A DNA stretch of 64,000 nucleotides from Ophelia neglecta (lineage: Eukaryota), in NCBI GenBank assembly GCA_965285935.1, contig OZ260661.1, forward strand, positions 101,680,001 to 101,744,000. The letters run 5' to 3'. Shown here piece by piece: positions 1 to 64,000 of this stretch. A program made the position numbers and the translations under genes. Under the pieces are notes generated by a model. It had not been told where the DNA came from. It did no database searches and saw nothing but the letters and a program-made list of their open reading frames with translations. The first letter of the stretch is position 1. Each line of letters opens with the position of its first letter.

Positions 1-3000
1 TCCATACTGTTTTGATAATATAGGCCTATAACTTTGTAGACTTATCGGGCTTGTTGGTAAAAATGGCATTCAACCTGTTCTTCGTGTGATCGAGCTATCA
101 AGGTAATATCTAAGTGAAGGTCCACCTTAAATTATTTAAACAGGCCTAGATTATGTCTTTCCACCATAATGACAATTCTACTTTCTATTTTGGATATTTC
201 AACTAAATAAGACTATGTATAAAAATGCAGAATATTTTCGACAATTCGACAAAGCACTGATCGACATGCACCTATTGATTCATTCTAAACCTTGTTGGAG
301 AGGTATGACAATGATTTAATCAGAAGAGAGGTCCAATTTAATGTCAATAAACTTTATGGAGGCTGTTGCTGTGTTTTCTCTATAACTATCACGCGATGGA
401 AGAAATCTACGGCAGAGAAGTACAAAAGATTGTCGCAGATTAGAAGAGTCTGGCAATAAGCATCATGTGGATATTTCAATTCGCTCCTATGCACGGTCCA
501 GCTGGGGCCCTGTCATTTTCAGCAGGCTAATCATTCGCGGACGACGGCTGCTGGGGTTGGTGCGTTAGGTCAACGTCAGGCGATCTATTGTCGCCTGTCG
601 TCAGCCCGGAGTAGAAGAGCGCCTTCTCCGTGGCATGTCGTGCACCTTGTTCGTTTCTGGGATCTCAGCTGCAGTCTAATAACTGGCGGAGTGATAATAC
701 AGCAATCAACCACCGAAAGACCCTTTAATTTCAGCCAATATTAACTGACGACATTTAACATATCACCGATGCCAAGCATGAAATATTAGATTGTAATTAC
801 ATGGCCATTAACACGGCTTTATGGGCGAAAAACTAATATTCTCAATATTAGCCTATTCATTTTCTGTGTTTCTCTTCCTAAGCTAATTATGAGTATCAGG
901 TGGGAATAAACCGGTCAGATGAAAGAAAAGCTCTCGTTTTGTCATAAAGCATCATTGAGCCTAAACTTAAACGAGCGTAGACTGTGCCTTTTTTATCAGA
1001 ACATCTGATTTATTATTGGAAATTAAGACTTGTCGGACCTGTTATTGTCTAAAATATAAATACTTTGGGCCTTTGAAGCATGTTTAGACGTCATCATTAC
1101 CAATTTTGTACGTGAGTAGCAACAACAACAGCGCTTGCCTTGAGTAAAAGTGTCCTGGCCACTCGGCGCATAACCTTTATTATAATTATTATCATTTCTG
1201 TTTTCATCCTCATGGTTATTGTCATATCATTGCGCCCTTCGATACTAATAAGCATTAGTCATACCACATGACCTAGCAGAATATGTGCACCATGACTATT
1301 ATTTTCCTCCTTTTTTTTAGCATTTGCAGTTACGCTTTAGCTATCTTTGTATTTATAAAGGAAGCCATGCATGGTAGATATGTGTAGGCTTATAGTTAAG
1401 TATAGATCGGTCACATATAGGTATACAACTTTTTATTTAGACATGGCGTACGGTTTACCTCTATCTAAGCCTGAACTTTATTGCTCAATAGTCAACTTTG
1501 CAATGGTTACGACAATTTCATCGCTCATCATATTCAAATTTAACATTAGGGGTTCGATTTCAAAGTAAAACATGAAATTGAAGTTGGATTGTAAAAATCA
1601 CGGTGCCAGATAGCAATCATATTTTTGGAATAAGCTCCATTTTCTTGAAATGGCATATGCCGCACGAAAAAGATTATTGGACTAGGTCTATTAATTATAC
1701 GCCTAGATGCTTTATTAGTGTATATTTTCTTATATTTAATAAGAAAATAATGATTGAAGAGCAAGAGCATTAGCTATCCACATGCCATATATGGCCTATA
1801 CTTATATCAAAATATGATACCTAACTTATGTTTTTCTCCTCAAATAACTCCATGGACATGTCTCGAGGTACAGGTATCGGTTCAATTCATTAATTCCAAG
1901 TGTCTGTTTCGTCAATTAATTCCAAACGTGTAGTAGGGAGTTGAGTTATAATCTTCCTAGTTTTCATGTCGTATCCATTTGAACTTTATACTTCTCATAA
2001 TTTAAAAGGAGTATCGAGTTTTTCAAAATAAATCCCACGGATCAATTTGCTTTTTAAAGGAATTTTATAAGTGAAAACTGAACTGCTTTTCCAATCTGTC
2101 AGTGGTCGTTTGAGCTCTCATATTTAACCTTCTTGACAGCCGTACAATGGCTCCGGGGGCAAGAAAAAACCCAAAGGCAGCTGCGAACTGTTCACCGCCG
2201 GTCTCGTGTTATTAAGCTAGGCATTGAAAAGAGAAACCAAGTTACTATCCGTTATCAATTATAACGCCCGATAAAGTAGCCGAAAATGTACAAAATATTC
2301 ATTTGATAGTAGTTAAAAAAAGAAAAAAGAGGACTGCTGCTTCAACATCGGAGATAGTTCATAATATAATATCCTTTCGCGACAATAAGTCATTTTCTTT
2401 AAAGTCAGTCAATCACACATGCGCACTTCAGCTAAATGTTGGTTCAGTAAGAATTGAATATAAAAATGAAATATATATAAAAATAGGGCTTTGGGACTAA
2501 CTTGCACATGTAATTTTTCTATAAGAAAAGAAATAGTTTATACTCGGAGTGACGCTGGGGGAAATCTATAAGGTAAAACAAGGGAGTGTCCATTAACTCT
2601 CGGCCGGGGGGGGGGGGGGGGTGGCAAATGTTGGGATCATGCTGGCAAAACTTACATAAATCAAACAATTCATTATTCAAATTTTGCATTCACTCAAACA
2701 TGATGACGCTATACAAATGAATCTTATGATTGTTATTATGTCTTCCACGTAAAATGACATACTGTTTTTGATTGGACAATGACATCCTTTGACCGGCATC
2801 CACATTCCTTTGTCGAGCGATAAAAACATGATTATTATAGTCATCAACACATTTTTAACCCTCTCATATATCAATTGTTCGACCCCCCCCCCCCCACCGT
2901 GCACCCCCCCCCCCCCCGTGAAGGGGTCAAAACCCCTTTCCCGAAATGCCCCTCTCCCGGATGTTAATAATGAAGAGTTCCTAAGTAAAAATAGAAGATA

Positions 3001-3921
3001 AAGACCAAACAAATCCGTCCACAGTACCATTCCCAAAGAAAATTTTCGTTCTCAACTCAAGCTTTTTGTTCTTAACAAGACAACTCGATTCATTTCCACG
3101 AGGGTACAATGGACGCATTTTGTTCTGAGCAATCATCTTTTAATTAATGTTACTTTGTTATACTTAAAAATCTATGGCAAAGAAAATTATGATTTCCAGC
3201 AAAACGTAGTTTTAAAATATTAGCATTAATGAATTAATGCATACATATTTATAAGATGCAATAGATTCGGCCAAGTGTTTTAACTTTAATTCATCTAAAT
3301 ATACAGTAAGTATTTTAAATGTGTGCTAGCTTTTTCCATACAGAAAGAACCTCTGCTAGGCAGTAAACTCCCCCTAATCCCCCCCATCCCCCCCCCCCCT
3401 AACCCCGTTCAAATCCAATAGTCTTATTAACATCGAACTAAACACGTAAGGCATACTAGTAGGACACTTAAAATTAATAATATCCATCCACCGCTAACGT
3501 TAGCTGTCTAGATATGCATGGTGCATGCACAGAGGACCGCACCATACCAACCTCTGTGAAAACGAAGAATAGCTGCTTTTACTTTGGCTTCAAACAGGTA
3601 AGAATTTTGATACATGCAATACTATTTCCCTAATTGGGCGATTAAAGACAATTATTTTTCATAGTCAGATCAGAAGCCTTAATCTCAACGCCATGATATC
3701 CTTGATTTTGCACTGCTAATCCCTTTGAATACTACAATTGTCCGTTATTGACTAGTGTAAGCTGTAGGTGCACGTCGCACAAAATAAGAAAAACGTTTAG
3801 CCCCGAGGGCAAAAACTGTGAACCTCAAAGTAAAGACGTTGCCCTGTCCGTCAAAAAATTACAGCTAGCAGCTCCTGCAGGGCGCTTGATAGCAAAGCAG
3901 TTAAAATTAAATGTACACAGA

Positions 3922-4380
3922 TTGTTAATCTAACCTTTCCCTAAGTATTTAATTTCACGCAGTCAGGCGATAACCACCCGAACGGAACTCATATTTCGCA
4001 AACTTGTTTATCTATTTATTTCAAATCTATATTAGATAACTCGGAATAGCTTACAAGGTTGTTTTCATATGGGTCTAGTCAGTATACCACATTAGGTAAA
4101 TAACATTATATAAATTTAGGAAATATGAATTATATGTCAATCCTAAAGGCTCGTTAATCCAATCTCTCTTAAATACATTTCAGATGTTTTATTTTTTTCA
4201 CGCAATCAGGCGGCAACAACCATTAATGGAAATCATGCTTTGCAATTTTATATATTTATTTCAAATCTATATAAGATAGCTATGATCAAATTAAAAGGTG
4301 ATTCTTCATATTGGCCTAGACAGTATTTTCATAGGTAAATAAAAGAATGCAAATTCATGGAGCAGGAAATACATGTCGAA
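3922..4380. repeat. Old diverged tandem duplication (~230-245 bp unit)
   Basis: Collinear blocks tttcacgca.tcaggcg, tatttatttcaaatctatat, ttcatat.gg.ctag.cagtat and taggtaaataa each occur twice. Confidence 0.7.
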
Positions 4381-4607
4381 GATTTCAAGATGAAGTAATA
4401 TGTAGAAGGCACTTATCACTAGCATGGACCATTTATCATGATAGTTTCGCAGAATATGTAGTACTAGTTATATGTCGGCAAATGATGAAAATAATGTATT
4501 TATTGAAGAACTTGTTTTACTAAGAAAGACTACATAATCTTTTGACACTGATAGATAGAGGCAATCCTGTAATTTTGTTTCGCCTTGCAGGTATTTTTTT
4601 TCAATGT

Positions 4608-4791
4608 AATTTGGCTTCCATTACGATATTCAGATTCGAGTCAAATGTCAAGTTTCTGGGATAGATTCGTAATTTGGCCTCCATTATTATTATTATAGAT
4701 AATTGGATTCGATTCAAGTGCGCCTTTTCTGAGATAGATAAGTTATTTCGCTTCCATTACGATATTTAAATTCGAATAAAATGTATAGTTT
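4608..4791. repeat. Diverged minisatellite, ~63-75 bp unit x3
   Basis: aatttggcttccattacgatattcagattcga-like units at ~4608, ~4671 and ~4744. Confidence 0.65.
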
Positions 4792-6995
4792 ATTTATAAG
4801 GTAAGGTGAATATACTGTAGCCTATAAACTCCAGGTGAGGGGTAAGGCTGAAGTGAAACAAGAATTTTAGGACATGTCGTGTTGGCCTGGTTTGATGTAT
4901 ATTTATAGTCCCGACATAATGGCGTGCGTTCAATTTCTAAATTATCTTTCTTTTTTGCTTATTTATTTCTTAAATGAAAACTAGCTATAACGCACACAGG
5001 TAAGTATTTGGATTGTTGTCACATTGATCAGAAGTTGTAACAAAATTATTTTTGTTAGCTCATATACTGTGCATATCAAAGCTTCATGTTGGGTTTTTTT
5101 TTCGATAAAGGGCTCTATCTATACAAGTTTTTTTAGTATAATTGTTGGTCTAGACGTATGCTATATCAAGTAAACTTAGCTATGAAAATAATGTTAAGTC
5201 GTTGCATAGCATGACATTCTATCTTAGAAAGCCAGAGACGATCTGATAAACCTGTAGATATCACTGAATATATTGCAATTGTACAATCAAACATAATTAA
5301 AGGGGCTCGACTTTCGACTGGTGTGATCTTCAACCTTCTAAATGTATCTTTGTCCATTAATTCCATATTTTTCCTGCCTGCCACGAAGGAAACTCCCCTT
5401 TCTGTCGTCTGAGCCGTACATCTTGATCGCGCCTCGTCTTCATCCCGCATGCGTCTTGTCAAAAGTTCACACCAAGGTCATGATGAAGATCTACCTCAAA
5501 GGCTGCCGAAAGGGGATGATTACAGAGTAGACCGCGAAATACTTGACCCTAAACTTTGAGGTTTGACTCCACTGTGTCCCTTACATGAAGAAATCACTTA
5601 AAGTTTTGCACCTTTTTGTACAAGTGCACGGGCCAGTTGATGTGCTGTACTAGGGTGAACATTACTTTTAGGTTTACTTTCCCTATGCGGTTGCAATGTA
5701 GCAGTTAACTCATCATGGCTAACTGGGTTTCTACCAACCCCTGACTTGTTTAATAACAAGTATTGATATAGGCCTGTAAATCGCATAAAAACTTATTAGG
5801 CATAGCTCTTATTAAGTCTTTACAATTCGCGGGAGCATCTGTGTTTCATGGGGCGAGACGTGTTAAAGATTGAATGCATATTTATATAGAGGGCATGTAG
5901 GGCTATACAAGTATAAATTTAATCTAAGAATAATAGGCTCTTGGAACTGAAGACCTGCCTAACAGTTTATCGAATCTTAAGATTTATTAGGAACCCTTGG
6001 GAATTTGATCGAGACTACATCGTTGATTTCTTTTAAAAAAAACTAACGATACAATTTTTTTCTAAACGGACGATTAAAATGCTTGGGAAAATCAATTTAT
6101 CCCCTGCTGAGTATCTATTTTATACAGAAGTGAATTATTTCCTAGCACACTTCACACTATAGTATCTATCATCTGCTATCATTGACGTGTTAGTCATTAT
6201 ATCTTAATAACTTGGTTTATTATTCTATCTTCGGATAAAGGGGAAATCACAAGGCACAGACAACTTTTAAATGTAATTTTTGTGTTATAAATCCAGGTTA
6301 TTCTTGTGTGAGAGACATTTCACTCTGGGAGGTTGCAGTGATTAATTCGGGGGCACGAACCTCCCTTCACTACCTCAGTGTTAGACGTGTTATTCAATAA
6401 CACTCATTATCGCGTTTTGTGATCGCCACTATGGAGAAAGAGGCCCATTGAAATGGTTAAATTATAGCGTTGTGACATCTCGACAGTGATAATAATACAG
6501 CTTGAAGGCATCTGTCGCAGACGATATGATCCTTGGCAACCCCAGTTTAGAACTGCATACACCTTTTTCTCTATTTGAGACAAAGTGAAGTATCAGTTGT
6601 GTTTTTTCTTACCGATGTATGCTCTCACCAAACCCGCCGTTTGCCACCCAAGTCAATGCTTCGGCTGTAGTCTAGTATAGGCATATACTCATATTATCAG
6701 CGTTGCATTTAATTATCAAACTCTCAAATTACAACATTAAACTAAACAAACAGGATATGTAGCCATGAGCCTAGACAGAGAAATGTTATGAGACCTTGTA
6801 TAACTCCTTTAAGAATTATACATTTTACGACACGGGTTAAGGCCACAACGGGAAAGCTCCGTAGACCAGCTATACGTTACTCCAAATAAGTGACTGTAGG
6901 ACTCAAAACTGAATTTTGGCCAATACCTATTATGAGGTTTGACTGTGCTGAATGTCTAGCTGGTGAAAAGTAAATGTGTCACATATAAGTGTATA

Positions 6996-7180
6996 CAGGC
7001 ATGGTCCCTGTGATGTAGGGACACCTCTGAATCCAAGCAAATGTGTCCCTATACCTAGCAGATGTCCCTTCATCAGAGAGGCATTAACATATAGGAAAGA
7101 TAGGGCATGGGCATTGAAAAATGTCCTGAGGTTGGAGGGAGTCCCTTCATCGGAGGGTCCCTACATCGCAGGGACCACTG
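6996..7180. mobile_element. Tc1/pogo-type MITE family A, copy 1
   Basis: TIRs cag..tggtccctgtgatgtagggac / gtccctacatcgcagggaccactg, flanked by TA. Homologous to 13737-13910. Confidence 0.8.
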
Positions 7181-10100
7181 TAGAAAATGGTATTAAGTGT
7201 AACAGTCCTTTCAAGCAGAATGCACCAAAAAAAACAGTTTTTCCAATATATTTGCTATCCCATGCAAGAGAAAGCCTGGTCCAAATCATGAGGTTTCTGG
7301 GGGGTTTTATTAGAACGGGTTGGATTGGGATTGCGGGGTACAAAATGAAATATATAGACTATGTAATTGTCGAACCTATATGCGTATACCGAGTATATAT
7401 CTATGAAACATGGCATGTTTTTGTTTTTTGAAAATGGGTTCCATTTTCAACAAAAAATTATTTCGAATTCAATTTGCGTATATATTTCGGTTTTCAATCT
7501 ATGGCTCTATAATTATCCCTGCAATCTATATCACGGTAAATTATAGGCTAATCACTTCGAAATATGGCTGTTCCACTTTTACAAACCTAGATGCTTATTT
7601 CACCACCGGTATTAAATAAAAATCATATTCATTAATTATGAAAAGAACTAGGCCTATAAGATACCAGCTCTATTGAGTCTGATTTATAATTGATATCAGT
7701 ATTGTTTTCGATGGTATAAAGGCTTGTAACGTCACCTATGATATAGGTAGAGTTCGTACTGTACACCCAGTACCCTTCCAAGGTCTAATAAGATATGATC
7801 GATGAAATAGGATCGACTATAGATGAGTGAGATCCGCAATTATGAAAGAATGATGGGCAATCAGCCACAAACAAAACATCTCAATATATTGAGGCCCGGC
7901 GCTGCACCTGGGACTGGCATCTTATACATAGCCATATCCTATTTAATGCATTGTCTTGTAATCTTATGTGCCGGGGAACACCCAATACAGTAGGCGGTAT
8001 GAACGGGACCGATTGCCCCATCTGCTCATTAGACCCCCATACATCAAGCCAAAGAACTAATCAGGTAGCAAGGCACTACGAGCATGGAGACAGCACAATG
8101 CCAAACAGACGACATTTGACATATTGCTTTCATCGGCCTCGTCAAGATGGGGATTACAGAGTTATTAAACACAGACTTAGCTGTTTTGTGTCATGCCATC
8201 CTAGTCTTGTTACTATTAACTGTATTAAATGTCCATTCCGGACACCAATTACACAAATAAGCTGCTCGGTGTGGCTGCAGCTATTGCCAATTGTCCTTTA
8301 CGACCCGAGTTCACCTCCGGGCTTGGAGACTGCATGCAAAGCGACCCGTTGGAAGAGGTTAAAAGGGTGTCATTTAAGCCATAATGCACCCAATGAGTTG
8401 GCGTTCATAAGCCTTAATACAAACCAAGATGCTCTAATATATTAGTATAAAATCGATTCGACATAGGTCTGACGTTATAGGGCGTGCATAAAGCACAGAG
8501 CATAGAGCGATGGACTTGTATGTATCAGTAGAAATAGAACGGAAACTCTCATTGCAGATTGTCTGGAGGCCTATACTGATTAATATAATCTCAATATAAT
8601 ATATTTGAAAACAATAACTTAAAGGCAAGGCATATTTATGATAAGTATTTCATAATAAGAGTAATAAAGCCTAACGTTAGTATCCATTTCTACGAATCAT
8701 ACAGTCGATTACTATATAGAAAGTGTCATATAGACCTACGGGTGTAAGTTGCCGGCACATCGATTTTCTAACTGAGAAAATTACTCTATATCAGGTTCGT
8801 TCATTTAATTTCAATCGGAGTCGATCAGATTTTATGGTTTCGACAATCTGGAATTAAGAAACCCATTTTGATAATGGGAAAAATACTTTTCATCCTGTTA
8901 TGTGTAGTGAAATCTAATAACATTGCCATATGAAGATAATTCGATTCGAACAAGTGCGTACATGATGCAAAAACGGGTAACAATACTTTCATTGGATTGG
9001 CCTTTCCTATGTTACATGAACTTGGTGGTGGTTGTCTTGTCGTCTGCAAGAAGCAACTCAGTTTCAATGTGCATTGCAAATGTCCTAGGCTCAGTGAGCC
9101 AAGTAAGGCAATTTTGATACAATTTCGGGGGAATGTGTTTATCTATTTCAGTACTAGATTTAACGAAGCCTTTTCACTTTCCTGCCCATCCCCCACCCCC
9201 ACCCCCCACCCCCCACCCCCCTATAGCTTTTTCGAGTCCCCACTCCTTCAGCTACCCCCAGCCACTCTATCTGAATCCGTGCATGATATAAATGTTGTCA
9301 TGCTTAAAACTCTAGCTATTTTAAAGCAATGCAATTTAGTAATTGTTATACTTTGGAACATTACATTTGCAATTGGGCTCAATTTTTGCCAGTTTCACGT
9401 GGCCAATATAACTTTCACGAAAGTAAGATTAAATTAAATTTTATGCAACGCTGAATACCATTGATGGCACTTAGTTGTCGCCTGACACGCAAATAAAATT
9501 TCCTCGGTTTCAAGCAAACTTAAGCGAAAAGAGCTTATTTTAAAGTAAATTTCCCTGGAATTCTACACCTGGAAAAAGCGACTCCTTGAGGGATCGATTG
9601 TTACAGGAAGAAATTCCTAAAGGATAAAATTCGTTTACGAAGCGATTGCTGATAAGAAGCCTCGGTTTCTGAAGTTGGCAGTTGCTGGAGCTGGAGGAAA
9701 CGCTTGTTAACTGAAACATTGCTTGAGGAACCAGTTGCTGGAGGAAACTGTATCAAATTTTTTGTCCACCCCCCCCCCCCCCCTCAGAGGCCAATATTTT
9801 TTGTGAGGGTTCATCCATGAAATGACATCATCATTTATAAAGAAGTGCATGGGCTTTAGAGTGATGTAAATGGGTTACCCTCCACCATTGTCTGAGGAGA
9901 GGATAACTGAGGGCCACCGTTTCACATACTTTCCTTGTATCATCCCTCGCCAGATACAATATATTTTTGACGGGGATCGGGCTAATGCATCAGCGGCGGG
10001 TAGAAATATTATGAATTGGACTGTGGATAAAGTTACAAAGTTATTGGACTATTTGGAATAGGAGATGTAGCAGGGTGTATGGGCTTGGAACCTGCCTCCT

Positions 10101-12261
10101 TTGTCAGCCCTTTGCGTTCCTCACGCGATGGCTGAGTAGGGTCGTATCGAGCTGCAAGAACAGATTGCATGGGCTTCATTTACACATTTTAGAACAATAG
10201 CATGACGGATGCATTGCAGCTACAGCGATAGATCAACCAATTTTCATTTAGCTACCCTTTCATCGGATGTTCTGGACGTCAGTTTATAAAAGGGCCTGCT
10301 TTTATTGGCCTGCAGCATGGGCTAAAGTCTAGCGATGACAACAAGAAGCTCAAGGAAAACAGTGTACGAAAAACATACAATCATACATAAGAACCTGGAA
10401 GTTTTATAGGCTTATAGCTATAATAATAAAATACTACATAAATCAAGGTCACAGGTTAGAGCTAATTCGATCCTCAAAGGTGCTGGGGTTAACTGGGATA
10501 ACTATACCAATAAAGTACACATTAAAAGTATGTTTAAAACGATTTTATTAGCTTTTGCTTCTGATTCGGAGGGACACGTTCACATCCGGCTCAAACTAAA
10601 ATGGTGGCTAGGCAACTATATTTTCGATCCTCCAAAGTTGAGTTGTATACATACAGGCAGAATTGATTGGTTAATGGTTAATTCGGAATGTCAAAGCAGC
10701 CTACAAGTTTTCCAATCGACGAACCACTTTTGGTTCATCGTATTCAGTAAACCGTTTTCCCCCATTGCATTTGTGCATTGTACCTCTCTAAACATAAAAG
10801 TAAGTCCTTTAGCATCAACTTGTTTAAATGATACTTGGAGATTCCCCTTTCAATGCCATTCTATCTTATCAAAGCATGCAAAGATTGGAAGATTACTTCC
10901 GATTTTCAGTTAATTAAGTCTTTATATAATTCAACTGTGGTCTGCCCAAAGGTGTCACAATTCGTCATACCTCATGGGAATAAGTGACAATTTACCTCAA
11001 TATGGAATGTACTGAAATCACAGTTCTATACATTCTATCTAAAAGACGAGTTTACAGTCAAATAGACAAATAACAGGTTGTCGGTTAACATTGGTTCTTT
11101 AGTAACAAGAAGCCATTGATATCCTTTAGACAGCTGGACTAAGCCGGGTAGAAATGAAGTCCTCCTCTCTATGATCAGCTCAAAATGTTCATTTCCCAAA
11201 CGACAGCTCGCTTCTGTCGCCGCTTTGAACTCGTTATCACTGCCAGATCAAGAAATCTAAGTCTGTGTTTAGGACCCTCTTACCAGTGAAAAGTTCAATG
11301 CCATCAGGCGCTCAACGCAATTTCCAATAACATATAATTAACGTTTCCTAAACCACAGTAATAGGGTTTTTTGTACCAATTGTATGAATTGGGGGCAATG
11401 TGGAATTAATACGATTTCGATGCAATCAAGTAATTATAAACAAAATTATACATTTTAGAATAGTTCATATGCCGGGTATAAACTGAATTTCCTGAGACGT
11501 TAGGTTCTGGCCGAGGGATGACAGAGTATATAAAGGATTAAGCTATATGTTTATATATCTATAGAAGACCTGCCTTGCGAATAACTATATACAAGCAGGG
11601 AGACCCGGCCATTGCTCAATATGTTCTGATTTATCGATTAACAAGCAGAGAGAGATCATGTTTTGAGGCGACCCTGTAAGTAATTTGCCACCCAACGCCA
11701 AGTTTAATGCCGACAAGACACTGCAGCTGATGGCGGCTGAGAATGGTCCAAACGTTACCGTAGCCAGACCCGGCTTGTCAGCCTGTCAGCATCGCCCGTG
11801 GACAGGGCTCGCGTGAGAGACCACCATAGAACAACGCCCGAAACGTGAGAGCGCGCGATTTATGCATCATCATTTAGCTGGTGCCTGTCACATAGCGTCT
11901 TTGATACGACGATATCAGGTGTTCATAAAACCTGCTAATCCATTAACAAGCGAAAACATACAACATAACAAAGACTCCCCGCGATCGAATTGCCTCATAT
12001 GAAAAGCTCGAGGTTTCGGCGATGAGGAGCAAATCGCTTCCATCACTCGTCTTTCACTTAATTTTCCAATATGCTGTCACGACTTGAACCATTTGTGCCC
12101 TGACATTGGCCCGGGGGCTGGCGCTAAATATCTATGTTGTCTGTGCAGGTGCCGCCTTTATACTCGTGGATGTACGTAACTTGATGGTAAACGACGTCCT
12201 CCCCAGCTTAAGCCAGGTATACAAACCATCATCTGTTGGCAGTAAGTCACTATTATATATA

Positions 12262-12438
12262 CAGTGAAACCTGTGAATTAAGACCACCAAAGGGACTGGA
12301 ATATGCTGGTCTGATTTTGGAGGTGGTCTGTTTATACAGGTTATTTAACATTTAAATTATGCAGCACGACCTTATATTAGTGGTCCGAATTGAAAAGTGG
12401 TCTGATTATAAAGTTGGTCTTTAAGGCAGGTTTTACTG
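12262..12438. mobile_element. Tc1/pogo-type MITE family B, copy 1
   Basis: TIRs cagtgaaacctg...aagaccacc / ttggtctttaaggcaggttttactg, set in (TA)n. Homologous to 29759-29936 in the opposite orientation. Confidence 0.8.
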
Positions 12439-13736
12439 TATATATATACATGTATCTAATATATAAGACCCCATCAACAGATATGAACACCTTCCACTTT
12501 CAAGTGACCAAGTTGACGCCGTCCTTATCGACGATTTTTTGCGGTATAGGCCTTATAATGTCTCTTTGGGACAGTTCTGGATTAACGCAAAGAGCAATGG
12601 ATTACGGTTTTATATAAGCCTATAGTATTTCTCTGTATCACTGAATATTGAAGAGTGGGGGTCTCAATAAGAAGAAACCTGAAAGTTTGCAAATTGTCAG
12701 AATATGTTAATCTGTTCAATGCGATCAATAGATGTTAAAAACATGTAACATTTTAATATATAGGTCGGGCACTTTGTTTCGACAGATTACCAAAATCAAG
12801 CTTTGTATGAATGTATCACAAAGTAAAAATATTTGGTATGCATTCATTCAATAGGGTGTGTTAAGTCTGTTGTAACACAATGTGAAACAAATTTGAATAC
12901 ATGCCGTCTGGGTATTTTTTTAAATGCCAATTCAGGTTTGGTAAATCACATTTTCATCAAATTTGAAAAGGAAAGGGTGAGCTATGAAATTTGATGATAT
13001 AATCAGACGCCTTTACCTGTATGAGAGTAATATGTTTCTGGTACGTAATAAAGATGCTGAATGATTCTATATTGGCCTAAGGTAAATTACCCATGTTTGG
13101 GACAACCTTGTACCCGCACCGGACTTCAATGTATTGAATTACAACATGTAACACTTATGTGATGACATCACTAACATCCTACTACATATATATATGCTTA
13201 CAAGAAAATACTCCAAACTTTCATGTTGATCCAAATTCGCAATATACTCCAAACAACCCCTGTAGGAGACAAAGACCCGAGTTAATGTGCTGGGCATGAA
13301 GTGGTCAAAACAACAACGACGACTGTGATGACTAAGAAACAGGTTTATGATAAGTTTTGATTTGCAATAAATTGTTATTGGAGATGTAATTATCAGAGTC
13401 TGATTTCATAGGGTTGGGGCACAATAAAAGGTTATTAATATATACATGTGTTATTTTCTACTCTTGTTTGGTGAAATTGACTAATAAAATATATCTGTCA
13501 AATCAAAAGGCACAGGTATGATATTTTAAGCTTTTTAATCTTACTTGTATTCAATGGAATTTAAAAGCACATCAATCATATTGTGCCTCAAGCATATTAT
13601 AAATATCGCAGTATATGAGCTTCATATAATACTATTAAGACTTAAAATAGGATCTGTTAGCATCCTTTAGTCTTTAGCAAACATGAAAATGTAACAGCCG
13701 TTTTAAATATTTCGTGAGTACAGTCAGAGATGTATA

Positions 13737-13910
13737 CAGTGGTCCCTGCGATGTAGGGACACATCTACATCCAAGCGAAAGTGTCCCTGCATAGCAGGTG
13801 TCCATCAGAGGGACATTAAAATAAGACATATAGGACATGGGCATTGAGAAATGTCCTGTGGTCGGATGGGGAGCCTTCATCGGGGGGTCCCTTCATCGAA
13901 GGAACCACTA
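13737..13910. mobile_element. Tc1/pogo-type MITE family A, copy 2
   Basis: cagtggtccctgcgatgtagggacac...gtcccttcatcgaaggaaccacta with TA flanks. The interior aligns with 6996-7180. Confidence 0.8.
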
Positions 13911-16900
13911 TACCCATATATATATATCTGTATATACATCTTTTGTACTATAGGACACACAATAACTAGAAATATCATTAATTTTTTATTACCATTCTCA
14001 AAAAACACTTCGGCTGATACTTATTAAATAGCCAACATGAAATGCTGCATTAGATAAATCTTGCAGGATTTTTTTGGATAGTCTTCTTCCCAGATACTTA
14101 AAATATTTGTGAAGGGACTACACTTATGCACAAGTAAAAAGAAAAATGAAAATAAATAAAAAGGTATTGTATCACAGTACATAAATGTAAATCATCTCAT
14201 AAAGGACAGTATTATATTGTCAAAACTATCAGTGTCTGTCAAATACTGACAATAGTTTTATTAGACAGAAAAAAATTGATGATTTGAGACTTGTTTAATT
14301 TGCTGTAAATGTGATATATCTCATAATTTTTGGCATTTGACTTAAAAATTGCAAAAGAAAATGAATCATAAATGAGAAGAATCAAAGGGACCCACTCAAA
14401 GCAAGCTTAGTGAAACTAAGCAATAATTATACATTTCTCCAATGAAATAATGCTCGAATGGGGCGAAACTTGGAACTCAATTATCTCTATTAATCGGGAT
14501 TAATTGGATGCAATATCACAAATAAAGCAATTCGGACATATGTGTTTCTTTGATATAGATACAAAACAGGCGGCTACAACAAACTCTCCTAGGCCCTCTA
14601 CATTCTTAATTATTTGGGAAGGCACCATTCCTTTAAACCCCATGTAAACTCTCTCCTGTTTTGATCCTAATAATTGAAAGTAGTGGAAAGAATACCGTCA
14701 TGCTCAGAGGCAGCTGTGCAGGGTTATGTTGGTAAGGGTAATTTTCCTAGAAATAAATAGGTATATTTCCAGTTAACATTACTCTAATCTCATGAAAGAC
14801 GTAAGAAAGTTGCTCCCCCCCTCTCCTAACCCCCCCCCCCTACCTCCTAACCCCCCCCCCCCCTCTCCTTCACACACTTCTTACAAGACAAGACTAAACA
14901 AAAACACACACTTATATTTGCTGTCCCAATCATGTTGTTTCTCAAATTTATATCCCAGGGAGAACGGCGGGAAGTTTGTTTGCAGTGTTTCACATACTAA
15001 ACATGGAGATAATTATCAATATTTTACTTGTATATGTTTCCAAACTGGTAATCTGGAGGAATAGTTATTTTGCAAGGGCGACGCGACATCAGCCCAACTC
15101 AGATGAGATATGCTGTAGCGAATCAAGCGCCTGATAATGAAGACAGTCGCGATGTCTTACCCAATTTAGTTTTATTATGCTTACATTACCCACACTTATT
15201 CCCAAATCCGTTGGCGAATTTACTTTTTAAAGTTACTTGTTTTGTTTTGCAGTGTTCCCGGGCGAGAGTATGGCGATTATGTCTGGATGTATAAGTATAT
15301 AATTTATTAAAATGTGTTTGTGTCATCAGCCTTAATTACTTTCACCTAACCTATATTGTGCCCTCTTTTTATATATGTGTGTATTCATGTCCTTATTGTA
15401 GTTTGTAAATGAATTATGTGCTCTCCCTCGAGGAGGATAATAAAGTTTAAATTTATATAAAATTTATATAACACACAACCTCCCCTAAAATCAAAACGTA
15501 CAAGTCCACGGTGAACTTTTAGGAGCAATCTAAATGTCTTAGCTTATAGGGGGCTATTAATTCTCTCAAAGAACACTCATTCGCCTTATATTGAATCAAA
15601 AGAGATCTTTCAAATAGCACGAGTACCAAATATCTATTCAGCCTCTTATATATAACATTGTGGTATAAATTTCAGTCGACATCACGACTTGTGTAGGCTT
15701 ATATAATGTGATTTCGTAATAATCTGTAGATTGCTGTTTATCCTAACATATTGTCCTAAACACTTAGCCATGCTTTTAAAATGCAAATAGATACCACAAA
15801 ATGAATGATGCCGTCTCACTTTTGGGCAAGCCACACCAACGCCCTTATAGTCTAGCTATTAATTCGCATTTTAAGTTCATCGACAAAACTGCAAAGGCCA
15901 TGAATCAAAATACGAATTTCTCACTTTAGAAATGAAATGCGAAGAGATCTGATAACCCTATAGCCTCTCATAAAAGCAATTGCTGTTATTGTCGACTTCA
16001 GACTCATTATATAACATGTCAATTGATACTTATTTGAGACCTTTGACCTAATTATACGGGAAAAAGTTTGACGCGGCACCTTGGTGTTATCATATTGCTT
16101 AATAACAGAGTTAATACTGAACGTTGGGTCAAGAGAGCAATAAAAACTGAAGAATATTCTCAATTTTGATTTGGAAAAGAATGGCAATGTTTAATTTGCA
16201 TCCATTTTCTTTGTTGAATATGGTAAGCGATTTCAAATTCACATTATATTGGGTTTTGATCAATATTTTTGCGCTACCAAGTGACATAAATTTAGCACAC
16301 CATAGGGCTATAGACAAAGGGGTATAGTTTATCATGATGTACTTCTCAGTTTTTCTCGTTGTTGTCAACCGTTTACAAAAACAGCCATCTCACATTACAA
16401 ATATTGATATTAAAAGTTCTCCACACAGGGTTTTGAAAAACTGAAAATCTCGATCATTACTTCGACTAAAAGACATATTCAAGCGTCTTCAGGGTAATGA
16501 GAGACACGTGATGTGCTGGTAAACTGATCGGAGCAAAACGATCTGACATTAAGATTCTACAAAGTATGCAATGGTAATTTGTATTTCAATTGAGAGCACC
16601 ATACAATACAGTGGATAACAATTTGAACCTAAAGAACAAGCTATTCTGCAACTAGTTGCGGCAAATGGTTGGATGTACTAAAAAGAAAAAACACAAAAGC
16701 TCAATCGCAACTGTAAGCATTTCAAATAAAATTACGAATTAGAGAAACCCAAAATGTGTCAGCTTTATTTGTAATTGCGCGTGATTTTTTGTCACATACA
16801 GTATTTTGTCAATTGAAGCGCAAAGTTAATTGTTAGTCAAACACTGCAAATTACTGATTTTTTCAATGACCCATAGACGTCACACCCCTTACAGTCGGTC

Positions 16901-18231
16901 GATATGCAATGACATCATGTCATTTTGTGGAGAAAAGGCACTGATGTAACAAATTACATGGTGATTAAGTCCGTTTGGATAGCCCTGCTGCTTCTCATGC
17001 CTTACGGGGAGAAGTAGAAAACAGAATTTTTATAATGAAATCCCGCCGGTCAAGAGTGAAATACTAGATATAATTAGAGGGTAAACCTGCTTCGGACCCA
17101 CGGGATTGCCGCTGGACTTCTGTCATAAAGGGTTTTCTCAATCGGAAGTAAAAGGCCGCATGGGTGCGAACGAAAGGCGCTAATATTAACTTGACAAATA
17201 AAAGTAGTTCCCGGAGGCAATGATACAATGAGGCGAGTAACAACAGGTAGTTTGCCGGCTTAATCAATTTAGATAAGTGAAATCTATTCGTCGGTAACCA
17301 GATTCATCGGATTATGACAATAGAAGCTCCATTGATAAACAATCCTGTTTTCTTAGATTTTTTTATTATATCTCCGATTACGCTCATTTTGGGTGATTAA
17401 CATCACGGTAAATGACTGGTAACAGTGGTTTGTAATTAGAGAAGGGTCACAAGTGTAGTCATTAGGCTAATCTTTTTGGAGGTTTCCCACGAATTCAAAG
17501 TGGTTCAATCTGCAAAGTTGAAACCAAACTTGTAAACTTTTAATGTAGTTGCTTAAAATAAAACTAGATTTGTGTTCAATAATGTAAAATTCGCTATTTC
17601 CCGGTGTGTATTGCAGGAGGTTTCGCTATAGGACAATTGGTTTATGCCTATCATCTTTCGGTACTAGATGTTTAGGCCTGATCGCTAAAGTTAGCGTTTT
17701 AAATACACGATGTACAATAAACCTTTTCTCGCGGTCTTGATTGTTTTGTTCACGAGAAAATTCCTCTGTTTACTTCCAACGCTGCCTACCAACAAGGAGG
17801 CTGATTTTTTCGTTTTTTTTTCAAGGATTTAAAGGGCCACATTAGACTTTCTACACTTTGCAGATATTGTTAAGTGTCAACAAAAAATACTTGATGCGTG
17901 TCAAGTGTGAAAACTATCAAACTAAAATTGATGTTAAAAATAATTTGTCTTTTGTGCAAACTCATTGTCACTATATACAAGTCGTGAGACTTGATATTAT
18001 AAGGGTATGCTTTAAACTTTAATTACATGTCAATTACTTGTAAACGGCAAAGAGAATATACTATAGGATATATGTCTTTACATGGCATTTTAATAAATTC
18101 TCAGGCAGGACTTTTTGCCGATTTCAAATGCCCATTTTCTGCGTTTTCATTTCAGTAGGCAGCCAGGAGAGCCACATGTAGGTGCTAGCAGCCTCCAATA
18201 GAGATGACAGCGAGCCCGAAGGCGAACACTG

Positions 18232-18336
18232 GCTCCGCCCAACCAATGTTATTGGTCGACCGCGCAGCACCTGCCCTAGCACTCCACGCAGGACAGTCAG
18301 TCTCCGTTTACTGAGTCATAAACTGTTCATATAAAC
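18232..18336 (+). promoter_or_regulatory. Candidate core promoter of Msxlx
   Basis: GC box (ctccgccc ~18233), CCAAT (18243), ATTGG (18251), TGAGTCA (18312) and TATAAA (18330) occur in canonical order just upstream of exon 1. Confidence 0.45.
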
Positions 18337-18467
18337 TCTTGATTTTGATGGGCAAATTCACTTTCGATGTTGCAAACCAACCAGAAAGAAATCAGTCGTT
18401 GCCATATGTGAAGCTCCGATGGTCAGCCGAGGGACGCCAGTTGCTGCGAGGTGGCATCCATTGTACC

Positions 18468-21400
18468 ATGTTGTCGCCTGTTTATAGAGACGAGTGTCTG
18501 TTTTATGCCGTTTTACCGAGCCGAGACTCCCAGCAGAGCAGACAAATCGGTGTGTTTTTTCCGCCAGCAGGCCTAGCAGCTCGTGGCGCATATTCGAGCG
18601 GAGTAAATTCCGTTCACCGACCCCCTGTGGGACCTCGTTGGACACCAAATCACCCTCCTATGATGTCGTCACCCACCACTAGTACAAGAACCATGAGCCC
18701 CTCCGACTCATCGTGCTGCGAGGAAACACCATCCCCAAGCGTCGAAACTAACAGGGCAAACTCACCAAAAGTACCACTGGACAACAATTCTCGCCAATCT
18801 CAGCCAAATAGTGCAATCAAGTTCTCGATAGACAGTATTCTCGGGCGACCAGATCCCGTGAGACACGGAGATGACAGTGGCTCGGATAAGGCCGACGATG
18901 CCTCGGACATCTTAGTCAACGTGCATGACTTTTCGTCGGACGAGATGAAAGAGCACGAAGAATCGAGAGCAGCATCAAACGTGTCCAAAGACTCTCAAGA
19001 GATTGACTGTTACGCCAGCGAACGCTATTCCTGGCTTCAATGCACGAGATATAAACCTCCCAAATTACCAAGTACGTATTATTATTCATTCTTCCATAGT
19101 ATATATTCCTCACGTTTTGTTTTTACATTATATCTTTTTCTCATTAAAAAGGAGGGAAGGCTATCTCCCTGATTTAATACTCCTTTTGATATCTATCCAC
19201 ATAGTCAACCTGATGCACAAATGCCCCTATTTTTTGTCGTAGTTTTTAGTAAAATGCAAACATTGTTTTACGTTTTATTCGGATGATATCATCAGCCTTA
19301 GCCAGGCAAAAATGTTCAAGTCATATATTTTATAAGCCCTCGCCTTTTGTTACTTTGAGGCACATTTTTTTTAATCTTTTGAATAACATTCACTTGACAA
19401 TGTATATGTATTACGTTTTGTAGATAACATCTTAAGGCATCTTTGAGGTTATTAAGGAAACTTTTTAATTGGAATAAGCCTTCTGCCCTTTCCTCATATT
19501 GGGACGTGCATTATAGGCTAATTATTTGCATTCTCAGTTGTATCAGTTCGGCTGTGAATTGGTCCATTTGGGGGGAGGGGGGGGGGGTTCTCAGTAACGT
19601 TATAAACCAGATAACTCTTAATATATAGGAGAGCTATTCCATTTGAAGCAGAAAACTATAAGTTGGCTCAAACTAAAAGGAACTTCATAGTTTGCATTCA
19701 GGAGACTCCGCATTGTTTTATCCTTCTTTAATTCAGTTATTTCTTGTCACAATAAGATTTATATTGTTGACAAGTATAATGTAAGACAATAAAACTTTGT
19801 TAAAGGTAATTACTAACCGCATAGCCTCTCTACTGAGAGTAAAATACGCCTAAATACATACCATTTTAATTGCTTAGATAGCGATTTCCATGAAATGAAC
19901 ATGGGAGGATTCTCCTTTTGTGCGCTTATATCAATGGACACGATCTGAACCTCTCTTTAAAAGAGGAAGAATTGTGACCTTACCAAGTATTGGTACTTTT
20001 TCATTAAAACACATGGAGAAGACAAAGTTATAGAGGTTAAACCCATTTAGGAAACCATTAGGCCTATATGAGTTCCCCGCTATTAGACGATTGTTTCCAC
20101 TGAGAAGTAAGACCCTCGGGATGAGATGAATTATTCCACTAGCTATGGCGCTAGGCAGATGACTTAACTTAAAGGCTTATTTATTCAAACTAAAGTCGGG
20201 TCAAGACTGAATACCTTCTTATATATAATTATAATCGGGTCACAGTGATTGATTCAAAACATGTTAAGGGTCATGTCAATTTAAGAAACAAAATATTGGC
20301 ACTTGCACGTAGTTTATAGAGCTTTATATAATATCACGTCCATGCTACATCATCTAACGCAGTGCCCTATACTTGTAAAATACCTGAATACATGTTGTAT
20401 TTACACATAAGCACTTACTAAAATAGCAAAGAAGGTCTTGAAGAATAGTATAAAATGATGCAAACCATCTATTAAGGAACTTAAACAGGTTTATTTTGCC
20501 AAAAATGCAAATATCATTCTTACATTCGAATAGGACAGAAATTTAACATACCGTGTTTTTTTTTCAATTAATTTTAGGGTCTAAGAAAAAGGAGGGAGTG
20601 AAGAAGCGTAAGCTAGGGCGAAACCCCCGCGTCCCATTTACCCAGCACCAAGTCAATGTTTTAGAACAGAAATTTCGACAGACACACTATCTCAGCTCTG
20701 TCGATGTGGCCGAGCTGTCGGCGGCCCTCAATCTCACGGAAACCAGGGTGAGTTCTTGTTTTGAAACTTGTCAATATATGTAGATATTCTGAGTATAAAT
20801 CACAGGCTATTTACTGCTGACCTGTTTAATTGAACTTAGTTATTTAATTTGCTATACCCCAAAAAGGATTTTCGTTGATGCACTGTCGCAAATTTATTAT
20901 CATAATTAGAAATCAGTGCTTTCGCAAACTTATTATGGTTAGATTACCTGATGCCTACAAGCTAACATCCATCTTTATCTATGGTCAATCTCAGGTTAGC
21001 CTATATCATTTTACATGGCCTAGATTGGGCTTTTAAGTTTTAACCTTGGTTTATGTTTAACAAAGGGCCATGGAAGCATTAATTAAAACTATAATTGATA
21101 ATCAAAGAAAGTTCAGTTAATAAAATTTGTGTCTCTATAAGCCGTAGACTTATGATTTTTCCTCTGTTCGGCAGGTAAAGATCTGGTTTCAGAACCGGCG
21201 AGCTCGAGAACGACGGGACCGAGAGCAGCCCTCAGCCGAACGCGAACAATCGTCTGGAGGCGAGGGTGGCAAGCCCGGGAAGGCAGTGTCAAGCGGCCTT
21301 AACACACCCACCGGCCACTGTGATGTCATGAGCCTGGCTGCCGGGCTGCCTGGTATGCCGTGTTTGCCCGGGGGAGCCGCGGGGATGATTCACTGGCCAA

Positions 21401-21501
21401 GTCCGGCCCTGCCCCGGCCCTCAGCCCTAGCACACTTCTCGGCAGCCTACAACCACCGGCCGTCTGCCTTCACTCCCCTCACCTATCTCGGGTATCGCTG
21501 A
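18468..21501 (+). CDS. Msxlx: Msx-like (Msxlx) ANTP/NK-class homeobox transcription factor, 3 coding exons: ~18468-19071, 20578-20747, 21175-21501
   Basis: Splices CCAA|gtacgt (19072), ttttag|GG (20578), AGG|gtgagt (20748) and ggcag|GTA (21175) keep the frame. They give the homeodomain GRNPRVPFTQHQVNVLEQKFRQTHYLSSVDVAELSAALNLTETR|VKIWFQNRRARERR, with an intron between HD codons 44 and 45. Exon 1 has an eh1 motif (KFSIDSILG) and the peptide YSWLQCTRYKPPKLPR. The start codon is uncertain (18468 accATG; alternatives 18348, 18660). Confidence 0.88.
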
Positions 21502-24500
21502 CCAGCCCCAAACAAGGATCGCCTACTCCAAAAACTCAACAATTCGGACTTAGAGGCATTCACTATGCGGCACTTACTAAGACAGGACTGAAAATGAGAT
21601 GCTGTTAGTCAACTGAATGGTTTTTTTCAAATAAATTATTAATGAAACCAAGATGAGAACTTGCCCATAAACTGTGCGCTATTTTGCAATAAAGAGGCAC
21701 GCGCTGCCTGCCATTAAGGATGACTTTATACACACGAGACTATAAACCTATCAATTGGACTTTTTGGTTTAATTTGACTCTCAAGGGCGCAATCATGCCT
21801 AATATTGTCCGAGACAGAATAATCTAAAGGTGCTTCGATTGCTTCAAGGTTAGTACATATGGGGTTGTACGTCTGTTGGAAATCGTAAATTTAGTATTTA
21901 TTATAATTAACTTTTGTTGTTTATGTTAAATATCTATGTCCATTAAAACAAATTTGTGTTTGTAAATAATATAATGTCAAAGGTTCATGCCTGATATAGT
22001 AAATTGTTTGCATTATATATATCGCCAATTGACGTGCCCGCCGTGTACAATGTACATTGGTCAGCCGGTGTATATACCCTTAATGTCAATCTTTTGATAT
22101 TAAATCTGGTCTCCTGTATATGAAAGTAATATTATTTATAGCGCTCTATGATGATTGACCTACTGGTTTTCGATTAAAAGATTGAGAAAAACAACACATA
22201 AGTCAGGCAGGCTCATTCTGCTGTAGATATAGCTGTGTTCTTACGATGAAACAATGGCGGTAACAAGTCACTTTGACACGTCTGCTGTAAGAAATAGGCC
22301 TACCAAATTTTCACTCGTCCTTTGGAGAAAGAATCCTACTCACTTCTTGGAAATTGCCACACAATTTCATACAGAGGGCCTGCATATATGTGTGAAAAAC
22401 AATCGTAGGGTCCCCGCATATTTGACCAAGCGGAATAGGTCATGAACGACAGTTCATTTGTTCTATGTGATTTATTTTCTTCAACCAAAGCAAATAAAAG
22501 ATATTTAAATATAAACAGAGTCGTCGCTATACTCAAAAAGACCCATTTAACTCAAGTAAATGGGTAACATGTTGTTTATTTTGATCGCGCTGATTATGTC
22601 AATAATGCCGATGAGGGAACTCATTCGGATTGAAAATCAAAATTGGAAATGGCCACTTGGGCAATGTGTACCTAAATCTGAAATACACTGAAGAGGGGAG
22701 GTGTTAGAATGTGTGTCTTAATGAAAGCACACAAGCTGTTAAGATAAAACTATAATCAAATATAAAAGGTTCAACAAGCATGCCTCTTTCTATCATCGCG
22801 AGGAGCCTGCCTTAACTGTAAATTGGTTTGCAGCTAACTTGGTGACTGCATGTATACATCATTTTAAAGTGAACATTAGATAGCATGTATACAACAAGAA
22901 ATGTGCACCGGCAATTTTTATCTACGGGCGTGCACAATAATGAAATGTTACATATTGTGGCACATGTTTGCTGATTAATGCCGCGGATTGACAACAAATA
23001 TAGAGAATAGATATCGAGAATCATGATTGTAATCGTCATCAAGCACAATGAGACAGGCCTGTAATAATACGAGACTTAGTTTAGTCCATTGGTCCCAGTA
23101 ACATATATACATGCGCATGCCATGCAGACGCAAGTCTATATAGCATATCTGAAGATATGTTAGTATCATTGTGTGTTTCATTTGACTGTGAATGTTACGC
23201 TGGATGCTAGTCTGGGTGTTGAAGGTCCTACACGTTGAAAGAGCTTTTACCTAAGAGTGAATTTACTTGTTGCAGTAAGTAAAGTCACAAACCAAAGCTA
23301 TCTGTCACCATTTACTCATCTGTATCAAGGTAGGCCTACGCGTGGTTTACCACACGGGGCTTCCAGTCTCTCTGCCTGGTCGGAATACCTCAAAACTATA
23401 TGACTGTTCATCCTGGAAATTGGGGGTAAAAATGAAGTTTTCGAGGTTGTTGCTGATAAATTGTCCTTTTGTCGCGGAGTAGCAATATTAATAGTTTTGT
23501 ATTTTTTCTGAACCGTCTGTCCGCGACTCTTGGGGCCAGCCATCCGGGCAATAACCTCCGAATATTAAAGGTGGGCCGCGTGTTTGTAGGTCTTCATTGA
23601 TACTGTACATACGCCCATCGAAAGCTTCTTTTCTGGAGTTTTGGCTGGGCCCCTTGAACAGGTATCGAATGGACATGTCTGAGAAATATAACCCTGTCTT
23701 ATTAGTCACTGTACTTGTGTTTTTTTTTTATGAAAGGTGATTGTACGCATTGCCGTGCAAGCTTTGTTGTAGAAACGAGGCGTTCTAGCTCATACGTAGG
23801 CCTATATTATCAAGTTTTAATACCATACTACCCGGGCTTGTTGCCAATACATTAGAAGCTCAATTCCGGAAAAGATCAGCCATCATTTTGTAGCTATTGC
23901 TGTTACGTAAAACCTAATATTATTCATGCTCCATTCATTGTAAACAGTGTTGTCATTAACCATAATTATAATCCCTGCTCCCCTCACACAATTATACCAC
24001 GCCTACCAAGAGACTATACGGTAAGAACCTAACTTGGATGTCGGGTAGAATCTCATATCATCGTCCACGGAGATGGTGGGGACAATTTAATTAATCAGGT
24101 TTAGATTAATGTCGACCCCGCCCCTGTCAGAGAGCACTGGTCACTTACCTCCCCGCCCATCATTGACGACTCTTTAATATACACCTCTTAGACACAAGCA
24201 CACCAACCACTTGAATGGCATCAGGACAATGCACTCGGGACCATGGCGTGTTCTTCCTGAAGCCATTAGCAAATATATTCAGCTATTATTGACGTAAATT
24301 GTCAGCAATTGTAATAGTATGTTTGCGACACTATAGTGTCGTAAGCCAAATTGCATGTCTTTTAGTCATGTGCAACTTGGAATTTCCTAATGACCAATTT
24401 TTATGCAATAAAGGTCTAGAATTCGCACATTAGGTTAAAGTTAGGAACGTACACCCATAACACTAAACATGCTATTTACAGTGACTATACCATTGAGCTA

Positions 24501-27500
24501 AACACTATTTATTTTAGACATGAAGACGATTTCAACGGTTATTTACTATTTTGTATGTATATAAACCTGAAACCGTTCGGCAAATTCACCCCTCCCAGGA
24601 ACATTGGACGCTACCTTCTAGTGAAAAAGCCAGCAGAATTAACGATCAATTAAACCCAGGTGATCAAACTTTAATGTGACTTGGTAGTTGAGCTCACTAG
24701 CCATTGACTCTTGTTGGCTACTATACATCCATATAAAACTAGTGGAGCATCATGCCATCATCAGCGTCAAGGACGGACAACCTCTTTATGTGGCCTGGAC
24801 CTGCATGCGGGTACATTTAGTCCAAATATACTGTTACTTACATCAAAAGTAGTCTCTCTTAAACATTTTCGATTCTCAATTATCAAGGCTGGTGAATTTC
24901 AACCTTACTGCTTTCCCACATTAATAGCGCATTTAACATGTGTTGAGCACGAAGAAAGCTCTGAACCGACACCTGGGAACCATTTCCCTGCGTTTGTTTT
25001 TAACTTGTTGAAGACTCTTCGCAGGTGCTCTGCCACCGCTCTCCCCTGAGTGTCCAACCTTGTCTCTACAGGCGATCGCTGTCTACAATGTTCGTGAATA
25101 AAATACTGTGGCGTTGCCCTCTGACAGGAAACAACCGCCCGCATCTACAGAGCAAGAAATCCAGTATATATTATAGCTACATGCTTTATAAAGTGGAATT
25201 AAATAATTATAACCAACCCGCAATCATTTACGTGCCTATATGAATTAAGATTATATTAGATGACACAGGCATACGTAATTTCTATACATTTAGTTTCGTA
25301 TAAAAAAGACGTATCAAACGGTTTGTATGAATGCTTGTTCTAAAACTAGTTAGGGATAGGAAGCTATTTCCGAACGGTTTTCATATATACAGGCGCTTAT
25401 CATTATGATTTTACACATATTTGATTGATTACCCGAGATCGAATGTCTGCTTCGGGACAATAGCTTTTGGGTCGAAGAAAAACTACAAAGGGAAAAAGTT
25501 GCGTGGAAATGTTTGAAAAAAAGGCGGCATTTGTCCTCCATGAGGGAGGTCGGATATGCAAGCTGATGATATAGGTTACACACAAAAGGGTTGGAAATGT
25601 TATCACTTAAAAAAATGAAAAAGTCTTATGAATTTACCAAGGAACGTTATGATATTCATATTACAGTGTCAGTTCAGCCATGTGTATTTTTTTTAGCAAG
25701 TGCAAAAGACAACAGCTATATGTGAGAGCGCACATAAGACAGCGTGAAAACGCTTAACTGGCCGATCAATTCCTTCTAATTATTTTCGTACACACATCGG
25801 CTAAATTAAAATAATATCATGTTGATAAGATTCAACGGATGATGTTTCAGAGATAGAACCAACGTATTCGATTTTTTTTGTTAGAAGGCCACTGGCTGAA
25901 TCTTACAAGGGGATATTCGGAGACATTCATAGAGCAAGCATCAAAATATTATAATTATAGCCCATAGCAAATTTCATTTTGTAATTTTGAACCAAATAAG
26001 GAGATAATGCCCGGGCATATTCGTCAAAATAGACAGCCCAGGAATAATTTCTTTGTATTGGGAGTTTCCGGTAGGGCACTTTGAAAGTTGGATGTGGTAC
26101 CTTTTATGTTTTATTTGATTTATGCAATAGGCACATCATATTGGCATGATATTTATCGAAAGCATTCATCATCATGAATGTGTCAGGTCCAGTCAATTGT
26201 CCGCATTTTGATTATTTTGTCACCTGGACTGACATTCGTTCAATGCGGGCTCTTGCAAAGGGTTTGCAATTAATTAATTTATGGACTGAAAAGGTAAATT
26301 GATAATAAATAAATGTGTCCACCACTGTACACGTTGATAATCGGATCAGAATGGCGTGACTGGCCAGTTGATGTTATGCAGGCACGAAAAGTGGGTGTCG
26401 TCTGCTTGAAACTGTGAAATCTGGCAGCTGTGATGCGTTATATCACGTTAACATCGTCTCGCGCGAGATTAAAATGTACGTCCACTCCCTTTTTCGATCC
26501 CCTCTGTAACGCGACAGATGACGATTCCATTGCTGTTCATTAACGGATTCATTTCACTGTATAAATAAATTTCTTACTTCATTTAATACGTATACAATCA
26601 ACGCCTCTACATAATGTCTACCTCATGTCTGACTCTTTCATCGGAGAATCTAGAGAGGTTCATTTCATTGAGTGTCTGCCATTCTGTCTTTCTCCCACAG
26701 GGCAGTGATTCCTGACCAATCCTGCTGAGATGAAATGGATTCGACAAGATTGTCTTTTGATGAGAGCGTACCTCGGTTAGGGATGTGCGGTGATACAACA
26801 CCTTATCGCCTATCAAATTACTAAATTGCGCTTTCAATAGTATACTTAACGTGTAGATCAACTCATTTTGATATAAACCACTCGAGGTTGCTTTGAATGC
26901 ACCTTTATTGAATAGCGGCATGGGCATTTAATACTACCTGACAGATAGTTACCTGTTCATTGCGCGGTGATGAGCTTATTTTTACAAAAAATAATAATAT
27001 TACACTTAATTGCACAGGGTGAAAATGAATTGTAACCGATAGTCTTTGAAGTGACCGCGCAGTGGGATCTTGGCAAGTCAAGTTTTCTCCTTGCTACTAC
27101 AGATATCTGTGAAAGAGTGTTATATGTCAAAGAAAAACAGACAACATAGAATGATGCAAATAAATTACCGCTTTTATGTCAATGAATGAATGAAAGGCAT
27201 TTATTTGATGGATAAAATTAAAGTATGTGGAATACATTAGGCCCATTTAATACATTGTCAGCCTTATATAGAATAATGGATATTGATATATCAACATCAC
27301 AACTTTTTATGTTAAGTCATATGGAATTATTCTATGTGGCAATTTTCCTCTGTCACGCAATTTTCAAATTAGAAAAAAACAAAGCCAAATTAAACCTACA
27401 AATGCCTAGGGCTATAACCTTTAAAACATTTATATAATTGAAATTTAACGAGGAAATTAGTGCAATATATATTTATCTCTCCGTCTTAGACAGTTGAAAA

Positions 27501-29758
27501 TACACAAAGATGATTTCAGCTGCATTAAAGGTGAACCAAAGCCTTGTTCAACTTATTGCAAAAAGACAGAATCATCCTTTTTAGTCAGCCAGCACAATTA
27601 ATTTGATCGGAGGCCAGAAAGATTAATATCTCGTATTTATAAATCGTGTCTGAGAATGGGCAGCGCATTGCTCATTGCAACACTCAGTGTTTTGCTGCAT
27701 CTTTCCTAGACCTATAATTTGCTCGGTGACTTAATTTAATTTTCTCCCAGGAGATGAATGCAATCATATCGGGATCACTGATCATACAACACTCCCTTGT
27801 TCAGCCTTGACATCGGCAGAGACAGCGGCGCTTTGAAGATCGCAATGGGGAGGAAACCGCTTCGTGGTTGAGGCGGACAATCAACAAATATATATGTTAC
27901 TCCCGATGAATCTATCAAGTTGTGTTACCTACTGGAAGTTTAAGGAGGAGGATCAGTAACTAAGTTAATTGAATTTGATTAGATGCGCCGGAAAAAAAGC
28001 ACACAAAAGCTGAAAATGAGATATATATTTGAAAATGATACCGTCGAGAGATAAAAAGAAGTAAAGAAAATACAATTCAGGTTTTCTTGCCATGCTAGAA
28101 CTATGAGCTTGGGTCCCTGATCATGTTGCTTTTTAATAACTAATAAGAAATTGGTATACACTTATTTTGACTGCTAAATATACATCTACACATTATTTTG
28201 AAAGGAGTATGACTAGTCACAATACTATTAATATTAACAATTAGGCATATAATTAACTTAAATATTGTACTGCATTTTTTACTTACAATGCATGTCGCTT
28301 TAACACCCCGGGTGGCAGAATTGTCAATATATTAGTCTGTCTGCAGTTAGACCTACACTTCAAGGCAGAATTCAAGGTAATCATTGAAAAATTAATCAAG
28401 ACGATTGGGTGTACTTCTCGAAAGTTCTCGTTTAGAACCTGACAATAGGTTTTAGGAATGAATTTAAGACACTTAGGACTGTGATTTTATCAAAATTCCG
28501 AATAAAGTCTTCCGATCCTTCACATTAAATTTCTCAATCTAAAGTCTCACATGTATATTTTCATTTGACCTATACATATACACATAGATAACGTCTATAA
28601 CTTTAAAACTACCTGCTGCTGAACAACATTGCACTATAGAAATTCACTCTATCCAACAATATAAGCGAAGTATTAGCAACATTTTCCGCTGAATGATTTC
28701 TTTAAAGCGTCTGTAAAGAGCGTTGTTTGTTGTTGTCGGTGAGGGGAGCCTCGGTTTGATCATTGACCCCTCCAGTGACTCCTGACTGGAAACCAATTAG
28801 GTTTTCACTGCTTGTCTGCCCCTCCGATGCCTTCGTTGAAAATTCAACGCGGCGACTTTTATGCTAGCTAAAACAACTTTGTCGTCTGTTCTCGTAAATT
28901 GATTTTGATTGAGACAACCTGGACGCGCCTTTTATAAAGAAATCTTGCCGACAAAACCAAAGGAGTGTGCAACATCACTTTGTAGATATACCAAGATAGC
29001 CACAGAGTGTCGGATTCGCCGTTTCACTTGTCTTTATTCCCAGGTTCTGGTGTTAAACCTATGTTTGATATATAGCGGTGACTTTCAGTACCTTTCAGAC
29101 AAAAAAAAAGATATATAAGTCTTTCATTTATTTGAATATCATTCGAGTTTCATTGGAAAAAAACGCACCACAAAGACACCTAAGTTTTTAAAGCTTACAT
29201 TTTTATTGAAGATAAAAGTAACACCATATATGACGCTAATTAACAGTGTGTGTAGGAATTGTGGGAATTCAAAAAATATAAAACCCATTTTAAACATTCA
29301 TTGGCTTGTTACATTTCTGAATAGAGGTACATGGCTTTCTTAACATTGATGCGATCAAATTCTGTGACCACCATGAAAGCTTGGCTAGAATTTCGATAGC
29401 TTCTTGGACCTATACAGTGACATTTATTTTGTTCTTGCAGGATTCTGAGGATTTCACGGGTTGATTATAGGCAGTGCCATACGTCGACAGTCCTGAGTTA
29501 AGGGAGCTATGTTTCTGGGCTTTCCTCTAGTGGGGATACTCCTTAATTATTGTATCAACACAATAGGGCACGACATTCATATACCTCCCGGCGGCAGATC
29601 TTCTAAGAGCCCTCTCCTTGATTTGTTTTTTGTATTTTTTGTCAGTGAAAAATTCTTGCAGATAAAAAATTTGGCTAACATTCCTTTCACACTTACATTG
29701 GTAAATACATATGTCTGTATATAAAATGGCCGCAATTATAAGCGTATATATATATATA

Positions 29759-29936
29759 CAGTGAAACCTGCCTTAAAGACCACCTCTATATTCAGACCAC
29801 CTGGAAATTAAGACCACTATTATGAAGACCAAAGAATATCCTTTCAATGTAAACTAACCTGTGTAAACAGACCACCTCTGTAATCAGACCAGTATTTATC
29901 AGTCCTTTGGGTGGTCTTAATTCACAGGTTTCACTG
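29759..29936. mobile_element. Tc1/pogo-type MITE family B, copy 2
   Basis: cagtgaaacctgccttaaagaccacc...ggtggtcttaattcacaggtttcactg, flanked by (TA)n. Confidence 0.8.
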
Positions 29937-32900
29937 TATATATATGAAACCCTGAGAGGGGCAGGTGAGGTAAATAGAATGTACAATACAGAGATCGATT
30001 ATTCAGAAGGAAAAGGGGCCATTTAAATAGTTCATCAACTAACTAACTAACTAACTAGCAAATCAATATATTTATACACGTAATAAGAAATTTATTTCAG
30101 CCTTTACAGGAATGTCTAAACTTCAAACGTAATTGTAATTAACAGCAATTTGTTTCAACGATATTCAAACATAATACTATTGCGAAAAAGCTTTAAATTT
30201 GCTTATGGACATGTTTATATTGACAAGGTCTCGTATAAAAAAAAACTAACCATTCATCCAAACAAATAGCATGTACTAGCATGTACATTTGCCTCTGTAT
30301 ACGGTAAAAAATACTCGTGGGTGGTCTTTTCTTAATATAGGCATATTCTTCAATATAGTTATCATTTCCACAATTTCCCTGGCATGCTGTCTTTTTACAG
30401 ACCACATCCTTCTTAGCTGCCCTTTACACTACATTTAACAAAACTTATAAATCTGTCCTGAAGGGGAAGTCAGATGGTCTGTTTGAAGTCTGCTCGAAGA
30501 TGAAAAGATAGGAGGAGTAGATTCCTGCAAAACATATCAAAAGCTTTAATTATTGTATACAAACATGCTAAATATGCGTGTCTATCACTCGACATAAGCG
30601 TATTACTGTGAGTACAAACAAGCTTGTTAGCCATGTGTTGTCAGGAGAGCCTTTCCCCGGTATTATTGTAGCGGTAATCGGCCGATTGAGCTATATCGAC
30701 TTTCACTGGGTTCTGCAGGTAACAATGACACGTGTTCATCCAGGTCACCGGGTATAATGATATCATGCCGTCACTTGGGAGGATGATCGTCTGCTTTCTG
30801 GGAGGCTGAAAGCTTTATTTTTGCTAGCAGCTGTATCAATGGGACAATGACAGGGATGTATAGAGTATCACAATACGGTGATTTACTCCATTCAGCCCAT
30901 ACCTTTGTTCCCGTCTTCGTAAGGTTACAATTAGCTGCGATTAAACTCGCAAGAAGGCAAATCCGTCAGTTCAACGGTTTTAAGTTCCCAATTCACCGAA
31001 AGGACCTGAACGGGATCTCCTCAGCATTCAGAATTCGACATTGAAATCCAGTTTGAAAACACAGAAACTTTTATTTTCATGATGTAAATGTCGAAATGAC
31101 TCCTTCCCTTTTGTATTGATGTCAAAGAACATTAATGAAATGATTATGGTGGCTATAATTTCATTCCCAGGGCAATGTAACTTGCAAAACTATACGAATG
31201 TGCCAAAATTATCGGCATCGAATTTTTTTTTGCTAAGTGGCATCTGCATAACGTTCTGATCGTACATGTATCTTGGGTGATAAAATTTGACATTTGGCAT
31301 TCATTTTATTCCCTGATAGTTTAGGCTATAGAGATTCGAGTCAAATTGTTGAGATATGTTCTTAGTTAAACATTGTAAAGCACATAAGCTTTATTTTTAT
31401 TTGCACATATACCCTACATGTGTTGGCATTTACTTTTTGGGTGGTCGCAGGGCCCTATTAAATTACACTTATTAATATTTATCCTAACATTGACAATCCC
31501 TATAGCTCGAGATGACAGCTTCTCAAAAACCGCCAAAATTAAAAGCGGAAGAACGTTCCATATAGAAGAAGCCGGAAACATTTAGGCTTATGCGTCAAAA
31601 ATATCTTAATATCTTTTATGACGAATTGGGGGTGGGCGGTGGGGCGGGGGGGGGGGGGTAGCTCTATATAGGCTCTGGTCCTGTTTGGGGGGAGGGCACG
31701 TTTCTTATAAATATTTCTATTTTAGCGGGAAATGTCAGCAACATTGAGGGTCCATAAAGTTGGTTGATTACTAGTTGATAGGGGGCCATTTAACGTGTCT
31801 CAATGCACAGTCACTGTTAAATTTAGTCATTCGAATGTATAATTATTATTTGTGAATTTTTATCTGCATCCGATGCATTAAAACATAGTAATTACTCATT
31901 TTTCAAGGTACTTCTATCCCTCCCTTACATTAAGTGCAAAAATGCATGCATATGAGTACACCGAACCGAGTTTCAAAATTTTTTACAATGCTCAGCCCCA
32001 CTGACATTTTTGTTAATTATTCTTTAAATGACTACGAATTGGAAAAAACCCGTCTGTAACACTGTATAGTAAATAGATGCAAAGTTGCGAATGATTTATT
32101 CTTCATAAACCCTTTAATAGGTACCTAGAAGAAGAAAATGAACCACATGTCACGAACTTATTACCTTGCTTTGCCTTGGGCAAATCCAACACTGAACATT
32201 CCCGTTATAGGTAAATAGGCTAGACATGACTGATACGGGCCTATATCATTGATACGTCAAACAAGCCATAGCACTGTGAAGGTAAGTCACCTTGAAAGTA
32301 AGCGGTTTTTCAAGCAGTCGGTGATTCACGTTAAAAAATATGATAGGTCTCTAATATGATGGTAGGGTGCATTTCCATATAGTAGATACTTGCTGTACCT
32401 ACCATGCGGAGTTAGACAAATTCTTAATTACAATCCCGTTAACTTGACCGAGAAAAGTTGATGGTGGAATGATTATAACCAAACCAAACAAAAACACACA
32501 CTGGGGCTTGTCATTGTTCAGCCTGAGGATTTAACCATATCGATAGCGAGGCTGTTATAAGTATTATATATATAGCCTACTTAACTAACTGGGTATAATA
32601 CAGGCCTCGAATACCCAATTTTAGCCTTAAAACTCCCTTATAGTTCTCCAGCTTTACAGTACTGTATAAAAATAGGCCCAAAGGCTCAAATACGTGTATA
32701 AGTTGATACGAATCATTCCGTTTATTATAATAGCTCAGAGCTGCAAGCTCGGCGGTTACTTGCGACCAAGTTTGTATAAAAAGGTATACTCTTACTAATC
32801 TGAACCATTAAATGTGACTTTATAAGGCAAAACACGAGTATAAGATCATTACCTGTAGAGATGTGGTTTTTTAAACGTTGCAAATTAAGTTTATGCTAAC

Positions 32901-34179
32901 ATTAAACTCGGTAACTGTGTTGTAATTCCTCGAGACTAACTCCCTGCCCTTGTGCATCTCAGGAATGTAAAGAATAATTATTTTAGAATTATTTTCATGG
33001 ACCCAGAATTGCTTATAGCTTAAGGGCATGTTATGGCTATATTACCAATATATATATAGAGTAATTTTCAATGTGTCCGTACCTATATGAAATAAGCTAG
33101 GTAAAAGACAGTGGAAGAAAACTTTTTGAAGCGTGTCAATTTCAGAGATGGAATTAAGTCCTGTCATTATTACATAGTAATAATACATAGTAATAATTAC
33201 ATTATTACAAGCTATTACATAGCTTAGTAGGTTTTTATCCAGATTGATTTCACGACATGAGACTTAATCTTATCTAATTTTGACAGGTGGGGAACATTTA
33301 GCTTTGCAAGTACACCGTTATGTTGCATGTGCTAGCAACTTACTATGAATTCTTCAGTATCGTGCAGGGAAAGAGTGGAACAAAGTAGCATATTTCTTTA
33401 AATATGTACCGATAAAGAATAACTTAACCAAACAGTTCTTATTTTCACGGACATTGCAAGTAATCGTGTGAGTAGTAAAAGATATCACGAGTAGTTATAG
33501 ATGCGGTTTCAGCCACGTCGACGGGTACAACGGGTAGGGGTAATATCTAGAAAATTTATAAAGAATGTTGCATTTTATCCGACCTTATACAATATATTTA
33601 TGTTTGCGCCTGCCTGCGCCAAGCATTAGACTCCATTTTATGAGAATGAGGAAGGCTAAGAGAAAACTGCCTTAAGTCTAACATTGACTAATTTCGCATA
33701 CAGCCATAAAATTACCTGTAATATCTATTCTATAAGGTAAACATATACTTTAGTTTGATACAATTATCTATCGGGTGTTACTTTGTATGTTTGTGTAAAT
33801 GTGTTTGTTGGTCTATTTTTGAAAGTTATTTAATAAAGGACATCTACTTTTACTTTGCTTCAGTTTTTACAAATATCACATTTTTAGTGAAATGAATGTA
33901 GGAAGAAATTCTGATAGACAAAAGGTGCCAGAAACTTAAGTATTACTCCATCCGAAGTTGATGTTTCTTGACTTCTGAGCCTACTTAGACATAAGGGCAA
34001 AAAAACATAATTGCATATGCACTTTCCAACTTCTCTCTTGCTCACAGTGGTATATTTGGCTTATTTGGTAAAACATTATACATCACAATAAAGATAGGAA
34101 CTAGGGCTAAAGCCTACATAAGCTATCGAAGTTCTCTCGCTTTCAATTTCACAATAAAGATAGGAACTAGGGCTAAAGC

Positions 34180-34318
34180 NNNNNNNNNNNNNNNNNNNNN
34201 NNNNNNNNNNNNNNNNNNNNNNNNNNNNNNNNNNNNNNNNNNNNNNNNNNNNNNNNNNNNNNNNNNNNNNNNNNNNNNNNNNNNNNNNNNNNNNNNNNNN
34301 NNNNNNNNNNNNNNNNNN
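34180..34318. other. Assembly gap (139 N)
   Basis: Run of N. The 30-mer just before the gap repeats 34084-34113. Confidence 0.99.
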
Positions 34319-35274
34319 ATAAGCATTTCTGGCTTTAAACGTCTAACTCGAAACATGATCTAATAATTGCGAGGTAATTGAATGGAAAACATTTCAGAAA
34401 TTGACATGCCATGCATCGTCGTGTAAAATATGAATATCTCATCATCTGGCTGAGAAATATTGACTTCATCGAACTTAACATTTTCTTTACAGTGTAATTC
34501 GATGATCGTATCTCGGAAAATTATTAATTGAGGGGTGATATCAGAAGTGACTGCTTTAAGATCTCGTCGTTTAATACCTGCGAAGGGACATATTGTGGGA
34601 AGCAAGGACAAAAACACCCATTGAGCTGTGCCATGTTGTAATTACGCCTGCAAATGGGACATGTGTTATGAGACTTAAGGATTAAAGACATACAACGGTT
34701 AATAGATGGAGCTGTGTACATTTAACATCAAATCAACAACATAGATTTTTTTTAAAAATTAACATAGGCCTATAACATATTTAACATGGCTTCCCAGTCT
34801 TGTAATATTTAACAATCTGTTATCGTAATTTCGGAACCAATAGGTTTTGATTATTGTTGGAAGCATGATAATATACTGGCGTTTCTTATTTCTCATATTC
34901 CGAAAGGACGTTTTTCATTGATTACTCTCGATTGTTTAACTTAATATGTCTTTCGCAACGTGTGCCAGGCATTCCGGGAAAAAAGGGGTCTTTCCAGACT
35001 GAAAGTAAAATGAAAAATGAAAAATGACCAAAATACTTTATTTCGTTAGTTTCAACATGGAAAGAATACAAATGTTATCTTAAAGTTTACGAGACAAACA
35101 ATTTTATGTGCTATTTAGTACAAATTTAAATTTATTCCGGAAAACAAACGCAATAAAAGAAAATTTTACTAAAATTCTCTTTCACAAATATTACGTTTAT
35201 AAAGCATACCAAGTTTTTAAATCTAACATGTTCACCTGTATTTTCATCTTGTAAAGGATGGTTGTATCAGTAGT

Positions 35275-35632
35275 GACGGATGTGTCAGTAACGGATGTGA
35301 CTCGGTCACCGACATTAACACCTGTAAAATAAACGATAGTCGCCCTACAATATTATTTAATTATTTGGCAGTGTTATTCGGGAACCATTATTCAAGTTAA
35401 CTATGGCGATAAGGTTTTTGAACCTATGGCAACGTCTGTGGCATTGATACTACGACCAAGTCGATCAAAAGGAAGTGGGACCAAACCAACCATGTTAATG
35501 GAACAGCACGAATATACTTTTATAGTTTTAGGTCTCTTTGGATGATAGACAACACATACTAATACAATACTTCCCAATACCCCGGTTAAACCATATTTTA
35601 CAGACCCTGGATGCCTTGGTAACGGATGTGAC
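35275..35632 (+). promoter_or_regulatory. RFX X-box-like and Myb/Ets-like motif cluster upstream of the WD40 gene
   Basis: X-box-like gttaactatggcgat (35396), gaacctatggcaac (35420) and gatgccttggtaac (35610). taacggatgtgac occurs at 35289 and 35620, with a variant at 35275. Confidence 0.4.
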
Positions 35633-36473
35633 AGCTGATGTAACTAGAGACAAATTTAAACTTACACAATTTGGAGAAGTGATGGCTTTTGCCACCGACA
35701 TTCACATTTAAACATGGAACCAGAATGCCGTTTGGGATTTCACGTTATTGAATGGAAAATAAAAGTATTGTATGAAAAAATCTCAGATGGAGGCCGCCGT
35801 GCTTACCCCAGTTAGGTCCACTGGGCTATCGACAGGCATGCAACCTCCATGATAGGCCTAGCCACCTAAAGCAATGGTTTGGTTTAAGGAATAATCTAGG
35901 ACATCACGGTTGGATGGCATGGGGAACGTGAATTACCAAAAGCAAGTACAATGTATATTAAGCTCAAGTAAGGCCTAGTAGGCCCTAAGGAGTCACTCAT
36001 AGATATTCGGCATGTTTGGAGAAATAAAAAATTCGGCGCCAAACTTAAATATATTACTAAGACCCAAAGGTTCCGCTTAACCTCGTCTGGTTGGCAAAAA
36101 ATTTCTGGTAGGCCTATAGCAAAACTGCCAGCAGCAAAAGCGGCCAAACTCCGCCAATATAGCATGGATTAGGCCTACGGTAGTCTACCACCCGGGAACA
36201 TCAGTGTGTCATCCAAGGCATTGCTGCTTGTAATGCATAAACAGAAGTACTTAATTGTTGACCGTTGTCTGCCGGAGAGCACGTTAGTAACCTTGGAGAA
36301 GATCACACTGACGTCATTTCCTTTGGCATGGATTTTGAATGAAATTGGCTCCGTGATAGATCTAACATGCATAATTTGTGCAGGAATACAACTTTACAAT
36401 ATCATCATTGTATAGCTTTTTAATGTAGTATAGAGGAAACTTAATTGTCAGAAAGGCTGCTTTGTACGCAAGT

Positions 36474-39400
36474 ATGGCAGGAAGGAATAATAGACGAAAA
36501 CCGGTGACTGTCAGCCGCCGCAATGGCCTACTCCCGTCTCTATCTGAAGAACTGGCAGAAACTCCGTCGGAGAGTGAAGAATCTGAATCTCTCCTGTCAG
36601 AAATAGAATTGAAATTAGAAGACGAGCTAACAAATGACAAACTGAGAGAGTTGGAGTATATCTTTGAGGAGGCTGATGAAGATGGAGGTGGCGGTCTGGA
36701 CATGGACGAGTTCAGAAATGCAATGAGACAGGCGATGGGAGATCAACTGACCGATCATGAATTGGACCTCATGTTCATGAAAGTAGACACAAACTGTGAT
36801 GGTACGGTAGACTGGGATGAATACCTGTCATACATGCTGTTAGAGTACAGAGAAAAGGACCAAATGAATTTTGAAGCCAAGAGGAAACCCTTTCCCATAG
36901 ACCTAAAAAAGGTACCACATATGAATCGGTATCAGCGGCACAGCGACAATATTGTATGTCTAGCTCATCAACCAACTGTTATTAAGGCCACTGGATCTAA
37001 TATCCTATACAGAGCCATTGAAGACGAAAACGGAAAGTATATTTCTGTAAGTAAAGACGGCATCGTCAATTTCTGGTCTATGGATCTAAAACACCTAAAG
37101 TCGGGCAAGATTGGATCAATTAAAAAAGAAGATGAGAGCAAGAAAACCAGCGTTTGGGTAACTGCTCTCGTGTACATCTCAAACCTCAACATGCTTGCTG
37201 TTTCCACAACCTCGTGTGATGTCACCTTCTACGGCATCTATCCCAACATGATAATACCTTTAAGGAGCATCACTAAGTTGGAGATCTCGTTGACTTGTAT
37301 GGACTACTGGACAGACCCCACAAACTTAGCGCATTCTATTCTTATGATGGGTGACGCTAGAGGCAATGTATATGGCCTGGAATTTAACGCCTGCGCAATC
37401 GCCTGCTTCCTCAATCCTCCCAGAAACAAAAAATACAAGCAGCAGGTTCCAGTTAGCGAGGTGCTCTCTGGGACCCACTGTTGTGTTCAAGGTTATTTTC
37501 TGTCACACATACATGAAGACTTCGTTCTCAGAATCAAATGGCTGCCGGAAATGGATTGTTTTCTCTCGTGTTGTCGGGAAAGGACGTGTGCACTTTATTT
37601 CGGCGATCTAAATAAGAAGAAATCCGCTTACTTCAAAGTGCGGAAGGGAGTGTTTGCCTTCGATTACAGCAAGAAGCATAGCGTAATTGTTACTGGTGGA
37701 AAAGACACGGTTGTCCGGGTTTGGAATCCGTATGTCAACAGTAATCCTGTCATGATACTACAGGGCCACAAGTCTGCGGTGACAAACGTCCTAGTGAATG
37801 AACTCATGGAAAATATCATCAGCATTTCCGAAGACAAAGAAGTCAATATTTTTGATATGACAACGCAGGTTTGTATTCAGACAATTTACAGGAAATGGTT
37901 GGTACCATTAGGAACTAGGCCAATCTCGGCTGTTCTTTTTAACCAGCACAGACAGGCTCTGCTTATGGCAACTAACCAGCTAGCGTTGTTTGAGCATGGA
38001 GAGAGAGAGATGAACTCTAAGCAGCTGACATCGCACGCCGCAGGTGTAAATGTCATTCTGTATAGCAGCCTTTTCGACCAAGTTATCAGCGGAGGAGCGG
38101 ATTCTATGGTATGCGTATGGGACATCACAACAGGAAAAAAAGTCATACAATTCAGTGCCCATAGGCAAATCCATTTTGGGGAGGAGATTAATATTGCAGT
38201 CACCGCAATGAAACTCGACCCGACCAATAGGAGATTGGTTACCGGAGCCAGAGATGGAACTGTAAGAATCTGGAACTACAATAACGGGGCCTTGCTCAGG
38301 GAACTAGAAGTTTTTGATAAGTTTGAAGTGAGTGGAATCGTCTGGGACCGAGGTCGAATTCTCACAGCCGGGTGGAACAGAAGAATAGCCGTGTACTTCG
38401 ACAGCCAGGATGATGAAACCGTGGCCCAGTGGAAGTCTCGACACTACGAGGACATTTTATCGCTCACCTTTGTGACACCAAGTACTATAGCTTCCTCATC
38501 CTTTGACGGAGATATTCTCCTCTGGTCTTTAGAGACTGGTCATTTATTGAGTAGACTAAATGGGAACAAGGTAAAACCTCCAGATTCAGATTCACAAAAT
38601 CCTAGTGGGGATCAACCAGACACAAAGAAACCAGTTTTAAGATATTTTGTAGGTCAAAATGAAAAAGGACCCACCCGAATGGGTCAGAATCCTGCTGAAA
38701 AGGAACCATCTCTTGCTTCGCAGAGGCCTAGTCCTAGCGGAAATACAAAGTGTGACATAATAACAAGTGATGTTTCGGCAACTGCAGATTCGTCTCGTGA
38801 GGTTTCTACCGATCCATGCCAAGAGGAATGTGAAGCAAATCCCGTTCCTACGAGTTTCAGAGGCAACGCGAAACTGACAGAGGAAGAGAGGGAGAAAAGT
38901 ATGTCTGCTTTGGGAAAGGTTGTTCGTATGAAACGACGTGCAATGGCGGCAAGAGACCGTGGACTGAATATGGCACGACGATCAAAAGAGACTTCAGTCG
39001 ACAAGTTGTTGTTCCTGCAAACCCGGGGTACAGGCCGTGAGTCAGCTTGTCTGGTGGCGAGCGGGGCAGGAGGTTGGATCCGATTTTGGTCTGTCCATCC
39101 CGACGGAGGGATGTTAGGTGGGTTCTCTGCCACCCACTTGAAGGGTGATGCGGTCCTGGCAATGGCAACAGACGAGAATAACCAGTACCTTATTACTGGT
39201 GATACAAGTGGCTACATCAAAGTTTGGTATATTGCCGAATACTGTACTGAAGAAAAACCAGTTGTCAATGCTGCTTCAACGCCTGTGACAACAGGTGGAA
39301 AAATAAATGGAGTACCAAGCGATATCCACAAGCGCTTCTCATTTTTAAGAGACATAACCATTGCTCAAAGAAAATTGTGTCCTAGTCTAAAGGAGACGAG

Positions 39401-42148
39401 TGATAAAAATGTCAATGGACCCCCAGTATTAATAAACTCCTTCAGAGGCCATTTGCAGGCAATCACATGCTTAGAATACATCAATGGGAGAGACTATGTT
39501 GTTTCGTGCAGTTCAGACCGTTCAGTCAGACTTTGGTCAGTTTATGGACAATACATTGGCATATTTGGAGTGCCTTGGCAGCAACTGAGTGAAGACACTA
39601 CCAAAGGCAGCAAATTTTCCATGGCAAGTTTTGCATTATCGAGTGCGGATGGGGACAAAGTTGCGCAGAACATGATGAAGTTACCAAAACCGAGGAGCAG
39701 AGATGTTTCCAAACTACCCTCAGACGTGAGAAAGGTGGCATCGGCTACCACCTTGAGGGTGATGTACGGTGGCCTGCGACCGAATTGGAAACTGGCTAAG
39801 AACATCGTTCTGATTTGGATCCCGATGTTGAGACATAAAAGGAAAATGGATTTGAGGCAGTTCCTTAGCATGCGCGAGAAAAACGAAGAAAAAGAGACAG
39901 AAATAATGCCGTCTATCATGGATCTTAGTTTCGACCCCAAAAATATCCTCGGAAAGTCATTCAAATCCAACCGGAAGCACAAACCGTTACCCAAACTGCC
40001 TGAAGTCCGTATGTTCCAGTCTCAGGTAGGCCTAATAGTGAATGCTTTTTCCGTTCATTTATTCTATTGTTTAACGTTGTTGGCCTATTCAGTGAAAAAA
40101 AGCGCGAATTGGAGCACAGGGCCTTTTAAAACTGAAAATCTCCCATATAGAGTCACTATATACTATATAAAAATAACAAGGGAACAGACTCCTGCATTGG
40201 GCCCGACAGGCATCTCTCAGCTTAAAGCCCGATATTTTCAAAAATTCAACACAATCCTCAACTTTCACTGCACAAATCTGTCCTCAGGTAATAATACTTT
40301 CAATAAAACACAATAAATGTCCAGTCAAATCATATAATTTTTCTATACCAAGCCTCAAATGGAGCTATTTACCCCTATTTTGACAAGGACAACATCTACC
40401 GGGCACATCCACACATCCACCACTCACCAGTAAAATGCCCCTTCAGCTGCAGTTCCTTACGTTCCTTGCCCCTGGCTGTAGGCCCTGGCCCATAATCCTC
40501 TACTGCTTGGGGTTGTCATGCCCTAAATAGTTTCACATTTGCCAAAATGAGACAAAATCCTGACAAAATCGTCATATTGAGGTACTTTCAATTTGTTTAC
40601 ATTCGTCAGCATGCTGGATGTAACACCTGCTGTGATTGGCTAGCTAAATAAATCATTATTTTTCTGCCAATCACAGCAGGTGTTACATCCAGCATGCTGA
40701 CGAATGTAAACAAATTGAAAGTACCTCAATATGACGATTTTGTCAGGATTTTGTCTCATTTTGGCAAATGTGAAACTATTTAGGGCATGACAACCCCAAA
40801 TAGTGGAGGATAATGGGCCATGACTTAAAACCAGGAGCAAGGAACATATGGAACTGCAGCCGAAGGGGCTTTTTTCTGGTGAGTGGTGGATGTGCGGCCG
40901 GATGTGCCCGGTAGATGTTGTCCTTGTCAAAATAGGAGTATATAGCTGCATTTGAAGCTTGGTATAGAAAAATTATATGATTTGACTGGACATTTATTGT
41001 GTTTTATTGAAAGTATTATTACCTGAGGACAGATTTGTGCAGTGAAAGTTGAGGATTGTGCTGAATTTTTGAAAATATCGGGCTTTAAGCTGAGAAGCCT
41101 GTCGGACCCAATGCAGGAGTCTGTTCCCTTGTTATTTTTATATAGTATGTAGTGACTCTATATGGGATATTTTCAGTTTTAAAAGGCCCCGTGGTATAGG
41201 CGTATAACGAAATGCGAACAGTGAAGCAAAAGGCGTATCCTTATAATAGGCCTAAGTGAAGCCCTATGTGCATCGTTAAACGCGCATAACCAGATGGTGA
41301 AGCAAAGCACGTGCACCGTGTAGAGCGCGCATTGAGAATAAGGGCCCATTGAGAAGTGATGCGGGAAGGGCGACTAGATAAGGGACTGGAACGAAGCACA
41401 GTTGAAGGGCGCGCGGAATATTGTTAAATCACTGTAATTCTGGTACCTGTGGAGTGGCACTATTTATATGGGCAGAAGGGTCGTAGTATGGGTCGCGGTG
41501 GATGGGAGGCTCCTGAAGCGAAACATTTTAACCTTCAGGCTAAATATAAAGTCATCTGTAAACAGTGAAACATTCGTTACTTATAATTGTGACATTCCCA
41601 AAACTGCAAAATGTGACACATGATAGACGTCTAGGGGAATTTCGGTCCAAAATCATCTCGATGATGCAGAGAAAATGTTTGTATTTGAATAAGCGGGAAC
41701 ATGTTAATTCACCTGCGAGCCGTGAACGGAGTTGTGTCAAGCCAAATTTCAAGCGGTTTTTTATTATGGATATTTCCGGTTTCGAGTGAATACAGCAGTC
41801 ACTTATCCCTCAGATTCTTCACTTTCCTTTTTTATTCGTTTCTCCCGTCTGTAGGTAGACGCGTATTCTTCTTTACCGTGCCATGAGCTAGCCCCGACGG
41901 ACCAACCCTGCCCGACGCCACCGATCGTACGAGAAATGCGGGAGACACAGAAAGCTTTAGAGAGGCACAGGAAAATGCAATATGGTATGAACAAAGCTAA
42001 AAATTTTGCAAAACTATACAAAAACAGTCGGTCGAAAGGGGTGTTTCCAAATACACAGGCACTGTCAAGGAGTGGGGGAAGCAGCTTGTCCACAAGTAAT
42101 GCCAAATGTAAAGGAGCAACGGAAAGCATCAGTTTCATTCCCCGATGA
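36474..42148 (+). CDS. EFCAB8: EF-hand + WD40 repeat protein, EFCAB8/WDY/WDR49(CFAP337)-like, ~1281 aa; exons 36474-40025 and 41855-42148
   Basis: Two N-terminal EF hands (DEDGGGGLDMDE, DTNCDGTVDWDE) and many WD40 repeats (TGGKDTVVRVWN, SGGADSMVCVWD, TGARDGTVRIWN, GH...SCSSDRSVRLWS). The phase-0 donor CAG|gtaggc (40026) joins acceptor ctgtag|GTA (41855), giving QVDAYSSLPCHEL... in frame with ORF 41936-42148. AATAAA at ~42337. The exact paralog within the family is uncertain. Confidence 0.8.
40115..41193. mobile_element. Foldback / long-TIR non-autonomous DNA transposon (arms ~526 bp, 25-bp spacer) in the WD40 gene intron
   Basis: 40115-40640 is the reverse complement of 40666-41193. The inner ~130 bp match perfectly. 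Termini are CACAGGGCCTTTTAAAACTGAAAA...TTTTCAGTTTTAAAAGGCCCCGTG. No clear TSD. Confidence 0.85.
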
Positions 42149-45100
42149 AGTACAATCAGAACAAAGTTTTGCAATTTTTCCCATTAATTTGACATGGATT
42201 TGGCTATTAAGACAGACCTATAGAGCTCTAGTGTTTAGTAACTATCTTGTATATCTTAACTCATAATAAGCCACAGGAATAATGTCTTCATAAAGTATAT
42301 CAGGTCTACTGTTGACATGTCATTTATATGTGAACTAATAAAGATACATTAATTCATATATGCAATATTTTAATTGATAGTCAGCATTGCTTTAACAGAA
42401 ATTAGAGAGCGTTCAATAGTCTTGTAAAGAGTAGTACTTACAAATAAAATTCACTACTGTACTACGTCTCCTACTTGTGTCTTTCACACTTTGGAATTAG
42501 AACATAATATTCTGAAGTGAGGATTAAAATTTATGTTATAGTAGTATTAAGTTTTAGTAGTATTTAATTTATAAATCTAATTCTAAACGGCTAACTTATA
42601 GTCTATTAGTTTGTTTGATTGGCTAATACGTTGTAAGAAGTTGCAGTGGTCTGGGCGGGGGAAAGGGTTTGTGTTAGTGTTTATAAAATGAACTCTAGGA
42701 ATACTCAGCAGGGAGTATAGAATGAGGGGAGAACACATTCACATAATTTATTTGGCCGTGTGTGTACATCATTTTCTAAAGATACTAGGACTTATTTGTT
42801 TTGTTTTTGTCCTAGTCCTTTAGATAGGTACATGGCAATGTAAAAAATTGCATAACTTGCATGTGTACAGGGACTGTTTTCCATATGATAAGCCTTTGCT
42901 AATAGTATGTGTGGAATAACCAAATTTATGTGAGTAAAAGACAATGTTAAAGTCAATGCCATGGAAGTTGCCAATAAGGCAACAACAGTTTAGGTATAAA
43001 AATAGAGTTCCTTGTGATCTGGAAATTATAATTGGCCAACAGGCGGCATGGCAGCTGAAGAAGAAAGAAAAGTGGCCTCCCTTCGTTACTACTACGAGCT
43101 ATCATTTTCACCGTGTTTGACCTAAGATGGTAACGCGCGCTGCCACAATACGAAATTAATCACTGAAGGGTGCAATTAAAATGCCTCATCATTTTACTTT
43201 CTACGGTGTGATTTCACAAGTATCATGTCCATATTTTAGAAAGGCTTAAAAAACTCTAATGTCTTCAGTCACCACGGGAGGGTCTTATACAAATGTCGCA
43301 TTTGCTGTCAACTTGGGACGGGATTTCCAATGGTAACACGGAGTAATTAATCAGGAAAACGTGAAAACGTTGTACAGTCACTATTGATTTCAAGGTTACT
43401 CGTTTGATGAGAAGGAACTTAAATCCAGTCTTAGCCTAATCTAAGCCTGACATTACCTTACCGGAGAGTTACCTGAATCACTGCTAACGTTGTAAGCATG
43501 ACATTGTAGTTACGTTTTTCACAGTAGGCAGGGTATAGGAGGGTAAGGGATTGGACCAATTCAAAGAACATTTATAAAATTATGAGATATAAAATACTTA
43601 TTTAATTGACCTTGTACGATACGTTCCATTAGTGTTAAAAACATGAAAATAAGGGAAATGTATCTTTGATTTCATTGGCTATGACCCGCATGATTGTAAT
43701 TGCCGTTCATAACCAAGAAATCATTGTTTGAATGGTCACTGATTTTCATCAAATATTTAAGAGTGCCTGCGACGGGACCAGTTGGAATTCAAAGACATAA
43801 GTACAAGACGGTCATTTCAATAAATGCGGTTTTTAGAAAAATATTACTCACATTACATATTCCAATTTTGATGTTCAATAAATCTGTCAAACCTATTACT
43901 CTGATGAGGGGACTGTTCCGACCACAGGCCATTTTTCGATGCCCATGTCCTATCTTTCCTATGTTAATGTCCCTCTGATGTCTTTCTCGATTAAAGCTAG
44001 TAATTAAGCTTTTTTTAATGTAACCCAATGTAGTTTTCTCAAGCCAATTTTGCATAGAAAGCGGTTAAAACCAAACCTAAATGATCAGAATTATCACGCA
44101 TTTAGTTAATCATAAAATCGAAATATTCACAGACGTACATGTATATGACTAGGTCTATACTTCTATTTCTAACATAATATATTGGAGTAGCAGCATAGAA
44201 ATGCAATTGTCTTTTATGTACTTTAGTTAGTTGGGAATTTTTATACTGCTTATATTCACATGCGATACAGGCGCTCTGTTATTAGAATAGGCCCGGCTAT
44301 ACGCCAAAATATTCAATATTGCTGTTTTCTGAATGAGCATTAGATGCTATTATGTTTGAATTTTTACGTGTTTTCATATACACCAGGCTAGTAAAATGTC
44401 ATGAAAAAACATGGCTGTGTATGTTTAGATAGTTTTGCAGATCAACGATTTCCGTGTAAGGCAGGTATTGCCCACAGTTAACCTTTTTTTTTATTATGCT
44501 TGACTTGGTACTCAACGAATGTTTTTATATAATGAGTTTAGAATTTCAATTATTATGGTGGCTTGTATGGAAATCAAATGACCCCTTATAGCATTTATAA
44601 GTATAGAACTGACAGCATTTTGCCGTAAACTGCTTGAATATTTTCCAATGTGGAACCCTGAATTCAGTCAGTAGTAGTCTAACATTTTCGAATACGGCTT
44701 TTGACAGGTTGTGTTTTATATCGTCCGGGACGAATGAACTGTAGTACACTTTAATAGTGTATTGGTACCCATTGCGTTTCAGGGTAAATATTAGTCAGTA
44801 CAGTCTCTATTGCAGACTCTTTTGTTTCCGTTATTTGACTAAAATGAATTTTTATTTTCATTTATTCATTTCCATTATTTTATTATTCAGGAAATGTTTT
44901 AGAAAACTGTGCTTTTTAATCACCTACTTTTGAAGTAAACTTGTTTTTACATGAGTGTGACTTATTTCACGATTTTAGTCCACATAAAAACATTCACCTA
45001 AATATTTTGTTATCAGAATCAATTCCTCCCAGCGCAGTTTTATTCCAATTCCCATTTACCGTAACTACAAGAACATTCAACTGAACATGTTTTTGCTAAA

Positions 45101-46407
45101 TCAACTTGTATTAGCAAAGTTTTATTGTTCGAATTGTGATTTAGATACACATTTTATAATAAAGGGCTTAGGCCTACAAAGTATACCATGTCATTCATAG
45201 CATTGCAACAAAAACTGCAACTCTTTTGGTGGACCTTTTATTCGTTGTTTAAATATTTGTGTTTTCAACAGTACTTTGCATTAGTTATCTTCCTGAGACC
45301 ACTGAGCAGTTGGTTAATTTCACAGACAAACATATTTCCTATGCTAGATTATACTATCATACTGCGCACAGCAAAAACAAATTGGCATTGTAGGCAAATA
45401 GTTCCTGTTAATATTGGCCTAAGGTGATATGGCCTACGTGCACATGCCTTAATAAAACATATTATTTACAACGAAGGAACCCGAACAAAACGTCAACATT
45501 ATAACAATTAGAATTTGAGTTACAATTTCGACATATATGTACATATATCTATCCTAAATACAAAGAATCTTACACCCCTCCACCACGGAGCACATCGACT
45601 GCAGTCACCCCATACTTTATGATAAACCTCAAAATATAGCGGAGTGTCTTATAATTTCTCTTGCTGTTTTACTCATACATTGGAATCTTGTCAATATGTA
45701 ACAAACTGTTTACATTGCAATTGTATCCTGTTTTCCGAACGCGATGGATCTTTGGAATATGCAAAACATATGTCAAATTTAAAATGAGAACGATATCTCA
45801 TTTAGAGACTGTTTCGTTTGCAGAAACCGTCCATGATTTTATTTTCAAATACAGCCAAGGGTGGCATTAAACTTCTTTTAACAATATCACAAGGTACATA
45901 TTGTGCTAAGAAAAAACATGCACTCGGTTACGGAAGTATCAAGTCCATAACTGAGCAAAGCCTGGCCTATGTAATTATGCTGAAATAGGTCGGCCTGCCA
46001 TGAATGATAACGGTAAATGCAGTTAACTTGCTCATTAGAGGGGTATGATATGAATTCGACTGTCTAGTCTACCCACTTAGGTATAAACAGCACGATACAG
46101 ATAAAGTGTAAATCACCTGAAATGGAAATTACCCTGCCTCAAGACAGTTGGAATAGGAATTACAAAGTGCCCACAAACATACTGCTTAATGCTTGTCAAA
46201 TACAACAGATGAGATGAGACCTGTACAAGTCATATTCTAAAACGACATGTTTGTGCCTGTGTGACAATGTATAGCAGAATCATGGCACACAGCCTGACAT
46301 TTTCGTTTTTTCATCACGAGGACGGTCCTATTGACGGAGATAAAGATGAAATGTTACGACATACAGGACACCAATAATATATATACACCGGTATACACAA
46401 CACACGG

Positions 46408-46482
46408 CAATATAACACATTTCAATATAACACATTTAAATATAACACATTTAAATTTAAATAATTTCAATTTAACACGTTT
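46408..46482. repeat. 15-bp minisatellite (caatataacacattt) x~5
   Basis: Direct tandem copies, decaying toward the 3' end. Confidence 0.75.
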
Positions 46483-46874
46483 ATGATGGCTAGACCTCAG
46501 GCCAGTCAACTTTCAAGAACACCACATTGGTCGGGGAGTAGGGGGGGGGGGGGGGGGGGGCTACTGTGACATTGAAAATGTTACATGTCCGCCCAGACAT
46601 ATCCCAGGGTAGGCCTAATATTTCATCATCATTGACAACCACATTTGAAATTTCAAAAAACCCAAAAAATTGAAATTGTTGCTAGGATTTCCGCTGTAGG
46701 TTTGAAAAAGCCATGTGGCGCTGCCTATAATGAGAAAATATATCCTGCCACGATTTCAATATATATATATATATATGTATACTACTATGACCCCTGGCTG
46801 CCAAATAGAACCCATAGACCCTGTGTTCAGTGATGACGGTGACTATATCAGTGCTATTGAACCAACTTTTTTTG

Positions 46875-46977
46875 GGGTTGGGGATGTAGCACAATGGTTA
46901 GAGTCGCCGGTATCGCTGGGCTAGGTGAATGGTACCGCAAGGGTTGTGGGTTCGAGTCCCAACCAGGTCACAACCAC
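46875..46977 (+). mobile_element. tRNA-derived (SINE-like) element / tRNA pseudogene
   Basis: Pol III A box tagcacaatgg and B box ggttcgagtcc. It folds into a cloverleaf-like structure with an oversized 16-nt anticodon loop. Confidence 0.6.
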
Positions 46978-47796
46978 ATTTGAATTGTCATTGTAATAAA
47001 CATTTCAAATTCATGTATGGATTTGAAAATATTGGTATCAGCATCGTGTAGATATCAGACCGGTCAGTATTATATTGTTTAAACTAAACAGCAGTAAACA
47101 ACTTTATTCCCTTGAAACACTGTATTTTAAAAGGGATAAATAGTGATGTTAGAAGTAAACTTGAATAGTATTGCTGACCAGCTAACTCTGCTCCTGTCAC
47201 TTTTTAAAAATCTGAAATATTGTGTATGAAGGTAAACAACGTGAAACCTCATGACCTAATCAATAGACCTCATGCGCCCTATACTTCAAGAATATATTTA
47301 GGACGATCAACATTTCATTTAACCAGTCAACTCCCACTGTTCCAAAATTTCCCTACTCCAAACCATCCCCCAACCCACCCTCTATACTGCCTCTCCATAA
47401 ATCTCTTCCAAATTTACATTCCTTTTTGGACCAACGCAGATTTAATACAACCGCCCATAAGCATAGCTGAGAATTTCGCCGAGTAAATAATTTATGTGAG
47501 AATTCTAGCATTTTTACTCTTCAAAAATTACCATACCTGCAGCTTGACCGATGCCATCATGGAAGCTAGAACATTTAAGCTTAGATCACGTACAAGATAC
47601 TTGCAAGATATTTATATTATGATGACGTATTAGTATGCAGACTGTATATCCATCTCACAATGTAAACGTTTGAACTCTAGGAACTCTTTAAACACAAGTG
47701 GTATTTTCAACATGCCATGGACACAAAACGTCTTTTCTGCCTTTTCAAACCAATAGGTCAGTATACAGCTGTTGCCATTTACCCATGCAACTGTTC

Positions 47797-48786
47797 TCAC
47801 TGCGTAGTGTCTTCTGTAGAATTGGCCACTGAGTTGAATTCCAGATTAAAGGCCCACTGACGGTGACGGGCAATACATTGAAGCCAGCAATGGAAATTGA
47901 GCTTCTGGTTTTCTGTAAACCAATTACTGCCATAAGCGGTTGCCACCAACATATGTACACCATGTTCATATTTGTTACCGCACCTTGCATAGTTTTCATA
48001 ACAGCGTCTTATGCAGTCGAAGATTCGGTCCCGTTCGATGTAAGGAGGCTTCTTCTGGAGAAACCTAGAAATCAGGCAAGCTAAACTGGCTATAGACTGG
48101 GGACTATATCCATATTCATATTCAGGGTCAAAAATGGCGTATTGTTGTTCCACAATGTGCTTCCGTTTATCCTCTAGCTCCTCTTTGGCCTTCTTCAGCT
48201 CTCGTTCTAGTTGTTTGTTACGGATGTCAGCGATATCCAAGTCCCGTTTAAGGCGCCTGACGTGTAGTTCTAGTGTAGAAACTCGGCTGACAAGTTCCTG
48301 CGGATGCGACTGGGACTTCCTGAGCAGGGCGAGCATGCGGTCTCGACTTCCTTTTTCGCCATCTTCTCCGACCGCTGCCGCGATTGCCTCGCAAGACAAA
48401 TGGTGCTCGGAAAGCGCCTGCCTGTTAAATGTTTGTAAGCAGCCAGTACATTCTACAGGTGCGAAAGGGCAGGTGTCGCTATGGGCTTTTATTTCTTCTA
48501 ATCGTGTGATTACTTTGCACCCCCGTGGTCCGTAGAGACAGCGAGTATCCATTGCATTTACCAAGTTTCGAATGGCGCGAACTGGTATAGCATCATCAGC
48601 GAATATTCTACCACGACATTCTGGACAGGAGAGACATCCTGGCTTAGAGAGCCATGTATGTAGGCAACTCTTACAAAATGAGTGCCCACAAGGGGTCAGA
48701 ACTGCATCCTCCAAAACTAGGCTACAAATACCGCACAATAAATTCTCATCTATTGAGCTCACGAATTTCTGCAACCCATATCCCAT
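47797..48786 (-). CDS. RING-HC E3 ubiquitin ligase with TRAF/SINA-type zinc finger and coiled coil (RNF41/RNF151/PDZRN-like N-terminus), 329 aa, single coding exon
   Basis: MGY...LLCGICSLVLEDAVLTPCGHSFCKSCLHTWL...CPECR is a C3HC4 RING. It is followed by C..GPRGC...H...CPFAPVECTGC...H...C zinc fingers, a heptad coiled coil and a ~110-aa C-terminal domain. Confidence 0.9.
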   Translation of the reverse strand: MGYGLQKFVSSIDENLLCGICSLVLEDAVLTPCGHSFCKSCLHTWLSKPGCLSCPECRGRIFADDAIPVRAIRNLVNAMDTRCLYGPRGCKVITRLEEIKAHSDTCPFAPVECTGCLQTFNRQALSEHHLSCEAIAAAVGEDGEKGSRDRMLALLRKSQSHPQELVSRVSTLELHVRRLKRDLDIADIRNKQLERELKKAKEELEDKRKHIVEQQYAIFDPEYEYGYSPQSIASLACLISRFLQKKPPYIERDRIFDCIRRCYENYARCGNKYEHGVHMLVATAYGSNWFTENQKLNFHCWLQCIARHRQWAFNLEFNSVANSTEDTTQ

Positions 48787-50792
48787 GATTCAACATCAGT
48801 GTAGCCTTATTCTGAAATCACTCCATCAATTACAGCTCTCCGCATCATTTCCTCGCTGTTTTCCGGTTTTCTCGGTTGAGCCGCGCTGGCCAACCGGATA
48901 TTAATATGAGCTGTAGCACGGAAAACGCACCAGGCCGCGGCACACAGGTAAATTCTCAGATACAACACCCCCAATAGCTCATTATGTGAGCTCGACTGAC
49001 ATTAATCACTATCGATGGTCTCCCTTGTAATATGTTGCACAAGGGATTACTACCGTAGTACGCAAGATACCAGGTGTTAGCAAAATGAAGAACCACCTAA
49101 TTATTTATAGTATTTATACGATTTCGGAAACGTGGTGGCCCTTCACAATATGCACCTATATGCAAGTACTCCACTCCATTAGGTTCAGGTAGCACTGCGC
49201 AGCGACATGCAATCAGAACAAATTAATGTATGCTTGGGATGAATTCGGACTCGGAGCAGCTCAGAGCTTCATCAATATTGTATTCAGTGCATCGCGCTGA
49301 CTATCCAGGTGAGGTCAGGCTGATGTTACTGTGGCGCATGCGTTCATTTACCTGTGTTTCTTTGACAAGATAGCCCCTTGGCGTTGGTTTGTCTTTAATC
49401 TACCCATTAACCTACTAGATTTGATCAATCTTTTTTTGGACCAAAACTTGCAGCCATTTAGCAGATATATATCAATATAAGCTTTTGGGCATACTTTTAT
49501 ATGTTTGCCATTTCCGTTAGGCGTGCTCTGTTTCTTTAGCCCAGGGTTACCATACACTAGACAATGGTCAGATGCCAAAAGCTTACTACACACAAATTGG
49601 CATTACACCCAATAGGCCTACAATACCCATTTTTCAACTGTTCAGTTGTGAATGACTTGCGTGCTAGATGGGCGATTCTCGTCCATTAATATATATGAGG
49701 ACTCCAGACCCCCCCCCCCCCCCCGACGTTTCACACGCAGGTTTATGATTTATTTGATGGTACCCTGGATTTCCAGATTATCATAACTTGCACGGTCGAC
49801 TTCACTGATTTTGAGGAAAGGGTTCCCACATGGACCAAACTAGTCCATGGCGTCGTTTATGTTTAGTTTATCGATTTCTATCTATAGAATAATGGCCTAG
49901 TCACTATCAGATCACCTATTGAAGCTTCACATTTTTCTCCCTCCCTGCAATGATTCCATGCGTGCCTGCCAGTTTTATGTACAAACGTCGATTGACCCTC
50001 TACATCAAAGTCCCCTGGGGGCCTTGGCTTCATCTCACCTCGTGCATTCCTTTAATTAGTACCCGTGCATGCTAAGCGCCAAGAACTCGAACTGAAAGCT
50101 GATGCTACAGGAGAGAAATGCAATATTACATGGACGAAAGTCATGTAAATTGTTGTTTAAAAATACCTCAAACATAAAGATTCTGAGGTCGTTGACCCAT
50201 CCGTATTTGTGAATTTTTATCAACGACAAGTCACTGAAATTCTATCCTATTCGTGGTAATAAATAACAAGAAAGTGTGATGGATGTCTAGCATTTTAATT
50301 TTTTTCTCTTTTTTTCATTTAATAATATAAAACTTATCGCCTGATTCCATTCTTTGGCAATACATCATATTTACATAGAGAACGATAAGAGACGTGCTTT
50401 GATTGAATAACATAATCAAGTTATTGTCTAACCCGCTACTTTTGCGTCTAAAGCTTAATCAAATAATTCGATACTGAATGAGTAATGCATGAATTAATAA
50501 CACGTACATTTTAACTCTCATTGCATTTATCATGATTTATTCCATTTACACTTTATCACGTCATCCATTTTGATAAAACTATCATAAATGAGCATGTATG
50601 ATGTACTATGAACTCCTGCAACAACATAATAAGGGGCGTCGCCAGGAAATAATGACCAACCAATTATACATACAAAATCGATCATTTTTGCAGAAAACAA
50701 TAAAAATAAAATTGCCCTCATGAAAGATGAAGATAAAGTACACGATGAATAAACACGATGCCATTATGGTTAATGTTAGGTCGTCTGCTAGT

Positions 50793-53414
50793 TCAGACCA
50801 TGGGGTCATCACCTGGAGATTCCTCTTCTGCGTCTAGCAGATCCTCTATTTCTATGCTGCTCTTGATTTTCCTACACAGTAATTCTGAGAGAGACTCTTC
50901 CGTTTGATTGTCTGAAATGTTATGAGTATGCCCGTGTCGGTGATAATTAGGAAACGTTGAGAACAAACATTAACAAAATGCTATAGGTAGTTATTGAAAT
51001 ATTTCTAACAACAAAAACCAATGATATATTATATTATACACTTTCAGAACATACACAGACCACTCGCATTTGTTTTCTAACTGTTATGTTAGAACATATG
51101 CGTTCGGTCGTGCAATTGTTCAATAGATCTACATGTTCTATAGATTATTTATTGTGTTCTACAAAGAACATGGGTGCTCACGCCTGCAGCGAACACCTGT
51201 GATCTCTGCAGAACAGTATAGGAGACTTATAGAACAGTGTTCCGATGCGATAGATTCTATCGGTGGTCTTAATAGATGTCTGAAGTGTTCTAAATGCATT
51301 CCACGGGATGAGAATGTAACCTTATTGACAATAAATATACAAAAAGAGAAACTGGTTACGATGAAGCTCACTGGCTGAAATGTAAAACTGGATAGAAATT
51401 TAAGGAGGGAACTCCAAGCTGCTTCAATCACTTGCACCTACCATCCCATATTATCAATTCACATCTGTCCCCAAACGGCGCGTGCTTTGGATGGCGGAGA
51501 ATATACATAAGGTAGTTTCGAAAAGAAAGCATTTCCTTCTCCTTCTTTTCTTCGTCAAAGTTTGCAACCATTTCATCACACATTTCGTACAATGCCATCA
51601 TGGGGGTCGCGAACTCACACATGCAGTAGTAAACCTGTAATAAAAGAACGGTTGAAAAAAATGAAACGACATTTTATAACTGTCTGGATGTTGTTTCTGA
51701 ACATAGCAGAAGATATTCAGTGCATGTACCTTGATCATACCTCATTGTGATTGCTCGGATTGGTGATTTTTTGAACTACGTGAGCGTAGTTCCTATTTTC
51801 ATTGCCGGCCCTGTTGGCTGAGAAATCTATTTTATCGTCGAACACGATATTCTGGTCTGCTAGTTTCATCTGTTGTGGACATCGACAAGACAAGGGTAGT
51901 ATGATGAATAGTTTGGCAATCATCTTCTTTTGCTTGTGCTGAGTGTGGTAGATCGAACTTTTCACTCTTGCTTTTAGACCTGACTCAAATCAGTTAATAA
52001 ACTTACGTACAGGCATTGTCACGAAAACATTGAAATATCAACAGGTGCTTTTTACTAGTTTAAATTCGCCCCGAGCATCAAATTAAGCATTTTAATGATA
52101 AAATAATTATATCAATTGAACTTTAAAAGTTTTTTACCGGGCAAAATAAGCTTCAGGTACCCATAAAAGTAGGACCAGGCAAGGCCGACGGACGCTTTAT
52201 CACATTCGATTTGCTTATTCTTCTTTTCTTGTTCTAGAAATGATATATAAAATGGTTTAGCTTGAACTGGTGCGAACATAAAAAGGGCGGTTCTTTGAGT
52301 TATTGAGTTCAACAGAGCCATGTGTTTGATAGTACGCCCTATAGATAGGAATTTTCTAAGGTTTAATGATTTAGTTAATTTAGAAAACTACTTGAGCTAA
52401 GAAATGGGCTCTACTCAACCAGTAGCTGCTTTTAACTGTTCCCAATGTTTCTTTTCCTCTGTCTCGTCACTACTGTCGTTAAACGGTAAATACGTTTGAT
52501 GGAAGGAAAGTCTCTCTAAAAACAGGTAATCTGCGGGGATGTCTTTTTTCTCCAAATTGTAAAAGACTGGAAACAATCTGGAATTCTTGCTGTGCATACA
52601 GACATAGTCCAACCAGGAAGTCTTAAGCACTGCCCTGAAATTGAGTGAGTTCAAATGAAATCAAGTCTTTAGTGTAATTATTTAGTTAAGATTTTGATAG
52701 GTTTGGGCAGCACCTATTCAAACACTTTTTTTAGTGTTCTAGGAAGGGTAGGGCCGATTGGTAAGGGGTTTGTCATTTACTATGGCTACGGGAAGGGAGC
52801 GCCTAAACCCTTGAGGGGGGGGGGGTCAACAGATTGTGACACCCTCCTATGAGAGTAGTATAAAACAAACCACCCATTAAAGTTGATAAATTATGAAGGA
52901 AAGTACGAAATTCGTTTGCATTCGCAAAAATCTTCATTAATTTTGCTTTCATGTAACATAGTTTGAACAGGATATTCTGAGATATTCTGCAATACCAAGG
53001 CAGGGCAGAATTAAGAGCAACCCCTTCCATGTTCCAAGAGCGAGCATATTCCACAAGTCAGAACGTTAAGTTCGGTATTTGCCCCGATAGGTCTACTCGT
53101 AATTCAAATTAGGCCTATATCATGTCTATAAGCATGCGATTGCCAGATGCTCTGATATCTTTACTTTTTCACTCGATGGTAAGGAACACTACTTGGTGGC
53201 TTACTTGCCTATTAACAATGATGATCAATTTATCCTTGTTGACAACTTCTTTCTGGAACGTTTTCAGTTGGTTTGGGGTGGGAGGGAGGCCTAGTAGTGA
53301 ACTACGTTTTTCCACATTTTCAAGCTTCGACGTCACCTTCTCAGCAAATCGTTTGTCACTGTCTTGGAAGTATACAACCAGTACACTTATGAGGCTTTGT
53401 TTTTCCGCGGACAT
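50793..53414 (-). CDS. STING1: TIR-STING: stimulator of interferon genes homolog with an N-terminal TIR-like domain, ~390 aa; exons 53414-53209, 52634-52420, 52338-52138, 51979-51741, 51634-51442, 50911-50793
   Basis: STING signatures: GLAWSYFYGYLKLILP, KLFIILPLSC, NRAGNENRNY, CMCEFATPMMALYEM, CELIIWD and SLSELL. All junctions are phase-compatible (total 1173 nt), with a GC-AG first coding intron. Exons 1-2 give a TIR-like pattern (SVLVVY..DKRFAEKV..KLE / KLIIIVN..SW / LFPVFY..DIP / HWEQLKAA). An acceptor (ttttaccag) 4 nt before the ATG implies an upstream exon. Confidence 0.88.
51038..51288. mobile_element. Old diverged MITE-like inverted-repeat element in the last STING intron
   Basis: acactttcagaacat...agaccac is an imperfect inverse of gtggtct...atgtctgaagtgt. 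The motif tgttcta/tagaaca recurs internally. Confidence 0.35.
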
Positions 53415-54185
53415 TGTCCTGGTAAAATTAAGAAAACATTATTTGAGACGATTTAACTTTTAGGAGAAGCATTAAGCGTCGTAATCCTAAATCAAGCTTT
53501 ATTATTAGCAAACAATTTTGCAGCCGAAATCAGAGGGACCGCGAGCAAATATCGCTTATGATCGTCAGGGGCGTTCCCAACTTCCCACAAGGGGGGGTTC
53601 ACTTCAGCGCGACATGAAATGGACCAACACAGGTTTTTCTGGTGGTGGTTCGTAGATTTTGCGATTCGAACTATAGAACAATTTTTTTTTGACAACTCAA
53701 GTTAAGTCAGCTGACAAAGGGGGTTCGGACGAACCTCCCGACCCCCCCCCCCCCCCTAGTGACGCCCTTTATCGCCCTTTATCGTGAAACCTTATGAGGC
53801 TTTGTTTTTCCGCGGACATTGTCCTGGTAAAATTAAGAAAACATTATTTGAGACGATTTAACTTTTAGGAGAAGCATTAAGCGTCGTAATCCTAAATCAA
53901 GCTTTATTATTAGCAAACAATTTTGCAGCCGAAATCAGAGGGACCGCGAGCAAATATCGCTTATGATCGTCAGGGGCGTTCCCAACTTCCCACAAGGGGG
54001 GGTTCACTTCAGCGCGACATGAAATGGACCAACACAGGTTTTTCTGGTGGTGGTTCGTAGATTTTGCGATTCGAACTATAGAACAATTTTTTTTTGACAA
54101 CTCAAGTTAAGTCAGCTGACAAAGGGGGTTCGGACGAACCTCCCGACCCCCCCCCCCCCTAGTGACGCCCTTTATCGTGAAACCT
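53386..54185. repeat. ~400-bp near-perfect tandem direct duplication (53386-53790 / 53791-54185)
   Basis: The sequence cttatgaggctttgtttttccgcgg...cgccctttatcgtgaaac recurs at offset 405. The copies differ in a C-run length and an extra cgccctttat. This explains the twin ORFs at 53492 and 53897. Confidence 0.92.
53566..53769. mobile_element. Small MITE-like remnant (aggggcgt...acgccctt), present in both copies of the duplication
   Basis: Short imperfect inverted termini with a subterminal ggttcggacgaacc hairpin and a poly-C run. Confidence 0.4.
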
Positions 54186-55358
54186 GTATTATACAAGGAG
54201 AATTTAATAAGATATTAAACTTTTACTAAGATGCATAGGCCTATATCGAATGGCGGGAGTGCAGCAGGCTGCTGACGAATCCCCCCCCCCCCCCCCCTCA
54301 TATGGCTGAGTTTCATACATCATGCATTATAGTAGCGATACAGAAGCCCGTATTTCTGTATAAAATGAAAAAATTCCAATTTTCAGAGAAAGCGGAGATC
54401 ATACAGAATGAGTTCAAGTTCCTCTAAGTACAGGCCTTGTGTACATATTGTTTTTAATATGAAACGGCGCGCTTAACAGATATCATAAAAAGTAGTTAAA
54501 TCCCCCGAAATAACTACCAGGAAATGAAAATAAGATAATTTCGCTAACTTATGATGCAGTGATTGTACAGTGCGCTAAAATAAAGCAAGCACATTTTAAT
54601 TAATCGGGAAAATTTTGCACCGCGAAAAATTAGTGTTATTTACAATTGTCTATATGGGTTGTTAATTTATCACAGTGCATATAGTGCCAGAATCTTCGAT
54701 GTGTTTGAGGCATTATTACAATGCTTTCTTATATATATATAGCATTACATGTCTCATGTGTACTGTTAATAAAGCAACAACTGTCCCTCCAAGCCCTATA
54801 TATTTCTGTTTAGGTTTAATAACAATCTCGTTACTCTCGTTGATGCAATGGCCTGCTGTACGAAATAACAAAAGTGATTTATAAAGGAACAAATTGGCCA
54901 CATTTTGGCCTAAAAAATTACACTTCACTTTTCTCTGTATAATGCTGAAAACTGGCGATAGGTTACCACATGGCGGTATATAATGTGTCCGGTTCGCCAG
55001 TAGAGGATGGCCTACCCCTCTTAAACGTATCATAAATAACATGCCAAAAGACCATTTCTCCTATTTTCTTCGCCAAATTGTTCCTAAGATACTACTTTAC
55101 GATTCTCATTTGGAGTCTGACGCATTAGGCAAGGACTGTAGAAGGCATTGCTTAAGTTTTCCTGGAAACAGGACGGTATTATTGACGTTACATTGCAGGA
55201 TCCGCAAGATCGGGTCGGACCGAGCGTAGGCATTCTGTTAGTAGTTAATATTAATAAATTAGACCTTAGTCATTAGATATGACTCGTCTATATAATTATA
55301 TAACTAAGGCTATGTTACTACTTATTGTTATTGTACACTGTCAAGTAGGCCTTCTCAC

Positions 55359-55426
55359 CTGCTGTTTGGGAGCCTGGCAAAAAATCGATGTATGCAGCTA
55401 TGGCCGGTTATCGGTCTATATTTATA
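55359..55426 (-). promoter_or_regulatory. Candidate TATA box and short non-coding first exon for TIR-STING
   Basis: Minus-strand TATAAATA at 55426-55419, followed ~60 nt downstream by a strong donor CAG|gtgaga at 55358. There is no ATG in between. Unverified. Confidence 0.25.
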
Positions 55427-55959
55427 GTATTATCCTTGCAATTATTAGGCTAGGAACAACTATAACTGTCTTACAACTTCTAATACCCTGGATACCTTCT
55501 GCATCGGACTAAGCCAAACGGCATGAATTCGTGAATACGGAAAACATCTTCCTGGTTCGGCGGGGGTTAAACACATGCACGGCAATGAACAACCTTCACC
55601 TTTATAGCTACATGGTAGCTACATGGTGGTTATTCGCCTTCACCGCGGTGGTTTAATAGAACTGTAGGTCGACTTCAGGCCTGGGTCGACTTGTAATGAC
55701 TAGATCAGTAAGTTACATTCCTACCAACAGTAGCAAGCACCTGGCAATAGCAGGATACCTGGTATGTGGCATAGGGCAGTATGTGGGTCGTCACGGGGTG
55801 AGGGGTGTATCAGTAAAATTGCGAGGTGGTATATTATATGAAGGAGCTATAAGGAAGGTGTCACCGGTCACATTTTAGACTCTCCTAGGCCAGTAACCTT
55901 TGCATGTGTGTGTTGTTTGTTGAATTGACAGCAAGGACGAATAGAAAACAATTAAGGTT

Positions 55960-56660
55960 TATAAAGACTACCAGTCCTATTAGAAAAGTCCTATATTGTG
56001 GACTCGGAGATGGGTTTAGAAACCAAACACAATTAAAAATTGAAATTACAAGGCTGATCAGAAATACAAATTTTTCTCGGTTGCTGACCATTTTACCCAA
56101 CTTTCGAAATAAACCCTTGCTTGCCACAATGAAAACGATGTATTATTCTCTCATGCAACCCCAATTACTATATGGACTCTTCAAATTTGACACTTGCTGC
56201 GTCAAATAATAGCAATAGGTTATTTTAACTTCAAACGAACTTTTAAGGGTAATTAACGTTACAAAGTCACACTTCGAGGCTCATATTATCCCCCATTTAA
56301 ACAGTTGAATATAGGGTATTAAAACATAAAGATTTGTTTCCTTAATATGGCCTTAATATGTAAAATGAATTAACTGATAAAACTGCTCCACCTCCTCTTG
56401 CTCAAATGGTATTTTTCAATTATGCTACCCGTAGAACTAAACTTAAACTAAAAAGTAACACTAAAACTACAATACCAGAAATCACTGATTGAAACATTTG
56501 GGACCAGTGAAAACAAACTTGTGTAAACAATCATTGACCATATCTATAAACAGAGTGAAGGAGCTGGGTTTGATTAATATCTTGCCATACTCGATTAATT
56601 TTAAGGTGACAAAAATGGACTTTATTTCTAAATATGAGGTGTCTTTCAATTCCCGAGGTT
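55960..56660 (+). mobile_element. Decayed non-LTR retrotransposon (LINE) RT C-terminal fragment
   Basis: Translations LATMKTMYYSLMQPQLLYG and SHFEAH..P.FKQLN resemble the LINE ORF2 motifs TLKTLYYSLIHPHL.YG and AHT.PLFK.L. Interrupted by stops and frameshifts. Confidence 0.55.
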
Positions 56661-57082
56661 GTTACTCTTACTTTAAGTCTGGTCTAAATGGTCTCATATC
56701 ACGGTTTTGATTTCCCTAGTGGCCCGAGTGACGTTTCCTGCGCGCAGCTCGCGCCCCCACCAGTTGCGGCGAGTGGTGCGTGGGGGGGGGGGGGGGTATC
56801 GCCGCTGCTGGCGGGAAGTCTTAATTTGCATTTAGCATATTATTCCGTTTACTGAATCATACTGACGCATTAAGCTTCATATTTATGTGATAACCCACTC
56901 AATTGTCATTTGTAGCAGAATTCAAAAGGCGACCAATAATACTTTCTATCTATGCCTTAATGGCGTTTCATCTTTGCCTGTTGATTTCTGTTAACCTGCT
57001 TGCTTGCTTTCTTACGTAAACAATGTACACATAATGTAGTTATTACGTAAATATAGTGATTACGTAAAAATAAAGTGTATAC

Positions 57083-57087
<5 letters not shown>

Positions 57088-57126
<39 letters not shown>
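57088..57126. repeat. (TA)n microsatellite
   Basis: About 19 TA units. Confidence 0.9.
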
Positions 57127-57130
<4 letters not shown>

Positions 57131-57409
57131 AGAATCAATCGTGACAATATAATATTAAAATAAAACAAAACTCCAGGGTATAAGTGTGTATATATATATA
57201 TATATACTTTTTTGTCATTTACGTAATCACTTTATTACTGTTTCCTGTATTTTACTTCAAGCCAAATTTCAATCAGGGTTAACGACTTTGTTTTAACTCT
57301 AAAGTTATTAAACTGTTTTAATTATTTAACTATCTAACTTATTAAAAAGTTGTATTTTCATTAGCTTAGTATTGAAACCATTTAAACTGTTGATAAGAGT
57401 ATTCAGTTG

Positions 57410-58262
57410 TTATCTTTGCCCCCATAGGGGGGCAAAGATTATGTTTTTTGTCATGTGCGTCAGTGTGTCCGTCTGTCTGTCTGTGTGTCTGTGCATCTGT
57501 CTGCAAGATATCTCAAGAATCACTTGGCCGATTTCGATGAAATTTGGTGAGAACCTAGAATAGGACAATGGCTCGAGGCCATTAACTTTTGGTTGACCAA
57601 CTTCTAAAAATTAGGTCACACCGTGACCTTGAAAATTTCAAATGGCTATATCTCAGCTGTTTAATGACCGATTTCCGCAAAATTTGGCACGAATGAAGCC
57701 AGTGAGAAAGTCTTCTAACTAAATTATCTAATTGACCTACTCTCAAAATCAAGGTCAAACCGTGACATTGAAAATTTCAAATGGCAATATCTCAGCCGTT
57801 TACTGACCGATTTCCGCAAAATTTGGCACGAATGTAGCCAGTGAGAAAGTCTTTTAATCAAAATTATCTAATCGACCTACTTTCAAAATCAAGGTCAAAC
57901 CGTGACATTGAAAATTTTAAATGGCTATATCTCAGCTGTTTAATGACTGATTTCCACAAAATTTGGCACGGATGTAGCCAGTTAGAAAGTCTTCTGACCA
58001 AAATTATCTAATTGACCTACTTTAAAAATCAAGGTCAAACTGTGACATTGAAAATTTCAAATGGATATATCTCAGCCGTTTACTTACCGATTTTTGTAAA
58101 ATTTTGCATGCATGTAGCCAGTTAGAAGCTCTTGATCGAAATACTTTAGTCATCTAGATTATTTGCTTATTTTTGCTGATCTATATTTTGCAGAATTTTT
58201 ATTACGATTGAGAAACTATCAAAGGGCAAAGATATCGTAGCCGATAGGATACACCTTTAATT
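57410..58262 (+). mobile_element. Helentron-associated non-autonomous element (HINE/DINE-1/pearl-like) with ~4 internal 140-bp tandem repeats
   Basis: 5' subTIR atctttgccc (57412) with an adjacent inverted copy (57430), then a (GTCT)n-like microsatellite. Tandem cores start at 57631, 57770, 57910 and 58050. The 3' subTIR gggcaaagat (58224) is followed by a short hairpin tatcg-tagc-cgata. Flanks are T-rich. Confidence 0.8.
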
Positions 58263-61079
58263 TAAATTGTTTTCATCATTGAAAAAATAGTTCATTTAAA
58301 CTATTTTAAACTAACGGGTGAACCCATTGAGACATTTTAACTATTGGTTAAAATATCTCTATTGGTATTGGCCAGATAGCGCGTAGCTAATCTAGTAGTA
58401 GATTTTACTATTGACAGTGTTGCTGTCAATAATTAAACTATTGAACTATCTAAACTATTGCAAAAGGTCTTTTCCATAGTTTTAACCGTTGAAACTATTG
58501 GAACTATTAAAAGTGTTGAACCAAACTTTTCTGTGATCATTCAGCTTTTAACGTCCAGTCAATTATATAGGAAGATGCACATATCCTGTTTATTTGCCTA
58601 AGTCCGTCACTCTGAAGCATAGCACAAATATTTCTGGCAATCTCACTCAAAGAGATTTATGCATTCCCAATCTAGATGGACTGACCTAATTTTGACGAAC
58701 GACAATGCCTTGGGTATAACAGCAGAAGCTCGCTTTTGCTGCCATTGAGTTTAAAAAGTTGAAAGCCATCCATTGACGGATATCACCAATATATCTCTCC
58801 ATATCACAAAATGCTGTATAACTTGGATCGAGATAATAAATACAGACCTCTAAGCATCATCAGCATACAGATGATAATCTACTGTTTTCATTAAGCCCAT
58901 AAGAGGCAATGCTTATACTGAAAACAACAGATACACGAAAACACCCCCTTGAGTGACATGTACCAAACTGTAGATTATTGGGATATAAAAAACAAGTTCA
59001 TATACTAATATTCTGCACTCCGTCTGTCAAATTAGACTACAACTCAGTTGCAACCATTCAAACAACATCGTGTGTCGAACGCTGAGGTCGAGCAGCACTG
59101 GGAAAAAATGAAAATCTTAGGAGAGAAAAACAGGAATGGATACCTGGAGGATAAAACAATTACTTAATAAAAAATAGTCCATTACGTCGCCCCGAAATTA
59201 TTGTGAACCATCAGTCACAGGCCCACAAACATCAATACATTAAATCCCTATTTCTCCTAGGATATATGTCATGACTGTCTTACGTTGACAGCTTCTCATT
59301 GCTAGTGACATCGTAGCCACAGACTCCGCAGATCTCATAATCATGAGATGTATAAGACTGCATGCTCTAAATAATCTACCACTAGCGCTTGCCAGTCTTG
59401 TTTTCAGTACAATGAGTAGTGTCTATGACTGAGATCGCAGAACACGAGTAGGTTCGGATCTCTACATCAGCTCGACATTAACGAAAGCTTGAAATCAACT
59501 ATGTGTTTCCCTGGTAACTTGCGCAGGTCATACAGGACCGGTGTAATGTAGGCTCGTATTTTGGTATGCGTTTTACCAATCTTGCAGCGAAGTTTTGCAT
59601 TTTCAGCAACCGTTTAAGCTCTGCTGCAGAGACACCACACAGCAGAGAAATGCATTAGTCGGGACGGGATAGCATGTGTGCATATAAAAACCTCTTCGTG
59701 GTATTAGTTATCAGACTTCTTCTGTGCTTTAATATCACTCATCCCAGGCCATTTTCAGATACAGACCTGCAACCCGTGATCACGGTTATGCACAATACTT
59801 TCCAAAATGTTGTTCTAACCCTTAGGCACCGGTTCAGACGGGCGGAGAAGGGGTTAGGTAGAATATCATATGGAAAATTGGAAAACAACATTATTTACAG
59901 TGTTTTGCAATAATTTATTTTGGGCTATCATTTTGACTTCAAAAGGTGGGGCCAGAGGCGGGGGAGGGTGTCAATATTATTTTTTCTCCTAACAGTGTCA
60001 TTACCCTCCACAGATCCTAGTGACCACTGTTTCCTGGTCTGTTCCCACCCCTGTCTATTCAAATACATTTATGATTCGATGTATCCACTGTCTCCACCTA
60101 AACTGCCTGCCTGTGGCAGACTTGGGTAGTATTGGTCACATTGTTTCTCTACCCTTTAAAGACTTATTAATGTATTTAGAGGGATGACCTGTTAGATTTT
60201 TTCCAGTGAACTAATGTTGACACCATAGTTCGATGTTTTTGATTTCGTGCCATATAATGACTATAATGACTGTTTGGGGCTCTTCTTGTTCTGAGCCCTA
60301 ATGGCGGACCCGCTGGATAGGAGGGGGTGGGGGGGGGGGGGAGGTGGAGGTCAATTTCCTTTTTCTCAACATGTATCTGGCGGAAGGCGTTGATAAGTGC
60401 AGTGTATTGCAAGCACTCATTTTTCCATATGGGCTATTGTGGAAGATATATTTTAAACGTCTTTTTTATAATCATTAAACTGCTTTGACGAGTGAGTGTA
60501 GCATAGTGCAATCTGTACTTATCTTTGCTCTGAATACATGATTTGGGTTGGGAGGGTTCAATGACAATGCGAGCATCAGCAACAGCGCGCCATCGACTAG
60601 CTCTAGCTTTCCAACGCAATACATGCAGGCTAGTCACAACTAAAGTTACTACTGTGTCTGCCATGGCTCCATTTGAAGAGAAGGGTTGGTTCCATCCAAT
60701 CGATAGACTGCCATTAATAAGTAATGCCGCTGTTGAGATGTTAATTTTGTGTGCAGGGCAATAGCGTTTCACACTACACACCCGTGGGATCCTTAGCACA
60801 CATCCTCCCGTAATTCGTTTATGCAGTCGCCTAAGCAAGGAACCACAATAGAGCTCGTTCTGCTGACAGTGGGTATGCAGGAAGACTGCAATTCCTCTCG
60901 ACAATGGCTTATACTCTCCCTCAACGTGCACTACAACGGAACAGGAAATAGAGCCTGTAGTAGTAGAAGAATCAGATGAATACCGTAATGGCAGCCAAGG
61001 GCAAAGGAACGGAGCGGACGTCGGACTTTAATTCATCGTAATATCGAAGGAGACATCGGGTCCGTTTCAGCTTATAGCC

Positions 61080-61314
61080 ATGTCTCGGATTGGGTCTCCC
61101 TCTAATTATGGCACAAGCGAGTATGCCAGACGCTGGCACCAGATGAATGTCATGCGTAAATTCGACCTGGTTCTGATTCATGACAATGGCCTAGAGTATG
61201 ACGGTGCTGGTTGCTTTCCCTGTATCGCGGCATGCCGTAAACCGACCTACGAGGCCGGACAGATGATCTCAGGCTACCTCCTGGTTCGACCAACAAAGAA
61301 AATTGTTATATCAG
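61080..61314 (+). CDS. First coding exon of an arrestin domain-containing (alpha-arrestin/ARRDC-like) protein; later exons not found in the window
   Basis: gccATG start. The sequence MRKFDLVL...PTYEAGQMISGYLLVRPTKKIVIS matches the Arrestin_N beta-strand pattern (Y..G+.+SG.V.+). Strong donor TCAG|gtaaga at 61315. Confidence 0.7.
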
Positions 61315-64000
61315 GTAAGACTGGTCTGGCTGTTATTAAACAAGTGGAAAACGAAAACACGAATAATTACTAGGCCTCTAGATTCACTTTTAAAGTCACA
61401 GGTCGACTATTATTATTAGCTCATTAAACTAGAGAAGTAACATAATCATTTTGATCCATGTTTCAACACTGCATGCATGTATATATATTTACTTTATTTA
61501 CTTTTATTTGGTTGCGCGTTAATAGTGTCTTCATAAGGACGTTACTTGAAAACTATCGGTCTCATTAGAAAAAACTTGAAAGGAGTTGGGGTAGAATAAA
61601 CTTGGGGTATTATTCCAAGGTATAGCTATAGTATTGGAAAGACAGCCCTTAGACAGCTGTCTGGCCAGCCCGCCCACGCATGGGATACATGTCCAATGTA
61701 TTAATGCTCATGGGACTTACAGTGTGTTTCCAAAACTGTCATAAAAAGAATAAAATGTTATACAGAAGGGTGCAAATGTATTGAAAATTTTAAAACTTAT
61801 AAAAATCTTCACACTTCTTAAACATCTTCACACAAGTTAATACAATATAAAACTATTGAAAGTACTATTTCTTGCACACAAAAACAGAACTTCTTTTATT
61901 GGTGGCCTAGACAAGAAAGTAACGTTTATGGATTCTATAGAATTGACATTGTTAACATTTATCTGCTTTATCTGCCCCTTCCAACCCGCCTCCCCCCATC
62001 CCCCCTCACTCCACCCCCTCTAGTTCCGCTTATTACAAGGTTCCTACACGTGTATATATAAGGGCATAATGAAAACAACCCTGCCAAATTGACCTAGCCA
62101 CATTCGGTAACAAGGGCAATCAATTGTCTTCCTTATGGCCTTGCTGTCTGAGCGTGCCTGCCTTCATGGGCGCCGGCAGTCAAGGTCTGTGCCAAAACTG
62201 AAATTTTAGCAGCATTTACTCGTATTTCTTTATTTATATGGTGTTATAAAGGCATTATCTTATGAGTATCGACAGTCTGTGGCCAAATGGACTACATCCA
62301 CAGGGTTCGGAATCATGAGGCTATCGCCTTAGCCCTATACAGAATTCTTCATGCGGTCTAATTTCTAACCATAGACTGTCAATACGCCTGCATTACGTGT
62401 ATTGCCTAAATATATTATTTATATAAAATCACCAGATGTTTTACTACCAAGTTTTTCACTGTGGTCGGTCTTGTAAATGAAAAAGAAATAAAGGCAGGAA
62501 AAGGTCTGTCAGGTAAAAAATATACACTTGCCAAATATTCAATTCATTTTATATTAATTGTCAACCCCATCCTGGCATGTTGAAAAACCTGGTAGGCCTA
62601 CCAAATTGCACATATGAGACGCATGAAGATATGGATATGAGAAACAAGGGTTTTCAAACGGAGTTACATGGATTAGGTTTGTGGTAGGATGTAATTTTTC
62701 AGTTAGTTTTTTAGCAAAACTTTATACCTGTCACAGCACAAGCCTAAATTATTTCTTTCGTATCTGTGCATCTGGTATTTCGCTGGTACCTCGTATCAGG
62801 TTTTACAGAATGCCACCCCATCCCTTCCTGAATACAACTTTGCTAAATCGATGTTGTCGTTATTTATCAGAAAATAAATCTAAAGTTGTGAGAGATTCGT
62901 GCGACGAGATGAGATTGAAAAAAGGAGTTGGATAAGCGACTGTTTGAGTGAGAATATTGTTTAGGACCGAAATCAGAAAGAAGTACCATTAAAAGTTGGT
63001 CGACAGAATAAAGTGCATTGAAAATTGTCAAGTTATTTTTGGGCCGGGCCATTCTGTCGAATATCGCTGGGTCTGTGAATCAATATTTCAAAAAAATTAA
63101 AATAGTGTACATGTTTAATAAAACATGTTTAACTTGTTAGTCTCATGTCACACAGAAATGAATTTATAACCTCTTTTATAAACGCAGACCATATCAGGAT
63201 CAACGGTCTTGAAAGAGAATATTTTTGTCCTAAGCTCAAGGGTTTCAACATTTTCCTCCTGCGGAGTCCAAGCGTGAGACACAATAGCTAAAATAGCTGT
63301 GGACAATAAGCTCCGTCCACTTATAGTACAGGAGCTTATTATTTATTAATAGTCCTCAGTTACAATTAAAGTATTCACAATTAATTCTGATGGTTGTGCC
63401 TCACTGTAGGTGGGTCTGTCTCTGGGCTGCATTGTATATTTTCCCATTACATTGCACCTACGAAAACTGCACTTGACACAGACTTAGAATTTACAGTTTT
63501 TATTTAGAAACCTATACTTTGTCAAGCGTTTCATGACAAAATGGTTTCCAAATTCAAGTGGGAAAAAAGCTAGGCCAATAATGGACAAAGCTCTAGGTTA
63601 GGATTTAAGTCCTCCGCGGTGTTTACGGTGAAATATTAGGTTTATTTAGTATTTATTGTACCGCAAGGAAAATGGACGAGGGAAGTAGATAAAAGGTTGA
63701 GGCAAGGCTAACCATCGCTGAAATAGACAAGCACTTTCTATCTGAGATGGGCCCATATATCTATAGACTTAAAATCCAATTTTCACTGAAATCGGTGTAA
63801 TAAAGCACGGTTAACCCCCAGCCGAAGACATGGGACACGCTCGTTGTCTCGGGTGGCGGGAAATCCGGCAGGGGTCAAAGTGGATTTATCTTTAGCCATT
63901 CAGGATCGTAAGAACCTCGACAGGCTATTGGTTTACTTAGTTCCGACGGCCCAAATAGTCAGGAGGTTTAGTATAGGTAGCATCATGGACTATCTCACTT

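Follow-up and report, generated by a model that had tools for sequence, protein, structure and literature searches.

TIR-STING fusions, whose downstream signalling in animals is poorly understood, connect the bacterial CBASS effectors with the animal STING proteins. On the bacterial side, CBASS TIR-STINGs such as the Sphingobacterium faecium STING carry a TIR domain followed by a STING domain (PMC8204762). On the animal side, single-unit TIR-STINGs have been described in molluscs, namely the 'novel STINGs' of Crassostrea gigas and the proteins of 359 and 379 amino acids from Haliotis rufescens and H. discus hannai, respectively (PMC11103948), and Capitella teleta has likewise been named for TIR-STING (PMC6723221). 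The gene considered here lies in a stretch of 64,000 nucleotides of the Ophelia neglecta genome (contig OZ260661.1, positions 101,680,001 to 101,744,000), hereafter called the window and numbered from its first letter. Because its architecture is already known in oysters, abalone, annelids and brachiopods, this gene is an additional member of a known family and does not constitute a new system. Our main reading, to which we give a probability of about 0.7, is that the locus is an intact six-exon animal gene which, by predicted splicing, would encode a STING-type cyclic-dinucleotide sensor that has no membrane part and carries a degenerate TIR-like domain as its fusion partner.

The earlier note on this DNA had proposed six phase-compatible exons encoding about 390 amino acids. 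Six exons of the minus strand do join in frame, and the splicing predicted from the window sequence yields a single open frame of 1068 nt, the product of which counts 355 amino acids and is therefore shorter than proposed. Pfam, PDB, homology, structure-prediction and ESM Atlas searches were run exon by exon, and the spliced 355-residue model was used locally for the frame check, hydropathy, and BLAST, HMM and hhalign comparisons with fetched sequences. Exon 1 (53209..53414, 206 nt) opens with the ATG at 53414-53412, leaves in phase 2 and covers codons 1-68 together with two bases of codon 69; this is the N-terminal half of the TIR-like domain, in register with the first-half TIR exons of the paralogs described below. 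Intron 1 begins with a GC donor (AG|GCAAGT, 53207..53208, minus strand), the sole donor preserving the frame, since a nearby GT would yield the wrong phase; in each of the three paralogs, a GT donor occupies the identical codon position in the identical phase. The other four introns of the model are of the GT-AG type, intron 1 being GC-AG. Exon 2 (52420..52634, 215 nt, entered in phase 2 and left in phase 1) supplies the C-terminal half of this domain, with W76..V80 at the position of the W-C-x-x-E motif and a betaD motif reading LFPVFYNL..DIP. The remaining exons hold the connector and first helix of the ligand-binding domain, or LBD (exon 3, 52138..52233, 96 nt, with S161, Y162 and Y166), the LBD core and lid (exon 4, 51741..51979, 239 nt, with R229, R235 and Y237), a further LBD part with E259 and T262, whose acceptor and donor positions are common to the paralogs (exon 5, 51442..51634, 193 nt), and the last LBD helix followed by a short acidic tail (exon 6, 50793..50911, 119 nt, the last three being the TGA stop at 50795-50793). 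On the same strand, 252 nt past the stop, an AATAAA at 50536..50541 is, as a pattern match, a possible polyadenylation signal.

The STING half of this model is the clearest. Pfam STING_LBD (PF15009) is matched in colinear order by exon 3 (profile positions 4-20 of 182, 26.7 bits, E-value 4e-6), exon 4 (positions 29-95, 41 bits, 1.7e-10) and exon 5 (positions 99-158, 37.2 bits, 2.5e-9), for a cut-off of 27 bits and at E-values far beyond chance, so that both the STING domain claimed by the earlier note and the HMMER check it had suggested for that domain are borne out; exon 6, scanned alone, has no Pfam match. The note had also listed equivalents of human Y163/Y167, R232/R238/Y240 and E260/T263. 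Coordinate arithmetic on ungapped PDB alignments to human STING, in which exon 3 aligns to residues 156-173, finds all of these kept and adds S162, the eight checked contact residues (human S162, Y163, Y167, R232, R238, Y240, E260 and T263) being identical at S161, Y162, Y166, R229, R235, Y237, E259 and T262 of the model. In a representative search with exon 4 against a 50%-identity library, 21 matches were obtained, none above 44% identity, and the protein itself was not among them. The profile matches and the contact residues support a canonical metazoan LBD with an intact ligand pocket, for which cyclic-dinucleotide binding is predicted.

The same residues bear on the idea of a silent or decaying paralog without present function, which we regard as highly improbable. 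It could draw on the degeneracy of the TIR part and on a 405-bp tandem duplication (53386..54177, 2.0 copies, 99% identical) that disrupts the start region, extending from upstream sequence across the start codon to coding nucleotide 29. However, the frame is open through all six exons, every splice site is usable, and all eight contact residues are kept although the paralogs are only about 30-55% identical in the short segments that align, which argues for continued selection.

A STING_LBD profile search of the 762-Mb Ophelia genome returned three other loci plus one weak match on C14; the paralogs surfaced only with this Pfam profile, protein searches of the same genome with exon 2 or exon 4 finding the window locus alone. 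At each of the three, a TIR exon pair lies directly upstream of the LBD exons, and on Pfam TIR_2 the first exon of this pair scores 40.4 bits in the C9:39.9 Mb gene (positions 1-60) and 22.9 bits in the C12 gene. Each of the four genes has a phase-2 intron 1 at the same place, after the betaC strand; three of them have intron 2 in phase 1, and introns 3-5 are largely common to the family. At C9:50.1 Mb, a single ORF runs on from the second half of the TIR into the beginning of the LBD. Sequence identity, of about 30-55%, is confined to a few short alignable segments, and the TIR of the window gene is the most degenerate of the four, with no Pfam match, no catalytic Glu and a short BB loop. As read from these predicted gene structures, the genome carries four TIR-STING paralogs built on one exon plan.

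The origin of the N-terminus, for which the earlier note had claimed a TIR-like character, is read indirectly, chiefly from this shared plan. Direct searches were blank: exons 1 and 2, scanned separately, match no Pfam family at E-values up to 10, including TIR (PF01582) and TIR_2 (PF13676), so that the HMMER check suggested for this part came out negative, and PDB sequence searches with both exons gave no TIR match, the rows for YoeB, syntaxin, PCNA and the SMARCC1 SWIRM domain being rejected as chance-level. A word search with exon 2 produced no candidate, and the Lingula anatina TIR-STING unit used as a query returned nothing as a cut-out piece and only itself as a region of the full protein. 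Other comparisons gave weak signals. With a local HMM derived from five TIR domains, the N-terminus reaches 11.2 bits, colinear over residues 15-104, a score attained by 2 of 3000 shuffles (empirical p about 0.001); Smith-Waterman alignment reaches z = 5 with the second TIR of the Lingula protein, and is not significant with its first TIR or with two metatranscriptome proteins, P0004 and P0022, compared over their N-terminal and middle regions; and hhalign is weak (P of 0.008 and 0.024 for the two exons, 0.012 for the joined sequence). In terms of structure, AF2 predicts a beta-alpha-beta-alpha-beta arrangement for exon 1 alone (pLDDT 72) and a poor fold for exon 2 alone (pLDDT 60). The best ESM Atlas shape match of the exon-1 half-model is a TIR_2 cluster (TM 0.65), with other alpha/beta families nearly as high, and PDB fold searches with this half-domain retrieve generic alpha/beta folds without singling out TIR. 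The language-model features of the same atlas give TIR_2/SEFIR rows at 0.82 for exon 1, to be taken as a lead only, and nothing usable for exon 2. None of the sequence tests is strong by itself, and the claim of a TIR-like N-terminus draws indirect support from gene structure and none from the Pfam and PDB sequence searches: three paralogous TIR-STING genes share intron positions and phases with this one, including one whose TIR exon is certified by Pfam. Taken together, the tests favour descent of the N-terminal 140 or so residues from a TIR domain.

Concerning the membrane, the spliced model contains no hydrophobic stretch long enough for a membrane helix (maximal Kyte-Doolittle mean over 19 residues of 1.19), and a genome search with STING_TM (PF23417) gave no match over the cut-off, the best reaching 20.6 bits with stops; the absence of a four-pass bundle stated by the earlier note is thereby upheld. 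The fusion could nonetheless be an artefact of the gene model, the locus yielding separate TIR-only and LBD-only products, the latter from an ATG at 52321, or a longer protein whose membrane anchor would come from an exon further upstream. Read-through of the exon-2 donor meets a stop after two codons and the ATG at 52321 starts an ORF continuous with exon 3, but exon 2 and this internal ATG are only about 100 bp apart, and the order and phases of TIR and LBD exons are the same in all paralogs, one of which carries the junction within a single ORF. As for an anchor, an ORF at 55885-56127 (minus strand), 2.5 kb upstream, has two hydrophobic stretches and an AG|GT near its end, and could be joined in frame to an acceptor-like site just before the ATG. 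Yet it has no Pfam match, and its sole other genomic copy, 72% identical, has frame-breaking indels and shows similarity running past the ORF, so that its use as a transmembrane exon was judged unlikely; the lack of a STING_TM match over the cut-off in the genome also speaks against an anchored form. An artefactual fusion is in our view quite unlikely.

The features on which TIR enzymes depend appear to be lost in the window gene. The catalytic Glu of the W-C-x-x-E motif is replaced by Val80 (W76-L-D-Y-V80), on which the intron-anchored and HMM alignments agree; the C9:39.9 Mb paralog and the first Lingula TIR have E here, the two remaining paralogs A and Q, and the second Lingula TIR T. The BB loop is modelled as only about four residues (P-P-T-P) between a predicted strand at 38-42 and a predicted helix at 47-57, and the R-D-x-x-P-G type of loop, which reads D-R-D-S-I-P-G-H in a paralog, is absent. 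Because of Val80, this shortened loop and the lack of a Pfam TIR match in either exon, NAD+ cleavage by the protein is unlikely as judged from sequence, and whether the TIR-like domain would make adaptor-type TIR-TIR contacts is uncertain. It is accordingly very doubtful that the gene encodes an enzymatic TIR-STING comparable to the CBASS effectors, in which ligand binding would make the protein assemble into filaments and its TIR hydrolyse NAD+. The order of TIR then STING is the bacterial one (PMC8204762), NAD+ depletion has been suggested for the oyster TIR-STING (bioRxiv 10.64898/2026.04.20.719644) and the C9:39.9 Mb paralog keeps the Glu, but the window protein has Val at that position by both alignments and a BB loop down to about four residues, and every Glu mutation abolished activity in the tests of the same preprint (bioRxiv 10.64898/2026.04.20.719644). 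As to the earlier proposal of a cytosolic cyclic-dinucleotide receptor signalling through TIR, its receptor part agrees with the canonical LBD, the intact pocket, the lack of a membrane segment and the TIR exon structure shared with the paralogs; signalling through TIR is its weak part, given Val80, the short BB loop and the missing Pfam TIR match.

The splicing, ligand, oligomerisation and output that we infer can be combined as follows. The protein would be cytosolic and consist of a diverged TIR-derived domain (residues about 9-140), a short connector, the STING LBD (about 150-335) and a short acidic tail. The LBD dimer would bind a cyclic dinucleotide, probably 2'3'-linked, supplied by an enzyme of the Mab-21/cGLR type, of which the genome encodes many (at least 79 Mab-21 matches). 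Ligand-driven closure and oligomerisation would then gather the TIR-like domains, and the output would most likely be non-enzymatic, because the catalytic Glu is changed to Val and little is left of the BB loop; it would take the form of an assembly or adaptor surface, perhaps within mixed oligomers that include the C9 paralog with the Glu. A fully conserved pocket next to the most degenerate TIR of the four paralogs would also suit a ligand sponge or dominant-negative protein, the pocket capturing cyclic dinucleotides or the LBD co-assembling with active paralogs so that the dead TIR damps signalling. However, the Glu is missing in two other paralogs as well, and loss of catalysis is therefore common in the family and need not imply a decoy role. 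We regard this possibility as rather unlikely.

In a broader perspective, the known picture is unchanged, and the gene is a useful example within it. The locus contributes a cleanly modelled four-gene family with one exon plan, and a natural contrast between a paralog with the Glu and a normal BB loop and the window gene, which has neither but conserves its pocket; such a pair would allow testing whether the output of animal TIR-STINGs needs NADase chemistry. If the genome indeed has no membrane STING together with at least 79 Mab-21-type matches, the animal would provide a useful cGLR-STING system. A more far-reaching proposal, unlikely in our estimation, is that such an animal would run its cyclic-dinucleotide immunity through four soluble TIR-STINGs, only one of them with a TIR that is still catalytic. 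The window gene, which combines a perfect pocket with a dead TIR without BB loop, would then act as a natural decoy, or as a partner needed for hetero-oligomers, and so adjust the response to a greatly expanded cGLR repertoire.

Set against the described systems, the predicted window protein has the plan of the mollusc TIR-STINGs, to which it is likened through their published descriptions: a TIR in place of the transmembrane domain, then one STING LBD, in about 360 residues. It differs from them by a TIR too diverged for Pfam, the missing catalytic Glu and the very short BB loop. The only named full-length match in which a TIR adjoins a STING LBD is the Lingula anatina protein XP_013404162.1 (P0009), with a TIR-STING-TIR-STING arrangement in 704 residues, compared to the single unit of the window protein; in local BLAST, the second of its two TIR-STING units aligns colinearly with residues 14-298 of the model, the identity being 29%. 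Both Lingula TIRs pass Pfam TIR_2 and the first keeps the W-C-x-x-E glutamate, neither of which holds for the window TIR. With the bacterial CBASS TIR-STINGs, the predicted protein shares domain order and solubility, and ligand-driven oligomerisation is by analogy likely a common logic (PMC8204762). Unlike them, it is encoded by an intron-bearing gene on an animal chromosome, its exons match the metazoan STING_LBD and not prok_STING, it has no catalytic Glu, and its pocket carries the Arg232/Arg238-type residues of animal STING. Compared to the canonical STINGs (human STING1 and Nematostella STING), the model has no four-helix membrane domain and ends in a short acidic tail, whereas the LBD sequence, the dimer helix motif and the ligand-contact residues are alike. 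The arrangement that sets it apart from the latter, a TIR directly N-terminal to one STING LBD without a transmembrane part, is given by the predicted spliced model and by the architecture conserved among the paralogs.

The TIR-like-STING locus is a real gene, and it belongs to the known animal TIR-STING kind. The exon ends proposed by the earlier note proved correct: on the minus strand, exons 1 (53414-53209), 2 (52634-52420), 3 (52233-52138), 4 (51979-51741), 5 (51634-51442), and 6 (50911-50793), joined by splicing predicted from the genomic sequence, form a single 1068-nt open frame encoding 355 amino acids plus a stop codon, and not the ~390 residues first estimated. Four introns have GT-AG borders. 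Intron 1 stays in frame only if a GC donor is used, which has the classic surroundings AG|GCAAGT and is explained by the fact that the paralogs, i.e. the TIR-STING genes found at three other loci of the same genome, carry GT at exactly that spot. An AATAAA motif is located 252 nt downstream of the stop codon. As the highest mean Kyte-Doolittle hydropathy over 19 residues reaches 1.19 in the 355-aa model, no membrane helix is predicted, in agreement with the proposed absence of a transmembrane bundle. Pfam, PDB, homology, and fold searches were run on single exons, the joined model being used in local scripts only.

The STING half is readily recognized. In an exon-wise scan against the Pfam ligand-binding domain (LBD) profile STING_LBD (182 positions, cut-off of 27 bits), exon 3 matches positions 4-20 with 26.7 bits, while exons 4 (positions 29-95, 41 bits) and 5 (positions 99-158, 37.2 bits) score above the cut-off, and dozens of solved STING chains are matched by these three exons in a PDB sequence search. 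Residues 14-31 of exon 3 align ungapped with human STING 156-173, which places an S and two Y at the positions of S162, Y163, and Y167. In exon 4, N-R-A-G-N-E-N-R-N-Y faces D-R-A-G-I-K-D-R-V-Y, a stretch spanning human R232, R238, and Y240, and residues 4-48 of exon 5 align with construct positions 104-148, so that an E and a T correspond to E260 and T263 when the numbering offset of the exon-3 alignment to human STING is applied. Since all these positions are aligned with the expected residues, the animal-STING ligand pocket is, as judged from the alignments, wholly conserved, as the earlier note had claimed for seven of them. Exon 6, which has no Pfam match on its own, encodes a helix-like stretch similar to the C-termini of related proteins and, after it, an acidic tail.

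The N-terminal half derives from a TIR domain with a probability of about 0.85, and the case for this origin rests on the paralogs. A STING_LBD search of the 762-Mb assembly returned, besides the gene under study (on C1), three loci and one weak match on C14. The three loci, C9:39903000-39912999 (C9:39.9 Mb), C12:39660000-39669999 (C12:39.7 Mb), and C9:50108500-50118499 (C9:50.1 Mb), share the same exon plan, with two TIR-reading exons immediately upstream of the LBD exons in each of them; the first exon of the pair reaches 40.4 bits against TIR_2 (positions 1-60) at C9:39.9 Mb, and its counterpart in the C12 gene 22.9 bits against TIR_2. In all four genes, the intron splitting the TIR is in phase 2 and follows the same betaC strand, the first TIR exon ending with LIIIVN-R in the gene under study, VMLIT-P at C9:39.9 Mb, IMLIS-R at C12:39.7 Mb, and LMIVS-K at C9:50.1 Mb. 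Intron 2 is in phase 1 in three of the four and missing from the C9:50.1 Mb gene, where the second TIR half and the LBD start consequently share one open frame, and donor and acceptor positions within the LBD are mostly common to all. The gene is one of a tidy four-gene family. The C14 match is an intronless 179-aa ORF (~106 kb, minus strand, locus positions 1255-1794) whose STING_LBD score is faint (18 bits, E 0.59) and which contains the motif G-A-S-L-A-V-S-Y-F..L-I-L-P; it may represent a fifth, highly diverged STING-like gene.

The direct signals for a TIR are all weak, yet in register. Scanned separately, exons 1 and 2 have no match in Pfam even when E values up to 10 are admitted and give chance-level rows only in the PDB sequence search, and a word search for exon 2 relatives yielded zero candidates. 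Alignment to TIR by hhalign gave P values of 0.008 for exon 1, 0.024 for exon 2, and 0.012 across 87 columns for the joined N-terminus (local script). The N-terminus aligns with the second TIR of a Lingula protein at z = 5 (Smith-Waterman), and an HMM built from five TIRs scores 11.2 bits colinearly over residues 15-104, a value reached by 2 of 3000 shuffles. The AlphaFold2 model of exon 1 alone (five aligned rows, pLDDT 72) shows a strand (9-15), a helix (18-35), a strand (38-42), a helix (47-57), and a strand (61-67), a predicted pattern which is that expected of a TIR in its first half; the prediction for exon 2 on its own was poor (pLDDT 60). Fold searches with this half-model were not discriminating: Foldseek and VIA-align retrieved generic alpha/beta folds, and a shape search of the ESM Atlas placed a TIR_2 fragment cluster on top (TM 0.65), closely followed by other folds. 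For exon 1, language-model features pointed to TIR_2/SEFIR at 0.82, as a lead only. The TIR-like N-terminus of the earlier note is therefore supported indirectly, by the paralog intron plan, the in-register signals, and the exon-1 pattern, but not by any Pfam or PDB match.

This TIR is unusually degenerate. Anchored on the shared intron, its W-C-x-x-E position reads W76-L-D-Y-V80, and V80 falls at the catalytic Glu position independently in the HMM alignment. That position is occupied by E in the C9:39.9 Mb paralog, A in C12:39.7 Mb, Q in C9:50.1 Mb, and E and T in Lingula TIR1 and TIR2, respectively; mutating this Glu is reported to have abolished animal TIR activity in every case (2026 preprint, 10.64898/2026.04.20.719644). 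Besides, the betaB-alphaB loop is reduced to ~4 residues, compared to a D-R-D-S-I-P-G-type BB loop in a paralog. Among the three paralogs, only the C9:39.9 Mb gene combines the catalytic Glu, a canonical ligand pocket, and a BB loop of this type; in the two others, the R232-equivalent position is altered.

Two alternative gene models concern the 5' part. A polypyrimidine-AG site lies immediately 5' of the ATG, to which an 80-codon minus-strand ORF (55885-56127), with two hydrophobic stretches and AG|GT near its end, could be spliced in frame as an upstream exon. However, this ORF has no Pfam match, its sole other genomic copy (C9:13.84 Mb) is 72% identical with frame-breaking indels, and the similarity continues past the ORF; judging from these sequence features, it is probably neither coding nor an exon. 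No STING_TM above cut-off was found in the genome by Pfam profile search. An LBD-only isoform devoid of the TIR-like domain is conceivable from the sequence, as an ORF starting from an ATG at 52321 (52112-52321, minus strand) runs via the intron-2 acceptor into exon 3; its hydrophobic run is much too short to be a membrane helix. The start codon itself, the first 29 coding nt, and an acceptor-like site are included in a 99% identical tandem duplication of 405 bp (53386-54177, 2.0 copies), whose upstream copy ends with ...ATAAG|GT and could in principle provide either a mini-exon of 33 nt that keeps the frame or a short uORF. Elsewhere in the window are a 140-bp tandem repeat (57593-57995, 2.9 copies, 90% identical), an intronless 329-aa ORF (47797-48786, minus strand), which has a C3HC4 RING finger at its N-terminus (Pfam E 3e-9) and is located 2 kb downstream on the strand of the STING gene, and, in the most GC-rich part, an uninterrupted 1284-aa plus-strand ORF (36462-40316) that contains a pair of EF-hands and numerous WD40 repeats.

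The reading that best fits the protein sequence is a soluble receptor for cyclic dinucleotides, whose ligand would, to judge by the pocket residues, be 2'3'-linked as for animal STING. Candidate synthases would be Mab-21-type products: at least 79 Mab-21 Pfam matches over cut-off are present in the genome, many of them clustered and within long open frames of 500-1100 aa (e.g. C12 5.6-6.1 Mb, C8 17.14-17.18 Mb, and C7 2.7-6.8 Mb), which suggests a large expansion of cGLR-type enzymes. Since the catalytic Glu is absent and the BB loop almost gone, NAD+ cleavage by this protein appears unlikely. The favoured output would be non-enzymatic assembly, possibly jointly with the Glu-bearing paralog, the main alternative being a decoy role.

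Exon 4 has 21 matches in a representative library, its own protein not being among them. Identity ranges from 33 to 51%, and does not exceed 44% where the alignment covers most of exon 4. The matches include a STING fragment from Lamellibrachia, several unnamed proteins from metatranscriptomes in which two LBDs are preceded by Pfam-negative alpha/beta domains, and Lingula anatina XP_013404162.1, a 704-aa TIR-STING-TIR-STING protein and the sole named match with a Pfam TIR adjoining STING. The TIR-STING architecture is already published in animals: oyster and Capitella teleta were named as carriers (PMC6723221), the oyster fusion was invoked in support of a bacterial origin (PMC8204762), and five annotated oyster proteins with a TIR replacing the TM domain, three oyster double-unit ones, and versions of 359 and 379 aa in two abalone species were reported (PMC11103948).
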